Shown here one piece after another: positions 1 through 64,000 of a stretch of 64,000 nucleotides of DNA (positions are counted from its first letter, which is position 1; every line of letters starts with the position of its first letter). The position numbers and the translations under genes are program-made. Source of the DNA: a virus; the IMG/VR virus record IMGVR_UViG_3300000176_000001; one strand, written 5' to 3'. The notes under the pieces are model-generated. The model saw only the letters and a program-made list of their open reading frames with translations, did not search any database and was not told where the DNA came from.

Positions 1-2
1 AA

Positions 3-245
3 TTTAGACATAAAGCTTCCGTCACCACCAAAGCCGTCAACTGACTTAATGTACATTTCAATAGAGTACGATTGATTATAATATGATTGATCGTCTGCCA
101 TGTACAGCGTATCATAATTACCAAAATTACGAGGAATATAAAGCATGTCTTGTCCATAGATTCGAATGGACTCAATAATTAGGTCCTCAATGAGAAGTTG
201 CTCTTCACTGGTCGCAAAATTATTAAAATAAAAATTAGTACCCAT
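3..245 (-). CDS. gp14: Neck protein gp14, N-terminal part (runs off the window edge)
   Basis: Manual translation from ATG at 245: MGTNFYFNNFATSEEQLLIEDLIIESIRIYGQDMLYIPR...IEMYIKSVDGFGGDGSFMSK, a T4-like gp14 N-terminus; follows gp13. Confidence 0.88.
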   Translation of the reverse strand, partial: MGTNFYFNNFATSEEQLLIEDLIIESIRIYGQDMLYIPRNFGNYDTLYMADDQSYYNQSYSIEMYIKSVDGFGGDGSFMSK

Positions 246-248
246 AAA

Positions 249-989
249 CTATCCGATCATATCGGCTACAGGCAAGCTGTAGGTAAAGATCATCTCTTGC
301 TCTAGTTCTTTACGCTCCTCGGTAGCCTCATCAAATATAGCCTGACCATTGAAGCTGATGCCTCCTGGTAATTGCATACCATTATATTTCTTAATGTTGT
401 TTCCCCATTGTTGTTTAATCAAGCATGAGGCATATCTCTGAAGCCAACGATCTGACCAAACGCTCGAGTATATCTCAGGGTCTACGATTTGATAAGCTTC
501 AACAACAATATAGTCGCCAACATTAACTATACTCCAGTCCATATCGATATATAGATTTCCAATATGGCGATTATATCTAACTGGTTGCTGTCCAACGAGC
601 ATCTGCTCTAAGAATTGAATATGTGTTAGGGCCATATAATATGGCACCATGGATACAGATGTTAGCGTATATAAGTCATTAAGAGCAATCTGGTATCTTA
701 TGTTAAACAGATTGTTTGTATTAAGTGCCTGACCTATAGGAAATATGCTAACAGCCCCAATAATATTATCCGGAAGAGGAATATATCTTCTATCTTTATC
801 GCCATCCTGAACTATATATTTGTAGTATGTCTTATCAGATCCATCAAAATGATAGTCCCAATAATAGCGAAGCGCCTCATCGACACGATCATCGACTTGA
901 TCTGGATCAACGTTGATCTCGATGACAGGCTTGCCTAACTTACGTAAGCAAAACTCTGCAAATGATGCCCTATCGGTCGGAACTGTCAT
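249..989 (-). CDS. gp13: Neck protein gp13
   Basis: CLRKLGKPVIEINVD...YHFDG...KQQWGNNIKKYNGMQLPGG motifs typical of T4-like gp13. Confidence 0.93.
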   Translation of the reverse strand: MTVPTDRASFAEFCLRKLGKPVIEINVDPDQVDDRVDEALRYYWDYHFDGSDKTYYKYIVQDGDKDRRYIPLPDNIIGAVSIFPIGQALNTNNLFNIRYQIALNDLYTLTSVSMVPYYMALTHIQFLEQMLVGQQPVRYNRHIGNLYIDMDWSIVNVGDYIVVEAYQIVDPEIYSSVWSDRWLQRYASCLIKQQWGNNIKKYNGMQLPGGISFNGQAIFDEATEERKELEQEMIFTYSLPVADMIG

Positions 990-1010
990 CTTAACACCTA
1001 TTCTTTAATG

Positions 1011-1018
1011 TATTTATT
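1011..1018 (-). promoter_or_regulatory. T4-type late promoter variant (AATAAATA)
   Basis: ATAAATA core about 20 nt upstream of the gp13 start. Confidence 0.55.
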
Positions 1019-1042
1019 CTATTTGTAAAAAATGTTTCACTG

Positions 1043-4000
1043 TCACATATTATGAGAAGCTAATTGGGTTTCTAATTTATTTATTTTATTCTGTAAAGAT
1101 TGTATAGTAGATACTATATCAGCATAGAAGCCCATTTCTATACCGATCATCAATTTTCCTTCACCATCATCGTGCACACTATTAGGATATTGTTCTTGAA
1201 ACTCTTGAGCAATGAATCCTGAATCAGGTTTTTCTGTATCTTTCCATGTAAAATTAACTGGATTAAGAGCCATAATCCGACTAGGAGCATCTGTAATAGT
1301 AGAAATATCTTTCTTTAAAGTCCTATCAGAAGATATACCCCATGTTGTAAGACCGTCTTCTCTAACAGGATAAGTAGAGCCGGAATTTGTCTGCACAGTA
1401 AATCTATTAACAGATATCTGAACTCTCGAAGTATTATAAAGAACACCAAAAGCTAAGAAACTACCATTCCAACTTATACCTGTATCACTAGAAAAATCTA
1501 TATTTTTATATCCAGATACAGATTCCAATCGAGGATATTGACCCACAGCAGCGACAAAGCTGCCCGCGGTTATACTATTAACACTTAAATTAAGAGTTCC
1601 GTTTCCTAATGAAGATACAGTAGCATAGTTACTAAGAGAACTAATAGTAGCATAACTACTAAGCGTACTTGAAAGTGAGCTAGTAGTCACATAGCTACCT
1701 AGTGCTCCAGAAGTCACATAGCCAGAATCATTACTGAGCTGACTTACTCTAGTAGGTATCGAGGATGAAGTAACATACCCAGGACCGTTTGTAAATGAAC
1801 TAAGATCGGTAGGCCTACCCGTTTGATTAGTATAAGTTAAGTAATAACTACCTGGCTGATTATTCAAGAGAGTAGAGTTAGCAGCTGTACCATTAATTGG
1901 AGAGAAATTAGTAGCGTTTGCAAAGGTCGGCACACCGGTTAGATTATTATAATTTAAATAATAAGATCCAGGTAAACCGTTTAAATTGGTAGCATTGTAA
2001 GCAATACCATTGATTCCAAAACCATTGGTCGAGTTAGCAAATGTATCGGACGTATATCCAGATAAAGATGTTGGCTTCCCAGATAAATTGCTAAAAGTTA
2101 TATATGTACCAAAATTACCACTGGTCACGACTGTGGAATTATTAACTGTAAGAACGGCAGCAATTCCCGAGTTAAACGCCCATGTGTCTTGAGCACCACT
2201 AGTTGTGAACACTAGATTCTTTGTAGAAGTCGCAGTAGACCCAAAATATATAACCGGAGAAGTTCCGGAACCACCTACCCTGAAATATGTATTAGAGATT
2301 ATACTATTAAATGATGGATTACCTGATGTATTAGTGCTCTGATTGAGAGGATACTGAGTTATATTATAAGCATTACCAGTAAATACAGTAGAGTTAGCCA
2401 AAGCATATACTGTAGTATTTCCTATAGTTATAGAAGCAGTACCATATGCATTATTTCCAACACTTAGATTGTTATTAACAGTAGCACCATTTGCAAATAG
2501 TATGTTAGTACTGACATTTCCTATAGCAATATTACTAGACCAATAAGGGGCAAATGTACCACTTCCACTAGCTGTTAAGACTTGACCAGTAGTTCCATTA
2601 CTCCACGAGCCACTACCATAGACGCTTAACGATTGAGCTATATTAGCTCCAAGAGCTACATTGAGTGTTCCATTAATATCTACCAGAGCCCCAGGAGATG
2701 TTGTATTAAATCCAGTATTACCAAAAACATACATGGCATCAGAGATAGATCTTGCTGATGTCGGAGGTGCCGATCCTACACCAATTCCACTTGGACCAAC
2801 ATTGAACTGTCTAAACTGATATGCTGTAGTGTTGGCCGATCCAGTGCTTATATATCTATATGAGTCCCACGTACCAGAAGCTGCTACATCATTATTTTGA
2901 AATAGATATAATGTATTTGATGTTCCTGTGCCAAGCGGATTATCTATCTCGACATACGCAACTGGAGTAGACGTTCCATAACCAGTATTACCACCTAGTG
3001 TGACATTTAAAGTAGTGCCTACTTTAAATGTATTACCACCTATAACTGCACCATTTGCACCTATTACAGTATTACCAGCTGTATTTTGAACCCATAAAAC
3101 TGAGTTAGACGTGACAGTACTATTTCCTGCAATTAGTCCTGAATAAGAGACAGATACATTTCCTACAGTGGTTCCAGTTCCATTAAATGTAATAGCTGCA
3201 GTATTAACAACAGTATTTGTTACAGTAGAGTTACCAAAATAAGTTGTTCCTTGAACAGCTGCATTACCAAAAAATACATTAGAACCGGTAAAGTTTAAAT
3301 TACCTGACAATACACGACTATCAGCATTCTGCACATAAACGTTAGCATTAACACCACCTAGTTTTGCTGTGTCACCAACAGTAATTCCAGGCTGAGCTGA
3401 CTGTAAAACTCCATATAGGTTACACGCGTATAAATTATTCCATGTTTGTGTAGGAGACCCAATATCTTGCGTACTACTCGCGGCAGGCATTATTGAGACA
3501 TTTGACATCCAGGCACCAGAAGCCGCTGAGTAAACTAGATTAGCATACGTCGACACTACAATTCCAGAGCCGTTTGCCGCTGCAGTAGTTCCTGCTCCAT
3601 TAGCTAATACCAAATTCTTATCAGTTGTAGTAATAGATACAGAGTTAATGAATGTAGTTGTTCCAGAAAATGTAAGGTTACCGCCGACAGTCATGTTGCC
3701 GCCAACATATACATCCCCAGAGATGTTAGCCCATGCTAGGTTAGCTAGAGAAGTAGTCACTAGATAAGATGTCTGTACATTACCGTTTAGCGCGTATAAA
3801 CCCGAGGAATTAGATATTGTAGATACTGTGCCATTCGTAACAGTAAGCGACGAGTTTATTGTCAAGTTAGCTATAGTAAAGTTGCCAGTAGTATTGACAG
3901 TATTAATCGGAGCTCGTGCCCATGCTAATGTGCCAGAGACGATATTAGTAGCATTAGTATAATAAGAAGGAAGATTACCACCAAGGTTTAATGCATTATT

Positions 4001-4510
4001 TGCTGTAGCACTAATAACTGTCGAGTTAATCTGAACGTTAACTGATGAGTTACCTATAACTATCAGACTATTATTAACTGTAACACCATTTGATGTCGAG
4101 TTGATAGTATTAATGTATATAGTTGTATTGGCTGTTGAGTTACCAAAATAGTTATTTGCTGCGGTAAAGTTAAGATTACCTGCGATGGTAAAGTTACCAG
4201 TAGTGTTTACAGTATTTGCAGCTTGATAAGCCCAAGGAAGTGTTCCCGCATTTATGTTAGTGGCATTTGTGTAATAAGAACCAGGTTGACTATTTAGATT
4301 AGTAGAGTTGGCCGAGGTGCCACTGTAGTTTGCAGATGTCAGAGTACCCGTGACAGATGAGTTAGATATAGTTAATGTTAGGGTATTTGTGCTAGGAGAG
4401 GTAAAGACCGCATTGACGGTGGTATTACCTATGTGGACCTCTGTTGAGTTGGCTGTAAAGGTAGTGTTTACTACTAGGCCATTCTTAACTACAAAATCTT
4501 TATCTGACAT
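1043..4510 (-). CDS. Tail fibre protein with C-terminal intramolecular chaperone (peptidase S74-like) domain
   Basis: N/T/S/G-rich beta repeats; C-terminal SSDRTLKKDI...LNPVNFTWK...GFIAQE followed by a coiled coil. Confidence 0.85.
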   Translation of the reverse strand: MSDKDFVVKNGLVVNTTFTANSTEVHIGNTTVNAVFTSPSTNTLTLTISNSSVTGTLTSANYSGTSANSTNLNSQPGSYYTNATNINAGTLPWAYQAANTVNTTGNFTIAGNLNFTAANNYFGNSTANTTIYINTINSTSNGVTVNNSLIVIGNSSVNVQINSTVISATANNALNLGGNLPSYYTNATNIVSGTLAWARAPINTVNTTGNFTIANLTINSSLTVTNGTVSTISNSSGLYALNGNVQTSYLVTTSLANLAWANISGDVYVGGNMTVGGNLTFSGTTTFINSVSITTTDKNLVLANGAGTTAAANGSGIVVSTYANLVYSAASGAWMSNVSIMPAASSTQDIGSPTQTWNNLYACNLYGVLQSAQPGITVGDTAKLGGVNANVYVQNADSRVLSGNLNFTGSNVFFGNAAVQGTTYFGNSTVTNTVVNTAAITFNGTGTTVGNVSVSYSGLIAGNSTVTSNSVLWVQNTAGNTVIGANGAVIGGNTFKVGTTLNVTLGGNTGYGTSTPVAYVEIDNPLGTGTSNTLYLFQNNDVAASGTWDSYRYISTGSANTTAYQFRQFNVGPSGIGVGSAPPTSARSISDAMYVFGNTGFNTTSPGALVDINGTLNVALGANIAQSLSVYGSGSWSNGTTGQVLTASGSGTFAPYWSSNIAIGNVSTNILFANGATVNNNLSVGNNAYGTASITIGNTTVYALANSTVFTGNAYNITQYPLNQSTNTSGNPSFNSIISNTYFRVGGSGTSPVIYFGSTATSTKNLVFTTSGAQDTWAFNSGIAAVLTVNNSTVVTSGNFGTYITFSNLSGKPTSLSGYTSDTFANSTNGFGINGIAYNATNLNGLPGSYYLNYNNLTGVPTFANATNFSPINGTAANSTLLNNQPGSYYLTYTNQTGRPTDLSSFTNGPGYVTSSSIPTRVSQLSNDSGYVTSGALGSYVTTSSLSSTLSSYATISSLSNYATVSSLGNGTLNLSVNSITAGSFVAAVGQYPRLESVSGYKNIDFSSDTGISWNGSFLAFGVLYNTSRVQISVNRFTVQTNSGSTYPVREDGLTTWGISSDRTLKKDISTITDAPSRIMALNPVNFTWKDTEKPDSGFIAQEFQEQYPNSVHDDGEGKLMIGIEMGFYADIVSTIQSLQNKINKLETQLASHNM

Positions 4511-4538
4511 CTGGTTCCCTTTCCCGCAGAATTTTGAC

Positions 4539-4546
4539 TATTTATA
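4539..4546 (-). promoter_or_regulatory. T4 late promoter TATAAATA
   Basis: Exact TATAAATA in the intergenic gap upstream of the 1155-aa fibre gene. Confidence 0.75.
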
Positions 4547-4557
4547 ATAATTCTTAG

Positions 4558-4875
4558 TTAGAAAGGAAGGTCTTTTTGCTCAATTGCTCTAGTATTTATA
4601 ATCGATTCTATTGCCTTGGATATATCATCTTCTATAGTAGAAACATTCAGATACTCGTCTGTCCAGTTATCAAAGATCTCCCTAGTTAAACTAGAGTATA
4701 CAATAAAGTCTTCTGGATTAACCGTCGGTAAATCAACACGGTTGTTTATAGACATAATATTTCCTTCACCATCATCTCCAGTAATTAAGCACTGGTATGA
4801 TATAACTACGTCTGATAAGTCACCAACTTTAGTGACCATCGGGCTACTATATGTTCTCGTATATGTTATGGCCAT
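4558..4875 (-). CDS. Small fibre-associated protein (possible fibre tip or assembly factor)
   Basis: 105 aa, MAITYT...LSDVV...FIVYSSLT...LPF pattern seen next to fibre genes in aquatic phages. Confidence 0.6.
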   Translation of the reverse strand: MAITYTRTYSSPMVTKVGDLSDVVISYQCLITGDDGEGNIMSINNRVDLPTVNPEDFIVYSSLTREIFDNWTDEYLNVSTIEDDISKAIESIINTRAIEQKDLPF

Positions 4876-4876
4876 A

Positions 4877-5755
4877 TTAGACTCCTATTGCGTGATAGTA
4901 TACTGTACTTGATGTCGCGCTGTTGGTGGTGACAGTAGCCGTAGTATTATTTGCGCCACTAAGCCACACAAACGCGGTACCGACAGTTCCACTAACTGTT
5001 ACGTTATAAAGTGTAGTAAATGCACTAGCAAATGTACCAGACACACCCAAGCTATTTGCAGATATTGATCCCCAGTTCAACTTAATACCGTTTGGAAGCA
5101 CTGTGTAACCAGTAGCTGCTGCAGTAGACTTACCACCAATATAGACACCCGCAGTGTTTACTATAGCATTTGCAGTATTATTTCCTATAAACATAGATGT
5201 TGCTGCTAATGTTGCACCACCAGTACCGGTTGTATTAGCAGACGCAGTTGGATTAAGTACTAAAGAGCTTGTATTATGAGTAGTATTAATCGTGCTATTA
5301 CCAAAAAACAACGTTGTTAAACTCATTGCAGCACCACCTGTACCGGTAGTATTAGCTGCCGATATAGGATTTAAAGACAATGAACTTGTATTAACAGTCG
5401 CATTAATTGTATTATTACCAACTAACATAACGGTACTATTTGCTACATAACCACCTGTACCAGTCGTAGTAGACAGAGCACCACCTACAGATAGTGTACT
5501 TGCAGTAAGTGTAGAGTTGGCAAGTGTGTTTCCAATGAATATTGTAGTATTTGTAACAGAAAAAGCACCTGTACCAGTAGTGGCTGCTGTACCACCAGTT
5601 ATATTAATAGTATTAGTAAATGCATACTGGGAAGAAGCATTAACACTGGCAGATACTGGTTGCCATGACACATAGGTACCATTCGAGGTTAGGACCTGAC
5701 CATTGGTAGACCCATCACTCGATATATAACCTGGATGTATTAGTTGATTTGACAT
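4877..5755 (-). CDS. Short fibre protein with C-terminal lectin-like receptor-binding domain
   Basis: GQVLTSNG connector, ANTTGTGG repeats, C-terminal GYTVLPNGIKLNWG...YYHAIG typical of fibre tip domains. Confidence 0.75.
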   Translation of the reverse strand: MSNQLIHPGYISSDGSTNGQVLTSNGTYVSWQPVSASVNASSQYAFTNTINITGGTAATTGTGAFSVTNTTIFIGNTLANSTLTASTLSVGGALSTTTGTGGYVANSTVMLVGNNTINATVNTSSLSLNPISAANTTGTGGAAMSLTTLFFGNSTINTTHNTSSLVLNPTASANTTGTGGATLAATSMFIGNNTANAIVNTAGVYIGGKSTAAATGYTVLPNGIKLNWGSISANSLGVSGTFASAFTTLYNVTVSGTVGTAFVWLSGANNTTATVTTNSATSSTVYYHAIGV

Positions 5756-5776
5756 AGTGACCTATCTCTGTTATTC

Positions 5777-6016
5777 TTATTTATTAAGAAGGGAAATGAT
5801 TTGATCTAACTTTGTAGAATCTACAAGTGACACATCATTTTTTAAGTCTGTTATAAGATTAGTAACAAATGTTCTCCAGAATGCTTTTTGTTCATCAGTC
5901 ACATATGATGGCCATTCTGTTATAAATGCAGCAGGAGCATTTGTATCATTTGGCATATCTCTCCAATATGGCCAAGAAGTACATTGCATTGCGTATTTTT
6001 CTATAAGCTCGTCCAT
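5777..6016 (-). CDS. Hypothetical protein (79 aa)
   Basis: ORF with AAGGA RBS, in operon between fibre genes. Confidence 0.6.
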   Translation of the reverse strand: MDELIEKYAMQCTSWPYWRDMPNDTNAPAAFITEWPSYVTDEQKAFWRTFVTNLITDLKNDVSLVDSTKLDQIISLLNK

Positions 6017-6025
6017 TGTAATTCC

Positions 6026-8197
6026 TTAACGATCGTTAAATGGTAATGATGTTGGAGTAAAATTAGTTGTATAACGTGCTAAACCTTTAGTAATACGAAC
6101 TTCATCAATATAACCTTGAAAATAGTTACCTAAATTATTATTTGTTCCAATATTAAATGTACCACCATTATCTTTAGTAGTTATAATAATAGTATTACTT
6201 GCCAATAAAGTTCCATTTAAAAAAGATAACATTTGATTACCGTTTCGAACTAATGCTACATGATACCATGTATTATTTGCAATACCATTGTATGCATTTT
6301 GAATATACGTAGACCCAGTAGTACCATCTGCAATCATAAAAAGTAATTGTCCAGAAGTTCCATTTAAAAATATTCCATAAGATGGGTTAGTTGATGATTG
6401 GTTCCAATCTTTTGCGATAATAGATTGTTGACCTACAGCAGTATTAGAAGCATTAAACCAACATTCAACAGTAAAATTAGGAGCACCAGTAGATAAATCT
6501 AATGTTGGTGAATTTGGAGCTCTTATATAACTTACGCCTGGAAAATACATACTACTATTACCAACAGCATTCGCACTATTACTGATTACTACAGAATTAG
6601 CTGTTATTAAATTAACTTTTTCAGCTTGATCAATAATATTGCCATTGACACCATTTACGAGAAGCACTGGGTTATTACCACCATCAGATGAAACAGGCGA
6701 TGTTGGTGGTGAAAAAATTAAAGATCCTACAGTAGTATTTGTTGTTTGGAATGCAGAAGGAATATAACCATTAAATAATCTAGCATTAGACTGATAAAAT
6801 CTTCCATATGAAGTACCAGCCAAATTACTGGCAACTCCCATATACAATGATCCTGTCGCAGATGACATAGCATTGGCGTAAGTACCGCTTGCGGCAAGAT
6901 AACCATTAACAAATATTCTACACACACCACCTGTATCTCTTGTATAAGCAATATGAGACCAGCTATTAAGAGGAACTGAATAAGGAGAAGGTAAAGCTGT
7001 ATTTCTAACAGCAATGTAAGTAGCCACACCAGTACCATTTATAGTCCATTGAATAGAATTTGCACTAACAATACTAAATCCCCACGTAGGACCAGCGCTA
7101 CCATAAGACCAATTTCTACTGGCCAAAAGAACAGCATTGGTATAGTTTACAGGATATACCCATGCATCATAAGAAACAGCAACACCAGATGCAAAATCAA
7201 AATTACTTACATAAGGAACAGTAGCATAATCAGTTGAAGTAAGACCTGCAACATTATACATAACACTACCGCCAATACTAGTATTATACGTATTTGATGG
7301 AGCGAATGGTGATGTAGGTAATACAGATGGTGTTCCTGTTAATGTAATTGCTAAATTATTTGTAGAATTATCAACATATCTATTAGATTGACAAGTAAGT
7401 AATATTGTTCCAGATACTGCAGTTAAAGATGTAGTAGGAACTGATAGAGTAGTATTTGTTACGCCATAAACATCAGTATTAGTTACACGAAGATTACTAA
7501 TATATCCTTTAGGTCCAGATGAAAATGTTATAGCCCAAGCAGCTGTAGTAAATGTAGTCGAAGAAGTACCAGTGCCATAGCTAGTACCATCTACCCAAAT
7601 TCTCATACTATTACTAGAACTTCTTGCTAATACAATATGGTGCCAAGCATTTAAATTATTAGCTATGTTAAAAGTACTTGCAAAAATATCACCTGTTCCA
7701 AACAAATTTGCAGTTAATAAACCAGCATTATTATATAATTGAATTCCACCAGCTGCAGTAACACCAGTTATTGCACCTGATGCAGAAGTTGTAAAATAAG
7801 CCCAAAATTCTATAGTAAAGGTTCCAGAAAACCCAAATCCAGCATTAGAAGCTACTGTTGCATAATCAGATGTTGTTGGAAAATAATTAGACCAACCAGT
7901 AACAGAAAACGGCGAAAATGTACCTTGAGTTGCATTGCCAAATTTTGTTATTGTATAATTGTTTATGCTACTATCTATTATTAAGTTATTATTTGATCCA
8001 TTAACACCTTCAGCATGAATTAGTAATGAATTATAATTGAAATATGGTTCTGATTGTCCTGGAGGATAATAACCTGGCCATAATCCAGATCTTTGAAATT
8101 TTTCAGCATCTTTTAGTGTCCAGATGCCACTAGCACTACCAATCGTTGGCTGGTTGCTGGTACCTGTTACACCGCCGTCATGTCTTACTCTAGTCAT
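6026..8197 (-). CDS. Virion protein with three concanavalin A-like/LamG domains (putative glycan-binding adhesin)
   Basis: Three repeats of FTxExW...WxH(I/V)xxxR...(V/L)(D/N)G; ends GYIDEVRITKGLARYTTNFTP. Confidence 0.85.
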   Translation of the reverse strand: MTRVRHDGGVTGTSNQPTIGSASGIWTLKDAEKFQRSGLWPGYYPPGQSEPYFNYNSLLIHAEGVNGSNNNLIIDSSINNYTITKFGNATQGTFSPFSVTGWSNYFPTTSDYATVASNAGFGFSGTFTIEFWAYFTTSASGAITGVTAAGGIQLYNNAGLLTANLFGTGDIFASTFNIANNLNAWHHIVLARSSSNSMRIWVDGTSYGTGTSSTTFTTAAWAITFSSGPKGYISNLRVTNTDVYGVTNTTLSVPTTSLTAVSGTILLTCQSNRYVDNSTNNLAITLTGTPSVLPTSPFAPSNTYNTSIGGSVMYNVAGLTSTDYATVPYVSNFDFASGVAVSYDAWVYPVNYTNAVLLASRNWSYGSAGPTWGFSIVSANSIQWTINGTGVATYIAVRNTALPSPYSVPLNSWSHIAYTRDTGGVCRIFVNGYLAASGTYANAMSSATGSLYMGVASNLAGTSYGRFYQSNARLFNGYIPSAFQTTNTTVGSLIFSPPTSPVSSDGGNNPVLLVNGVNGNIIDQAEKVNLITANSVVISNSANAVGNSSMYFPGVSYIRAPNSPTLDLSTGAPNFTVECWFNASNTAVGQQSIIAKDWNQSSTNPSYGIFLNGTSGQLLFMIADGTTGSTYIQNAYNGIANNTWYHVALVRNGNQMLSFLNGTLLASNTIIITTKDNGGTFNIGTNNNLGNYFQGYIDEVRITKGLARYTTNFTPTSLPFNDR

Positions 8198-8559
8198 TAG
8201 CTTATCTGCTCATAGCTTGCTACAGCTGTTAATGATGAATTTGCACCAGCTGTTAATTGAATTGAATTATTTTCTAAAAGATAAATCATACTATCTTTAC
8301 CAATTATTACCAATGAAGAGTTAGCAGGTACAACTACACTTTTAGCAAGAGCAGTATTTGTACCAGCTTGATTTAATTCTACAGTAACAGTCATTGATGA
8401 AGGAACTGTATTGACATTACAAATAGTTAATGCATTTAATTTATAAACAGTACTTGAACCTGCTGGATTTTGTACTACGTTAGCAGTTGTTGTTGAAACA
8501 GCTAGTACTGCAGTATTTCCGTAAATCGTACTTACGTTTACTATATTTGGATTTGCCAT
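8197..8559 (-). CDS. Small virion structural/adaptor protein
   Basis: MANPNIVNVSTIYG...VPANSSL...YLLENNSI...SYEQIS family found next to fibre genes. Confidence 0.65.
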   Translation of the reverse strand: MANPNIVNVSTIYGNTAVLAVSTTTANVVQNPAGSSTVYKLNALTICNVNTVPSSMTVTVELNQAGTNTALAKSVVVPANSSLVIIGKDSMIYLLENNSIQLTAGANSSLTAVASYEQIS

Positions 8560-8564
8560 TAGAA

Positions 8565-11500
8565 TTAACCTCCGAAAACTATCGCCATAGCAATGGCCTT
8601 ACCTGTTGATACACCGCCGCCTGCATATATATTATCAAAATTTCTAACCTCGACTATACTATTGGCTATTGGGGCAGTAGTCATAGTCAATGTAGTCCCA
8701 GATATAGAGTAGTGTGTGACTGGAAGCTGAACCATACCATCAAGTGTCACTATAGAGTTATTTTGGTTTCTTACTGCTGTAGATATCGTAAATGTAGTCT
8801 GAGTACCATTCGCTGTGAATGAATCAGATATTGCATTTGACTGAGGAACATTCGGTAGCGCCCAATATGCTACGGTTCCATTTGATGTAAGAACTTGACC
8901 AGATGTTCCAGTTGTACCATTAGCTGACACGTTAGCAATAGTAATTGTATTACTAAATGTAATAGTATTAGTGAATGTGTATTGTGACGCTGTATTAACA
9001 CTTCCACCACCCGAAACGTTTGACCAGTAAACGTTACCAGATCCGTTAGAGGTAAGAACTTGTCCTGCAGTACCGTTACTTCCATTAATCTGTATGACAC
9101 TATTAACACCAAGAATACCGGCATGTATGACAGTATTAGAAAATGTTTGTGTTCCAGTATATGTAAAGTTGGCTGTCGTATTAACATAGTTTGTCAGAGT
9201 AGTCGATAGCTGTGAGTTAGTGACAAATGTAGATAATCCATAACCACCAAAATTTAGAGCATTGTTTGCAGTACCGCTAAACGATGTTACAGTAGAATTT
9301 GTTGTTATAGCAGCATTGACAGTAGAGTTACCAAATGTTATACCAGACGTACTAACAACTACCGTGTTTGATGCAGTAGAGTTACTGAGAGCTACATATG
9401 TAGAACTTATAATAATATTACCAGAAGGACTTACTATAGAATCTGTGATATTATTACCATAACCATAATAAGTCGAGTTACCTGTATAGAAGTGAGTAGC
9501 ATTTGTCTGAGTATTAACAGTAGAGTTACCAACAGTTAATGTATTATTAATAATAACATTAGCTGTATGGGTTATAGTATTTGTAAATGTCTGGGTATTT
9601 GTCCAAGTATACTGTGCAGCTGTATTAATACTATTAATAAGTGCAGTACCATTAACATATACGCCGGTAGTATTTATAACAGCATTTGACGTACTATTAC
9701 CAATTGTTAAAGCCGTGCCTGTTAAATAGGCTCCGCCAGTTCCAGTCGTGTTGGCTGAAGAAGATGGGTTAATTGCAAGACTAGATACACTAATATAAGC
9801 ATTAACACTATTATTACCGGCAAAGAATGACGATGTGTTAACTTTACCAGTACCTGTACCAGTACCTATAGCAGTACTAACAAGTAGAGATGATCCTTCT
9901 GATGTATTATATGATCCGTTCCAATAAAGATTACCACTATTATTTCCAGCCCATAGCACAGGACCGCCACCACTCTGATCCCACTGTAGAGCTCCAGAAC
10001 CAGTCGTATTAGCAGTACCAGTGCCTATAGTAAGTTTACCACCATTAGGCGCACCCATAACCCAGCTAGTTGTATTCATTGCAACGTTTGTAGCAGAATT
10101 TCCAAAGAATAATGTTTGGCCTGTAGCATTAAATCCACCGGTACCGGTAGTATTTGCAGAACCTGCGCCGATACTTATTGTAGTTGTACTAATAGAAACG
10201 TTGCTTGCATTATTACCTAAAAATATTCCTGTGCCTGTAGCATTAAATCCACCGGTACCGGTAGTATTAGCAGAAGCAGTAGGATTTATTGATAATGATG
10301 ATGTATTTTGAATAGTATTAACTGTAGAGTTACCAATAAACAGCCCAATAGTATTGATGTATAAACCACCGGTACCGGTAGTATTAGCAGAAGCAGTAGG
10401 ATTAAGTATTATAGTACTTGTATTATACGTAGCATTAATTGTGTTATTTCCAAAGAACATACCGTTAATTGGATCTAGTGAAAGACCACCATTACCAGTA
10501 GTGTTAGCACCCGAAGTAGGATTGAGATAAATTCCTACAGTATTAACTGTAGTATTAATACTCGCATTACCAATGAATAATGTATTAGGTGTTAAATATG
10601 CATTAGTGGTTGTATTTTGCATCACTAGTATTAAATTACCAGATGCATAATTAGCTGTCATATATGCATTAATTATATTATTACCAAAGAAATATGTAGA
10701 GTTATTTGCTATTGCACCACCAGTACCAGTTGTAGACTGGGTAGTAGATCCAAGATATAGATAAGCTCCAGCACTAGTTGATAGTGTAATGCCAAAGCTA
10801 CTACCTGTATTTCCTAAATATAATCCACTTGTCGGGTTAAGCCAGAAGCCACCTGTTCCGGAACTATTAGCTGCTGCTGTCGGATTAATATAAATCTGAG
10901 AAGTATTAAAGAGACCGTTTGTTCCACTGGCATTATTCTGGTTAAAATATAAACCGGTACTATATAGATATGCATTTGTCGTAGAGCTACCGACAAAAAA
11001 GCCATTACCATTCATATTACTGTTGGCTCCTCCAGGAACTCCAGTATAAAATGTACCAAATCTAATACCAGTAAGAGAAGTACTACCACCACCTTGTATT
11101 GTTAAACCATCACCAATAGTTGTTTGAGTATAGCCACCTACAGAAGTATTAGAACTAGCCGGATTAATAGTTAATATAGCTGCAGTGAGTTCATTAAAAC
11201 GACCTCTAGTTGGGATAGACTCACCTATTATTATATTATCCATATATCCACGTTGCTGTGGATTTATAACGGTTGTTCCATAGGAAAATGTGCTTATATT
11301 ATTACCAGTAGTAGAGTTATCAAATATGGTATGACTATAAGGAGTAGATATAAATGCAGGACCAGATGTAGCATTAATTCCAGGTGAACTATAAATTGTA
11401 GTTACTGTGTTTACTGTATTTGTTATACCATATATGGTACCAGTATTATTTGCAGTAAAGAGATTATAACCACCATATGAACCAAGCGAATACCATTGTG

Positions 11501-14500
11501 CTACTCCATTGTTTGCAACTGTCCAATTAACAAAATCAGTAGAACTAAAAATATAGTTATTTGAAACACCTAGATATGTTCCTGTTACAGGATTATAACT
11601 TATTGGACTATTAAGAGATGTTGCATTAATTGTACCATTTGTACTTAGAGTTGTAGCGTTAAATGATAGATAATCCCAACCAACAGATGGTATAGCGTAT
11701 CCATCAGTAGATGTTTCCATTCTATATCCACCAAACATCGCAACAAATCTACCACCGTATAAATCTGGATAGTATGCTATAAATTTACCAAGACCGTTGA
11801 TTGCGCTTGTTTGTGGACTCCATGTATTAGCATCTACAGATGATGTATATGAAGAAACTGTAGCATTACTTACTAAAGCTACTAATCTTCCTGCACCATA
11901 TGCCATATAAGTTACGTTTGCAGGAGCAGAAGATGTTTTCCAATTTATTGCAGAAGTAGTAGCATTTGTTACGTTAATATAATAAAGAGTAGTATTACCT
12001 ACACCTAAAACAAATTTACCCTGAGGTTCACCGGTAGCAGCTCCTAAAACTGGGTTAGGAACATATACTAATATGTTAGCATTTGCCAGTGTTGTTCCTG
12101 CCGCGTTTGCAATAGTAGGACCAGCGGACCATGTAACACCATCAGTTGAATAATAAGAAGTATTAGTATTAACAGGCTTAGCTAAGAAGATACCAGTATT
12201 ACCACTAGTTGGGGCATAAGCAACTAAGCCTTGCTTTAGTGCAAAACCAGTAGGAGTATTAGTAGTCCATGTATTACTAAAGGATCCTTTGGTAATTAAT
12301 GACAGAATACTATTAGATGTAGCACCCATAGAAAGGTTGCTGAAAAATACGTTAGTAGTAAATGTCTGAGTATTTGTCCAGGTATACTGCGCGGAAGTGT
12401 TAACAGATCCACCACCTCCACCTCCTGTTACTGTCGACCAATATACGTTACCTGATCCATTTGATGTTAATACTTGACCAGCTTGACCAGAGTTACCACC
12501 GGCAATAATCGCAGCATTGATAGTAACGTTAGCATTATATGTTGCTAAGTTACTAAATGTCTGTGTTCCTGTATATGTAAAGTTTGCAGTTGTATTGACA
12601 TAGTTTGTCAGCGTAGTCGATAATTGTGAGTTGGTAACAAATGTTGATAATCCATATCCACCAAAGTTTAACGCATTATTTGCAGTTCCACTAAATGATG
12701 TGACTGTAGAGTTAGAGCTTATTGCAGCATTGACAGTGGCATTACCAAATGTAATTGTATTACTAAATGTGTATTGTGCTGCAGTATTTATTGATCCACT
12801 TCCGCCTGATACCGTCGACCAATACACATTACCAGATCCATTAGACGTAAGTACTTGACCGGCTGATCCAGAGTTACCACCAGCAATAATGGCACCGTTA
12901 ACAGACACGTTAGCAGTGTGTGTCACTAAACCAGTAAATGCTGCACCTGTTAATAATGCTATACTAGTGTTTGTATATGAGATAGCATTAGCGTAAGCTA
13001 GAGCTGCGTTTCCAGAATATGCAATAGCATTGCTATAGGCATTAGTAGCATAACCAATCAGGTTAGCAGCCGAGTTGCCGTTTAGATAAGTTGAGTTGTT
13101 TGCAGTTAGTGATGTACCGCTAAATACTGTCGAGTTAACTGTAGCGTTAACTGTAGAGTTTCCAATAAACAATCTATCTGAATACATGGAAACATTGCTA
13201 TATGTTCCATTGACAACCGAGAGGTCATTGTTAACAACAACGTGGTTAGCACTAAGTGTATTGGATGTTACTATATTTGCCGAGACGTTTCCAGCTGTTT
13301 GGTCAATTGTCCAATAAACACTCGTTCCATTTGATGCAAGAACTTGACCAACTGTACCCATAGATCCATTAGCAATGATCTGATTGGCATATAAGTTAAA
13401 GAGTTTTGTTGTTGCACCGAGGCTTAAGTTATTTGTGTATGGAGTAATATTAACATTTGACTGCCAAGAAGTAGTAGGATCATCAAATACTAAATTAGCA
13501 TATGATCCAGCAACTATACCAGCTCCAGATGTTAAGAAAGTATTTGCAGCTCCATTAGCTAAAATAATATTCTTATCAGTAGTAGTTATAACAGTAGAGT
13601 TAATAAAAGTAGTAGATCCTGAAAGAATAAGGTTTCCTGTAACAGTTAGATTATTATTAACTGTTAAGTTAGCATTAATAACTACCGAACCAGTAAATGT
13701 TGTTCCTGATTTTAAAGCTATGTTTGTATTGGTATATGATATAGCATTACTATAAGCATTTGCAGCAACTAATACTGCATTACTATAAGCATTTGCTGCA
13801 GCATTTGCTGCATAAGCAATAGCGTTAGAAAAAGCGTTTCCGGCAACTAATACTGCATTACTATAAGCATTTGCTGCAGCATTTGCTGCATAAGCAATAG
13901 CATTTGAATATGCTTGTGAAGCATTACCAGAATAAGCAATGGCATTAGCATAGGCGTTTGATGCATAATTAATTAATGTTAATGCTGTATTTCCATTAAG
14001 ATAAGATGAATTATTAGCAGTCAGTGATGTTCCACTAAATGTTGTAGAATTAACTGTAGAATTAACAGTTGTATTTCCTATATTAAGACCGGATAAATTT
14101 AATGTAACACTATATGATGATGCATTTTGAATGAATATACCATTGTTAGAGATGTCAGTGTTAGCAACGGTATTACCAATAGAGAGATTTCCAACAGTGA
14201 CATAGATTGCATCAGATGTTAAGTTACCTGTTTGTAATACACCTACGTTTGATGACCAATATACGTTTGATGTACCATTAGAAGTTAAAAACTGACCAGA
14301 TTGACCTGTATTACCACCAGCTACTATAGCTCCGTTAACTGTTATATTTGCTGTAAATACAGTACTTCCTGTAAATGTAGCACCAGTTTTTCTTGCATAA
14401 ACTTCTGTTCCATTGATATAGAAACCCTGTGTGTTAGCAGTAGTACCAGAAACACTATTTCCAGTACTTATTCCAGATTGATTAATGGTGATTCCACCGC

Positions 14501-16712
14501 CTGTTGCACTAGGACTAATAAACTGGATAGTTGGCGCATTATTTCCAACTGTAAAGTTTGCATAGTTCGTGCTATTACCTAATTGGATGAATGAGGCATT
14601 AACGTTAAACACATTTTGTGATACTGCATAAGGAGAACCTTGTGGGAAGAACTGTGGCGCACCGCCTCCACCATTTTCATCACGCCAGCTCATGCCTAGT
14701 GAAATTAAAGGCTCAAGATTTATTCCAATAGCAGTTGAATTTATATAACCACCTGATGATGTAATAGATGAGATATAAACATCATGAGATGATGTATTAC
14801 TGAAAGTAGCCCAAAAAGTTGTACTATTAACAGTAGTTTGAATATCACCATTTCCTATAAAAATCCTATCACTATACATTGCTGTATTGCTATAAGATCC
14901 ATTAACAATCGATATATCATTATTGACTACAACATGATTTGATGTAAGAGTATTAGATGTTACTACGTTTGCTACAACATTCCCAACAAATTGATCTGAT
15001 GCCCAATACAACCCACCAGTACTATTTGCTGTAAGTACTTGGCTAACAGTACCTAGTGATCCATTAGCTACTAGAGTATTTGCAACTATATTAGCATTAA
15101 ATATAACGTTACCGGTAAATATGGTACCAGTCTTAAGAACAATATTCGTATTAGTGTAAGCAATAGCATTAGCATATGCCTGAGCAGCATTACCAGAATA
15201 GGCTATTGCATTTGAATAAGCATTTGCAGCGGCTAAACTAGCATATGAAGTTGCATTTGAATATGCATTTGTAGCGGCTAAGTCCGCATAACTTGTAGCA
15301 TTAGAGTATGCATTTGCTGCAGCATTTGCTGCATAAGATATTGCGTTAGTATATGCTTGTACTGAGTTTCCTGAATAAGCTATAGCATTTGAATATGCAT
15401 TAGCTGCTTTATTATCTGTATAGGAAACAGCATTAGTATATGCATTTGAGGCAGCCAAACCAGCATATGTAACAGCATTACTATAGGCATTTGCAGCTTT
15501 ATTATCTGCATACGTAACAGCATTAGAATATGCTTGTGCGGCATTACTAGTTGCGGCAGTTCCAGCATAACTTATTGCATTTGAGTAGGCATTTGCTGCA
15601 ACTAAAGCTGCATAACTTATTGCATTAGAATATGCATTTGCTGCGGCTAGACTTGAGTATGTGACTGCATTACTATATGCATTATCTGCCTTATTACCGG
15701 CATATGTGACAGCATTACTATAAGCATTTGCAGCTTTATTATCTGCATAAGTAGTTGCATTTGAGTATGCTTGTGCAGCATTTCCAGAATAAGCTATTGC
15801 GTTAGCATAAGCATTAGCAGCTTTATTATTTGTGTATGTTACTGCATTAGCATAGGCTAAAGCAGCATTACCAGAATAAGCAATAGCATTACTATAAGCA
15901 TTTGCAGCCGCATTTCCGGCATAACTTACTGCATTACTATAAGCATTAGCAGCAACGTTTGCGGCATAGCTTACTGCATTACTATAAGCATTAGCAGCAA
16001 CGTTTGCGGCATAGCTTACTGCATTACTATAAGCATTAGCGGCTGCTAAGTCTGTATAAGAAACAGCATTTGAGTATGCCTGTGCAGCATTACTTGTTGC
16101 AGCAGTACCTGCATAAGCTATAGCATTAGAGTAGGCATTAGCAGCAGCAAGAGACGCATATGTTACAGCATTACTATATGCGTTTGCAGCTTTATTATCA
16201 GAATAGGTGTGAAGATCTGATACTGTATTTCCGCTCAAGTAGCTAGCATTATTAGCAGTACCGCTAAAAGTTGTTGCATTAGTTACCGTGTAGACAGTTG
16301 CATTTCCTGCAACAAAACTTGCAGCCTGAATAGTACCAAGGTCAGTTCCAGATACTGGTCCTAGTACTACGTCAGTAGATGTGTTATAGTATGCAAGGTA
16401 ACCCGTTGTATCTACCCTTGCAAGGAAAGCTTGTCTATCTGAATCGTCATAGTAGTGGAATGCGATACCAATATTCTGGCCATCATCTGATGTTAGAGGA
16501 GCAAGGTTAGCTTGAGTATGAAGACTCAATACTGAAGACTGTAATACTAAGTTATTGGCGCCAGATATGACTGTGTTGCCTGAGAGAGTCAGTGTTCCGG
16601 TAACAGTAAGATTGTTCGCGATAGTCAGCGGTGCCGATACCGAGATGGTGTTCGGGCTAGTATTTACTGAAAGAAAGTCAGCAAACGTACCTAACTGTTG
16701 ATTCTGGCTCAT
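8565..16712 (-). CDS. Giant modular tail fibre/adhesin (2715 aa)
   Basis: NAYSNA coiled-coil repeats, seven GQ(V/F)LTSNGxxxYW-type connectors, Asp-box-like SxDxxxW repeats, ANTTGTGG repeats, C-terminal GKAIAMAIVFGG. Confidence 0.85.
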   Translation of the reverse strand: MSQNQQLGTFADFLSVNTSPNTISVSAPLTIANNLTVTGTLTLSGNTVISGANNLVLQSSVLSLHTQANLAPLTSDDGQNIGIAFHYYDDSDRQAFLARVDTTGYLAYYNTSTDVVLGPVSGTDLGTIQAASFVAGNATVYTVTNATTFSGTANNASYLSGNTVSDLHTYSDNKAANAYSNAVTYASLAAANAYSNAIAYAGTAATSNAAQAYSNAVSYTDLAAANAYSNAVSYAANVAANAYSNAVSYAANVAANAYSNAVSYAGNAAANAYSNAIAYSGNAALAYANAVTYTNNKAANAYANAIAYSGNAAQAYSNATTYADNKAANAYSNAVTYAGNKADNAYSNAVTYSSLAAANAYSNAISYAALVAANAYSNAISYAGTAATSNAAQAYSNAVTYADNKAANAYSNAVTYAGLAASNAYTNAVSYTDNKAANAYSNAIAYSGNSVQAYTNAISYAANAAANAYSNATSYADLAATNAYSNATSYASLAAANAYSNAIAYSGNAAQAYANAIAYTNTNIVLKTGTIFTGNVIFNANIVANTLVANGSLGTVSQVLTANSTGGLYWASDQFVGNVVANVVTSNTLTSNHVVVNNDISIVNGSYSNTAMYSDRIFIGNGDIQTTVNSTTFWATFSNTSSHDVYISSITSSGGYINSTAIGINLEPLISLGMSWRDENGGGGAPQFFPQGSPYAVSQNVFNVNASFIQLGNSTNYANFTVGNNAPTIQFISPSATGGGITINQSGISTGNSVSGTTANTQGFYINGTEVYARKTGATFTGSTVFTANITVNGAIVAGGNTGQSGQFLTSNGTSNVYWSSNVGVLQTGNLTSDAIYVTVGNLSIGNTVANTDISNNGIFIQNASSYSVTLNLSGLNIGNTTVNSTVNSTTFSGTSLTANNSSYLNGNTALTLINYASNAYANAIAYSGNASQAYSNAIAYAANAAANAYSNAVLVAGNAFSNAIAYAANAAANAYSNAVLVAANAYSNAISYTNTNIALKSGTTFTGSVVINANLTVNNNLTVTGNLILSGSTTFINSTVITTTDKNIILANGAANTFLTSGAGIVAGSYANLVFDDPTTSWQSNVNITPYTNNLSLGATTKLFNLYANQIIANGSMGTVGQVLASNGTSVYWTIDQTAGNVSANIVTSNTLSANHVVVNNDLSVVNGTYSNVSMYSDRLFIGNSTVNATVNSTVFSGTSLTANNSTYLNGNSAANLIGYATNAYSNAIAYSGNAALAYANAISYTNTSIALLTGAAFTGLVTHTANVSVNGAIIAGGNSGSAGQVLTSNGSGNVYWSTVSGGSGSINTAAQYTFSNTITFGNATVNAAISSNSTVTSFSGTANNALNFGGYGLSTFVTNSQLSTTLTNYVNTTANFTYTGTQTFSNLATYNANVTINAAIIAGGNSGQAGQVLTSNGSGNVYWSTVTGGGGGGSVNTSAQYTWTNTQTFTTNVFFSNLSMGATSNSILSLITKGSFSNTWTTNTPTGFALKQGLVAYAPTSGNTGIFLAKPVNTNTSYYSTDGVTWSAGPTIANAAGTTLANANILVYVPNPVLGAATGEPQGKFVLGVGNTTLYYINVTNATTSAINWKTSSAPANVTYMAYGAGRLVALVSNATVSSYTSSVDANTWSPQTSAINGLGKFIAYYPDLYGGRFVAMFGGYRMETSTDGYAIPSVGWDYLSFNATTLSTNGTINATSLNSPISYNPVTGTYLGVSNNYIFSSTDFVNWTVANNGVAQWYSLGSYGGYNLFTANNTGTIYGITNTVNTVTTIYSSPGINATSGPAFISTPYSHTIFDNSTTGNNISTFSYGTTVINPQQRGYMDNIIIGESIPTRGRFNELTAAILTINPASSNTSVGGYTQTTIGDGLTIQGGGSTSLTGIRFGTFYTGVPGGANSNMNGNGFFVGSSTTNAYLYSTGLYFNQNNASGTNGLFNTSQIYINPTAAANSSGTGGFWLNPTSGLYLGNTGSSFGITLSTSAGAYLYLGSTTQSTTGTGGAIANNSTYFFGNNIINAYMTANYASGNLILVMQNTTTNAYLTPNTLFIGNASINTTVNTVGIYLNPTSGANTTGNGGLSLDPINGMFFGNNTINATYNTSTIILNPTASANTTGTGGLYINTIGLFIGNSTVNTIQNTSSLSINPTASANTTGTGGFNATGTGIFLGNNASNVSISTTTISIGAGSANTTGTGGFNATGQTLFFGNSATNVAMNTTSWVMGAPNGGKLTIGTGTANTTGSGALQWDQSGGGPVLWAGNNSGNLYWNGSYNTSEGSSLLVSTAIGTGTGTGKVNTSSFFAGNNSVNAYISVSSLAINPSSSANTTGTGGAYLTGTALTIGNSTSNAVINTTGVYVNGTALINSINTAAQYTWTNTQTFTNTITHTANVIINNTLTVGNSTVNTQTNATHFYTGNSTYYGYGNNITDSIVSPSGNIIISSTYVALSNSTASNTVVVSTSGITFGNSTVNAAITTNSTVTSFSGTANNALNFGGYGLSTFVTNSQLSTTLTNYVNTTANFTYTGTQTFSNTVIHAGILGVNSVIQINGSNGTAGQVLTSNGSGNVYWSNVSGGGSVNTASQYTFTNTITFSNTITIANVSANGTTGTSGQVLTSNGTVAYWALPNVPQSNAISDSFTANGTQTTFTISTAVRNQNNSIVTLDGMVQLPVTHYSISGTTLTMTTAPIANSIVEVRNFDNIYAGGGVSTGKAIAMAIVFGG
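15925..16040. repeat. Perfect 45-bp tandem repeat (about 2.6 copies) within the NAYSNA coding array
   Basis: Unit cttactgcattactataagcattagcagcaacgtttgcggcatag starts at 15925, 15970 and 16015 (partial). Confidence 0.95.
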
Positions 16713-16740
16713 TAATTAAACTCTCTCGTTATTATTGTCA

Positions 16741-16748
16741 TATTTATT
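16741..16748 (-). promoter_or_regulatory. T4-type late promoter variant (AATAAATA)
   Basis: Intergenic, about 30 nt upstream of the 2715-aa gene. Confidence 0.6.
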
Positions 16749-16765
16749 AGCCTATTATAAAATTT

Positions 16766-19567
16766 TTAACTTATAGCAGCCACAAACGTATTATTTGCAG
16801 TTCCATCTAAACAGAAATACTTGACATACATCGTATTGTGAGAACTTAGATAAAAAGATGCGCCGCCTGTAGCCTGTGTTGAGGAAACACCATGGTTGAA
16901 CTGTTGAGTACCACCAGCATTGTTAAAGATGAATAGCTCAACAACTTTACCAGCAGTAAGATTCTGTAAGTTAGCAGTTACTGTTCCAGCGTTAGTATGA
17001 ATATGGACGAAATTGTCTGTGGAAAAGTCAATTAAAACGCTGTTCGAGATTACGTTTGCTATTCTTACGTTAGGAACTTTGTAAGCGGTATTTTGTACGG
17101 TATTGTCAGTAAAAGTAATTGTTGTATTTGCTTTAATGTTTTGATTAAAAATAACACTGTTGTTTACCGAAGTAGAACCGACTATCAAGTTTTGCGATGT
17201 ATTTGCTAACTGAATAGTATAGTTTTGAAGAATGATACCGCCAGCATTGAATCCAGCGTTAGCATTGTATGTATTAGGAGCAGACTTCTGAGCGATATAG
17301 AAAACTTGGTTAGCTACAGATAGTGTTTGGTCTGGACCACCCATAGTATCGGTAAAGATGATAGAGTTTGATCCGATCCACATCTCTGCGAATCTGTTAG
17401 TTGTATTACCTAGTGTGAATACAAGATTAGATGTTGGTATAATAGAGCTGTTAACACTGTTAACAGCTATCATAGTTGTTCCTATATAGGTAGTACCTAC
17501 AGTGAGTGGACCGGACATAGTGTCGCCGGCTTTTTCAACGTATGATCCAGGAGCTCCCGTGTACGGGACCTGACCTAACACGTCGATCGTAGTTCCACTA
17601 GGATAAGTCGCTGTCGTCGTAAATATAGATCCGTTAGACACGTCTACGTCTGTGCCATTGAGTAGCTTAACACCATTCACGAACACGTCTAAGTTATATG
17701 GAGTATATCCACCAGAAACGGTGTAAGTAGTTCCTGTTCCATTAGCAGTATAGTTCTGTCTGACAGGAGCTAGTGCTGCCCAGTATGGAGATGATCCATT
17801 GCTTAGTAGAACCTGTTTGTCGGTGCCAATAGAGCCGTTAGCTATAAGGCCTGTATTTGATATCACAACATTACCGGTAAACGTTGCCCCAGAAAGATGT
17901 GCAAAGTAAGTGTTTGTATAAGCGACTGCGTTAGCATATGCTGTAGCAGCATTACTAGTAGCTGCACTTCCTGCATAAGATATAGCATTAGAGTAGGCAT
18001 TAGCTGCTACTAAACCTGCATATGTGACTGCATTACTATATGCATTGTCAGCATATAAACCAGCATTAAAGACCGCATTGGCATATGCAGTTGCAGAGTG
18101 AGAGTCGGCATAGCTAGACGAATATGTGACTGCATTAGAGTAAGCAGTCGCTGCTGCTGAGTCAGCATATGCGACTGAATTTGTATAAGCATTTGCAGCT
18201 GCAAGACTTGCATAAGTCACTGCATTAGAGTATGCATTAGCAGCTCTATTATTTGTATATGTAACTCCATTAGAATATGCATTTCCGGCAACATTACTAG
18301 CATAAGCTATAGCATTAGAGTATGCATTAGCCGCTGCTAAATCAGCATAAGCCGTAGCATTAGAATAAGCTTGATATGAATTTCCCGAAACTATATTATC
18401 TGCATATGAGGCAGCATTTAAATAAGCATTTTCAGCAACATAATCAGCATAGCTTGTTGCGTTTGCATATGCATTTGCTGCTTTATTATTTGCATAAGTG
18501 AGAATAGTAGATATACTATTTCCACCAAGATACAGTGCATTATTTGAAGTACCAGAAAATGATGTTGAGTTAACAGTCGAATTTACTGTACTATTTCCTA
18601 CAATAAGACCGGTATTAGATACTATCGTATTTACCGTTGAGTTTCCAACAGATACATGTCCATTGATGACTTCTACATTGTCTACTGTTAGATTTGTTGG
18701 AGTAACAGATGAAGTCCAATATATTGATGTTCCATTAGATGTAAGATAGTTTCCATTACCACCAGCAGAACCATTAGCTATAATCATAGTTGAATTAATA
18801 ACTATGTTAGATGTAGAGTTACCTATCTTAATAGAGTTATTAGATATTTCTACATTAACTAGTGAGTTACCTACTGCTAATCTTCCACCAGTTATGCTTA
18901 TAGAGTTCACTGATAAGTCTGACGGTGTTACTGCTGCTGCCCAATAAACACCTGATCCATTTGATGATAAGAATGTACCTGATCCACCAAATTCACCATT
19001 AGCATATATTGGAGTATTATTAGATATATCAATTGCTGTAGTATTAACAAAAAGACTATTAGCTACATTAAGTGTGTTAGATATAACCGCGTCGACTGAG
19101 TTAGTGACGTTTGCGGCCAGAGCAAATACGCTATAGGCTGTAACATTTGTAATAAATGTGTTCTGTACATAGTTATTTGTAGCTACGTAGTCACCGTTGA
19201 CTGCAATAGCAGAACTTGTTATGATACTGTTTACTGTAGAGTTACCAACCTGAATAACCGAACCAAACAGTGCAGCATTACCCGGCTTGATTAAGGTATT
19301 GGCAGTAGAGTTAGCAATATAGATAGAGCTAGAATTCACAGTCGTGTTGACTGTACTATTTCCTAGGAATATAGTATTTGATACTACAAGGCTAGTAAGA
19401 TTAGACCCAACCTCAAATGCCACAGTTCCGTTCGACGAGAATAACTTCTTGTCTGAAAGATTGAGCGCGAGTTCTCCGGTCTCAATATACTGTGTATTCG
19501 CAGGATCTGCCGTATTAGGGGTACGCCCTGATACAGTAGTCCTTTTAATCCTAATTTTACTAGCCAT
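16766..19567 (-). CDS. Fibre protein with Mtd_N-like N-terminal domain and NAYSNA stalk
   Basis: N-terminus KIRIKRTTVSGRTP...GELALNLSDKKLF; NAYSNA repeats; YW connectors. Confidence 0.8.
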   Translation of the reverse strand: MASKIRIKRTTVSGRTPNTADPANTQYIETGELALNLSDKKLFSSNGTVAFEVGSNLTSLVVSNTIFLGNSTVNTTVNSSSIYIANSTANTLIKPGNAALFGSVIQVGNSTVNSIITSSAIAVNGDYVATNNYVQNTFITNVTAYSVFALAANVTNSVDAVISNTLNVANSLFVNTTAIDISNNTPIYANGEFGGSGTFLSSNGSGVYWAAAVTPSDLSVNSISITGGRLAVGNSLVNVEISNNSIKIGNSTSNIVINSTMIIANGSAGGNGNYLTSNGTSIYWTSSVTPTNLTVDNVEVINGHVSVGNSTVNTIVSNTGLIVGNSTVNSTVNSTSFSGTSNNALYLGGNSISTILTYANNKAANAYANATSYADYVAENAYLNAASYADNIVSGNSYQAYSNATAYADLAAANAYSNAIAYASNVAGNAYSNGVTYTNNRAANAYSNAVTYASLAAANAYTNSVAYADSAAATAYSNAVTYSSSYADSHSATAYANAVFNAGLYADNAYSNAVTYAGLVAANAYSNAISYAGSAATSNAATAYANAVAYTNTYFAHLSGATFTGNVVISNTGLIANGSIGTDKQVLLSNGSSPYWAALAPVRQNYTANGTGTTYTVSGGYTPYNLDVFVNGVKLLNGTDVDVSNGSIFTTTATYPSGTTIDVLGQVPYTGAPGSYVEKAGDTMSGPLTVGTTYIGTTMIAVNSVNSSIIPTSNLVFTLGNTTNRFAEMWIGSNSIIFTDTMGGPDQTLSVANQVFYIAQKSAPNTYNANAGFNAGGIILQNYTIQLANTSQNLIVGSTSVNNSVIFNQNIKANTTITFTDNTVQNTAYKVPNVRIANVISNSVLIDFSTDNFVHIHTNAGTVTANLQNLTAGKVVELFIFNNAGGTQQFNHGVSSTQATGGASFYLSSHNTMYVKYFCLDGTANNTFVAAIS

Positions 19568-19600
19568 CTGGCATCCCTATCAATCGGTAGAAACCGAGGG

Positions 19601-19816
19601 TTAAAAGTCTTCCTTAGTTGTCTTTGAAGCTTTCTTATTTAAGGAGGCTTCAAGCTTATATATCTGTTGCTTCAGCTCCTCATTATCTGCTGATAAGGCC
19701 GCTGTGGCTTTCTTAGCTAGGTCGAGTTGAACTTGATATATGATCTCGTTCTTTGTCATTAACTCGACTCTAGCCGAAAGTTTTTCAATATAAAGGTTTA
19801 CAAATTCTGAATCCAT
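19601..19816 (-). CDS. Small coiled-coil protein (possible fibre chaperone)
   Basis: 71 aa helical ORF with AGGA RBS between fibre genes. Confidence 0.65.
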   Translation of the reverse strand: MDSEFVNLYIEKLSARVELMTKNEIIYQVQLDLAKKATAALSADNEELKQQIYKLEASLNKKASKTTKEDF

Positions 19817-19844
19817 GATATAATAGTCCTATTCACTGTTAATA

Positions 19845-22670
19845 TTAGAAGGTACCACCGTCAATTGTATCAGTATACGCTGGCAAGTTATTTTTAATCA
19901 TTAGAATCTGATCGTTAGCTGCTGCTATCGGAACAGATAGGGTTGTAAGAGTTGTTGTCGATTCTCCACCACCAGAGTAAGAACCGGAAGCAAATATAAT
20001 ATCACCGGCAAGATATGTAGACAATCCAGTACCACCGGAGTTAGCAGGTAGAGCAGAGTCAAGATGTAAAGTATTTGCAGCAATTGCTACGTTAACTGTG
20101 CTATTTGCAGTAATTGTTACGTTTGTAGCATTAGCTGCAAATCCTGCGCCACCAGCAATTCCTGTATCAAGATAAGCTAATAGAGTAGATAGATTATATC
20201 CACCAGTTTGATCCACAACATATGGTGATGTCATTCCCGGTTCTGTATTTGTTGAATACAGGTGATACACAGCGTGTGTAGCATCTCCGAGAGTATGATC
20301 ACGGAATAGACCAGAGTAGTAAGTTGTATTAGCTACATTATATTGACCATAGAAACCAAAGTCAATTAGATCGGCTGCATTATTTGATGCTAGCTTAAGA
20401 TTAACATCTGCTATAGCTACTTGTGTAGTGTCAATGGTTGTGAGAGTACCCTGAACTGTCAAGTTACCTGTAATAGTAGCATCACCACTAACACCAAGAG
20501 ATGTAGCGTTAATAGTAACAGCATTAATCACAGAGCCTGGGCCCATATAGAGGCCAAGACTATTAGCAGTTAGATTACCATTTATAGTAAACGATGAAGC
20601 ATTTATAGTGCCATTAGCATAGATATTTGATATTGTAATTGCAGTAGAGTTTACAAATGTGTTAACAGTTGAGTTACCTACACTAAATGTATTGCTTACG
20701 CTTACGTCTACGGAAGATCCATAGCTTATCTCTTTTGTACTTGGATTATAGTAGAGGAAAGAGCTAGTCGACTGATTACGAATAGGATCTACGAAGAAAC
20801 CAGAAGTTGTAGAGTCAAGTTGTGTTCCGTTTGCATTCAAGATAATTGAATTATTACTCTGGTTACTTACACCAGACATATAACCAATTGCAATTGAGTA
20901 ATTACCTTGATTTTGTTGGCCAGCATAACGTCCTAGTGCAATACCACCTGGTGATTGACTAGTCTGACCAGCACGATGACCGATAGCTACTGAGTCTTGT
21001 CCTTGACCATCTTGACCAGCAGAACGCCCGATAGCTACTGCCTTAATACCCTGACTATTAGCACCAGCATAGTAACCCACAGCTACTGCGCGTTCGCTCT
21101 GTGAGTTTGAACCTGCATAGTAACCAATGGCTACTGCTTGATAAGACTGATTTGCAGCTGCAGCAGAAGTACCTATGGCAACTCTATCACTATTTGTATT
21201 AGTTTCATCCATTCCAGTGCCGATTATGACACTTGTATTTCCATCATAGATTATAGTATTAGATGTAGTTAATTCATATTTTACGGTCTTAAGTTTACCT
21301 ATTGTATAGTCAAATGTTAAGTTTGCATCAGATGATAAATCTGTTCCATTATTATATTGTACATAGGTATTTGAACCAGAGACTGCAGACACATTTGCCC
21401 AGTATATAGCACTACCATTGCTGTGTAGAGCTTGACCATCATTACCATATGATCCATTCGCAGCGATAGCTAGAGTATTAATAGTTCCATTTACTGTCAG
21501 AGTATTAGATGTTACATCAAAAGTTAAGCTAGGATTACCATTGGCATATCCATCTTGATTAAATGTAAGCTCTGTATTTGCTCCAGCAGCTCCAGCTGCA
21601 GGATTATCCCAATAAAGAGCAGAACCATTACTATGAAGAATATAACCATTAGAACCAGTAGATCCGTTTGCGTATATACCGGTTGTAAATGTTGCGGTTC
21701 CATTAACAGTAAATGTAGCTAGACTTGTATCAGTCGTTGCAATTGCTACATTACCAGTAGAATCGAAGCGCATGCGCTCATTAGCAGCCATGAGACCGCC
21801 AGTAAAGATAACAACATTGCTGCTAGTAGTATTTGTACCAATAGCAAGAGCAGCATTTCCAGTATAGATATAACCGGTTGATGCGGGTGTTATTGTAGAA
21901 CTTGCATTTGCATATGTAGAACTGGTAATACCCATATCGATAAAGGTATTATATGATGTATCATCATTATATGCTACCCAGTCAGCTGAAGCTTCATCAC
22001 CAGTATTTGCGTTTTGTATGGTTGCCTGGATATAATTATTCTGGTTACCTATATTTTCTTGTGTTGCCTGGAGGTCAGTGATATATCCAGTCTTTACATA
22101 AGAAGATGTATTACCTACTCTCAATGTTCCAAGAACATTGTCATAGATCATATTTGGGGCACCAGCAATCGTATTGAAGCCTGACGACTGGTCATTATAC
22201 TGAATGGCTCCATTTGAGCCAGATGATGGGGCACCGTTTGCGTATACACCACCCGAGAGGATCGATGTCTGAACATAATGTGCGATCGCGTTAGCCGTTA
22301 CGAGCTCATTGTTTCCTTGAAGTGTACCGAGTACTGTATTTGAGTAGTTAGAGTCAGATACCGAGTTAACCAACACATATGTTGGACTATCCATCGTGGC
22401 GCCAATAACTAAACCGGAGGTATACGTATTTGAAATAAATCCGTTACCATCTAGAATTATAGCTGAATTAACAGTTAAGTTACCAACGGATGCTCTATCC
22501 AGGTATGAGAATTTTTGTCCACCAATCTTAAATGCTGTAGATCCTACACCAGTTTGAGCACCAATATAGAGTACATTTGCGGCATAGGAATAGGCTAACT
22601 CACCACTTGTTAGTGTATTGGCCGGTGTTGGATTCGTATTACTTCTTCTAATCTGGATATAATTGGCCAT
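19845..22670 (-). CDS. Fibre protein with Mtd_N-like N-terminus and YadA-head-like repeats
   Basis: YIQIRRS...GELAYS N-terminus; about 7 x 16-aa Qxxx(A/S)(V/I)A(I/V)GxxAG repeats (about 20880-21200); ends IDGGTF. Confidence 0.8.
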   Translation of the reverse strand: MANYIQIRRSNTNPTPANTLTSGELAYSYAANVLYIGAQTGVGSTAFKIGGQKFSYLDRASVGNLTVNSAIILDGNGFISNTYTSGLVIGATMDSPTYVLVNSVSDSNYSNTVLGTLQGNNELVTANAIAHYVQTSILSGGVYANGAPSSGSNGAIQYNDQSSGFNTIAGAPNMIYDNVLGTLRVGNTSSYVKTGYITDLQATQENIGNQNNYIQATIQNANTGDEASADWVAYNDDTSYNTFIDMGITSSTYANASSTITPASTGYIYTGNAALAIGTNTTSSNVVIFTGGLMAANERMRFDSTGNVAIATTDTSLATFTVNGTATFTTGIYANGSTGSNGYILHSNGSALYWDNPAAGAAGANTELTFNQDGYANGNPSLTFDVTSNTLTVNGTINTLAIAANGSYGNDGQALHSNGSAIYWANVSAVSGSNTYVQYNNGTDLSSDANLTFDYTIGKLKTVKYELTTSNTIIYDGNTSVIIGTGMDETNTNSDRVAIGTSAAAANQSYQAVAIGYYAGSNSQSERAVAVGYYAGANSQGIKAVAIGRSAGQDGQGQDSVAIGHRAGQTSQSPGGIALGRYAGQQNQGNYSIAIGYMSGVSNQSNNSIILNANGTQLDSTTSGFFVDPIRNQSTSSFLYYNPSTKEISYGSSVDVSVSNTFSVGNSTVNTFVNSTAITISNIYANGTINASSFTINGNLTANSLGLYMGPGSVINAVTINATSLGVSGDATITGNLTVQGTLTTIDTTQVAIADVNLKLASNNAADLIDFGFYGQYNVANTTYYSGLFRDHTLGDATHAVYHLYSTNTEPGMTSPYVVDQTGGYNLSTLLAYLDTGIAGGAGFAANATNVTITANSTVNVAIAANTLHLDSALPANSGGTGLSTYLAGDIIFASGSYSGGGESTTTLTTLSVPIAAANDQILMIKNNLPAYTDTIDGGTF

Positions 22671-22685
22671 CTAATGTTCCTTTTT

Positions 22686-22883
22686 TTAAAAAGCCCCGCC
22701 GTCCAGTACTATGACTTTCAGGTCTATAATCTTTACCTCGTATTTATTAGTTTGCGCATTCCAAACAAGGCAGGAACCATCTGGTGGATTATTCTCTGAT
22801 ACATCACGTAGTTCGTGTACATATTTGTGTTTTACTTGGTTAGTAGTTGTTATTTTTGCAGTTTGTCCATCTACCTCTGCCAT
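22686..22883 (-). CDS. Small structural protein ending LDGGAF
   Basis: ELRDV...DGSCLVWNAQTNKYE; paralog of the neighbouring 87-aa ORF. Confidence 0.7.
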   Translation of the reverse strand: MAEVDGQTAKITTTNQVKHKYVHELRDVSENNPPDGSCLVWNAQTNKYEVKIIDLKVIVLDGGAF

Positions 22884-22892
22884 AGGTTTCCC

Positions 22893-23156
22893 CTAAAAAG
22901 TACCCCCATCTAAGATCTGATTTGATATCTCGATCGGTTTTATCTCATATTTATTAGTGTTTGCATTATAAACTAGTGTAGCTCCTTGAACTAAATCGGT
23001 CTCTACAACATCCATTAAATTATGAATATAATCCTGCACGACTGGAGTAGTCTTTAGGGATGTGGCCTGCTGAGCAGCCCCGGAAGCCGTTGCAGTCAAA
23101 GATGCCGTATTTGCTCTGATTGCCGGTGCAGCTGTAGCTATTCTTACCTGTACCAT
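22893..23156 (-). CDS. Small structural protein ending LDGGTF
   Basis: NLMDV...GATLVYNANTNKYE...ILDGGTF. Confidence 0.7.
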   Translation of the reverse strand: MVQVRIATAAPAIRANTASLTATASGAAQQATSLKTTPVVQDYIHNLMDVVETDLVQGATLVYNANTNKYEIKPIEISNQILDGGTF

Positions 23157-23166
23157 ACTTTACTCT

Positions 23167-23514
23167 TTAAGGTGTATTTGCATAGTCAGATAAAGATGTT
23201 ACCTTAGGTGTAACTGTTATGACTCCTTCGATAACGCGAGTAACTGCATTAGCATGATCGACAAGAGCTAGATCATACACGTATCTTCCAGGATCTAATA
23301 AATCAGTTTGATCTGGTGTTAAAGATAAATTTACTGCTCCAAGAGTTAATGTGACATTAAAATTAGTATGTGCAACAGAGCTATACCATTTTCTAATCTG
23401 GGCATATCCAGAATAAGCAGTCAAGTCCAATGGATTATTTGCCGCGTCGGACATTGCAATCGACGTACTAAACGACGTTCCTTGGTCGATAGTTATGTTG
23501 GCTTTCATTGCCAT
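23167..23514 (-). CDS. Small virion structural protein (Ig-like adaptor)
   Basis: ANITIDQGTSFS...GRYVYDL...RVIEGVITVTP family of T4-like aquatic phages. Confidence 0.75.
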   Translation of the reverse strand: MAMKANITIDQGTSFSTSIAMSDAANNPLDLTAYSGYAQIRKWYSSVAHTNFNVTLTLGAVNLSLTPDQTDLLDPGRYVYDLALVDHANAVTRVIEGVITVTPKVTSLSDYANTP

Positions 23515-23526
23515 GGGCTTTTATCC

Positions 23527-26517
23527 TTATTCGTGTACTATAGAAGTTTTAGTAAATTTTACAACAGCTGCAGATTGAGCTACGTTAGCATATAGTCTTA
23601 TATTACCACTATCCACATTTGCACTAAATGTAGCAAGTTGACCGGCGGCAGTATTTGTGAAGAATATACCATACTCAGTGGTATATGCAACTGTTCCATT
23701 ATGAATCATTAATATCTTAGATATTTGTTGATTATTTGTTGTAGCGTCAGATACCTGTATAAGATAGTCTGCAGATCTATAAGCCGATGTAGCAACATTA
23801 TCAACTAAATTATCACCAATAGCTGGGAATCCAGACACTGTATTTGAGACAGTATATCCAATTCCATTTGTTATTACAAAATTGTTTGATACGAAATTAT
23901 TTGCCAAGATATTTTTGTTAAATGTTCCAATTCCAGATACAGTCAAAGTATTACTAAATGACACCGAGTTAGTAACTGTTAATTGATTAGCAAAGTCGCC
24001 ACCAAGAGCAGATATAGCAAATCTATTAGTATTATTTCCAAGTGTAAATGAGTTGCTCGTTGGTATGATGCTTCCGGCTATATTAGCAGTAAAGGATAGG
24101 TTTCCCTTAACTACTAGATCATTTTCAATTGTCATACTTCCAGCTATATTAGCATAACTTGTTACTCCTAGTGTTCCAGTTATATTAGCAGATTGATTCA
24201 TCTGCATATGTCCTGTAACAGTTAAAGTATTAGATAGTGTTACTGCATTTGTAACGCTAAGAGTATTACCGAGTACAACTGCGCCGGTGAGTGTCAGTGT
24301 ATTAGAGAATGTTGCCGCTCCAGTTAATGCCAATGAATTTGCAAATGAAACTGCATTATTAAAGGACATGCTGGTTGTGTTAATATTAAGAACAGATCCT
24401 ACAGAGAATGTTGCAGTGTTTATAGTTCCAGTATGGTATATCCCTAGTGTATTTGATACCATATTTGGCGCAATAGTATAAGAAGCAGCATTTATAGTAA
24501 CATTAGTTCCATTTAATAAAGCATTTGTAGAATTAATAGAACTCACACTGATGTATGTTGTATTATTAGCACCAAGATTTAGAGTACCGTTTGTATTATT
24601 AGGTGTAATATAACCATTTGTGCCATCACCAATTATAGCAAGATTATTAGCAAATATCTGACCAGAATTACTCCATATAGAGCCAAGAGCTCCTACATTT
24701 CCCTCAACTCTTAGTTTATCAACTATAGCCGGTGAATTATTTCCAATACCAACCCAACCAATAACATTCATATTATTTGATAATGATGTGTTACCTATAA
24801 TATTAACCGTATTAGAGAAATTAGCTGTGTTTGTTACAGTTAATGTATTTGCTAGTGTGACTTCACCAACAACTAGAAGAGTATTTGATAAGATAGCATT
24901 TCCAGTAACTAGTATTGTATTTGCTAGTGTAGTATTTCCTGTAATAAAAAGAGTATTTGAGAACATTACTGAATTTGTTACTGATAGAGTATTTGAGAGT
25001 GTAGCAGCACCTGTAACAGCTAAAGTATTAGACAGCAAAGTACTTCCAGTAACTAAAAGTGTATTAGATAAAGTAGCATTCCCAACGACTACTAAAGTAT
25101 TAGATAGAGTAGTATTACCAGCTACCGCCAAAGTATTAGACATAATAGTAGAATTAGTTACAGAAAGAGTATTTGATAGTGATGCAGCTCCAACAACTAA
25201 TAAAGTATTTGATAGTGTTGTAGCATTTGTTACACTCAAAGTATTTGATAGTGATGCAGCTCCAACTACGGCTAAAGTATTTGATAGTGATGCAGCTCCA
25301 ACAACTAATAAAGTATTTGATAGTGTTGTAGCATTAGTAACAGCTAGTGTATTTGATAGTGATGCAGCTCCAACAACTAATAAAGTATTTGATAGTGTTG
25401 TAGCATTAGTAACTGCTAGTGTATTCGATAGCACAGTTGCATCTGACACATTAAGAGTACTGTATAGCGTGGCAGCCCCAATTACTACAAGCGTATTAGA
25501 TAGAGTTGTGTTTCCAGTGACAAGAAGGGTGTTAGCAAGCGTACTATTTCCAATAACATAGAGTGTATTAGATAGAGTTGTGTTTCCAGTGACAAGAAGG
25601 GTGTTAGCAAGCGTACTATTTCCAATAACATAGAGTGTATTAGATAGTGTAGTCGAATTAGTTACTGCAAGCGTATTAGACAGTGTTGTAGCATTAGAAA
25701 CAGATAGTGTATTTTGTAATGTCACTGCGCCGACCACATGCATGACATTTGAGAAAGTAGCATTTCCCAATACGGCAATTGTATTTCCACCAGTTATAGC
25801 ACCACCGATATAAACATTGCTAGATATATTTGCTGATCCTGTTACTGCAAGAGTTGCATCAGGATTTGTATTTTTAATACCAACGTTTGCTCCAGCAGTA
25901 ATACGCATAACTTCACTAGAAGAGAATGTTCCATTTGTAAAGAAGTTAATATAGTTATTACTTGCAACACCGATTGATAAGTTAGTATTACCAGTATACA
26001 GATACCCGTCAGATGGTCCATTGATCGACCATTGACTATTAGACCAATTATTGCTATTAATTCCAAGATCTATATAATTATTTGCTTGAATTCCATAAGT
26101 GTCATAAAGTGCAAGGTCTATGGAAGCACTACTTCCAGCATTAATATTATTTAAAGCAACTTCACCATAATTATTTGCATTTGTAAATGCTGCTAATATA
26201 GTTTGATTTCCTGGTAACCAGCCTGCTACAACATTAACCGTAGAGTTTCCAATACTCGCAGTAGCATTGATAGTAACATTTGACGTTATTGTTAGAACAT
26301 TATTAACTGTAAGATTACCACCAGATAAGGTATTAACAAATATGCTGTTAGATCCAAATATACCATTAACAAAAGCATTACCAGTCGTAACTGATCCTCC
26401 TAGACTAGCGTCAGTGGTGACAGTGTTTACGCTGATGATTTGGGTCATATAATTTGTGACTTGAAGCCACGCGCCAAACGTCTGGGTATTAGCTACCGGT
26501 GATACCTGAATCGCCAT
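23527..26517 (-). CDS. Fibre/structural protein with a long 12-aa repeat shaft
   Basis: More than 25 copies of (T/S)LSNTLxVxG/Nxx; C-terminal YRSADYLIQV...ILMIHNGTVAYTTEYG domain. Confidence 0.8.
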   Translation of the reverse strand: MAIQVSPVANTQTFGAWLQVTNYMTQIISVNTVTTDASLGGSVTTGNAFVNGIFGSNSIFVNTLSGGNLTVNNVLTITSNVTINATASIGNSTVNVVAGWLPGNQTILAAFTNANNYGEVALNNINAGSSASIDLALYDTYGIQANNYIDLGINSNNWSNSQWSINGPSDGYLYTGNTNLSIGVASNNYINFFTNGTFSSSEVMRITAGANVGIKNTNPDATLAVTGSANISSNVYIGGAITGGNTIAVLGNATFSNVMHVVGAVTLQNTLSVSNATTLSNTLAVTNSTTLSNTLYVIGNSTLANTLLVTGNTTLSNTLYVIGNSTLANTLLVTGNTTLSNTLVVIGAATLYSTLNVSDATVLSNTLAVTNATTLSNTLLVVGAASLSNTLAVTNATTLSNTLLVVGAASLSNTLAVVGAASLSNTLSVTNATTLSNTLLVVGAASLSNTLSVTNSTIMSNTLAVAGNTTLSNTLVVVGNATLSNTLLVTGSTLLSNTLAVTGAATLSNTLSVTNSVMFSNTLFITGNTTLANTILVTGNAILSNTLLVVGEVTLANTLTVTNTANFSNTVNIIGNTSLSNNMNVIGWVGIGNNSPAIVDKLRVEGNVGALGSIWSNSGQIFANNLAIIGDGTNGYITPNNTNGTLNLGANNTTYISVSSINSTNALLNGTNVTINAASYTIAPNMVSNTLGIYHTGTINTATFSVGSVLNINTTSMSFNNAVSFANSLALTGAATFSNTLTLTGAVVLGNTLSVTNAVTLSNTLTVTGHMQMNQSANITGTLGVTSYANIAGSMTIENDLVVKGNLSFTANIAGSIIPTSNSFTLGNNTNRFAISALGGDFANQLTVTNSVSFSNTLTVSGIGTFNKNILANNFVSNNFVITNGIGYTVSNTVSGFPAIGDNLVDNVATSAYRSADYLIQVSDATTNNQQISKILMIHNGTVAYTTEYGIFFTNTAAGQLATFSANVDSGNIRLYANVAQSAAVVKFTKTSIVHE
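25493..25647. repeat. Perfect 72-bp tandem duplication within the 12-aa repeat shaft
   Basis: Unit gtattagatagagttgtgtttccagtg...catagagt starts at 25493 and 25565; related near-identical units at about 25170-25410. Confidence 0.95.
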
Positions 26518-26520
26518 GAA

Positions 26521-26736
26521 TTATGTTCTTCCTAGTAGTGTTGTTAACATACTCTTTATGTCTTCTATGTCACTCTTAATATGATCATGTTCCATGACTA
26601 TATTATGGAGTTTCATTCTAAAATCTCTCTCTTCTTTATATTTATTAAGAGATCCAGCATCTTTATTTAATATAGCCTTGTTTCTAGGATCTCTGACCAG
26701 TTCTTTATGATCCTTTACTTTAAGATATTCAGTCAT
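26521..26736 (-). CDS. Conserved small T4-like phage protein
   Basis: YLKVKDHKELVRDPRNKAILN motif, typically found after the VrlC-like gene. Confidence 0.75.
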   Translation of the reverse strand: MTEYLKVKDHKELVRDPRNKAILNKDAGSLNKYKEERDFRMKLHNIVMEHDHIKSDIEDIKSMLTTLLGRT

Positions 26737-26737
26737 T

Positions 26738-29272
26738 TTACACCTGTAAAGCTAAGCATCTCATATCTGCCATTCGTGGAACTATATATGCATATGAGGA
26801 AACCGGAGCTATCTTCAAAGCAAAAGTTTTAAATCCATCATAGACTATGTCATTACGGGAAACATATCTAGATATACCATTATTCATTGTATATGAGAAA
26901 ACGGCCGAGCGATCTTCTATTCCAGGTATAATTCCTATATCTGCATTACTTGATATAAACGTAGGAGCATCTTCTAGAGTTAAAGCTGTGGCATTTGTCA
27001 CAGAAGATATCTGCCTAACAATAAACGTATTACTTGATGTATTATAAAGATAAACAAAGTCTCCATTAGAGAATTGTGATGTAGTTGTCATAGTGATCGT
27101 ATTAGAGGTAATATTGCAAGAAACTTCATTTGATAAAACAATTTGGCTAGATGGTAAACCATACTCCAGTTCTACTAGATCATTGATGTTTACGCTACTA
27201 CTTAATAAAGCCGGAGAAGATAACTCAGTCATTCTACTCCATATTTGATTATTAAATAGTATTGTATCTTGATTGTTTACTACTTTACAATATACTTTAA
27301 AATCAGTATATTGTGGTCTATATGCTGCCATATAACTCTTGAAATCTTCTGCATCTTGACCTTCTGCTAGAATAACACTCTTAGAGATATATCTAGATGC
27401 ATTTGGAACAACATTACCGCTATATTTCTCATGTAGATGTGTAGAAGATATAGCAAGAGCATTAATATTATTATTAGAGGTAGCGTATATTGAATACCCA
27501 CTATTAAATGGACCAGATATATTGACTATAGTCATAGCATCTCTATTATCATTTAATATTGTACCAGTAACAATAGCTGTACCATTCGATTGAGACACAC
27601 TATCGCCTCGACTAAATAAGCCAGTTGCATTAGTGTAGTCTAACCTAAATCCGCTGGTCATATATATTGGCACAGTAGAATTTCTAGTTGTTATAAGATA
27701 AGCAGATGAAGCATCTATAACTGGTGATATTTTATTATTAGATGTATTAATATCTGCAAATAGATGTGTTGTGTAAATATTAGAGTATGAAGTTATTTCA
27801 ATACTTCTTGATCTAATCGATCTAGCTTTATCTTTAAACTGTGTAGCTTGATTTTTATAAACTGCTGTAGGTACTGGATCATCATCTCCATTTATACCCT
27901 TACCTTTAAATGTTAAATCTACTGCTCCTGATTTAATATCATTATAATTTATTTGAGGAACTACAGAGTGATATATAATATTTGTAGCGCCTATGATATA
28001 TGCAGATGCTTGAGAATGAAATCCAACTATATATTGAGTAGATACATTAGTAAAATTTGAAGTTCCATTTGATGTAGGGTTAGTTATAGTAATAGTTCTA
28101 ACATCAGAAAGTTGAGCATTAGTGCCATAATAATTACCATATAGATTTAGTCCATCTCCTCTTATTGGACCTATAATCGCATTAGTATCTGTAAAAGTCA
28201 CATTCATGGATTTAATCGTATCATCACCAACAGGATTATGCAATTTTATATTTGTAGAGAAAGAAGTAGAGTTAATTATAGTATTAACCATTAAAACATC
28301 TGTTACAGATCTTGAATTTGTAGCTATATAAATTGATTGATTAGCGTAAAATAAATTTGCTGTTGTATTACCAATAAATGGAACAACTACGGTCGAGTTA
28401 GAGTATGTTATAACATTTTGTGATACATATGAGACTATAGCATTAGCACCGCTTGTATCTCCCATTGCTTGATACGAAGTAGTCCATGATCCTGTAGAAT
28501 TTGTTATTAATATTTGAGACGTATTAGCAGAGTATATCACACCAGTAGCAGTATTTGCTGTGCCATTACTCTGGTATATGTTCTCCCCAATATTAAATAT
28601 GCCAACATTTGATCCTATAGATAACGCAGCCAATGAGAATATTCCATTAGTGACAAAAGCTTTTTCTCCCTGTATAAAGTTTCCGATTATATTTTTAATA
28701 ACCAGTGGCTCTTGATCCATGACCCTAAATGCAGCTTTACCTGAAGTGTATATAAAATCTGCAGTGTATAGTGTAAATTTAATATCTTCACTCTGTACAG
28801 CTGTAAATTGTATATCATTTGATGATAGGAATAATGTTCCAGTATCATTATTTGTCGCGATGGGTACAAGTACACTAGCGGTTGATGTTGTCACATCATT
28901 CATTCCAATCTCTGCAGTCCAAACTGTATAGTCAGGATTACCACCTATAGGAATAATAATTAGAGCATAAGATGTTTGAGATTGAAGAACTACCGGTGTT
29001 CTAAATGAAAATTTAGTTGGCTTGTCTGCTTTAGCTGAAGATACTATTATTGGATCCCCATTACTATATTGATCCGTCACTTGTAAAACACAACTGGCAT
29101 ATGGTAACATATTATTAGTTGGATTTCCATTCTCAGTAGTTCTTATCTGAAGTTCTACACCATAAATCGCACTAACAGATTCAAAATATATATCGACCGC
29201 GGTGAGGATAACACCCTCAACGCCGCCTGACGGTTCATTTACATAGAAAGTCTGTGCAATTGGTTTAGTCAT
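26738..29272 (-). CDS. VrlC/DUF4815-like baseplate-associated protein, C-terminal half
   Basis: Begins PIAQTFYV...GVILTAVDIYF; contains QSEDIKFTLY and RYISK; ends F..FALKI...VPRMADMRCLAL. Confidence 0.8.
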   Translation of the reverse strand: MTKPIAQTFYVNEPSGGVEGVILTAVDIYFESVSAIYGVELQIRTTENGNPTNNMLPYASCVLQVTDQYSNGDPIIVSSAKADKPTKFSFRTPVVLQSQTSYALIIIPIGGNPDYTVWTAEIGMNDVTTSTASVLVPIATNNDTGTLFLSSNDIQFTAVQSEDIKFTLYTADFIYTSGKAAFRVMDQEPLVIKNIIGNFIQGEKAFVTNGIFSLAALSIGSNVGIFNIGENIYQSNGTANTATGVIYSANTSQILITNSTGSWTTSYQAMGDTSGANAIVSYVSQNVITYSNSTVVVPFIGNTTANLFYANQSIYIATNSRSVTDVLMVNTIINSTSFSTNIKLHNPVGDDTIKSMNVTFTDTNAIIGPIRGDGLNLYGNYYGTNAQLSDVRTITITNPTSNGTSNFTNVSTQYIVGFHSQASAYIIGATNIIYHSVVPQINYNDIKSGAVDLTFKGKGINGDDDPVPTAVYKNQATQFKDKARSIRSRSIEITSYSNIYTTHLFADINTSNNKISPVIDASSAYLITTRNSTVPIYMTSGFRLDYTNATGLFSRGDSVSQSNGTAIVTGTILNDNRDAMTIVNISGPFNSGYSIYATSNNNINALAISSTHLHEKYSGNVVPNASRYISKSVILAEGQDAEDFKSYMAAYRPQYTDFKVYCKVVNNQDTILFNNQIWSRMTELSSPALLSSSVNINDLVELEYGLPSSQIVLSNEVSCNITSNTITMTTTSQFSNGDFVYLYNTSSNTFIVRQISSVTNATALTLEDAPTFISSNADIGIIPGIEDRSAVFSYTMNNGISRYVSRNDIVYDGFKTFALKIAPVSSYAYIVPRMADMRCLALQV

Positions 29273-29297
29273 TTATCCCTCTAATCTTAATTTTAAA

Positions 29298-29305
29298 TAT
29301 TTATT
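29298..29305 (-). promoter_or_regulatory. Late promoter variant (AATAAATA) between the two VrlC-like halves
   Basis: In the 79-bp gap, followed by AGAGGG RBS and ATG at 29272. Confidence 0.6.
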
Positions 29306-29351
29306 CTATAAAAAACACACAATTATGTATTATCTTCTATTTTCATCGTAC

Positions 29352-32300
29352 TCATGGACCACCATTATCGCCGCCCTCGGGGTCAGTTTTTCCTGTATCA
29401 GTTGAATCTGATATTATCTTTTCAGCAACAGTTTGCGATGTAACATTATCATCTTTTACAGTTTCAGCAACCTTATCTGCCGCTTGCGCGGCGTCTTGCG
29501 CGGCGAGTGTCGTCGTGAGAAGTTTTAGTGCATCACTATCTGAGATTCCAATTTCATTTGTATTTTGAACCTCGACTGTATTATTTTGAACATCATTACA
29601 ATTACACATATCATTTTTATTAACCCATGATCCATCAGGGCATTGTACCATAAAATTGTGATTAGGACTAACATCGGTAATATTAGTAGTATTAGCAGTA
29701 GTAATTGTGTTTGCGTCATTATTATTAATAATCACCACTCTAGTATTTGCCAGAGGCGCGGCTGTCACCTTTACTGACACTGCAGTATTACTGGTCACGG
29801 AGTGTACTACTTGACTATCTCCAACAGTTGTACTTATAACCTCAGCTTCTCTCGTATTAAGAATTTCAGCACCCTTGGATATAGATATATTTGATCCATA
29901 AAAATTACCAACAGCTGAAGTAGTAATAGCATCTGCTCCAGTTACTGGATCGGGCACATCAACCAACTTAAACTCAATAGTAGTAGATGTAAAAGTTTTT
30001 GCAGGTATTAAAAACGCAGCGTACAGAGTTCCAGTAGAGTCAGTGATAAGAGGCGATCCGCCTATCGCATCTTGTTTTTTTATTGCAGTTACTTGATTTT
30101 GACCAGGAACTGAGTTATCTTTAACAGTTATTGAGCTTTTAGTGTTACCATCGCCATATGCTGTTGATGAATTTGTACCACCAGTTCCTTGAGTTGTATT
30201 TACATATCCATCTAGAGGCATAACACACGAGTTAACGTCTATATCATTTGCAAAGGCATATACCCTTGTATTTGGCTTAAGCCCAGTAGCAGTTAGATAT
30301 GTTGTCATAGATTTAATATATGGTAATATGCTTAAATCTGTGACAAATGTTCCTAAATTATAACTATTATTTGTTACCGTAACACCAAGTTGTGTTCCAG
30401 TTCTCGTCTGCGTCGCGTCTGTCGTAGTAGTTGTTGTAGTATTATATGTATCAGTAACATTTCCATACTGATCCGTAGATGTTGCTGTTTTGGTAGCATC
30501 TCCAGTGGTAGAATTTGTTGCTGTATCAGTTGTAGTCCAATTATCCCACTTAGTTCCAAATGCCGTTGCTATATTAACAAAGTTAGAGGCTAAGTCAAGA
30601 TTTGTGGTCACATCTGGAGACTTAGTTATATCAGGTGAGAAGTCACCGGTTGGGTTAAAATCAATTCTTCCAGTATAATGATATATATTTCCTTCTATGC
30701 AATTTCTATACTTAGATGCAAATGGCTGACTTATATAAGGAACTTCATTATAGTCCAGGAGAACTAGCTCACCGACACTGACGACATTTTGGCTTTGCGT
30801 AGCATCAAAGACTATAGGAATGGCTGTTTGTGAGAACTTCGGTCTCATATTTTCTACTGGTTCTATCGATATATTATATGCAGGATCTTTTGTATTTCCT
30901 ATATCATGTCCCTTAAATGGATCAACTAAAATTCCATTTTGAAATCTATTTTGCCCAGTATTATCGGAGCGAACCAATAAGCTAGAAGCTGATTTTTCTA
31001 ATAGTGACAATGAAGTATAATATTCTAAACGATCTATTCGATTATTGATAGCTCCAATATCCTTCATTGTATATCTTTTATTTTGAGTCATAGAAGTAGT
31101 AATAGCATAGTCATATCTATCGATATTTTTTGCATACTTTGAACTCAATGAAGGATATGGTGGAACATTAATAATACCGATACCCATAGAACCATTTGGC
31201 TCAAGAGGCGCTGCAGGTGTATTTGATGGTATACCCTCTACAACAATTAGATCTCCGTTTTGTCTTATTACGGCTCTATCTTTTCTTCCTAGATAGTGCT
31301 GAAGATCGGATTCAAAATTACCATCCGGAGTTGGTATATAACTAGATGTATCAACATAAAAATTTAAATCGCTAGATGGATTAATAGTTGCATATGAAGC
31401 CCAATTAGTACTATTAGCACTGATATTTGCAGTATTATTAGCAAATGGTCTAAAATCTATACAGTCTCTAAGATCAAAAGTCGAAGGATTTCCTTTATAC
31501 TGCGGTATCATTTCGGTTTTTATAGAATTAGTATTTGCAGTATTAGTGTCGTCAACAGGATATGAGTTAGCAGTAAAGAATCCAACCCCCTGTGACATAT
31601 CAAAAGAGAACACATCCATATCAACTAATATTCTAGAAGTACTATTAAGTGGAATGCCGGCAGATATTAGATAAGAGAGACCATAATACGAGTCTGTCTG
31701 GCCTGTTGTATATCTAAATTTATCAACGACATCTGCTACAGTGTTAGAGAAAAACGCGTCGTTTACATAGATATGATTAATTCTATACATATCCGCCAGT
31801 CCCAAAGACCAAGGACCTGATGTAGTATTGAAGTGACTGGCGCAGTTAATAGCGACATACACGTTTCTCTTCATTTTCTTCATCATAGGAACAGTAGACG
31901 ACCTTAATACATCGAAGTATGCTACGGCATTAAATGATCCAGTAAGCTCCTCACCTAGAGTTATAGTGATAGATGTATTTGTAGATGTTACAGATCTTGT
32001 TATAGCACCAAGATTTATCGCAACTCCAGCAGGATAGATGGATTTATGTGTATTAGCTGTTGCATCCGAAACAAATGTCGAGGTTATATTCATAAACGCA
32101 TTATTGACAATCTGATTAATTTGTTGTGTCTCAGAATTAATGTATATAAACTCTCCAGAACTATAGTCAGTTAAAAATGTTGTTGCATTTCCTACTATAT
32201 TTGCTCCCGAACCACTTACTGATACTATACCTGTTTTATCAGTACTATATCCAGCAGTCGTTGGTATTAATCTTATCATGTTTGCTTCATTTTGACTATA

Positions 32301-33995
32301 AGTTCCTGTTGGTATTATAGACTCAGAAGCAGTCCCCTTAACTGTACCTAGATTTAAAGTCATAGAGCCAGTTACTAAGTTACTAAATGTTCCAGCAGCT
32401 CTATTTCTATAGACATACTGGGTATGATTAAATCCATCGAGCTTAATAGCTTTTTGACCGATTGGGAATATCATATTGCTATATACAGACTCTTCTAAAA
32501 AGGCTCCAGGGACTTGAATAAGGCCACCAGAGCTATTAGCAATAGCTCTAGATGTTGTCACAATGTCCGCTACACCTAAAAGCCCACCATTATATGATAT
32601 CATACTTTTTACATTAGAGAAGTTAAATCCTTCAATCATACCTATAGCAAATAGATAAGCTCTATACTGCGCGCTTGATGTGCCAGGGATACCGCTATCT
32701 AATATAAAACCCCTAAGATAAGCGGTTCCTATCTTTGTGCTTCCAGAATATCCAGTAGACAAATAAGTTCCACCAGACAATGAAGTCTTTGCAACACTAT
32801 GAAGCTCTACTTGTACTAGCGTGTCAGTGTTAAATTCTCCACAAACTTCATTAACATAGACATAGTTTCCATAATTAAGACTTACAGTCGCTGAGCTTAT
32901 AGACTCAACGTCTGTACCTTTTCTAAGGTCAACTTTATTATTGTTAACATATTGAACACGGTATCCTTCAACATATCCTAATCCAGAAGATGATACTAGA
33001 TTTACATTATTAGAAACAAATGGATCATTGTTTGCTTTCTCTTCTGTTGTTAGAACAAAAGGATATACGATATAATTTCCATTTGTCTCGTACGTGCGTC
33101 TAGCAAACTCATCCTGAAGAATTCCATATTGTGGATCATTCTTAATAGACACCGGTTTACCAGATTTAAAGTCACAGAGAGAGAAAAAGCTATTAGTATT
33201 AGACGTGTCGGCGATATTACGAATTGTAAGAGTAGGCACCATCTTCAAGCGATGTGCACCGGGAGCTGTATAGTTTGGAGATCCAGCAGCATTGTCATAT
33301 AATGAAGAGTCAGTATCTGCAGTAACTATACTTTCGACAGCGTCAAAACCTACAGATATACCATCTGGGTAATTATTATATTTTGAAATAACAGTAGTAG
33401 AAGGATTTACGGTTATAAAATAACCCTTTTTAAATATAACTCCGACCGTAGTAGTAAATGCATATCCATTTCCAGTAGCGTTAGCTACCGATGCTACTGT
33501 AAGATTTCCTATAGGAATTCCTTCTGATGTTTTCATAACTAAAGTATCACCCGGATCAAATGATCCTTGTGGAGTTCCATTTGTATACGCTGCAGTGGTG
33601 TTATACTTTAAATAGAGAGTATTTAAGTCTGGATCAGATGATTGATATCCCGATATACCATTAACTATTATAGCAGACAATCCATTTACATTTGTAGCCG
33701 TGGATCCAATAAAATCATTAATACTATTAAAGGCACTTCCATTAGCATAGTTATCATTAATCTTTACATAGGTATAATTGGTATCAAAAGTAAAAGCACA
33801 ACCTTCTACAACCGATCCGTCCTGAAAAATATGTCTACCAAATTTATCAATCTGGTCCTGCATAATAGTCTGCATCTGGTTAAGTTCTCGTGTTTGGAGA
33901 GCAAAACCAGGACGATATAATATCTTATAATAGTTTTTCGTACTATCATAATCATCAAAATATGGACTACGGGATAAATCTGTCTGGAGAGTCAT
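29352..33995 (-). CDS. VrlC/DUF4815-like baseplate-associated protein, N-terminal half
   Basis: TDLSRSPYFDDYD...YKILYRPG..LQTRELNQMQ; APGAHRLK; RYTMKDIG...RLEYYTSLSLLE; RFQNGILVDPF. Confidence 0.88.
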   Translation of the reverse strand: MTLQTDLSRSPYFDDYDSTKNYYKILYRPGFALQTRELNQMQTIMQDQIDKFGRHIFQDGSVVEGCAFTFDTNYTYVKINDNYANGSAFNSINDFIGSTATNVNGLSAIIVNGISGYQSSDPDLNTLYLKYNTTAAYTNGTPQGSFDPGDTLVMKTSEGIPIGNLTVASVANATGNGYAFTTTVGVIFKKGYFITVNPSTTVISKYNNYPDGISVGFDAVESIVTADTDSSLYDNAAGSPNYTAPGAHRLKMVPTLTIRNIADTSNTNSFFSLCDFKSGKPVSIKNDPQYGILQDEFARRTYETNGNYIVYPFVLTTEEKANNDPFVSNNVNLVSSSGLGYVEGYRVQYVNNNKVDLRKGTDVESISSATVSLNYGNYVYVNEVCGEFNTDTLVQVELHSVAKTSLSGGTYLSTGYSGSTKIGTAYLRGFILDSGIPGTSSAQYRAYLFAIGMIEGFNFSNVKSMISYNGGLLGVADIVTTSRAIANSSGGLIQVPGAFLEESVYSNMIFPIGQKAIKLDGFNHTQYVYRNRAAGTFSNLVTGSMTLNLGTVKGTASESIIPTGTYSQNEANMIRLIPTTAGYSTDKTGIVSVSGSGANIVGNATTFLTDYSSGEFIYINSETQQINQIVNNAFMNITSTFVSDATANTHKSIYPAGVAINLGAITRSVTSTNTSITITLGEELTGSFNAVAYFDVLRSSTVPMMKKMKRNVYVAINCASHFNTTSGPWSLGLADMYRINHIYVNDAFFSNTVADVVDKFRYTTGQTDSYYGLSYLISAGIPLNSTSRILVDMDVFSFDMSQGVGFFTANSYPVDDTNTANTNSIKTEMIPQYKGNPSTFDLRDCIDFRPFANNTANISANSTNWASYATINPSSDLNFYVDTSSYIPTPDGNFESDLQHYLGRKDRAVIRQNGDLIVVEGIPSNTPAAPLEPNGSMGIGIINVPPYPSLSSKYAKNIDRYDYAITTSMTQNKRYTMKDIGAINNRIDRLEYYTSLSLLEKSASSLLVRSDNTGQNRFQNGILVDPFKGHDIGNTKDPAYNISIEPVENMRPKFSQTAIPIVFDATQSQNVVSVGELVLLDYNEVPYISQPFASKYRNCIEGNIYHYTGRIDFNPTGDFSPDITKSPDVTTNLDLASNFVNIATAFGTKWDNWTTTDTATNSTTGDATKTATSTDQYGNVTDTYNTTTTTTTDATQTRTGTQLGVTVTNNSYNLGTFVTDLSILPYIKSMTTYLTATGLKPNTRVYAFANDIDVNSCVMPLDGYVNTTQGTGGTNSSTAYGDGNTKSSITVKDNSVPGQNQVTAIKKQDAIGGSPLITDSTGTLYAAFLIPAKTFTSTTIEFKLVDVPDPVTGADAITTSAVGNFYGSNISISKGAEILNTREAEVISTTVGDSQVVHSVTSNTAVSVKVTAAPLANTRVVIINNNDANTITTANTTNITDVSPNHNFMVQCPDGSWVNKNDMCNCNDVQNNTVEVQNTNEIGISDSDALKLLTTTLAAQDAAQAADKVAETVKDDNVTSQTVAEKIISDSTDTGKTDPEGGDNGGP

Positions 33996-34010
33996 ATGGT
34001 CCTCTGAACT

Positions 34011-37000
34011 TTAAAAACTAATTATAATCTTAACACTCTCTCTAGAGGTCGAATTGACCGTAAAGGGAGATAGATTTTCTAGATAAACTACATTTCCAGA
34101 ACCTCTTACAAGATCTGGATATACAATTGTATTATTTAGTACACTTTTTGCCTGTACGCCAGACGTTTGCCCAATAATATTTGCAGAGTATGTACCACTT
34201 TGGAATCTATCAATTCCAGCTACAGCATCTACGCCTGATACGTCATTGAGTACGATGACACTAAAGGCATTAGCTACAGTAGCAGTCTGTGTATGTGGCA
34301 AAGAGGTTATAGTGTCGCCATTATAAAAGCCATCTGTAGCGGAAGATAGTCTCATGTATGATGAATTAGCAAATGTTATAATTGCATGCGAGTTAATTTG
34401 ATTTACAACAGTATCACCGACTATAAACGCTCCAGTATTACCTGTAATTCCTTTTAAATCATAGTTTGTACTATTATCAATTACTTTACCTCTGGCATTT
34501 GTTCCGCCTTGAACTACCATCTCATAAAGATCAAAAGATCCTGTAGAAGATGTTATTGGGAGTCTAAGTGATTGATTAAATTTAATACCAAATATAGATG
34601 TAACATCTATAGTTCCATTAGAGGTATATATAGAGACAACATTTGCATATGCATTTGTCACAGGATCATAAGCAATATCATTGTTACTAAACTTTCCAGT
34701 AACATTAGTTAAATGAAGCTTAGTATTACTATATGCTGTAGTTATAGTTGCGGTTGATCCAGAAGTAGTCTCAGAGATCAACTCGACATTTGATAGCATA
34801 GAAAACATAGATACATTTGCATAATTAACATTTGCAGTGGCACCAGAATATAGACCAACTATATTATCATTGGCCATAGTACCATTTGAGAAATATCCAC
34901 CATTTGCAAATGGTAAAAATGCATTCTGTAGCTCCATATAAGTTGAGTTGCTATACACTACAGTTCCACTAGGACTGGTAGAGTTATTTTGAATAACTAT
35001 TTCATTGTTAACAAAAGTACCAGATACAGATGTTAAACCAAGTTGTGTTCTTGTAAAAGTATTAGCATCGAGATTAATTACAACATCGTCAAATAATGGA
35101 TTTTCTATTATTCCAATTTTACTGAATGTTCCAGCCATTGGATACTTATAAGACTCATTAGATGCGGTATTAAAATCTAGCGATATTCCAACATACCTTG
35201 CACCCAATTCAGCCTTTACGTCTCCCCCGTGTCCTATTGCAGGAGATATAACTGGAGAGACTACGGCACCATTTCCATAAAGTGTATTTGCCGTAATGTA
35301 TACATTTGCAAAAGTGTAACCGTATCCACTATTAACTACTGAAACTGACTCAATATTATATGGAGATATAATTATGCTCTTTATTTGCCCATGAACATTT
35401 TTATTGCTTACAAAATAATCTTTATTTTTGAAGAAACCATTATTAAACATTATGACTAGATATAATGGATTAACTTCTGTTACTATACCAACAGCTCCTG
35501 TTACTGTTTCCGTTATAGTGTCACCTAAATAGAAAGCCGCGCTTGAATTTGTATAATAAACCTTTGAACTTATACCTGGTGTAGTTTCTCCTATTCCACT
35601 GATAGTAGCGGTCGTTCCACTTTGATTCTTCATGATATCATTAACTCTAAACTCATTTAGAGTTGGTTGTATATACAGAACACTACTATTAGCATTAATA
35701 ATAATACCAGTAGATCCACCATTGGTATCAATTATGCTATCTCCAATATTAAATATACCATTTACATCTAACATATCATAGTATATCTTAATATGATTAT
35801 TAACAGTAGTATAGGCAATCATACCATTTCCATCACCGTCTATATTAACTGAAGGTGATATGATATATTGGGTTTGTGGATTTATAGAATTAAAATCAGA
35901 TATAAGATTTGCAGATCCATTAATTACTTGTAGATTTGCACTATTTCTAGAAAATATTGGTAATCCTAGAGTAAAATTACCTAGTTGTGACTTAATAGTA
36001 ATATTTGGATAAGCATCGACCGAGTCTATATGAGCTCTTTGTAAAGAAGAACTCCCACGTATATAATGATTTGTACTGTATATACTGTATACTGTTGCTG
36101 TCACACTAGTATTAGTTTGATCTATTAAAGCATCACCAGTGCCAAAATAACCTGAAACGTTTGATAGTATAAAGGTATTAGCCTCTGAAGATATACTTGA
36201 TATAATTCCAGTTGCTATAGTATTAGCATCTGTTATTTTATCACCCACTGTAAATGGTCCAGTATTTCCAGAATATCCCACCGTAAGTGAGTTATTTGCA
36301 GTTTCTCCTATAAATCCGTAGCCACTTATATCACTTAAAATTAAACTAGTACTATTTGCATATGATACTGTTCCATAAACACTCTGACTAGTATTAGATA
36401 TGTCGACAAGATCTACGCGCTCACCAACTATAAAGCTTTGTCCAAGTATTGATGTATTACTATATGTTATAACAGATCCATTTAAATTTGTATTTGATAC
36501 ATATCCATTAGCTTGAGACATAACGACAGAATAAGGTATAGCAGCGGTTGTTACTTTATAGTGTACATTTGATGTAAAAGAATTTCCAAATGGCAAATCA
36601 ACTTGAATAACACTGCTATTAACAGTTATAACGCGTCTTGTGTTTATATTTTGTGTATTTCCTATCTGTATATAGCTTCCAACTGCATAGTCTGTAGTAA
36701 ACGATGTACTAGAAGCACTATTAACATATATTGTCGTAGCGTTTGCAATATTAACAGTACCAGAAGCTATTGTAGGTGATTGTGTTTGACTTATTAAAGG
36801 ATATGCATTAGATCCTATCTGGAAATCTTTAAGAAACGATGATCCATCAACTCTAACAAGTTTTAAAACAGTAGAATTAGACGAAGCTACAGTAGCATTT
36901 GCACCAGTGTCAGATTGCAATACGATGTCGCCTTTCTGAAATGCACCGTTTTGATATATGAATGTAATGTCGTCTATATTTTGTGTTATTGTATCGCCTA

Positions 37001-37838
37001 GATTAAAAGTTCCAGTATTATTAGCTACATTTAGTGTAGTATATGAATCAAACGGCTCGTATACTGATAGAATCTTGTTAAGGCCATCATATTTTTTAAT
37101 TTTTCTAAGTTGACCAGCTCCAAATCCTGCTTTTAAATATATCGAAGATTCAGCATAGAGGTCATTTATCGAACTAGCCGATTTATCTATTACTAAATTA
37201 TAGTCATTTATAGGTTGTACAACATATCCGCTATAATAGGTAATATAACCAGCGCCCCCGCCCAGTAACCTAATCGCATCGATGCTCCCTGATACTGCAT
37301 TATTGGCCACAATTGGGTCTACTATCACAGGAATATAGTTTGGTGTACTAAAAGTCATATTATTAGCAGTGTCAATGCTATACATATACTTCCATGTATA
37401 ACCATCGGCAGTCTGAAAAGTACCAAATTTTGAATTTAGTGATGGCTTAACTGTGGATAAAGCACCATTAAAATTATCGATGCACTTATAAACTTCAAGG
37501 TTATCAGTTATGATAAAAAACTTCTTACTATATAGATCCGGAATTGTATAATCATAATAGTCATAAACAGTATTTGCCGTCCAAGTATATCTTGGAACCA
37601 TATATGATATGTGACCTGGAGTTATCTCTTTTCCAAATACAATATCTTTATATAAATCTAGCTCGTACTGCTCGACACTAGATATGGCAGTGACTGGACT
37701 TGTCGTTATATTTCCATTAATATCTAACCATGGATCTGGCTTTCCAACATACAAATAGTATGTTTTATTTTTAGATAATACATTGTTTACAAAAGAATCA
37801 ATGATATCTATATAGTGGTGTATAGTTAAAACTGCCAT
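34011..37838 (-). CDS. gp8: Baseplate wedge subunit gp8-like, greatly extended
   Basis: VPRYTW...VYKCIDN...TADGYTWKYMY...GHGGD..AELGA; C-terminal SGNVVYLEN...ESVKIIISF; many inserted GxFxxG(D/E) repeats. Confidence 0.85.
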   Translation of the reverse strand: MAVLTIHHYIDIIDSFVNNVLSKNKTYYLYVGKPDPWLDINGNITTSPVTAISSVEQYELDLYKDIVFGKEITPGHISYMVPRYTWTANTVYDYYDYTIPDLYSKKFFIITDNLEVYKCIDNFNGALSTVKPSLNSKFGTFQTADGYTWKYMYSIDTANNMTFSTPNYIPVIVDPIVANNAVSGSIDAIRLLGGGAGYITYYSGYVVQPINDYNLVIDKSASSINDLYAESSIYLKAGFGAGQLRKIKKYDGLNKILSVYEPFDSYTTLNVANNTGTFNLGDTITQNIDDITFIYQNGAFQKGDIVLQSDTGANATVASSNSTVLKLVRVDGSSFLKDFQIGSNAYPLISQTQSPTIASGTVNIANATTIYVNSASSTSFTTDYAVGSYIQIGNTQNINTRRVITVNSSVIQVDLPFGNSFTSNVHYKVTTAAIPYSVVMSQANGYVSNTNLNGSVITYSNTSILGQSFIVGERVDLVDISNTSQSVYGTVSYANSTSLILSDISGYGFIGETANNSLTVGYSGNTGPFTVGDKITDANTIATGIISSISSEANTFILSNVSGYFGTGDALIDQTNTSVTATVYSIYSTNHYIRGSSSLQRAHIDSVDAYPNITIKSQLGNFTLGLPIFSRNSANLQVINGSANLISDFNSINPQTQYIISPSVNIDGDGNGMIAYTTVNNHIKIYYDMLDVNGIFNIGDSIIDTNGGSTGIIINANSSVLYIQPTLNEFRVNDIMKNQSGTTATISGIGETTPGISSKVYYTNSSAAFYLGDTITETVTGAVGIVTEVNPLYLVIMFNNGFFKNKDYFVSNKNVHGQIKSIIISPYNIESVSVVNSGYGYTFANVYITANTLYGNGAVVSPVISPAIGHGGDVKAELGARYVGISLDFNTASNESYKYPMAGTFSKIGIIENPLFDDVVINLDANTFTRTQLGLTSVSGTFVNNEIVIQNNSTSPSGTVVYSNSTYMELQNAFLPFANGGYFSNGTMANDNIVGLYSGATANVNYANVSMFSMLSNVELISETTSGSTATITTAYSNTKLHLTNVTGKFSNNDIAYDPVTNAYANVVSIYTSNGTIDVTSIFGIKFNQSLRLPITSSTGSFDLYEMVVQGGTNARGKVIDNSTNYDLKGITGNTGAFIVGDTVVNQINSHAIITFANSSYMRLSSATDGFYNGDTITSLPHTQTATVANAFSVIVLNDVSGVDAVAGIDRFQSGTYSANIIGQTSGVQAKSVLNNTIVYPDLVRGSGNVVYLENLSPFTVNSTSRESVKIIISF

Positions 37839-37862
37839 CGATCTACCTAATAATCTTTCTTA

Positions 37863-37870
37863 TATTTATA
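37863..37870 (-). promoter_or_regulatory. T4 late promoter TATAAATA
   Basis: Exact match upstream of gp8. Confidence 0.75.
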
Positions 37871-37871
37871 G

Positions 37872-40001
37872 TTAATTCGAGAGTTCAAAATAAACAGGTA
37901 CAGATAATTGCTCATCTAAAGTACTTCTTATAGCATATTTTCCATATAAAGCAACCCCACTTGGATGTACTAGATCCTCAACGAAGGTTATATAGGTGTC
38001 AATCATTCTCTCTGCGGATATTTCATACGAGTAATTCTGATAATATTCACTGTCCTGTATGTAAATATTATCACTTGAAAATCCGCTATTGTTCCTATAG
38101 TACCCCTCTGATTTTCCTGTTAAATCTACTCCAGCTATTCCGTAAACAGCAACCGTATTTGTATTACTAGATAGAGTAATATACTCATCTCTTCTAAATC
38201 CATATCCAGAGTTCTTGATATTTATAGTTCTAACTACGCCATTTGCGGTTCCTGCCGTGCTAGTCACTTTCGCATCATATCCCCAATATCCGCCCTTGCC
38301 ATCTGGTATCTTTTGATCATATATTAATGGCTCAGTGATAGTAACTACAGGACTAGATGCATAGCCACTTCCTGGATTAATTCCATTTATATAAGCTATT
38401 CTTCCAATTTCTAAAGTAACGACTCTTAGAGCGTCGACTAACCTCGTATCTAAATTAACTTGCCCTAGAGCAGCCGGAAACACTCCTCCGTCCGGATTCC
38501 AATCAGTATCTCTGGTAACCGAAGTTACTTGAGCAGTCGTAAGACTGGTTACTCCAGTTAAAGTTCCGGTAGAGAAAAAGAAACCAACAGGATACTGACC
38601 GGTGTCATATGTAGCCGTAGCAGGAGCACTTGTATTTGGCTGATAAGTCCAAATTGCAGGATTTGTGCTATAAACGTGTAAAGATGTGCTATTTGATGCC
38701 GCAGTGTTTATAGTTCCATTTGCTGTAACTGTATCTTTATTGTGCCTATTCAAAACAGTAACTGAAATTCCAGTTATATTACTAACTAGTGTTGCGCCAG
38801 TATGAAGATCTTTATTATATAAGTTTGAACTATTTAAAGCTTTCTCAGAGCCAGTCGTGAATAATAAATTTCCATCTGCTCTATACACATACAATGCGTT
38901 TGGTCCAGTAATTCCTAAAGCCGTATTTGTTAAAGACTCTCCTGCATAAATTGTTGAATTACCAGGCATATTAGTATCTAAAATAAGACTATTTGCTGAG
39001 AATGTAACAACTTCATTTGGATTAAATGCATTTGTATTTCCAGTTATGCCTATATCATAGCCAGAAGTTTCTATATCCATATGAGTATTAATTGGTATAG
39101 TGTCAGTATATATCGATACGACCTGCTTATCTGCTATGGCGCCTATCTTAAATGTAGCTCCAGTTCCACCACCTCCTACAACAGAAATTATAGAATTAAC
39201 AGTAAAACCAAAACCGCCTTCAATTAAATTAAACTTAACTCTACCATTTAAATCAGAAACAGAAGCTACAGTCGCTACTGCTTCCATACCCTCACCATGA
39301 GCTACTAGTCTGTCTCCAACATTGTATCCATAACCTCCATTTACTATATTAACAGACGTCATTGAGCCAAATATAGCTGGAGAATTCTCAGATAAGTCTA
39401 CTATTCCTGGACTATATACTTTATCTCCAAACTTAAACTCACCTAATATGTTAGATAAAAATAATATATTAATAAGTTTTCCATTTACTTTCTTTTTAAC
39501 ATAGTTGTCTACTACAGCCTCAGCCCCAGAAGTGCTTCTAATAGGATTGCCGACTAATAGCTGCATCTCTGGATAATCAGAGACCTCTATGTATTTTGGA
39601 GCTACCCATTTTCCGTCAGAAGGCTTTAATATAAAATCACCAGGAGTATATAACTCAATATCTTCATTAAATATCATTCTAAATAAAAGCTTATAAGAGT
39701 TTTCAGTACCCTTAGAGTTATATAAGTCGGTGATGTGCTTAATTAATAGCTTTTTATCTGCTACAATATTCTCAGGTAAGTTATTAATATACTTATTCTT
39801 AAAATAAATTATAAATTTTGCTAGAGTATTATCAATATCACCATTATCTAAAAGTGATCTTGAATACCAAGTTACATTTCCCTCTTGCTCTAGCCACTCA
39901 TAGTAAGCTTTAACAAATGCTATAAAGTTTGGACCGTCACTCTTGTAAAATGACGGAAATTGAGACTCTATAAATGGTGAGATAATCTTTTCAATACTCA
40001 T
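37872..40001 (-). CDS. gp7: Baseplate wedge initiator gp7-like
   Basis: QFPSFY...FVKAYYEWLE...YNSKGTENSYKLLFR; C-terminal IQDSEYYQNYSY...LVHPSG. Confidence 0.8.
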   Translation of the reverse strand: MSIEKIISPFIESQFPSFYKSDGPNFIAFVKAYYEWLEQEGNVTWYSRSLLDNGDIDNTLAKFIIYFKNKYINNLPENIVADKKLLIKHITDLYNSKGTENSYKLLFRMIFNEDIELYTPGDFILKPSDGKWVAPKYIEVSDYPEMQLLVGNPIRSTSGAEAVVDNYVKKKVNGKLINILFLSNILGEFKFGDKVYSPGIVDLSENSPAIFGSMTSVNIVNGGYGYNVGDRLVAHGEGMEAVATVASVSDLNGRVKFNLIEGGFGFTVNSIISVVGGGGTGATFKIGAIADKQVVSIYTDTIPINTHMDIETSGYDIGITGNTNAFNPNEVVTFSANSLILDTNMPGNSTIYAGESLTNTALGITGPNALYVYRADGNLLFTTGSEKALNSSNLYNKDLHTGATLVSNITGISVTVLNRHNKDTVTANGTINTAASNSTSLHVYSTNPAIWTYQPNTSAPATATYDTGQYPVGFFFSTGTLTGVTSLTTAQVTSVTRDTDWNPDGGVFPAALGQVNLDTRLVDALRVVTLEIGRIAYINGINPGSGYASSPVVTITEPLIYDQKIPDGKGGYWGYDAKVTSTAGTANGVVRTINIKNSGYGFRRDEYITLSSNTNTVAVYGIAGVDLTGKSEGYYRNNSGFSSDNIYIQDSEYYQNYSYEISAERMIDTYITFVEDLVHPSGVALYGKYAIRSTLDEQLSVPVYFELSN

Positions 40002-41824
40002 CTGTATGGTATCACTGTTGTATTGATGTTTCCAGTATCTATTTCTACGATATTATTAAATTTAGAGAACACATCACCGGCACTAGGGCTAGCAGTCACT
40101 CTTATTCCAGGGCTAGTAAGAACTTCTATAACATTTAAATTCTTAACCGTTATTATTCCAGAAGAATAATCAACGCTTCCAACAACCAAATAATTTTCTA
40201 TATTATTTGTCGTTATCTGCTTTAGATATATTATTGGGTTTTTATTAATTACTATATATTGAGTAATATTATTGTCTCTAATAAAAGTATCGTTTTTAGG
40301 ACTATAGTCGGTTAATATATAAGAGTTACCATCTGAAGATAAAAACGGAGTACTGGTTATTGTCCCCGGTTGTAGAGGATTATTAAGATTTATTGTGACG
40401 GTCTGCGCACTGCCCAATTCTGGTGAAAAGTCTTTATATATTTGTAGACTTACTTGATTACTGATAACGCTTGGATCAGAATTGTTAATAGACGATATTA
40501 ATGTTGATAGTCTTAACACATCATTGAATTTTTTTAGATTTACATCATTGTAAGATTTTATAGTATTATTAATGATAGTAGTTATTTGTGCAGTAGTTAA
40601 AGATGTAGAACTAAAATTAATAGTGGCTGTAGTATTTACAATAACATAGACATATTCGGGCTCTACTATTTCATTTCTTATATTGATAATCTTCTTTGTA
40701 GATAAGAAATTTAATAAATCTGTCTGTCTTTCACTTGATAAGTGAGCACCGGAGTAAGTGGATGGAGATATAAACACAGTTCCATATTTTGTATTATTTG
40801 GTGCAGTTTCTCCGCCATAAACATTAACATCTTCGATATCTGGGAAGTTATCTAATATAAGAGTCATATAGTCATTGACAGTTACTGCTCTATCTTGAGA
40901 TTGATAAGATTTAGGTGCTCTAAATCTAATACTCTCTATATTTTCTGCCATAGCTCCATCTGATGCATATATGGCTGTAACGACTGTAGATATAGCATTT
41001 CCACCATTGTATCCGCCAAGATCTCTGTCCAATAAAAAGTTTTTGATTCCACCACCAGCAGTTCCAAGCGTAACCCTATATGTAGCTAAAACAGTAGACC
41101 CGCTTAGCGGCTTTCTACCAAAGACACCATCTCCGAATACTATCTCATACTGATTTCCAGATGTCGCTTGTAAGAAATACACATTAGAAGTATTAGTTAA
41201 ATCATATATCTTACCGGCTTGTGTGAATAAAGAAACATTAGCCCCTGTATTCTCAATTACTTGAACAGTGAGACTGTTCGTGTCTATAGTTGGATTTGAT
41301 AGTATAAATCTCTGATTATCTATAGTATAGTCCATTACATAAGACTCATTAATATATGTTCCCTCATAAATCGATACATTTGAGAATACGAATGTATTAG
41401 ATGTAGATGATACTATTAGATTTTGATCAGTAGTAAAAATAAAGGATCCATTTGAGTTAGTTCCGGAGAATGGTGTCCCCTTTGGAATCTCAAATAATCC
41501 TGAGTTTATTCCAGAAGTATTAAATGTAATATCTACTTTAGCTTCTGGAGATTTACTAGAGTATGGCGTATAATTTAATTCCTTAGCATGGCTTATAACA
41601 GAGTCTCTTAATTGAGCAGTGTCAAGAAAAGACTCGCTGATAGCCATATTCAGATAAAAACTATTTAGGTAAGTGTTATAAGACAAGATATCTAATAAAA
41701 CATTCATGTTTGAGCCGTCAAAGTCATAGTCTTTAAACGTTGACTGAGACTTGAGATATGACTTAAGATTGCTCTTGAGAGTATCAAAGTCCAATGATGT
41801 TAGATTTATAGAACTGTTGGCCAT
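39998..41824 (-). CDS. gp6: Baseplate wedge subunit gp6
   Basis: LDFDTLK..LK..LKSQ..FKDYDFDGSNM..LLDILSYNT; FGDGVFG; SQDRAVT..DY. Confidence 0.95.
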   Translation of the reverse strand: MANSSINLTSLDFDTLKSNLKSYLKSQSTFKDYDFDGSNMNVLLDILSYNTYLNSFYLNMAISESFLDTAQLRDSVISHAKELNYTPYSSKSPEAKVDITFNTSGINSGLFEIPKGTPFSGTNSNGSFIFTTDQNLIVSSTSNTFVFSNVSIYEGTYINESYVMDYTIDNQRFILSNPTIDTNSLTVQVIENTGANVSLFTQAGKIYDLTNTSNVYFLQATSGNQYEIVFGDGVFGRKPLSGSTVLATYRVTLGTAGGGIKNFLLDRDLGGYNGGNAISTVVTAIYASDGAMAENIESIRFRAPKSYQSQDRAVTVNDYMTLILDNFPDIEDVNVYGGETAPNNTKYGTVFISPSTYSGAHLSSERQTDLLNFLSTKKIINIRNEIVEPEYVYVIVNTTATINFSSTSLTTAQITTIINNTIKSYNDVNLKKFNDVLRLSTLISSINNSDPSVISNQVSLQIYKDFSPELGSAQTVTINLNNPLQPGTITSTPFLSSDGNSYILTDYSPKNDTFIRDNNITQYIVINKNPIIYLKQITTNNIENYLVVGSVDYSSGIITVKNLNVIEVLTSPGIRVTASPSAGDVFSKFNNIVEIDTGNINTTVIPYR

Positions 41825-42244
41825 TTATCTTACTCTTCTTAGAATTACATCTAGAGACACCGGTTTATTACTATTTATTAGAGAAAATATGACATTAACA
41901 ACCATAGTATTCCTATCTACTCCAGGATAAACAGTAACACTAAGAAGATTTGCCCTGGGTTCATGATAAGTTATGACATTCTTGACCGCTCTTTGTAGCG
42001 ATGAAGCTGCAATCTGGTCAAGAGGCTCGAAAAGAGCCCTATAAACATCAGAACCAAGATTTGGCTGGAACATTCTCTCGCCCATATTGGTCGTTATAAG
42101 ATTCATTATTGATCTTCTAACTGCTGCCTCATTACTGATCTTTCCTAGAGCACCAGTCATTGGATTTGAGTCTAGATTTACTAAAAAATCACTGTATATC
42201 TCTCTAGTTCCACTTAGTGGTGTAAATGTATCTGCTCTTGACAT
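41825..42244 (-). CDS. gp25: Baseplate wedge subunit gp25
   Basis: AVRRSIMNLITTNMGERMFQPNLGS...HEPR. Confidence 0.93.
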   Translation of the reverse strand: MSRADTFTPLSGTREIYSDFLVNLDSNPMTGALGKISNEAAVRRSIMNLITTNMGERMFQPNLGSDVYRALFEPLDQIAASSLQRAVKNVITYHEPRANLLSVTVYPGVDRNTMVVNVIFSLINSNKPVSLDVILRRVR

Positions 42245-42252
42245 CTGAATTC

Positions 42253-42552
42253 CTATGCTACGTCGACAAAACTATCAGATCCGGTGGCTATCGGATCATC
42301 GTGAGAGGTAACACCACCATCAATAATATCAGGAGACATACCATCTGGGTCAGCATGGTCTCCAACCAATATAACATAGATTCCACCAATAGTTATATAT
42401 GATTGTGAGTGGTGCAGTGCACCACCACGGTCAGTATTATCATCGCCATCCACTGACCAAAGTTTTCCGTCTATAGTAACAAAATCTTGGCCAGCTACTA
42501 TAGTAGTTGCTCCACACGCTCTTGCATCACCGTCTCTGTGTGCAAAAGACAT
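42253..42552 (-). CDS. PAAR-like spike tip protein (gp5.4-like)
   Basis: HRDGD..ACGA, VDGD, VGD repeats, ending ATGSDSFV; lies between gp5 and gp25. Confidence 0.75.
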   Translation of the reverse strand: MSFAHRDGDARACGATTIVAGQDFVTIDGKLWSVDGDDNTDRGGALHHSQSYITIGGIYVILVGDHADPDGMSPDIIDGGVTSHDDPIATGSDSFVDVA

Positions 42553-42554
42553 TG

Positions 42555-43286
42555 TTAACTAGCCTTAACAAAGCTAACAGCAATAGCCGTTATTGTTATA
42601 CCATTTTGATCCATCACTATAGTGTTCTTTCCCACCTTTAAAGTTATCTTCTCAACACTTCTAATCGTTATAGGGTGAAGAGTCTTAAGATTATATTCAC
42701 CATTTGTCACTTCAATATTCATATTACCAGATTGAAGCTGTATACCATGGTCACCTTTTGCAACAACTAAACCATGATTACCCTCAACATGAGATATATG
42801 ATCATTACTCACATTAGTGTGAATGCTTCCATCATGATCTATTATATGATCTCCTGAGGTTATATGGTGATGATCGCCATCTGCCGTGTGATTTACTACC
42901 GTCTCATTTGTTGTAGAAACAACATGACCTGCTATAGCATTATAGTGATTACCACCTTTCTCTTCATGATGATCACCCTCTGTCTGCTCTCTATGATTTC
43001 CACCAGTAGTCCTATCATGATGACCAGCAACAGTGTGGCTCATCCCATCAGCTAAGTTATGAAATACTTTTCCAAGAGTAGCTAATACCTCTCTTCCAAT
43101 CCCGCCGTCCGGACTATTTCCAACTTCCCTATGACCACCGCCAGCAAAGAATTCTCTAAAAGTCTCATGATCTGGTGTATGATCCTCATATCTACCACTC
43201 CCATCAGGATGCATGGTCACTTTAGCATATGGATATTGAGAAGCAATTTGAGAGTCTGGGTATCTCTTATTATTTACGTCTGCCAT
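42555..43286 (-). CDS. gp5 C-terminal beta-helix spike, encoded as a separate gene
   Basis: SQYPYAKVT...EDHTPDHE start typical of the gp5 C-terminal region; 8-residue repeats; ITLKVGKNTIVMDQNGITI tip. Confidence 0.75.
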   Translation of the reverse strand: MADVNNKRYPDSQIASQYPYAKVTMHPDGSGRYEDHTPDHETFREFFAGGGHREVGNSPDGGIGREVLATLGKVFHNLADGMSHTVAGHHDRTTGGNHREQTEGDHHEEKGGNHYNAIAGHVVSTTNETVVNHTADGDHHHITSGDHIIDHDGSIHTNVSNDHISHVEGNHGLVVAKGDHGIQLQSGNMNIEVTNGEYNLKTLHPITIRSVEKITLKVGKNTIVMDQNGITITAIAVSFVKAS

Positions 43287-44905
43287 TATCGTGAAACCTT
43301 TACCTGATACGTGGTCCCATCAGAGAGCGGAACTGATTCCGTAATAGATGATAAATTTGGCATAGAATCTAGTTTAGCCAATGCATATTGTTTAGCAGCA
43401 TCGATAGCTTCAGAATCCTGTTGATCTGCAGTTTTATTATATACTTCATTTAGAGCTTTCTTCTTCATAGCTAATATAGACTGCTTATGCGCATAGTTAT
43501 TCATAGATGAAGAAAATCCAGATGATAAAACAGAGTCTGCCATGCTACCAACAAATGATTGTATATTTAAACCTCTTCCTCCGAGTAACTTAGTTGCTAA
43601 AGATAACATATTTCCTACTGATGCTCCTGAGCCCATTATCTTAGATAAGCCCATATCAGATATAGAAGACTTAGTGCCATTCATTAATGTAGATAACGCT
43701 ATACCTAGTGCTACACCAGTTAAACCCTGATTCATAATAACACCCAATCCAGAACCCATAAGATTTCCATGATGAGCCGTTATGTGCTGTTGAGGAGAAC
43801 TATAATTAGGCTCCCCGTTTCTGAGTGTATACAGAAAATCACCCGCTTGTCCTTTCCACTGTATATATCCAGGATAAGGATCATTTTCTATAGAGTAGTA
43901 TTGTTGAACATATAACGGTGGTATAACTGAAACAATCGAATTAATAAAAGGTCTCGGCGAATTATTAGTAATCACATTAGCTAGTGGACTAATTATTTTA
44001 GGTAATATACCACCGTTTCCAGCAGCAGATAATAATAGTCCATTCATTACCGATCTTATTATCGATTGATAATTACCCGATATCGCTCCTGATAAAAGTG
44101 ATCCAGATAACATACTTAGAGTAGGGCTTAAACCTACGCTAGATGCTAATAAACTAAATGCTCTAGTCATAGATTCTTGTAATAAATTATTAATGCCTTT
44201 TGGGCTAGCCATCTGCATAATATCCCTAACAGATGATACATTAGTTGTAGCATTAGGGAGTACCGTAGATCGAAATTGTGGGTCTACCTGTTTAATATGA
44301 TCTAATACGTTACCTTTATCCTTTGGATCTACTGAAGCTGTAGTAGGCACATCAGGCTTATGTAATTTTGCCTTAACATCTTTCGTTATATTAGAGCCTC
44401 TAGTATTAGGTGTCGAAGGATTAGGACCCCCATTATTTGTAAGACTGTCATATATCTTCTCAGTAAGAGCTCTACCAAGAAATAATTTATTGAAGGCGTT
44501 ATTATCTAACACGTCATCCGACTGGCTAAGAGATGGTATACTTCCACCATTCTTATAGTCTATTGATATTGCTCCATCCTCAATGGGTCCACCGTCGGCA
44601 TCTCCACCTTTACCAAATGAGCCGAGTACTATTGGGTACTGCTGGTCTTTATCGGCGTACATCCCTAATACGTGTGAGCCAGGTAAAAGGCCTAACGGTG
44701 ATGTTCCTATTCTTCCGACTGCTGCGCTAGTGATAGGTTGCATAGGCATTGCCCATGGTAGAGAGTCATCTGGAAAGTTATTAATATCGTCGTGGCGACC
44801 TATTATTCTTACACGCACGCGCCCGGATAGATATGGGTCGTCCTTTACATTAACGACTTTGCCAACCCACCATGAGAAATTGCTACCTAGATTAGTTTCT
44901 GTCAT
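43286..44905 (-). CDS. gp5: gp5 N-terminal OB-fold hub protein (no recognisable lysozyme domain)
   Basis: FSWWVGKVVN..DDP..SGRVRVRIIGRH...LPWAMPMQP...GSHVLG...QQYPIVLGS. Confidence 0.85.
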   Translation of the reverse strand: MTETNLGSNFSWWVGKVVNVKDDPYLSGRVRVRIIGRHDDINNFPDDSLPWAMPMQPITSAAVGRIGTSPLGLLPGSHVLGMYADKDQQYPIVLGSFGKGGDADGGPIEDGAISIDYKNGGSIPSLSQSDDVLDNNAFNKLFLGRALTEKIYDSLTNNGGPNPSTPNTRGSNITKDVKAKLHKPDVPTTASVDPKDKGNVLDHIKQVDPQFRSTVLPNATTNVSSVRDIMQMASPKGINNLLQESMTRAFSLLASSVGLSPTLSMLSGSLLSGAISGNYQSIIRSVMNGLLLSAAGNGGILPKIISPLANVITNNSPRPFINSIVSVIPPLYVQQYYSIENDPYPGYIQWKGQAGDFLYTLRNGEPNYSSPQQHITAHHGNLMGSGLGVIMNQGLTGVALGIALSTLMNGTKSSISDMGLSKIMGSGASVGNMLSLATKLLGGRGLNIQSFVGSMADSVLSSGFSSSMNNYAHKQSILAMKKKALNEVYNKTADQQDSEAIDAAKQYALAKLDSMPNLSSITESVPLSDGTTYQVKVSR

Positions 44906-46134
44906 TGTACACCAGTCTCTATATTACCCTTAATGCACTCTATAACACAAGTATATCTAGGAGACTCAGAGACCAATCCTATATCATGGTGTATTCTAGA
45001 AACTAGGAATTTACCAGATAGCTGTGAATCATTTTTCTTATTATCAGTCGTGCTAGATCTTGTTGGTATATTTAAGGTTATTACGTCACCTGCTTTTATA
45101 GCAAGATCCCCATAAGTTCTAATCTTTATCGAGTTTTGCGATAGTGTTGAGAGGTATGAGTTTCTATCTTGAATCTTTTCGGGTATGTGTGTGACTGCCC
45201 TCTTATAGTTATCGGTTGGCACAAATAGTTGAGGAAGATTCTTTGCAGCATTTATAAACTTATCAAAGACATCAGCTGATATCATATTTCCGGTACCACC
45301 GGTCGTATAGTCTGTTGGATTCGATACTATTCTCTTTTTAGTATATTGCCAAGTTGTATAGTCAAACTCGATGACATCGGATGCGGCTTTCTTTATTCTC
45401 TCCATCGTATTAAAGTGGGTCGGTATCTCTATAGCTATAATCTGATTATCCGTTTGATTATAGATGCTACTGTTAATAGCGTCAGATTGCTGGAATGTCT
45501 TGACCGAGTCACCTTTAAAAAGATTCTCTATAGTAGAGAATTTAAAAACAGTTTCAGAGTCCTGTCTTGTCTCGAAGAAGACAAAGAGAGATGACTTATT
45601 CTCGGCAGACATAGCTCTTTTTCTAATCATAGCTATCGCTTCATGAGCAGACATACCACCATTTAATGATAAGTGTTGGTTTCCTTGAGTATCTTCAACT
45701 ATGAGGTTTTTTGTGCTGTGTAGTAAGTCTTTATGTATCTGCTGAACAAGATTTGATATCTGAGTGTCTGCACTCTTAATTGTCGTATTGATATGCCCAT
45801 GAATGACCTCGTCGGATACCATTTTTAGCATATACATCTTAGACTTCATCGACGCTGTAGCACCAACAGTGTTGTCGTTTTGCATAACAGTAAACTTATA
45901 GTTTGCTTTGACTCCACCAGGGATTCCTAAAGATATAGACACAGGCTCTCCACCTACTATCTTATGTATTCCTACCTGATCATCGGTGTCAAGTACCTTA
46001 ACATACATAACTATTCCAGGAGTAAAAATGCTCTCGTAGATAGAAGCGCTCACAAATGAGTAAGTCAGGTCTAGTGTTCCTGAAGCAGTCTTTATAGTAA
46101 AAGAACTTACTTGAATATCGCCCGGATTACTCAT
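44902..46134 (-). CDS. Baseplate hub protein (gp27-like)
   Basis: IYESIF, FVFFET, GD..IKAGDVI.L, SGKFLVSRIHH; lies between gp53 and gp5. Confidence 0.65.
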   Translation of the reverse strand: MSNPGDIQVSSFTIKTASGTLDLTYSFVSASIYESIFTPGIVMYVKVLDTDDQVGIHKIVGGEPVSISLGIPGGVKANYKFTVMQNDNTVGATASMKSKMYMLKMVSDEVIHGHINTTIKSADTQISNLVQQIHKDLLHSTKNLIVEDTQGNQHLSLNGGMSAHEAIAMIRKRAMSAENKSSLFVFFETRQDSETVFKFSTIENLFKGDSVKTFQQSDAINSSIYNQTDNQIIAIEIPTHFNTMERIKKAASDVIEFDYTTWQYTKKRIVSNPTDYTTGGTGNMISADVFDKFINAAKNLPQLFVPTDNYKRAVTHIPEKIQDRNSYLSTLSQNSIKIRTYGDLAIKAGDVITLNIPTRSSTTDNKKNDSQLSGKFLVSRIHHDIGLVSESPRYTCVIECIKGNIETGVQ

Positions 46135-47015
46135 AACAGTTTCGTTAGGCTCTCAGATACTTGCATGGAAAGTCCCCTATCAAGGACCTTAATACTCTTC
46201 TTACTCTCATTTTGTATCCTCTCATAATCATAGATACTAATTGGATCCCAATAGATCTCTTCTCCAACAACTATATTATTTGCCAAGCTAGTCGCTGCAT
46301 TAAATACAACATTAGCCCCACTCTCCGTACCATAAACATATGGAGAAGAATAACCAGGACTAAAAAATACATAACCGCTTAAATGTTGTAAAACAACATG
46401 TGAACTATTAGAACTGGCTACTTGTCCTTTTCCAATATGTGTATTACTATAGTGTACTGATACTATCTCATTTACAATAAAATTATTTGGAGTTTCATCA
46501 AGATAAGTATAACTAATTATATTATTAGTTTTAATAGTCCAATCATTACGCTTTCTAGTATAAGAAACTATGTTTCCAAAATCATCGTAAACTTCTTGCC
46601 AATATCGATGATGATTATATGGTAAGGCATTATAGTCAGATATAGTTATCCTAGACTCATTATACCAATTATTCTTATAATAGTAAACCTTATTTTTTAA
46701 AGTCGATATATTAATATTAGTGCCTAGATTATATTTTTTAACTAGATAAGAATTAAATGTATCTTCGGGTAAGTACCACTCATAATATGGGTCAACTATT
46801 TGATTTGAGAGATACAGAAGCCAATCCATATATTGATCATTATAATAGAAGTCGGCAATTTGATCTGGCCTTTCACCTTCCTTTATCTCATAATTATAGT
46901 ATATGTACGGATTATTGATAACACTATTAGTTAATTTAGCGCGCTCGATAATATTAACAACTATATTGTTTGCATATTGTGTTAATGGAAACTTTGAAAA
47001 GTATTTTTCAGACAT
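46131..47015 (-). CDS. gp53: Baseplate wedge subunit gp53
   Basis: YFSKFP...YEIKEGERPDQIA..YY....DWL....N.IVDPYYEW...YDYE...NESKKSIKVL. Confidence 0.9.
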   Translation of the reverse strand: MSEKYFSKFPLTQYANNIVVNIIERAKLTNSVINNPYIYYNYEIKEGERPDQIADFYYNDQYMDWLLYLSNQIVDPYYEWYLPEDTFNSYLVKKYNLGTNINISTLKNKVYYYKNNWYNESRITISDYNALPYNHHRYWQEVYDDFGNIVSYTRKRNDWTIKTNNIISYTYLDETPNNFIVNEIVSVHYSNTHIGKGQVASSNSSHVVLQHLSGYVFFSPGYSSPYVYGTESGANVVFNAATSLANNIVVGEEIYWDPISIYDYERIQNESKKSIKVLDRGLSMQVSESLTKLL

Positions 47016-47020
47016 CTGTA

Positions 47021-48106
47021 TTAACCTTGTGAACCATATGGTGTAACTTGGTCATCCGGAGAAGGTGTAACTTGAGCTGGTGGTGGTTGTATTACAGGAC
47101 CTCCTGGTCCAGCGGATCTTCCAGGGCCACCACCAGCACTAAATGAGTCTGCCTGACCTCTTAGCCCACCCTGTGTTCCTGTAGGATCAAGTATGTCTTC
47201 TTTCATGAAGAACTCAATTTCTTGTAGAGTAACACTTAAGATTACCTGTGTCGGTGCAGGAATAGTTCTAAAGAATGATGGCCCCGATGGAGCAAAGTTT
47301 ATAGCTAGATCCTTTACAACACACATCTTAAAATCATATAGATACCCAGTTGGATATAATGTCACTATAGCCATGTCAGGATAAGTTAGTAATATACCAC
47401 CGCTTGCTGGAGCAAAACTAGGTAGCATATGTGACTTAAACGACAGTATTATATTCTTTAGTGTCTCTGTCTCAGACTCATTTCTAGGAGCCAGTGTCCA
47501 CTCAAACGTGTGTGACTTAAATTGTGGACTCTGATATAACATTGTCATAAATGGATTCTGCGCAAGACCAAATGTTTGTAGACCTTGTGCTGTTGCACCT
47601 TGTGCTAGTCCATCTAATAGATTTTTAGTAGCACCTGTTGCGGCTCCGGCAGCAAGCTTTTGGCCAACATCAACTAAATCACCCGAAAAATTACCAGTAT
47701 CATATCCTTTAGTCGCTGAGTCTGGGTTATTCTTTAAAAACTGCTCTATACCAGCTCCAAGTGCAGGATTATTTGCATTATCAAACTGATGCCAATTGGC
47801 ACCAGTTTGATCTCTTAAGTTGTTTGGTATAGGTAGTTGTATTCCACCCTGTGCCTGTAATATAGGCTGATCGAATATAGATCTTCTCTGATACTTTTGG
47901 AATTGTATGTCTATATAGAAATTTCTACCAATATCATCTGCTACCAGATCCTCAGGAAAAGTTAAGTTTTGTCCAGCAAACATGTCCCTATTAACTACAG
48001 CATTTGGGTCGTTTGCTTTGGCACTTATGACATTTTTTGCGCCATAAGCTGTAGCACCTACTGCGCCAGCAGCAGCCCCAAACTTTAAAAGATCTGATAT
48101 GGCCAT
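47021..48106 (-). CDS. gp48: Baseplate tail-tube cap gp48
   Basis: IQLPIP; NPFMTMLYQSPQFKSHTFEWTLAPRNESE; YPD. Confidence 0.85.
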   Translation of the reverse strand: MAISDLLKFGAAAGAVGATAYGAKNVISAKANDPNAVVNRDMFAGQNLTFPEDLVADDIGRNFYIDIQFQKYQRRSIFDQPILQAQGGIQLPIPNNLRDQTGANWHQFDNANNPALGAGIEQFLKNNPDSATKGYDTGNFSGDLVDVGQKLAAGAATGATKNLLDGLAQGATAQGLQTFGLAQNPFMTMLYQSPQFKSHTFEWTLAPRNESETETLKNIILSFKSHMLPSFAPASGGILLTYPDMAIVTLYPTGYLYDFKMCVVKDLAINFAPSGPSFFRTIPAPTQVILSVTLQEIEFFMKEDILDPTGTQGGLRGQADSFSAGGGPGRSAGPGGPVIQPPPAQVTPSPDDQVTPYGSQG

Positions 48107-48116
48107 ACTTTTACCT

Positions 48117-48145
48117 TATAAATAGCATTTGATAGTTTATTTATA
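48117..48145. promoter_or_regulatory. Pair of opposed late promoters: TATAAATA on + (48117-48124) and on - (48138-48145)
   Basis: Both exact matches in the short gap between the divergent gp48 and gp4 operons. Confidence 0.8.
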
Positions 48146-48163
48146 GACAAATTGGTCAATCTT

Positions 48164-48607
48164 ATGAAGACACACAAGGGATACTTTAAGCCTAAACATC
48201 CCGATAAATATAAGGGTGACCCGGCTAACATCATTTATAGGTCTAGCTGGGAGCTTAAATTGATGATGTATCTGGATAGTCATAAAGATATCATACAGTG
48301 GTCTTCTGAAGAGTTTTGTATACCATATAGGTCTCCCGTGGACGGGCGTATACATAGATACTTTCCAGACTTTTATGTTAAGAAGAAGAATTCTGATGGA
48401 AAGATCGAGATTGCTGTAATTGAAGTAAAGCCATCATCACAGACAGTTCCTCCAGTTGTACAAAAGAAAGCCACTAAGAGGTATATAAACGAGGTCTATA
48501 CTTGGGGAATAAATAATGCTAAGTGGGAGGCTGCAAAGGCATTCTGTGAGGACAGAAACTGGAGCTTCCATATCTTTACCGAGAGAGAGTTAAATATAAA
48601 CTTCTGA
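48164..48607 (+). CDS. gp4: Head completion nuclease gp4 (TnsA-like fold)
   Basis: KYKGDPANIIYRSSWE...WSSEE..IPY.SP.DG..HRYFPDF...IEVKP...NNAKWEAA; ATG 48164 preferred over TTG 48152. Confidence 0.93.
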   Translation: MKTHKGYFKPKHPDKYKGDPANIIYRSSWELKLMMYLDSHKDIIQWSSEEFCIPYRSPVDGRIHRYFPDFYVKKKNSDGKIEIAVIEVKPSSQTVPPVVQKKATKRYINEVYTWGINNAKWEAAKAFCEDRNWSFHIFTERELNINF

Positions 48608-49212
48608 TGGCAAATTATTTCACACAAATTGCAGCTGGTGGATCTGACTCCGGTATAACACCTAATCAGACTCAGGATGCCCGTGACTGGTACAGGAACT
48701 CGGCGAGCGATCTGTCTTCGCGTAATGTAAAGCCAGAGAGACTAATGACCGACAAGGATAATGTCGTCAATAAGATCGATATTAAGTCGATCGGTAAGAT
48801 GTATATGTTCTTTTATGATCCAAAGCACAAAGATACTCTACCATTCTATGATACGTTTCCATTGGTATTTCCAATTGGATTTAAGTCGGATGGATTCTTG
48901 GGGATTAACCTTCACTATTTGCCTCCTATGTTGAGGGCAAAGCTAATGGATGCATTATACCAAACTGCTAATAACAAGAAGTATGACGACTCGACTAAAT
49001 TGAGAATATCTTATGAGATCTTACAGAGCTCATCAAAGTTTAAGCACTTTGCACCTTGCTTGAAGCATTATTTGTGGGATCACGTGCAGGGCAATAAATA
49101 CCTATATGTGCAGCCTAAGAATTGGGACACTGCACTGATGCTACCGCTTCAGAGATTTAAGAAATCAACTGTGGCGAGCATTTACAAAGACTCTCTCAGT
49201 AAGGTAAGATAA
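48607..49212 (+). CDS. gp2: DNA end protector gp2
   Basis: GKMYMFFYDPKHKDTLPFYDTFPL...GFLGINLHYLPP..RA. Confidence 0.93.
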   Translation: MANYFTQIAAGGSDSGITPNQTQDARDWYRNSASDLSSRNVKPERLMTDKDNVVNKIDIKSIGKMYMFFYDPKHKDTLPFYDTFPLVFPIGFKSDGFLGINLHYLPPMLRAKLMDALYQTANNKKYDDSTKLRISYEILQSSSKFKHFAPCLKHYLWDHVQGNKYLYVQPKNWDTALMLPLQRFKKSTVASIYKDSLSKVR

Positions 49213-50000
49213 TGGCATTTAACATATCATCTTTTAACTCAAATATAGCTAGATATGGAGTATTGCAGAACAATAAGTTCTTCATAGTCATGTCATCGCC
49301 TCAATTAATCAGAGAGACTGTATGGAATAGGGGCGCAGGTATTGACGTTAATGGTATTGAGAGACTTATACAATTTAGAGCTGAGCAGGCAAGACTCCCA
49401 GGCGTTTTATTACAGACAAATGATGTAAGGAGATATGGCCTAGGTGTCAATGAAAAGATGCCTTTTAATGCCCAGTTTACAGACACCAGTTTTACATTCC
49501 TAGCTGATTCTAATGGATCAATCTATAGATATTTCTATGCTTGGATGACATCAGTTGTTGATTTTACAGGAACACTATTAAACTACTCTGTTCCAACTTA
49601 TACGACAAACTATAAAGATGATTATGTTAGTGACATCGATATATTTGTTTTTGATAACTATGGTCTATTAACAAAGCAAGTCACGTTCTATGACGCATTT
49701 CCTAATAGTCTAAATGATATTAACTTGGACTGGGGTAATAATAACTCACTGATGAAAGTGACAGTTGGATTTACATTTAAGAATTGGTCAGTAGATCAAG
49801 TGGACATCACTGGTGGAGGTGGTAGTATTAATTTTGACACTCTTGTAAGAGCATTCTCATCTCCATCATCAGCAGGATATGTTGTAGGAAGTGCATTAAC
49901 GAGTTTAATTAGTGGGTCATCAGATTATGGTTATAACACTGCATATAGCCAACGCGGTTCTTATGGATTTGCAGATCAAACACTAGATCCAAACTTTTAA
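49212..50000 (+). CDS. gp54: Baseplate tail-tube initiator gp54 (tail-tube fold)
   Basis: YKDDYV..I.I...DAFP......LDW......KVTVGFTF; synteny gp2-gp54-gp26. Confidence 0.75.
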   Translation: MAFNISSFNSNIARYGVLQNNKFFIVMSSPQLIRETVWNRGAGIDVNGIERLIQFRAEQARLPGVLLQTNDVRRYGLGVNEKMPFNAQFTDTSFTFLADSNGSIYRYFYAWMTSVVDFTGTLLNYSVPTYTTNYKDDYVSDIDIFVFDNYGLLTKQVTFYDAFPNSLNDINLDWGNNNSLMKVTVGFTFKNWSVDQVDITGGGGSINFDTLVRAFSSPSSAGYVVGSALTSLISGSSDYGYNTAYSQRGSYGFADQTLDPNF

Positions 50001-50022
50001 TTATATTTAACTGGAGTATATT

Positions 50023-50727
50023 ATGTTACCAAAAACATCCTATCCACAATTTGTGCTAGAAGTTCCAAGCACTAAGCAAAAATTAAACTTTAGGCCTTTT
50101 CTTGTTAAAGAAGAAAAGATTTTATTAATGGCAAAAGACAGTGACCAAGAAAGTGATATACTTCTTTCAATAAAACAGGTCGTTAATAACTGCATATTAG
50201 ATGATTTTGATATCGATATATTATCATTATTTGATCTCGAGTATTTGTTTATTCAGATACGCGCTAACTCAGTAAATGATACCGTCAAGGTATCTTATAA
50301 AGATAAAGAAGACGAGAAGATCTATGACTTTGATATTAACCTGAAAAAAATCAATATTATATTTCCAGAAAATGTAAAAAATATTATAAAGATCACTAGC
50401 ACTTCTGGAATACAGTTAAAATATCCAAAGATAACTCTATATGAAGATAAGGAATTCCTAGAGTCCGGAAATGAGGCATTCTTTCAGCTTATAGTAAGAT
50501 GTGTTGATAAGATCTATGAGGGTGATGAAGTCTATGACTGCTCTCAATATACATTAAAAGAAATAGGTGAATATTTAGAGAATCTAGATGTTAAGACATT
50601 CGAGCAGGTCAGAGAATTTATGTCAAATCAGCCAAAGATGTCTTATATTATAAAATATAAGAATTTAAAGGGAAGCGACAGGGAGATCGAGTTAACGACA
50701 CTATCTGATTTTTTTACGCTGCGCTGA
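50023..50727 (+). CDS. gp26: Baseplate hub assembly protein gp26
   Basis: FRPFLVKEEKILLMA...FDLEYLF..IRA.SV; ends LSDFFTLR. Confidence 0.92.
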   Translation: MLPKTSYPQFVLEVPSTKQKLNFRPFLVKEEKILLMAKDSDQESDILLSIKQVVNNCILDDFDIDILSLFDLEYLFIQIRANSVNDTVKVSYKDKEDEKIYDFDINLKKINIIFPENVKNIIKITSTSGIQLKYPKITLYEDKEFLESGNEAFFQLIVRCVDKIYEGDEVYDCSQYTLKEIGEYLENLDVKTFEQVREFMSNQPKMSYIIKYKNLKGSDREIELTTLSDFFTLR

Positions 50728-50900
50728 ACCACAATAATCTAGAGAATTACTATACAACAATATTCTCATTGGCTCAGCACCATAAATACTCAATAAATGA
50801 AGTAGAGAATCTTATACCATTCGAGCGCGACCTCTACGTAGAGATGATAATGCGACACCTCAAAGAGGTGGAAGAACAGAGGAAACAGGCGAATGGCTAA
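50709..50900 (+). CDS. gp51: gp51-like hub assembly protein in the -1 frame of gp26 (absent from the ORF track)
   Basis: Manual translation FFYAALNHNNLENYYTTIFSLAQHHKYSINEVENLIPFERDLYVEMIMRHLKEVEEQRKQANG*, with the QHHKYS..E.EN.IP.ER..Y signature; no ATG upstream of the conserved part. Confidence 0.85.
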   Translation, partial: FFYAALNHNNLENYYTTIFSLAQHHKYSINEVENLIPFERDLYVEMIMRHLKEVEEQRKQANG

Positions 50901-51402
50901 GTTTACAAAACCAGATGATCAAAATACTGATCCTGCTCCAGTTGCACCCGCGCCAGCTCCTGCACCAGCAGTTACAGTAATTGATGTGAATAACAATAAC
51001 CAAAACTCTTCAGTTATAGCACAACAGACTGTTCAAATGGCTTCTGTTCAAGCTACTGCGCAGGCGCAGGCATCAGTGGGTCTAGCGCAGACATCTATCG
51101 ATAAAGAGATTGTAGATGAACAGATAAAGCAAGAAGAAGAGCATTGGGTAAAGGCATATTGGCGCCCAGCAATGGGATGGCTCTATATGGGAATATGCTT
51201 TATGGACTTTATAGGATTCCCACTAATTACCATGTTCTTACCTGTTATATTTAAAGGTCTCGGTGTACAATTTACATATGCTCCATGGCAAAGCCTAACA
51301 TTATCCAATGGTGGATTAATTCACTTGGCATTTGGCGCAATTCTTGGTGTCACAAGCTTCATGCGTGGACAAGAAAAGTTGGCAAAGATAAATGGCCAGT
51401 AA
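50893..51402 (+). CDS. Putative 3TM holin-family membrane protein
   Basis: HWVKAYWRPAMGWLYM, hydrophobic segments, HLAFGAILGV...RGQEK. Confidence 0.75.
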   Translation: MAKFTKPDDQNTDPAPVAPAPAPAPAVTVIDVNNNNQNSSVIAQQTVQMASVQATAQAQASVGLAQTSIDKEIVDEQIKQEEEHWVKAYWRPAMGWLYMGICFMDFIGFPLITMFLPVIFKGLGVQFTYAPWQSLTLSNGGLIHLAFGAILGVTSFMRGQEKLAKINGQ

Positions 51403-53344
51403 AGACCCAAATAGTATTAACTGGTTAGGACGAAAGTACTCTATAACTGACGAGGGTCACGTAGTAGACGAACTCAATAATAAGATAGGCGGCGGAATGG
51501 CCGACACTATCAAAGAGCAAATAGCTATACAACAAGCCGATGCTCAAGAGTCCAAAGCCACTAAGAAACAAGAGGCGCCTGCACAACTAGAGCAGCCGAA
51601 ATCGCAAGATAATACTAAAACACCTCTTCCAACAAAGGAAGGAGGTGCACTAGGAGCATTTGGTAGGGCGGCTAGGGCAGTAAACAATAAAATATTCGCT
51701 ACTATGTTCCCTAGACTTTCAGGTCTATTAAAAGAACTAGACACAGATATATCTGAGACGAATAGAGCTAGCGATAAGCTAGACAATAGTATGCAGGGTG
51801 TCTCAGAGCAGCTAAATGAGACTAATAATCTACTAGCTCAATTAAATAATCAAATGACCAAGATGCTTGGTCTACTTGGACAAATATTAAGTAAAGGTGG
51901 TACATCTTCTGGATCATCGTCTTCTGGTGGAAGTATGGCTTCCGCATTTATAGGTGGATTATTAGGTATAGGCGCTGTAGCTGCAATTCCATACATACAA
52001 AAATGGTTAAGTGGTGATAATAAGCCAAATGATATAACTCCAGCATCTGATATCACACCTCCTATAGCAGAGCCACCACCTCCAGTAATCCCAACACCTC
52101 AAGTTCCAGAAAAAAGATCTGACGCTGAGAGGGCGGACACAAATATACGGCTTGCCTCTATACAATCTGATGATACAGCGCAGAGACAGATGGCTGCTAC
52201 GAGGGAGTTTGAGTCTGGATCTTCTGAGATTATAAGCACATATAGCAATATGAACTCCGAGCAGCAATCAAAGGCTGGAGGTCTAGACACTATATTAAAT
52301 TCTTATAAGAGTAATATAGGAAAGAAGTATGGCGTAAGCAGCTTTGCTATGAGAATGTCAGACTATACTACCCAAGAAGGTCAACTTAAGCCATCGTTTG
52401 AGGCGGGTGTAGATGATAAAAAGCCAGTAAATACCGCGAGTGCAGCTCTTGAGGAACTCAAGACAACTTCCGAGAGTTCAAATAGAGACTTAAAGATAGA
52501 TGCCGAGAAAATATCTTTTAACGCAGATGGAATATTATTTAAACAATCTGGAGGTGAAGATACGGAACAGCCTGGTTCTTTTGGAAGTGGAACGACACCA
52601 GAAAGTGGTTATAATTCACCGGGTGGATTCTTCCCAGTACCTAAACCTGAACTTGCCACTGTAAAGTCTAAAGGAGGAGCCTCTGCTCAAGTCGCGGTAA
52701 AGTATAAAGAGAGATTCCAAGGCCTTGTAGACTATCTAGATAACACAAATCCTGGTTATATTAAGGTGCTAGGGGGATACAATAACAGGCCAAATGTTAA
52801 TAATCCTTCTGTACCTAGTTGGCATGCATACGGAGCCGCACTAGATATTAATCCAAGTGAAAATCCAAATGGCTCAACAAAGACTACTCTTCCTCCAGGA
52901 ATAGGAATGGTAGCAAAGAGTTTTGGCTTAGGCTGGGGCATGAATTGGAAAAGTGTAAAAGACCCAATGCACTTCTCTGCTGCACCAAATGAAGGTGGAA
53001 CCGGAGATATATTTGTTCCTAGTTCAACCGGTGGATCTGGAACAGAGACTCAGTCACAACAAACACCTAATTTTGTAAGGCCTACAATAACCCAAGGTAC
53101 TAATCTTGCTGCAGCTACATCTATATCGAGCTCGACGGCACCAAGTTCAGCACCATCACAAACAACCACTCCTGTAAAATCATCCCCACCAACAACACCA
53201 ACTGGTCCAGGAGCTCCAGCTAAACTAAGGGACTCAAATGTAGTCGGTTTAGTCGAGCCACCTGACGCCCACGCCATGTATCCAGTATGGTTTGGTCCAG
53301 CAATAAGTCCAAAATATAATAATAGACACGACGAAGTAAGATAA
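51392..53344 (+). CDS. Tape-measure/hub-like protein with M15-family peptidoglycan peptidase domain
   Basis: Coiled coil and hydrophobic segment; GGYNNR...SWHAYGAALDINP...WGMNW...DPMHF. Confidence 0.75.
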   Translation: MASKDPNSINWLGRKYSITDEGHVVDELNNKIGGGMADTIKEQIAIQQADAQESKATKKQEAPAQLEQPKSQDNTKTPLPTKEGGALGAFGRAARAVNNKIFATMFPRLSGLLKELDTDISETNRASDKLDNSMQGVSEQLNETNNLLAQLNNQMTKMLGLLGQILSKGGTSSGSSSSGGSMASAFIGGLLGIGAVAAIPYIQKWLSGDNKPNDITPASDITPPIAEPPPPVIPTPQVPEKRSDAERADTNIRLASIQSDDTAQRQMAATREFESGSSEIISTYSNMNSEQQSKAGGLDTILNSYKSNIGKKYGVSSFAMRMSDYTTQEGQLKPSFEAGVDDKKPVNTASAALEELKTTSESSNRDLKIDAEKISFNADGILFKQSGGEDTEQPGSFGSGTTPESGYNSPGGFFPVPKPELATVKSKGGASAQVAVKYKERFQGLVDYLDNTNPGYIKVLGGYNNRPNVNNPSVPSWHAYGAALDINPSENPNGSTKTTLPPGIGMVAKSFGLGWGMNWKSVKDPMHFSAAPNEGGTGDIFVPSSTGGSGTETQSQQTPNFVRPTITQGTNLAAATSISSSTAPSSAPSQTTTPVKSSPPTTPTGPGAPAKLRDSNVVGLVEPPDAHAMYPVWFGPAISPKYNNRHDEVR

Positions 53345-53345
53345 C

Positions 53346-55811
53346 ATGGATAATTTTAAGGCTGCTGCTAATGAAGATACTTTATCAGATGTAAGTACGT
53401 CAATGGCGTCACTAGACGCGTCTCTGAATGTTGTTACTGAGAAATTTGACCAGGTATTTCAGGATAATAAGAGAACTTTTACAAAAGCGGATGATCATGC
53501 TCAGGACTATGTCGGGGCATTTAGAATTGTAAATGAGACTCTTAGACAAATAGTCAATAAGCAAGTTCAGGCAGTCGATATTTTAACTTCTATCAATAAT
53601 GCCGAAGATGATAGTAAAAACCTATTAGATATATTAGGCACGAAGCTCAGAGATAAGTTAAAAGAGAGAGAAAAAGCTAAAGAAAAAGCTAAAGAAGAAG
53701 AAAAAGCCAAAGAAGAAGAAAAAGAGCGCGAGAAAGAACGTGAGAGAGAAAAAGAGCGTGAGAGAGAGCGTGCAAATGCAGAAGAAGAGAAGAAATCTAA
53801 TGAAAAGAGACAAAAAGACCTAAAAGAAGAGAACGAAAAGGCCTCTAAAGAGAGAGAAGATAAAAATAAGGCTAGAGAACCTAGACCGGTCGAGAGGGTT
53901 ACAAAGGATAATGCAGCTAAGGTCGAGAAGCAAGTTGAGAAGATTGATGAAATTACTGATGATAGTGGAAGATTTAGATATAATCCCGAATTAGATCGTT
54001 GGGTTGATCAATATAAAGGTAGAGGTGGCGGTCATATTATATCTGATGCTACAGCGGCAGACTTAGGGCTTGAGGATAGACCGTCTATAAAAAGAAGATT
54101 GGCTGCTGGCGAAGATGTAAATGCGCACGGGACACGAGTTGCGCCTCCTCCACCACCCAAGACTGCTGCTCCAGTTACTACTCCCGAGTTTAGAAAGCCA
54201 CCTGGTGTTTTTAATAAGTATGTCCCAAAAGCCGTTGGGGCAACTGCAGAAGTATTAACGTACGTAGCTGCTTATGAACTTTTAAAAGACACGATAGTCA
54301 CTATAATAGAGATTGCAACGCTAGCTGCGGATAAAGATCCGAATTTAAAAGACGATTCTATAAAGAAAATAGCAATACTTACTAGAGAGTATGGACTAGC
54401 TGCAGTTGGGTTTACAGTAGCTATAGTTGTAGATAGTTTAATAGGAACATTAGTAGGCGCGGCTGCTGGAGCCGGTGTCGGTGCTTTAGCAGGACTAATT
54501 GCTGGTTTACTAGCCGCTATGACGTCGGTGGAGATTGTAAATCACTTCTCTAGTGAAGAGGATATGGTAAACTGGATTATAATTAGTATAAAGAAAGCTC
54601 TAGTCGCAGCAGGTCTGGGTGATAGTAATGATGAAGAGGATATTAGAAAATACTCAGAGGCTTTAGGCAAAGAATTAAATGATGTAAAGAATTTAAAGAG
54701 AGAAGACTTCGTTCCTAATGATCCTCTAGAAGGACCAGGAGGTGAGAACTATCGATACTTCCGTGAAGGTGGTATATCGGATGGTCCCGAGAGTGGATAT
54801 ACAGCTACTCTTCACGGAAAAGAGCTTATCATACCTCTTGAGGCAGATGGATCACTATCGCTTAGAAGCTTAGAGTTCAATGCAAGAAATATAGAGTTTA
54901 ATGCTAAATCTTACATATTCGATACAGGAAATGACAATTTAAATAATCCTATAGGAGGTAGCACCGGGGGAACACCAGGTAGTTTTTCTGGCGGATCGAC
55001 AGGTGGAATGTCAGGGCTAGGTAGAATATCAGCATCAATAAACAATAGCGGAGGTATAACACCTCAGTCTGGAATATCCCCGGGGACTACACCATCTAGT
55101 GGAGGGGGTGGTATGACCCCAATTGACACAAATATAAAGAGCACTCCATTTAGTGGCAGTCAGGGCGACTTCTATAGCAAGATGTATAACTCAGTTTTTG
55201 CAGCGGCTAAAGCTAAGGGACTTCCTAATCCTGAAGTCATAGCACAGCTCGGAGCGTCTCAGAGTGCCGTAGAGACTGGTTACGGTCAGCATATGGTTGG
55301 CAATAATGCTTTTGGAATCAAGGGTCAGGGAACCGCTGGAACTGTTCAAGCAATGACATCAGAGGTTATTGGCGGGCAAACAGCTGGAATGTCACAGGGA
55401 TTTGCCGCTTATAATAGTATTGAGGAGTCTGCGGCTGGTTATGTAGACTTTATATCAAATAATCCTAGATATAAAAACGTACTGGCAGCTACAGATATTA
55501 GCAGCGCTGCTATGGCTATAGCAGCTGCCGGATACGCTACAGACCCTAACTATGCACAAAAGATATACAATATAGCTAATAAATCCGGAACACTAGTAGC
55601 TTCAAATCAAGGAAATGGTAGTATCATGAATAGCGCTGCTGCAGCCGATGTCGTGTACAAAGCTAAACAACAGCAGAGTAGAGGTGGTGATAAAACAGCT
55701 GATTTTAGTTTAAAGGATACAACGAGTGGAGAATCTAAGATTCCTGAAACTACTTTTATCTGGCAGGATATGCCATTAACTGAGAGACTAATCGGCGTAA
55801 CTCATTCATAA
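53346..55811 (+). CDS. Tape-measure-like protein with GH73 (FlgJ-like) glucosaminidase domain
   Basis: E/K/R-rich helix; GAAAGAGVG hydrophobic stretch; GGISDGPESGY..LHGKELIIPL; QSAVETGYG..NNAFGIKG...YATDPNYAQKI. Confidence 0.8.
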   Translation: MDNFKAAANEDTLSDVSTSMASLDASLNVVTEKFDQVFQDNKRTFTKADDHAQDYVGAFRIVNETLRQIVNKQVQAVDILTSINNAEDDSKNLLDILGTKLRDKLKEREKAKEKAKEEEKAKEEEKEREKEREREKERERERANAEEEKKSNEKRQKDLKEENEKASKEREDKNKAREPRPVERVTKDNAAKVEKQVEKIDEITDDSGRFRYNPELDRWVDQYKGRGGGHIISDATAADLGLEDRPSIKRRLAAGEDVNAHGTRVAPPPPPKTAAPVTTPEFRKPPGVFNKYVPKAVGATAEVLTYVAAYELLKDTIVTIIEIATLAADKDPNLKDDSIKKIAILTREYGLAAVGFTVAIVVDSLIGTLVGAAAGAGVGALAGLIAGLLAAMTSVEIVNHFSSEEDMVNWIIISIKKALVAAGLGDSNDEEDIRKYSEALGKELNDVKNLKREDFVPNDPLEGPGGENYRYFREGGISDGPESGYTATLHGKELIIPLEADGSLSLRSLEFNARNIEFNAKSYIFDTGNDNLNNPIGGSTGGTPGSFSGGSTGGMSGLGRISASINNSGGITPQSGISPGTTPSSGGGGMTPIDTNIKSTPFSGSQGDFYSKMYNSVFAAAKAKGLPNPEVIAQLGASQSAVETGYGQHMVGNNAFGIKGQGTAGTVQAMTSEVIGGQTAGMSQGFAAYNSIEESAAGYVDFISNNPRYKNVLAATDISSAAMAIAAAGYATDPNYAQKIYNIANKSGTLVASNQGNGSIMNSAAAADVVYKAKQQQSRGGDKTADFSLKDTTSGESKIPETTFIWQDMPLTERLIGVTHS

Positions 55812-55838
55812 AAAAAAATGGGGAGCCGAAGCTCCCCA
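55810..55838 (-). terminator. Rho-independent terminator with cUUCGg tetraloop after gp32
   Basis: Minus strand TGGGGAGC-TTCG-GCTCCCCA followed by 9 T; sits at the junction of convergent operons. Confidence 0.9.
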
Positions 55839-55863
55839 GTGTCCTAGGCGATAAAGGAACAAA

Positions 55864-56781
55864 TCACCTAGCTAAGCTCTTAAAGAACTCCAACCCATCA
55901 TCGTCATCGTCGTCTGATATAGGAGCAGGCGCAGACTTAAATGCTGGAGCAGACGTCTCAGGCGCGTCATAGTCATCACCGAGAGAAGGTGCAGCCTTAG
56001 CGCGGGCGGCTGCTGGAGTCATACCGAGTGTTGAGTCGTCACGACCAAGCACCTTGTTTAACTTAGCCTTGAGCTCATCATAAGACTTAAAGTTCTTGGG
56101 GTCAAGGAACTCTTGTAGAGAGTGTTCCTGCTTCCAGATAGACTCCATCTCACTGTCGTCAGCGAGAGGGCCCGGCTTAGCAAACTCAGACTTATCGTAG
56201 TTGCGATAGCTCTCGACATTACGGATCTTAAGCTTGAAGTTAGCACCAGCCCATAAGTCGAATGGATTCATTGCGTCCTCGTCAGCAAACTCAGGGTTCA
56301 TAGCCTCGTTGAGCTTATCAAAGATCTTCTTGCCATACTTGAACAAGAACACCTTGCCTTCGTTCTCTGGATTCTGCTGGTCAGTAATGACATAGACGTT
56401 AGAGATAAAGTTGAGCTTACGCTTCTGTGCGCGAGCTATCTCTTTGTCTGAGTCGAGTCCTGAGTTCCAGAGCTGAGAATTAAGTTCACCGACTGGGTCT
56501 TGTTTGCCGAGTGTCGTAAGGGAATTCTCGATGTACCATGAACCGGTTGGACCCTTAAATCCGTGCTCGAAGAGGCGAACGAATGGCATATCCTCGCCCT
56601 GAGGAGGTGGTAAGAAGCGGATAACTGCATAGCCGTTGCCTGCCTTATCTACGTTAGGGTACCAGAAGCGGTCATCTTTGCGGTTCTCTGTTTTACCGCC
56701 GGTTTGGAGCTTTGTTAGCTCTGCGGTAAGACGCTCGAGTGACGACTTACCTGAATTTGATTTAAGTTGACTAAAGTCCAT
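55864..56781 (-). CDS. gp32: Single-stranded DNA-binding protein gp32
   Basis: DDRFWYP..DKAGNGYAVIRFLP...WYIENSLTT..DPV...GKKIFDK...NYDKSEF; acidic tail. Confidence 0.97.
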   Translation of the reverse strand: MDFSQLKSNSGKSSLERLTAELTKLQTGGKTENRKDDRFWYPNVDKAGNGYAVIRFLPPPQGEDMPFVRLFEHGFKGPTGSWYIENSLTTLGKQDPVGELNSQLWNSGLDSDKEIARAQKRKLNFISNVYVITDQQNPENEGKVFLFKYGKKIFDKLNEAMNPEFADEDAMNPFDLWAGANFKLKIRNVESYRNYDKSEFAKPGPLADDSEMESIWKQEHSLQEFLDPKNFKSYDELKAKLNKVLGRDDSTLGMTPAAARAKAAPSLGDDYDAPETSAPAFKSAPAPISDDDDDDGLEFFKSLAR

Positions 56782-56844
56782 ATGTATTCTCCGTATTAAT
56801 AATATTGATCGTATTTTACTGTTTGAGCCGTATAGCGCTCAAAC

Positions 56845-57297
56845 TTATTTATCTTTCCTGGAGTCGAGATATTTCATATAAAGCCCGCGCTCGCGCCCGT
56901 AAGCCTCAATCTCCCAAGGAAGGAACCAGTAGTCTATCTCGTCGCGATCATAGATCTTTCCATTAAAGCGACACTTCGAACCACGCGAGTAGTCAAATAA
57001 TTCATTCTTAGCGAACTGCTTAAGATGAACCATCTCATGAGCTAGTAGTTGCAATAGATCTTCAGCTTTTAGAGAAGGTCTTACTACTATCTCAAATATG
57101 CGAGGTGACTTATTATTATCCATCCAGTCACAGTATCCATCAATACCTTTAGCTAGATGCTTCTTAGATAGGATAATCTTTAGCTCTATCTGTGAGCTAA
57201 TTTTTTCTGATAAAAGGTACTCAGCATAGAGCTCAGCTGCTCTACGTATATCCTTTTTCTTAAGATGCTTTGCCTTGCCTTTGATCTCTATCAACAT
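56845..57297 (-). CDS. HEXXH zinc metallopeptidase-like protein
   Basis: LAHEMVHLKQ ... Y..LPWEIEAYG. Confidence 0.75.
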   Translation of the reverse strand: MLIEIKGKAKHLKKKDIRRAAELYAEYLLSEKISSQIELKIILSKKHLAKGIDGYCDWMDNNKSPRIFEIVVRPSLKAEDLLQLLAHEMVHLKQFAKNELFDYSRGSKCRFNGKIYDRDEIDYWFLPWEIEAYGRERGLYMKYLDSRKDK

Positions 57298-57315
57298 GTA
57301 TATCTCCTCAATCTT

Positions 57316-57345
57316 AATATATCATGCTGCTATAGATATGTACAC
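57316..57345 (-). promoter_or_regulatory. Early-type promoter GTGTACA-N17-TATATT
   Basis: One of four intergenic GTGTACA elements with a downstream -10 box. Confidence 0.7.
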
Positions 57346-57572
57346 TAGAAAGGTAGGCTAACAGTTTTTTTCATGAAGTTGAGCTCCTCGGCTTCCATGA
57401 GTATCTTTGACTTAAAGACTGGATCTTTCTTAATGATAGAGGCGACATACTCCACCTCGACATTGTTCTTCTCACACCAGAAGACAACCGCATCGATGTA
57501 CTCGACATTAGTCTTGCGTCTCATGGTGTCAATATCTTCCATGAACTTAGATAGATCGAAAGTTACCTTCAT
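57345..57572 (-). CDS. gp33: Late promoter transcription co-activator gp33
   Basis: YIDAVVFWCEKNNVEVE...K.KI..EAEELNFMKK...LP; near gp32. Confidence 0.9.
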   Translation of the reverse strand: MKVTFDLSKFMEDIDTMRRKTNVEYIDAVVFWCEKNNVEVEYVASIIKKDPVFKSKILMEAEELNFMKKTVSLPF

Positions 57573-57588
57573 GTCATTCCTTTAAATT

Positions 57589-57627
57589 TGGTGGGGCCAC
57601 CAGGACTCGAACCTGGAACCAGACCGT
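57589..57627 (-). pseudogene. Isolated 3' half of a tRNA (about position 38 to CCA)
   Basis: ACGGTC TGGTT CCAGG-TTCGAGT-CCTGG TGGCCCC A CCA; no 5' half adjacent. Confidence 0.8.
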
Positions 57628-57632
57628 GTATT

Positions 57633-57707
57633 TGGTGGACCGAGTAGGATTCGAACCTACGATCGCACTGTTATGAGCAGTGAGCCTTACCGCTTGGCTA
57701 TCAGTCC
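57633..57707 (-). tRNA. tRNA with CAT anticodon (elongator; Ile2 likely, Met possible)
   Basis: GGACTGA...CACTG-CTCATAA-CAGTG...GTAGG-TTCGAAT-CCTAC TCGGTCC A CCA; G1-C72 is paired, so not an initiator. Confidence 0.92.
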
Positions 57708-57708
57708 A

Positions 57709-57807
57709 TTAATTTCTTTTTTCTCCAAGTCTCTCTAGCTCATCTATGAGCTCATAGTCATCGATTTCGTCTAGATCAAAATCAACATCAGTAGTAATAG
57801 TCGGCAT
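57709..57807 (-). CDS. Acidic microprotein (32 aa) between tRNAs
   Basis: AGGAGA RBS then MPTITTDVDFDLDEIDDYELIDELERLGEKRN*. Confidence 0.6.
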   Translation of the reverse strand: MPTITTDVDFDLDEIDDYELIDELERLGEKRN

Positions 57808-57824
57808 AACTATCTCCTAGAATT

Positions 57825-57916
57825 TGGTAGGGGTGGAGGGATTCGAACCCCCTCGAGAACGCTAATCTGGCGCTGAAAGGCTTATAAGGCCTCCCTGTGT
57901 ACCAACACCCACCCCC
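57825..57916 (-). tRNA. Atypical tRNA with TAT anticodon (Ile-UAU) and long variable arm
   Basis: GGGGGTG G GTGT-TGGT-ACAC A GGGAGGC-CTTATAA-GCCTTTC AGCGC-CAGATTA-GCGTT CTCGA GGGGG-TTCGAAT-CCCTC CACCCCT A CCA. Confidence 0.8.
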
Positions 57917-57920
57917 AATA

Positions 57921-59483
57921 TTATTTAACCATAATATCGTCACCAATGACTACTGCGTCAAGATCAGAGTCCTTGAACAGTGTCTTAGCATCTTCCATGT
58001 AGCCGGCAATAGGCTTACCATCAACGTTCAAGCTTGTATTGAGCAGCATAGGGATACCAGTCTTCTCGCGGAACTTATCAATGATGGAATGGTAAACAGA
58101 GTACTGTGCATCCTCATTGACTGTCTGGATGCGGCAGGTCTTGTCAACGTGTTGAATTGAAGGGAAGTCATCGCTGAGGCAATCGACGACGTGGAGCATG
58201 TAGGGAGACTCGTAGTCGACGTCGAAGTGCTGTCCAGCATATTTTGCGAGTACGGATGCCCCAAAAGGTCGATATGGTTCACGCTTCTTTACCTTTGTAT
58301 TAAGGATGTCCTTACCGTCCTTGATAGATGGATCCATCAAGATCGAGCGATTGCCAAGGGCGCGAGGGCCGATCTCACCATTGCCCTGATACCAACCAAC
58401 GATCTTACCCTGTGCTAGAAGCTCAGCGGTCTTGTCGATAGTAGCAGCAGAAGGCGTAGACGAAGGTGCCTCGTCGGATTGCCAGTAAGGGAAGTTAGAG
58501 TTGTCAAACAGATCTTGCTTAAACAACTGGCGAAGGAACTCAACACCACCAAGCGACAAGCCACCATCATAGCAGTGTGGAGGAATGTGAGAGTTAGGGA
58601 AAGCTTCCTTGATCTTCGTGTTGATGACGGTATTCTGTGCGGTGCCGCCCGAGTAAGTGATGACATCATCACGCTTAGCGAACTGACGGAAGTACTGTGG
58701 CATCTTCTCTTCGCCAAACACGTGCAAGAGATATGCTAGGTTAATGAGCTGCTGCTGCTCACTAGGAAGAGGATCGATAAATCCTTGAAGTTGCTTGGAG
58801 ATCTCAATGAAGTGGTTGAGGTTGCGCAGGCCAAGATACTTAGCAAGGTTCATAGCATCAAATGACAGCTGGTCAGGAACCTGGTGATATGACTTGAGAG
58901 CCATAACCTTACCAGAGATGTCGAGAACCATTCCCTTCATGCCATAGTTTTGACCGATGTGCTCGAGAATGACAGAGATGCCAAGGTTCTGCGAGCGATC
59001 GATGAAGTCGACAAGGTCGTTATCTTGGAACACTGCAGTGTTACGAGCGTGGTCACCTAGACCATCGACGACAAAGTGAGTGCGCACGTCTTGTACATTT
59101 ACAAGCGGCCAGCAACTCATCATGTGTGCGTAGTGGTGATCGATCTTAAAGACTTGACAGTTGAACTGTGCCCAGAATGGGTTCTTCTCTTTGTCGATAA
59201 CGTAATACATCTCATTGAGAGCGATGTCGCGATCGAGCTTATGATGGGCGTTGTCATTGACTAGAGCGATGCCGTTGAGATCGCGGAATTCAATACCCCA
59301 GATACGCTGAGCTTCTTTAAGTAAGAACTCCATCTGGTCGCCTTCCTCGTGGCCCCAGTTGTAGTGCTTCTTTTGATAGTTACGCTCGAACTTGATGTAC
59401 CTTACGGTCTTGCCATCAGAGTAGGAGATATTGCAGTCATGTCCATCGCGAATGCTCAAGAACTTCATAAGGTATCCTTTCAC
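57921..59483 (-). CDS. Carbamoyltransferase (NodU/CmcH/TobZ family)
   Basis: GHD, HHYAH, DGLGD, GKVMAL, GPRALGNRS, KKREPYRPF, RIQTV, NTSLN; start may be the ATG at 59468. Confidence 0.93.
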   Translation of the reverse strand: MKGYLMKFLSIRDGHDCNISYSDGKTVRYIKFERNYQKKHYNWGHEEGDQMEFLLKEAQRIWGIEFRDLNGIALVNDNAHHKLDRDIALNEMYYVIDKEKNPFWAQFNCQVFKIDHHYAHMMSCWPLVNVQDVRTHFVVDGLGDHARNTAVFQDNDLVDFIDRSQNLGISVILEHIGQNYGMKGMVLDISGKVMALKSYHQVPDQLSFDAMNLAKYLGLRNLNHFIEISKQLQGFIDPLPSEQQQLINLAYLLHVFGEEKMPQYFRQFAKRDDVITYSGGTAQNTVINTKIKEAFPNSHIPPHCYDGGLSLGGVEFLRQLFKQDLFDNSNFPYWQSDEAPSSTPSAATIDKTAELLAQGKIVGWYQGNGEIGPRALGNRSILMDPSIKDGKDILNTKVKKREPYRPFGASVLAKYAGQHFDVDYESPYMLHVVDCLSDDFPSIQHVDKTCRIQTVNEDAQYSVYHSIIDKFREKTGIPMLLNTSLNVDGKPIAGYMEDAKTLFKDSDLDAVVIGDDIMVK

Positions 59484-59650
59484 TTTATCTTATATTTTTT
59501 GTCGATCTCCTTGACGCGCTGATCAAGGTAATCCATAATGATGCGTGTTAAATTATCAGGTTCTGGGTACTTAACTCTTAAGTTTGACAACTCATCAAGA
59601 AAACATGTCTTCTTTAAGACATCGACGGAGTAGTTACTCAAGTCATTCAT
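59480..59650 (-). CDS. Hypothetical protein (56 aa; absent from the ORF track)
   Basis: MNDLSNYSVDVLKKTCFLDELSNLRVKYPEPDNLTRIIMDYLDQRVKEIDKKYKIK*; GGAG RBS; stop overlaps the next GTG. Confidence 0.6.
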   Translation of the reverse strand: MNDLSNYSVDVLKKTCFLDELSNLRVKYPEPDNLTRIIMDYLDQRVKEIDKKYKIK

Positions 59651-59666
59651 ACCCAGAACTCCACAT

Positions 59667-59743
59667 TGGTGATCTCAGTTGGACTCTAACCAACGACCTG
59701 CCGCTTAGAAGGCGGCTGCTCTATACAGCTGAGCTATGAGACC
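59667..59743 (-). tRNA. tRNA-Arg(TCT)
   Basis: GGTCTCA TA GCTC-AGCTGTATA-GAGC A GCCGC-CTTCTAA-GCGGC AGGTC GTTGG-TTAGAGT-CCAAC TGAGATC A CCA. Confidence 0.9.
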
Positions 59744-59744
59744 A

Positions 59745-59960
59745 TTACTTTTTGTCAATGAAGGCTTTTAAATCCTCTGCTAAAAGGATAATGTCACTCT
59801 TAGTAGGATATTTTAATTGATTTACCGCATCGTTCCGAGCTGGTGAATTTTCTTGTGTTGACTCTCGTATGCGCTCTAAGGCTGCATAATACTCGCCAGT
59901 TAGCTGGCTCATCGCATAGTTGAGAAGATCAAAACGAATCTCGTAAGGTGTCTTTGTCAT
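59745..59960 (-). CDS. Conserved small phage protein (71 aa)
   Basis: MTKTPYEIRFDLL...YPT..DI...AEDLKAFI; ATG 59960 with AGGAG RBS (the longer track ORF runs into the tmRNA). Confidence 0.75.
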   Translation of the reverse strand: MTKTPYEIRFDLLNYAMSQLTGEYYAALERIRESTQENSPARNDAVNQLKYPTKSDIILLAEDLKAFIDKK

Positions 59961-59989
59961 GGTAGTCTCCTGTGTTTGTTGTTTGTGTG

Positions 59990-60286
59990 AAGTGCAACTT
60001 TTCTGTTTCGAGGTAAGTTGCCAACCCAAGAAATTATGCCGCTAGGCGCATTTCAATAGGTGAATTATCGTTTGCAGATAACTTATTTATGCAGCTGTCT
60101 CGGTCCGCCTTTAACACACCTGTCGATCCTAATTTTCTGGCCCATCAAAGATACACACCCAGCCGGAATGTCCCGCTACCGCCGAACAACTAGGGACTTC
60201 AACCCTCGTATGTATCCATGGTGGACCAGCCGGGTACCGCCCCCGGGTCCAGTATGTCTATTCTGCTTTCGTCATCAACAACAGCA
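59990..60286 (-). ncRNA. ssrA: Two-piece (circularly permuted) tmRNA, alphaproteobacterial type
   Basis: One segment ends CCCGGGGGCGGTACCCGGCTGGTCCACCA (CCA at 60219); 75-nt intervening segment; next segment starts GGGCCAG (60143, G3-U70 pair); tag ANDNSPIEMRLAA* at 60075-60034; outer ends approximate. Confidence 0.92.
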
Positions 60287-60291
60287 TATAT

Positions 60292-60324
60292 TATTTATAC
60301 CATAGAGTGTGATATTTTGTACAC
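60292..60324 (-). promoter_or_regulatory. Composite early (GTGTACA) plus late (TATAAATA) promoter for the tmRNA/tRNA operon
   Basis: GTGTACA at 60324-60318 and TATAAATA at 60299-60292. Confidence 0.7.
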
Positions 60325-60326
60325 AC

Positions 60327-60761
60327 TTATTTTACAATTTCGAGGTGATCGTCTACAACTTTAAACTTAACAATATTGTAGTCACCGAAGTCGTCACCAC
60401 CGTAGCGGAAGTAGTCGCGACCGCCATCTACATATGCTCCATTCTTTCCTGCACGATAGTCGTGCCTATAGCGAGAGTATACCACCTCGCCCTCTGCCTC
60501 TAGGCCTGTAAACTCCTCGTCGATGATCGATGGACCTGCATCAGTGATGTAAGAGGTTCCTTTTTGGTCAAAGTATATTGCGAAGTAGTTAGAACCACCT
60601 GGATACGCCTCGTCTTGATAGAATACAGCTGCAGGGAAGTTTGCCCACCCGCCCCCACGGGCACGAAGGCACGTCTCGAAAACGTACGTAGCCTTGTACT
60701 GTTCCTCGATCTTAGCGATGTTCTCTGGCTTGATAAAGCTACACTCGTTTAGTATGTTCAT
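60327..60761 (-). CDS. Conserved hypothetical phage protein
   Basis: 144 aa with YSRYRHDY...VDGGRDY motif. Confidence 0.75.
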   Translation of the reverse strand: MNILNECSFIKPENIAKIEEQYKATYVFETCLRARGGGWANFPAAVFYQDEAYPGGSNYFAIYFDQKGTSYITDAGPSIIDEEFTGLEAEGEVVYSRYRHDYRAGKNGAYVDGGRDYFRYGGDDFGDYNIVKFKVVDDHLEIVK

Positions 60762-61864
60762 TTGATCACCTTTAGTAGGATAGTGTTCTCGTTGATACGA
60801 CCGTTGACGTCATTCTTCATCTCATCGATGAGTCGCTTGACGACGATCTTGCCGCCCTTAAGTACAGTCTCCAGACGCTCTTGAGTCTTACGACCTATTT
60901 GAATAGCCTTAGAGCTTGACTCATCAAAATTAGTAATGGTAGTGCCGCGAACACTGAGACCAGCGGGACCCATAGCATTATAAACACTAAGAGTGCTATA
61001 CCTCGTATTAAATGTCCAGAGTATCTTGGCACCAATGATAGACTCTGGATTAACAGACGCGATCTTGTGCTCATTGCTGTCTTTCTGATACTTGAAGTTC
61101 TTGAGTAGCTTCTCTGTTGTCGGCGCCTTCTTCTTGCGGGGGGCACGTGTCTTCTTGGTGTTATCGCCGTATCGCTCAGCGTCATCGACGAGTTGTAGGT
61201 AGAAAGCCACTCGCGCCTTGAGTTGTGACTTAGACCAGTTCTCATAGCCCTCGATCCTACCGGCCTGAGCATCGACCATCTCTTTACAGACAGCACCGTA
61301 GTAGTCGCCGATCTTCGTGGCGTACATAGCCGGTATCTCATTCTTCTTGAGCCAGTCATAGAGCGAGAACTCCTCACCCTTATCGATCAACTCCTCGACG
61401 TCGCCGATGATGTCTTGAGCACGGTCGCGAATACGATCCTGAATGTTTGGCTTATCGACCTTCTTAGTCTCCACCTTCTCTTCCTTGACGTGTGAGATAG
61501 AGGTCTCGATTAGGCCCATGAACTTATCATACTCGTGCGGCTCGATAGACGACTTCTTGCGCTGCGCGATGCGCGCCATCCACGCTGCTGTGGTAGGGAA
61601 GAACGAGTCTGGGACCTTATCCAGTTTCTTGGATAGGTCTGTACGGTTCGTGATTGTTAGGTAGTCCTTGAGATACCCGCGCGCCTCGTCCATCTCACAC
61701 ATGGCGTTATACCAGTTGAAGGCACGGATCTGATCAGCGATTGACTTGAAGTTGGAGTCTGGCTCATCGCCAAGATACTTGAAATTAACCAGGTACTGCT
61801 CGGACTTTGTCTTACGAGCTACCTTCTGCTTGGGCTTACCCTTTAGATTTACGCCTCTGGCCAT
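60758..61864 (-). CDS. Conserved T4-like hypothetical protein (368 aa)
   Basis: AFNWYN N-terminal region; SVNPESIIGA..LWTFNT...GLSVRGTTI..FD...GRINENTILL. Confidence 0.8.
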   Translation of the reverse strand: MARGVNLKGKPKQKVARKTKSEQYLVNFKYLGDEPDSNFKSIADQIRAFNWYNAMCEMDEARGYLKDYLTITNRTDLSKKLDKVPDSFFPTTAAWMARIAQRKKSSIEPHEYDKFMGLIETSISHVKEEKVETKKVDKPNIQDRIRDRAQDIIGDVEELIDKGEEFSLYDWLKKNEIPAMYATKIGDYYGAVCKEMVDAQAGRIEGYENWSKSQLKARVAFYLQLVDDAERYGDNTKKTRAPRKKKAPTTEKLLKNFKYQKDSNEHKIASVNPESIIGAKILWTFNTRYSTLSVYNAMGPAGLSVRGTTITNFDESSSKAIQIGRKTQERLETVLKGGKIVVKRLIDEMKNDVNGRINENTILLKVIK

Positions 61865-61890
61865 GTGTGCGTCTCCTTGGTTATATTTTG

Positions 61891-61920
61891 ATATTACACC
61901 AAGACAGGACTTTTGTACAC
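61891..61920 (-). promoter_or_regulatory. Early-type promoter GTGTACA-N17-TAATAT
   Basis: Intergenic copy of the repeated motif. Confidence 0.7.
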
Positions 61921-61922
61921 AA

Positions 61923-62156
61923 CTATTTTACAAGGCAGACCCACTCCGCGTCACCTATCTTGTAACGAGCATGGGTCTGCTTGTCCATGTCCACGCACTT
62001 GCCCTGGTCCATTGACAGTATAGGCCTAAACTCTAAGCGTGCACCTATATAGACACCGTCGACGCCGTCTTGTCTCTTGGCGAATTGGCACACCTCGTGC
62101 CGTACCCATGTTGTATTATCCCACTGCACCGCGAGGTAGTCACATGTGACAGGCAT
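61923..62156 (-). CDS. Hypothetical protein (77 aa)
   Basis: GGAGG RBS; tightly packed early gene. Confidence 0.65.
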   Translation of the reverse strand: MPVTCDYLAVQWDNTTWVRHEVCQFAKRQDGVDGVYIGARLEFRPILSMDQGKCVDMDKQTHARYKIGDAEWVCLVK

Positions 62157-62175
62157 AGTTCCTCCATAGGACTAT

Positions 62176-62439
62176 TTAGCCTACTCCGTTCTCTGCGTAC
62201 TGCTTGGCCTTGGCGAGTCTCTCCTCATCGTCCGTAATCACAGGCTTTAGAAGGTTGTCGTAGTAGGCCACGTCCATGACCTCTTCTGCAACATCCTTTA
62301 CGGTGTAGCTATCGATCTCTGCGGTCAGCTGCGAGACCTTGGCCTCTAGCTGGTCGATGTAGTAGGCGGCTCGAGCTAGTTCCCGAAGGTCTAGGTCGAT
62401 GCCGCGGCTCATCTCTAGCATTCGCTCCGCGAGTCTCAC
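62176..62439 (-). CDS. Hypothetical protein (87 aa)
   Basis: GTG start overlapping the upstream stop; GGAG RBS. Confidence 0.6.
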   Translation of the reverse strand: MRLAERMLEMSRGIDLDLRELARAAYYIDQLEAKVSQLTAEIDSYTVKDVAEEVMDVAYYDNLLKPVITDDEERLAKAKQYAENGVG

Positions 62440-62690
62440 ATCGGGTCTCCGTCAACCATCTCGAGGTGGCGACCGTCAAAGACGTAACCCATTGCCCTGA
62501 GAAGAGTCTCGAACTGGCGGCACATCGTGTCGATATTGGCGTCCGTTGCGTCGAAGTCCATCAGCATGTTGGTGTCGGGGAACCGCTCGTCGTGGTGCCC
62601 TGTCTGGTTAAAGCTAAAAGTGCAGCCTACCTTATACTCGTCTTCCATATCATAGTCCTCTCTGTTTGTCACTAGCTTACGCTTGTTCAT
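62436..62690 (-). CDS. Hypothetical protein
   Basis: C-terminal FETLLRAMGYVF motif; true start may be internal. Confidence 0.65.
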   Translation of the reverse strand: MNKRKLVTNREDYDMEDEYKVGCTFSFNQTGHHDERFPDTNMLMDFDATDANIDTMCRQFETLLRAMGYVFDGRHLEMVDGDPM

Positions 62691-62722
62691 GTCGTACTCA
62701 CTGTTTGCTGTTTGATATATCT

Positions 62723-62751
62723 ATTATACACAGATCTGTGGTTTTGTACAC
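62723..62751 (-). promoter_or_regulatory. Early-type promoter GTGTACA-N16-TATAAT
   Basis: GTGTACAAAACCACAGATCTGTGTATAAT. Confidence 0.8.
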
Positions 62752-62754
62752 AGC

Positions 62755-63093
62755 TTATTCATCTTCCAACTCATTTAATAGTTGACGAGCCATTCTCCTC
62801 CAGTAGTCATATTGGATAGGAATTTTCTCGAAGCTCATCTCCATCGGCTCGTTGGCAAAGGACATCATGAAGTCACGATAGTGCTCAGCGCGCTTGATGT
62901 CCTTCTCGAGTTTCTTGACACGCTGCTCGGCACGTATCATCCTCTGGTCAGTGATAGGAAGAGACTCTACCCAGCTCTCTAGGGCATTGACCGCTGGCAC
63001 GATCTTTTTAAGGTAGTCTAGATAAGCGTCTACAGTCTCTTCAGGAACCTTGAACTCCTCAGGGATATCAGTTGCCACAGCCGTAGTCTCCAC
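62755..63093 (-). CDS. Hypothetical protein (start possibly GTG 63078)
   Basis: Helical ORF in the early gene array. Confidence 0.6.
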   Translation of the reverse strand: METTAVATDIPEEFKVPEETVDAYLDYLKKIVPAVNALESWVESLPITDQRMIRAEQRVKKLEKDIKRAEHYRDFMMSFANEPMEMSFEKIPIQYDYWRRMARQLLNELEDE

Positions 63094-63142
63094 AGTTGCT
63101 CTTGCATCCCTTCATATTAATAGGGCACTTCCACTCGCTCAT
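63068..63142 (-). CDS. Cys-rich microprotein (24 aa; absent from the ORF track)
   Basis: MSEWKCPINMKGCKSNCGDYGCGN*; AAGGAG RBS and TAATG coupling to the upstream gene. Confidence 0.65.
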   Translation of the reverse strand: MSEWKCPINMKGCKSNCGDYGCGN

Positions 63143-63405
63143 TACTTATCTCCTTTTAAGATAGATGCATACACCAGTACGTTCTCTCTCACCTGCTCGA
63201 GGTAGCACTGCTTCCAGGTCTCGGACTCTGTCTTGAGTACATCAGCCTCTCTGCGTAGGCGACCTACTTCATTGCCTAGAATGGCTAGCTTAGTCTCGGC
63301 GCGACCCGAGAGCGTGTGCTCATACATGCGGATAGGGGTGTTCGGATTGCTCTTAATCCACTCGTTGCACAGCTGATCACACAGATGCTTTACTTCCTCA
63401 TCCAT
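63142..63405 (-). CDS. Hypothetical protein (87 aa)
   Basis: TAATG-coupled; GGAGG RBS. Confidence 0.65.
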   Translation of the reverse strand: MDEEVKHLCDQLCNEWIKSNPNTPIRMYEHTLSGRAETKLAILGNEVGRLRREADVLKTESETWKQCYLEQVRENVLVYASILKGDK

Positions 63406-63857
63406 TACTTAGCCTCCCGCCATGCTAGCACAGTAGCACCCATATGGGGCATATTGCCGATATAATAGTTTTCGTCGATCCGACCGTCATTGTACATGAC
63501 ATCGATGTATTTGACATCGCGAGGGATTGGGGCGGTGGCACTCCACAGACGTTGCTTCTTTGGCTTCTCGTAGTGCATCTTCGCCACTATTTCCTCGAGC
63601 CACTTGTACTTGACCTCGAGATCACTCAGGCGCTTCTCTGTATCATTCATCTTATAAGAATCCTTTCTCATGTAGTACTTACCTGTCGGGCCATAGATGC
63701 TGCCCCTCTCGACTTCCCGACTAAGGACGTAGTCGACGAGACTAAAGTTGATCGGAGCCAGCTGGTTGATTATGGTATCCCGCGTAAACGGTTTATCTGC
63801 CTGAGGGCTAGAGATCCATATTAGTATTCGATTTACGTCGTACTCTGTGCGGTGCAT
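63405..63857 (-). CDS. Hypothetical protein (about 150 aa)
   Basis: ATG at 63857 coupled (TGATG) to the upstream ORF. Confidence 0.6.
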   Translation of the reverse strand: MHRTEYDVNRILIWISSPQADKPFTRDTIINQLAPINFSLVDYVLSREVERGSIYGPTGKYYMRKDSYKMNDTEKRLSDLEVKYKWLEEIVAKMHYEKPKKQRLWSATAPIPRDVKYIDVMYNDGRIDENYYIGNMPHMGATVLAWREAK

Positions 63858-64000
63858 CACTTGACTCCAAATCGTTCTCGCAACAGATCTGAAGCACGCC
63901 AGAGCGCTGCTCCATTATGACCAGCCAGTAAGTCCTCGCTCAGCTTCTTCTCTGATTTACCGAAAACGTCACCGTTCTCTAAATCACTACCAAATTCGTC
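63857..64000 (-). CDS. Hypothetical protein, C-terminal fragment
   Basis: Open frame DEFGSDLENG...LLRERFGVK* from the window edge. Confidence 0.55.
   Translation of the reverse strand, partial: DEFGSDLENGDVFGKSEKKLSEDLLAGHNGAALWRASDLLRERFGVK

Follow-up and report, generated by a model that had tools for sequence, protein, structure and literature searches.

A probable gp26/gp51-type tail assembly chaperone gene with a predicted −1 frameshift in an uncultured T4-superfamily phage

One of the questions raised by the DNA analyzed here, a stretch of 64,000 nucleotides (the window) whose source is an uncultured phage of the T4 superfamily, regards how this virus makes its counterpart of T4 gp51. 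A gp26-like open reading frame (ORF) is followed directly by a gp51-like sequence in the −1 frame that lacks an early ATG. A preliminary description of the locus, made from the letters and their ORFs, suggested that the two are fused by a programmed −1 ribosomal frameshift and that the pair, lying upstream of tape-measure-like genes, may be the T4-superfamily equivalent of the lambda G/GT proteins. In this work we looked at the two frames, at their relatives in cultured and uncultured phages and at predicted protein structures. These data establish the sequence anatomy of the locus and how well it is conserved, the homology of the two parts, and the contrast between one gene here and two genes in T4.

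Two reading frames at the end of the gp26-like gene

The gp26-like ORF occupies positions 50023 to 50727 on the plus strand and codes for 234 amino acids, ending at a TGA stop in the 0 frame (50725-50727). Direct reading of its 3' end gives CTA TCT GAT TTT TTT ACG CTG CGC TGA, which contains the heptamer T TTT TTT at 50709-50715 in the X XXY YYZ phase of a slippery site. Immediately 5' of the heptamer there is a TGA in the −1 frame (50706-50708), which means that the open part of this frame starts precisely with the slip site. The heptamer and the upstream TGA had both been pointed out in the preliminary description, and they are found where it placed them. The −1 frame remains open from 50709 to 50897 and is closed by a TAA at 50898-50900, which gives an extension of 63 codons plus the stop (50709-50900, plus strand). 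Its first ATG is codon 46, the TTG at 50769 (codon 21) is the sole canonical start ahead of that ATG, and the CTG at 50724 encodes Leu6 of the extension; the earlier statement that no ATG precedes the conserved residues of this frame, with CTG 50724 and TTG 50769 as the only near-cognate starts, is accurate. Each part is present in a single copy within the window. Judged from the sequence, the combination of such a heptamer with a −1-frame extension is far beyond what chance would give.

Analysis of the protein families shows that both frames belong together. The 0-frame ORF matches the Pfam family PF12322 (T4_baseplate) over residues 8-231 with an E-value of 4.6e-51 and 174 bits, where the cut-off is 24.5, and it matches phrog_150 ('baseplate hub') with an E-value of 5.3e-54. 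The −1 ORF matches phrog_634 ('baseplate hub assembly catalyst') with an E-value of 6.6e-24 and aligns with residues 200-246 of T4 gp51, so the gp51 homologue that had been proposed in this frame is indeed recognizable as one. In phrog_150 the 0-frame ORF covers columns 7-234 of 282 and the −1 ORF covers the last 52 columns (231-282); one profile family therefore runs across both frames. A match to PF12322 above the cut-off, a gp51-type extension and a T4-type baseplate and tail neighbourhood, which we used as tests for the T4 gp26/gp51 family, are all present at this locus. The best cultured relatives are cyanophages, with 37% identity to the gp26-like protein of the window. Matches in BFVD came from the same family only, under 'baseplate hub' names, and a sequence-profile search of the PDB with the gp26-like protein gave no match.

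We consider it very likely that one gene yields two forms of a gp26/gp51-type tail assembly chaperone by a −1 ribosomal slip. Most ribosomes would read from 50023 to 50727 and produce the 234-residue short form (TAC-N, gp26-like). A minority would slip back by one base, with two tRNA-Phe re-pairing on the UUU UUU of U UUU UUU (50709-50715), and would go on in the −1 frame to 50900, producing a long form of 292 residues (TAC-NC, which corresponds to gp51). The predicted long form would consist of the shared residues 1-231 followed by the 61 residues of a helical tail, with the junction peptide ...LSDFFYAALNHNNLENYY. By analogy with lambda G/GT and T4 gp26/gp51, the tape measure and the tube-initiation complex would be the joint targets of the two forms, both of which would be missing from the finished virion. 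The occurrence of the slip, its ratio and the chaperone role are what we infer from the sequence data.

One can ask what would stimulate such a slip. RNAalifold on 56 loci found no conserved RNA structure downstream of the heptamer, folds of single sequences in this region were weak and inconsistent, and the alignment holds no Shine-Dalgarno (SD)-like element upstream of the heptamer. The sole constant context of the heptamer is the 0-frame stop, which comes 0-3 codons later. With neither a conserved RNA structure nor an upstream SD-like element, only the heptamer and the close stop would be left to promote the slip. One long-range helix of 6 bp, picked by hand, was tried and rejected. It would pair 50725-50730 with 50771-50776 (columns 29-34 and 75-80 of alignment A1), and it is mismatched in the window and barely above the controls, being 88% paired against 85% in shuffled sequences. 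Some covariation is seen at the pair 32-77 of this helix, which is GC in 32 loci, AU in 11, GU in nine and another combination in four; this pair ties Ser or Asn at residue 7 of the extension to Ala, Val or Ile at residue 22.

Conservation of the heptamer and the other explanations

We retrieved 80 loci of uncultured relatives whose gp26-like proteins are 41-70% identical to that of the window; one of them runs off its contig and 79 have a readable gene end. All 79 carry an in-phase GAT TTT TTT at a distance of 9-15 nt upstream of the 0-frame stop, and a gp51-like extension follows in the −1 frame in every one of the 76 that have downstream DNA. These 76 loci were scored together with the window and with S-PM2, S-CAM4, phiM19, HTVC008M, RSP15, nt-1 and Bakedbeans. 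In 84/84 of these scored loci an in-phase T TTT TTY precedes the 0-frame stop by 6-15 nt and the extension is in the −1 frame. The slip site reads TCT TTT TTC in the cyanophage S-PM2 and AAT TTT TTC in the cyanophage S-CAM4, AAT TTT TTT in Sinorhizobium phage phiM19, AGT TTT TTT in Pelagibacter phage HTVC008M, GAT TTT TTT in Ralstonia phage RSP15, and GAT TTT TTC in Vibrio phages nt-1 and Bakedbeans, each followed by an extension in the −1 frame. The codon ahead of the two Phe codons is that of Asp, Asn or Ser, depending on the lineage, and its third base is T every time. A near relative (G001), which comes on top of the 84, has the same heptamer and the same −1-frame extension. Alignment of gp26/gp51 junctions across T4-like genomes was the check that the preliminary description had asked for, and the relative frame of the two parts, whose variation among homologues would have spoken against a fusion, is −1 at every junction scored.

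The codons of the slip site itself give a more specific signal. In a synonymous-codon test on 54 distinct relatives (alignment A2) the site is GAT TTT TTT in 54/54, whereas elsewhere in this gene 15-43% of the codons at invariant Phe columns are TTC and 14-35% of those at invariant Asp columns are GAC. Synonymous codons are frozen at the slip site only. Codons that are frozen here against synonymous variation elsewhere indicate selection on the nucleotides and not on the protein. Both frames are under purifying selection, and the extension is conserved at least as well as the gp26-like part. The proposal of a gp26-gp51 fusion made by a −1 slip gains support from these results: no related locus that we examined has lost the heptamer, its phase or the −1 frame of the extension, and none of the start codons in the extension is conserved.

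One alternative is that the extension is a separate small protein, a 'gp51' of 45-58 amino acids, which would be made from its own start at TTG 50769 or CTG 50724 or by termination-reinitiation at the end of the gp26-like ORF. The records of S-PM2, phiM19, HTVC008M, nt-1 and RSP15 do annotate a small ORF, and in several lineages an ATG overlaps the 0-frame stop or lies just past it (TGATG in phiM19 and RSP15, TAATG in nt-1, codon 6 in S-PM2). Yet the position of the first ATG varies between codons 5 and 48 among the loci, with no ATG at all in nine of them, and none of the candidate first ATGs is preceded by an SD-like motif. In 48 of the 56 distinct loci there is no ATG, GTG or TTG within the first 14 codons, and two loci (L043 and L044) have none in the entire −1 ORF. 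Upstream of each candidate start the amino acids are conserved; L6, H8, L11, N13, Y14 and Y15 of the extension show 90-100% conservation while their codons vary at the third base, as is typical of coding sequence, and residue conservation in the −1 frame begins at the heptamer. The codon of Leu6 is CTG in 45 loci, CTA in five, TTG in three and TTA in two, so CTG 50724 is not kept as a start, and initiation at CTG or TTG, which had been named as one finding that would overturn the fusion, is not what the alignment points to. A separate small protein also leaves the frozen T at three wobble positions unexplained, and in T4 the extension is the C-terminus of a gp26-like domain. Since the early residues are conserved without canonical starts, independent initiation is a poor explanation for the clade of the window, and we regard it as unlikely. 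Where an ATG stands at or abuts the 0-frame stop, as in phiM19, RSP15 and nt-1, an extra small protein made by reinitiation is possible; in these distant lineages, and in S-PM2, reinitiation might be an additional route beside the conserved heptamer.

The two forms could also arise before translation if RNA polymerase added one U on the T-run, so that a fraction of the mRNAs would have the fused frame. A homopolymer of seven T, as found in the clade of the window, speaks for such transcriptional slippage, but the cyanophages, nt-1 and Bakedbeans have just six T and then a C, and six T is short for polymerase slippage. Moreover, every run keeps the X XXY YYZ phase, and its position 7 is T or C only, both of which give Phe codons; this fits re-pairing of tandem tRNA-Phe and is irrelevant to a polymerase. 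In the literature, the 'other mechanism' for making the two forms is given as two separate genes (PMC10885494). The chance that polymerase slippage explains the locus is therefore small in our estimate. The same T-run could reflect an assembly error, as some sequencing chemistries are prone to errors in homopolymers, or the locus could be a decaying gene that was once a single ORF. The same run length and the same frame relation are found in 84 independent loci, including the finished genomes of cultured phages, and the purifying selection on both frames speaks against error and decay alike; this explanation is extremely improbable. The preferred reading is still that of a ribosomal slip on the heptamer.

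Two genes in T4 and one gene here

Another question that is raised by this locus is how it relates to T4, where gene 26 (208 amino acids) and gene 51 (249 amino acids) are transcribed divergently. Residues 1-201 of T4 gp51 match PF12322 with an E-value of 3.9e-52, the whole of gp51 spans columns 13-280 of phrog_150, and an alignment of T4 gp26 with gp51 gives 20% identity (E-value of 2e-6). By these comparisons T4 gp26 and gp51 are paralogues, gp51 being a gp26-like domain with an additional C-terminal extension. Because gp51 is a gp26 paralogue with an extra C-terminal module, T4 makes the short and the long form from two genes. The preliminary description noted that T4 genes 26 and 51 are treated as separate; it missed that gp51 is a paralogue of gp26 and carries the same extension. 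Among the complete genomes, S-PM2, phiM19, HTVC008M and nt-1 have one PF12322 gene each and T4 has two (26 and 51). It is known that T4 gp26 and gp51 are hub assembly chaperones, as listed in Table 2 of Leiman et al. (2010, PMC3004832), and that gp51 is needed for assembly and absent from the particle (Leiman et al., 2010).

The T4 proteins and those of the window share PF12322 in both forms, a long form that ends in the same C-terminal extension, and a tail and baseplate neighbourhood with homologues of gp2, gp4, gp48 and gp54. They differ in that T4 uses two diverged genes whose products are 20% identical, while in the window the predicted −1 slip would let a single gene make two forms that are identical over their N-terminal part of 231 residues. 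Another difference is the CxxC...CPxCG motif, which is found in T4, nt-1, RSP15 and Bakedbeans and is absent from the protein of the window. The CPxCG part lies near the C-terminus of gp26 in T4, RSP15, nt-1 and Bakedbeans, and T4 has an earlier CxCG too; in T4 these cysteine motifs suggest a zinc ribbon. The gp26-like proteins of the clade of the window lack those cysteines as well.

A pair of chaperones, one short and one long, that serves the assembly of tail and hub is already described in the literature, with recoding as the source of the two forms in most lineages and two separate genes in T4. According to PMC10885494 and PMC12846349, the tail assembly chaperones of T4-like phages were identified by Vladimirov, Gautam and Davidson (2022, Virology 566:9-15). 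In PMC12846349 this work is the reference given for slippery poly-T sequences in 'TAC-N genes of T4-like phages', and the two-gene solution and the poly-T slip sites are both mentioned in papers that cite it. As the citing papers present it, the core idea of a gp26/gp51 frameshift chaperone is already published. The window is therefore another example and not a discovery or a new mechanism, and the G/GT-equivalent idea of the preliminary description, which our data support as a reading, loses its novelty to the 2022 paper as it is cited. If that paper covers only T4 and a few examples, the breadth of the conservation and the absent RNA stimulator would be new.

A wider reading is that the −1 slip on T TTT TTY is the ancestral and by far the most common route in the T4 superfamily, that the two genes of T4 are derived, and that the GenBank 'gp51' ORFs of 45-60 amino acids are mis-annotated ends of fusions. 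We put this forward tentatively, as something that may well turn out otherwise. It would reach over the Kyanoviridae, the KVP40-like Straboviridae, Emdodecavirus, the RSP15-like phages and large uncultured marine and freshwater clades, and hundreds of such small GenBank ORFs would then be ends of a fusion protein. For the annotation of the window, the small 'gp51' ORF is to be joined to gp26 as a 292-residue ribosomal-slippage product. Public records treat the region inconsistently: S-PM2 is given a gp51 of 58 amino acids whose ATG lies past the stop, the S-CAM4 record lacks a feature here, and HTVC008M has an ORF of 45 amino acids from an internal ATG. None of the public records inspected, these three included, holds a joined (slippage) CDS.

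Chaperone-like fold and gene neighbourhood

Long-tailed phages reportedly have a conserved −1 frameshift in their tail assembly chaperone genes, of which lambda gpG/gpGT is the known case, and in phage P2 the E/E+E' tail chaperone frameshift is said to take place on T TTT TTG. The gene of the window is similar to lambda G/GT in having a heptamer a few codons before the stop of ORF1 and an ORF2 in the −1 frame that has no start of its own; a conserved X XXY YYZ near the end of ORF1, followed by a −1-frame ORF2 without a conserved start, is the pattern by which pairs of the lambda G/GT type are recognized. The heptamer is G GGA AAG in lambda, in contrast to U UUU UUU here, and the protein of the window is larger (234 amino acids in two domains), with only its N-terminal domain resembling the classical chaperones. 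With P2 the window has in common a contractile-tailed phage, a T-rich heptamer and a −1 slip, predicted here, in a tail chaperone gene, although the protein families are unrelated as far as tested here.

The model structure of the gp26-like protein was predicted with AlphaFold2 (pLDDT 90, pTM 0.84). Residues 1-93 of the model were compared with 48,161 PDB chains, and the top three matches were 3fgx (Z 8.1), 2ob9 (Z 7.1), which is the HK97 tail assembly chaperone, and 3klu (Z 6.9), which is the Bacillus subtilis prophage protein YqbN; the fourth match drops to Z 5.0. With 2ob9 and 3klu there are 83-84 aligned residues, which is most of the target chains. The identity is 5-12%, and the protein of the window differs from both by its extra C-terminal domain (residues 85-228). 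These matches give moderate support for a tail assembly chaperone fold of the modelled N-terminal domain, as Z-scores of 7-8 are not decisive alone and may reflect a common arrangement. A Foldseek search of the same model against the PDB gave no match with an E-value up to 0.001, and it missed 3fgx, 2ob9 and 3klu. The extension modelled alone is predicted to form a helix, a turn and a long helix, with moderate confidence (pLDDT 71). By analyzing residues 85-228 of the gp26 model (50275-50706) we also found similarity to the peptide-binding C-terminal domains of Hsp40/DnaJ, at Z 3.3-4.0 over about 48 aligned residues; this likeness may be merely a common beta arrangement.

The genes around the locus are homologues of T4 gp4, gp2, the gp54-type tube protein, gp48, gp53, gp5, gp25 and gp6. 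Directly upstream of the gp26-like ORF, at 49212-50000 on the plus strand, lies a gene for a tail-tube-like protein (gp54-type tube initiator) that matches PF23849 (Phage_TTP_2) and phrog_45 (tail tube, E-value of 5.9e-37), and such a gene takes the same position in phiM19, HTVC008M and nt-1. Downstream, two large genes on the plus strand at 51392-55811 code for a protein of 650 amino acids with an M15 peptidase domain and a protein of 821 amino acids with a glucosaminidase domain. By position only, these are the tape-measure candidates of the window; their family matches are to hydrolase domains only, they match no tape-measure PHROG, and tblastn gave no matches between them and the flanks of the relatives. 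The gene at the same position, two places downstream, does match tape-measure PHROGs in HTVC008M (1.1e-11) and phiM19 (1.8e-5). In lambda, the G/GT gene stands between those of the tube and the tape measure, the order that the window would share if its candidates are tape measures. The equivalence with G/GT that had been proposed is supported by the tube-like gene upstream, by the tape-measure gene downstream in the relatives and by the N-terminal domain that resembles the HK97 chaperone. The fold, the gene order and the model of the extension together support a G/GT-like short and long pair, with the binding partners presumed.

A gene for a membrane protein of 169 amino acids (50893-51402, plus strand) separates the chaperone gene from the large tape-measure candidates, and its product matches PF11351 (GTA_holin_3TM) with an E-value of 2.5e-6. 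Its ATG at 50893 overlaps the end of the extension, and small ORFs take the same position in phiM19 and HTVC008M. Further upstream, the gp4-type head completion protein at 48152-48607 matches phrog_218 with an E-value of 3.6e-59, and it also matches the N-terminal domain of TnsA-like endonucleases (PF08722) with an E-value of 1.1e-23.
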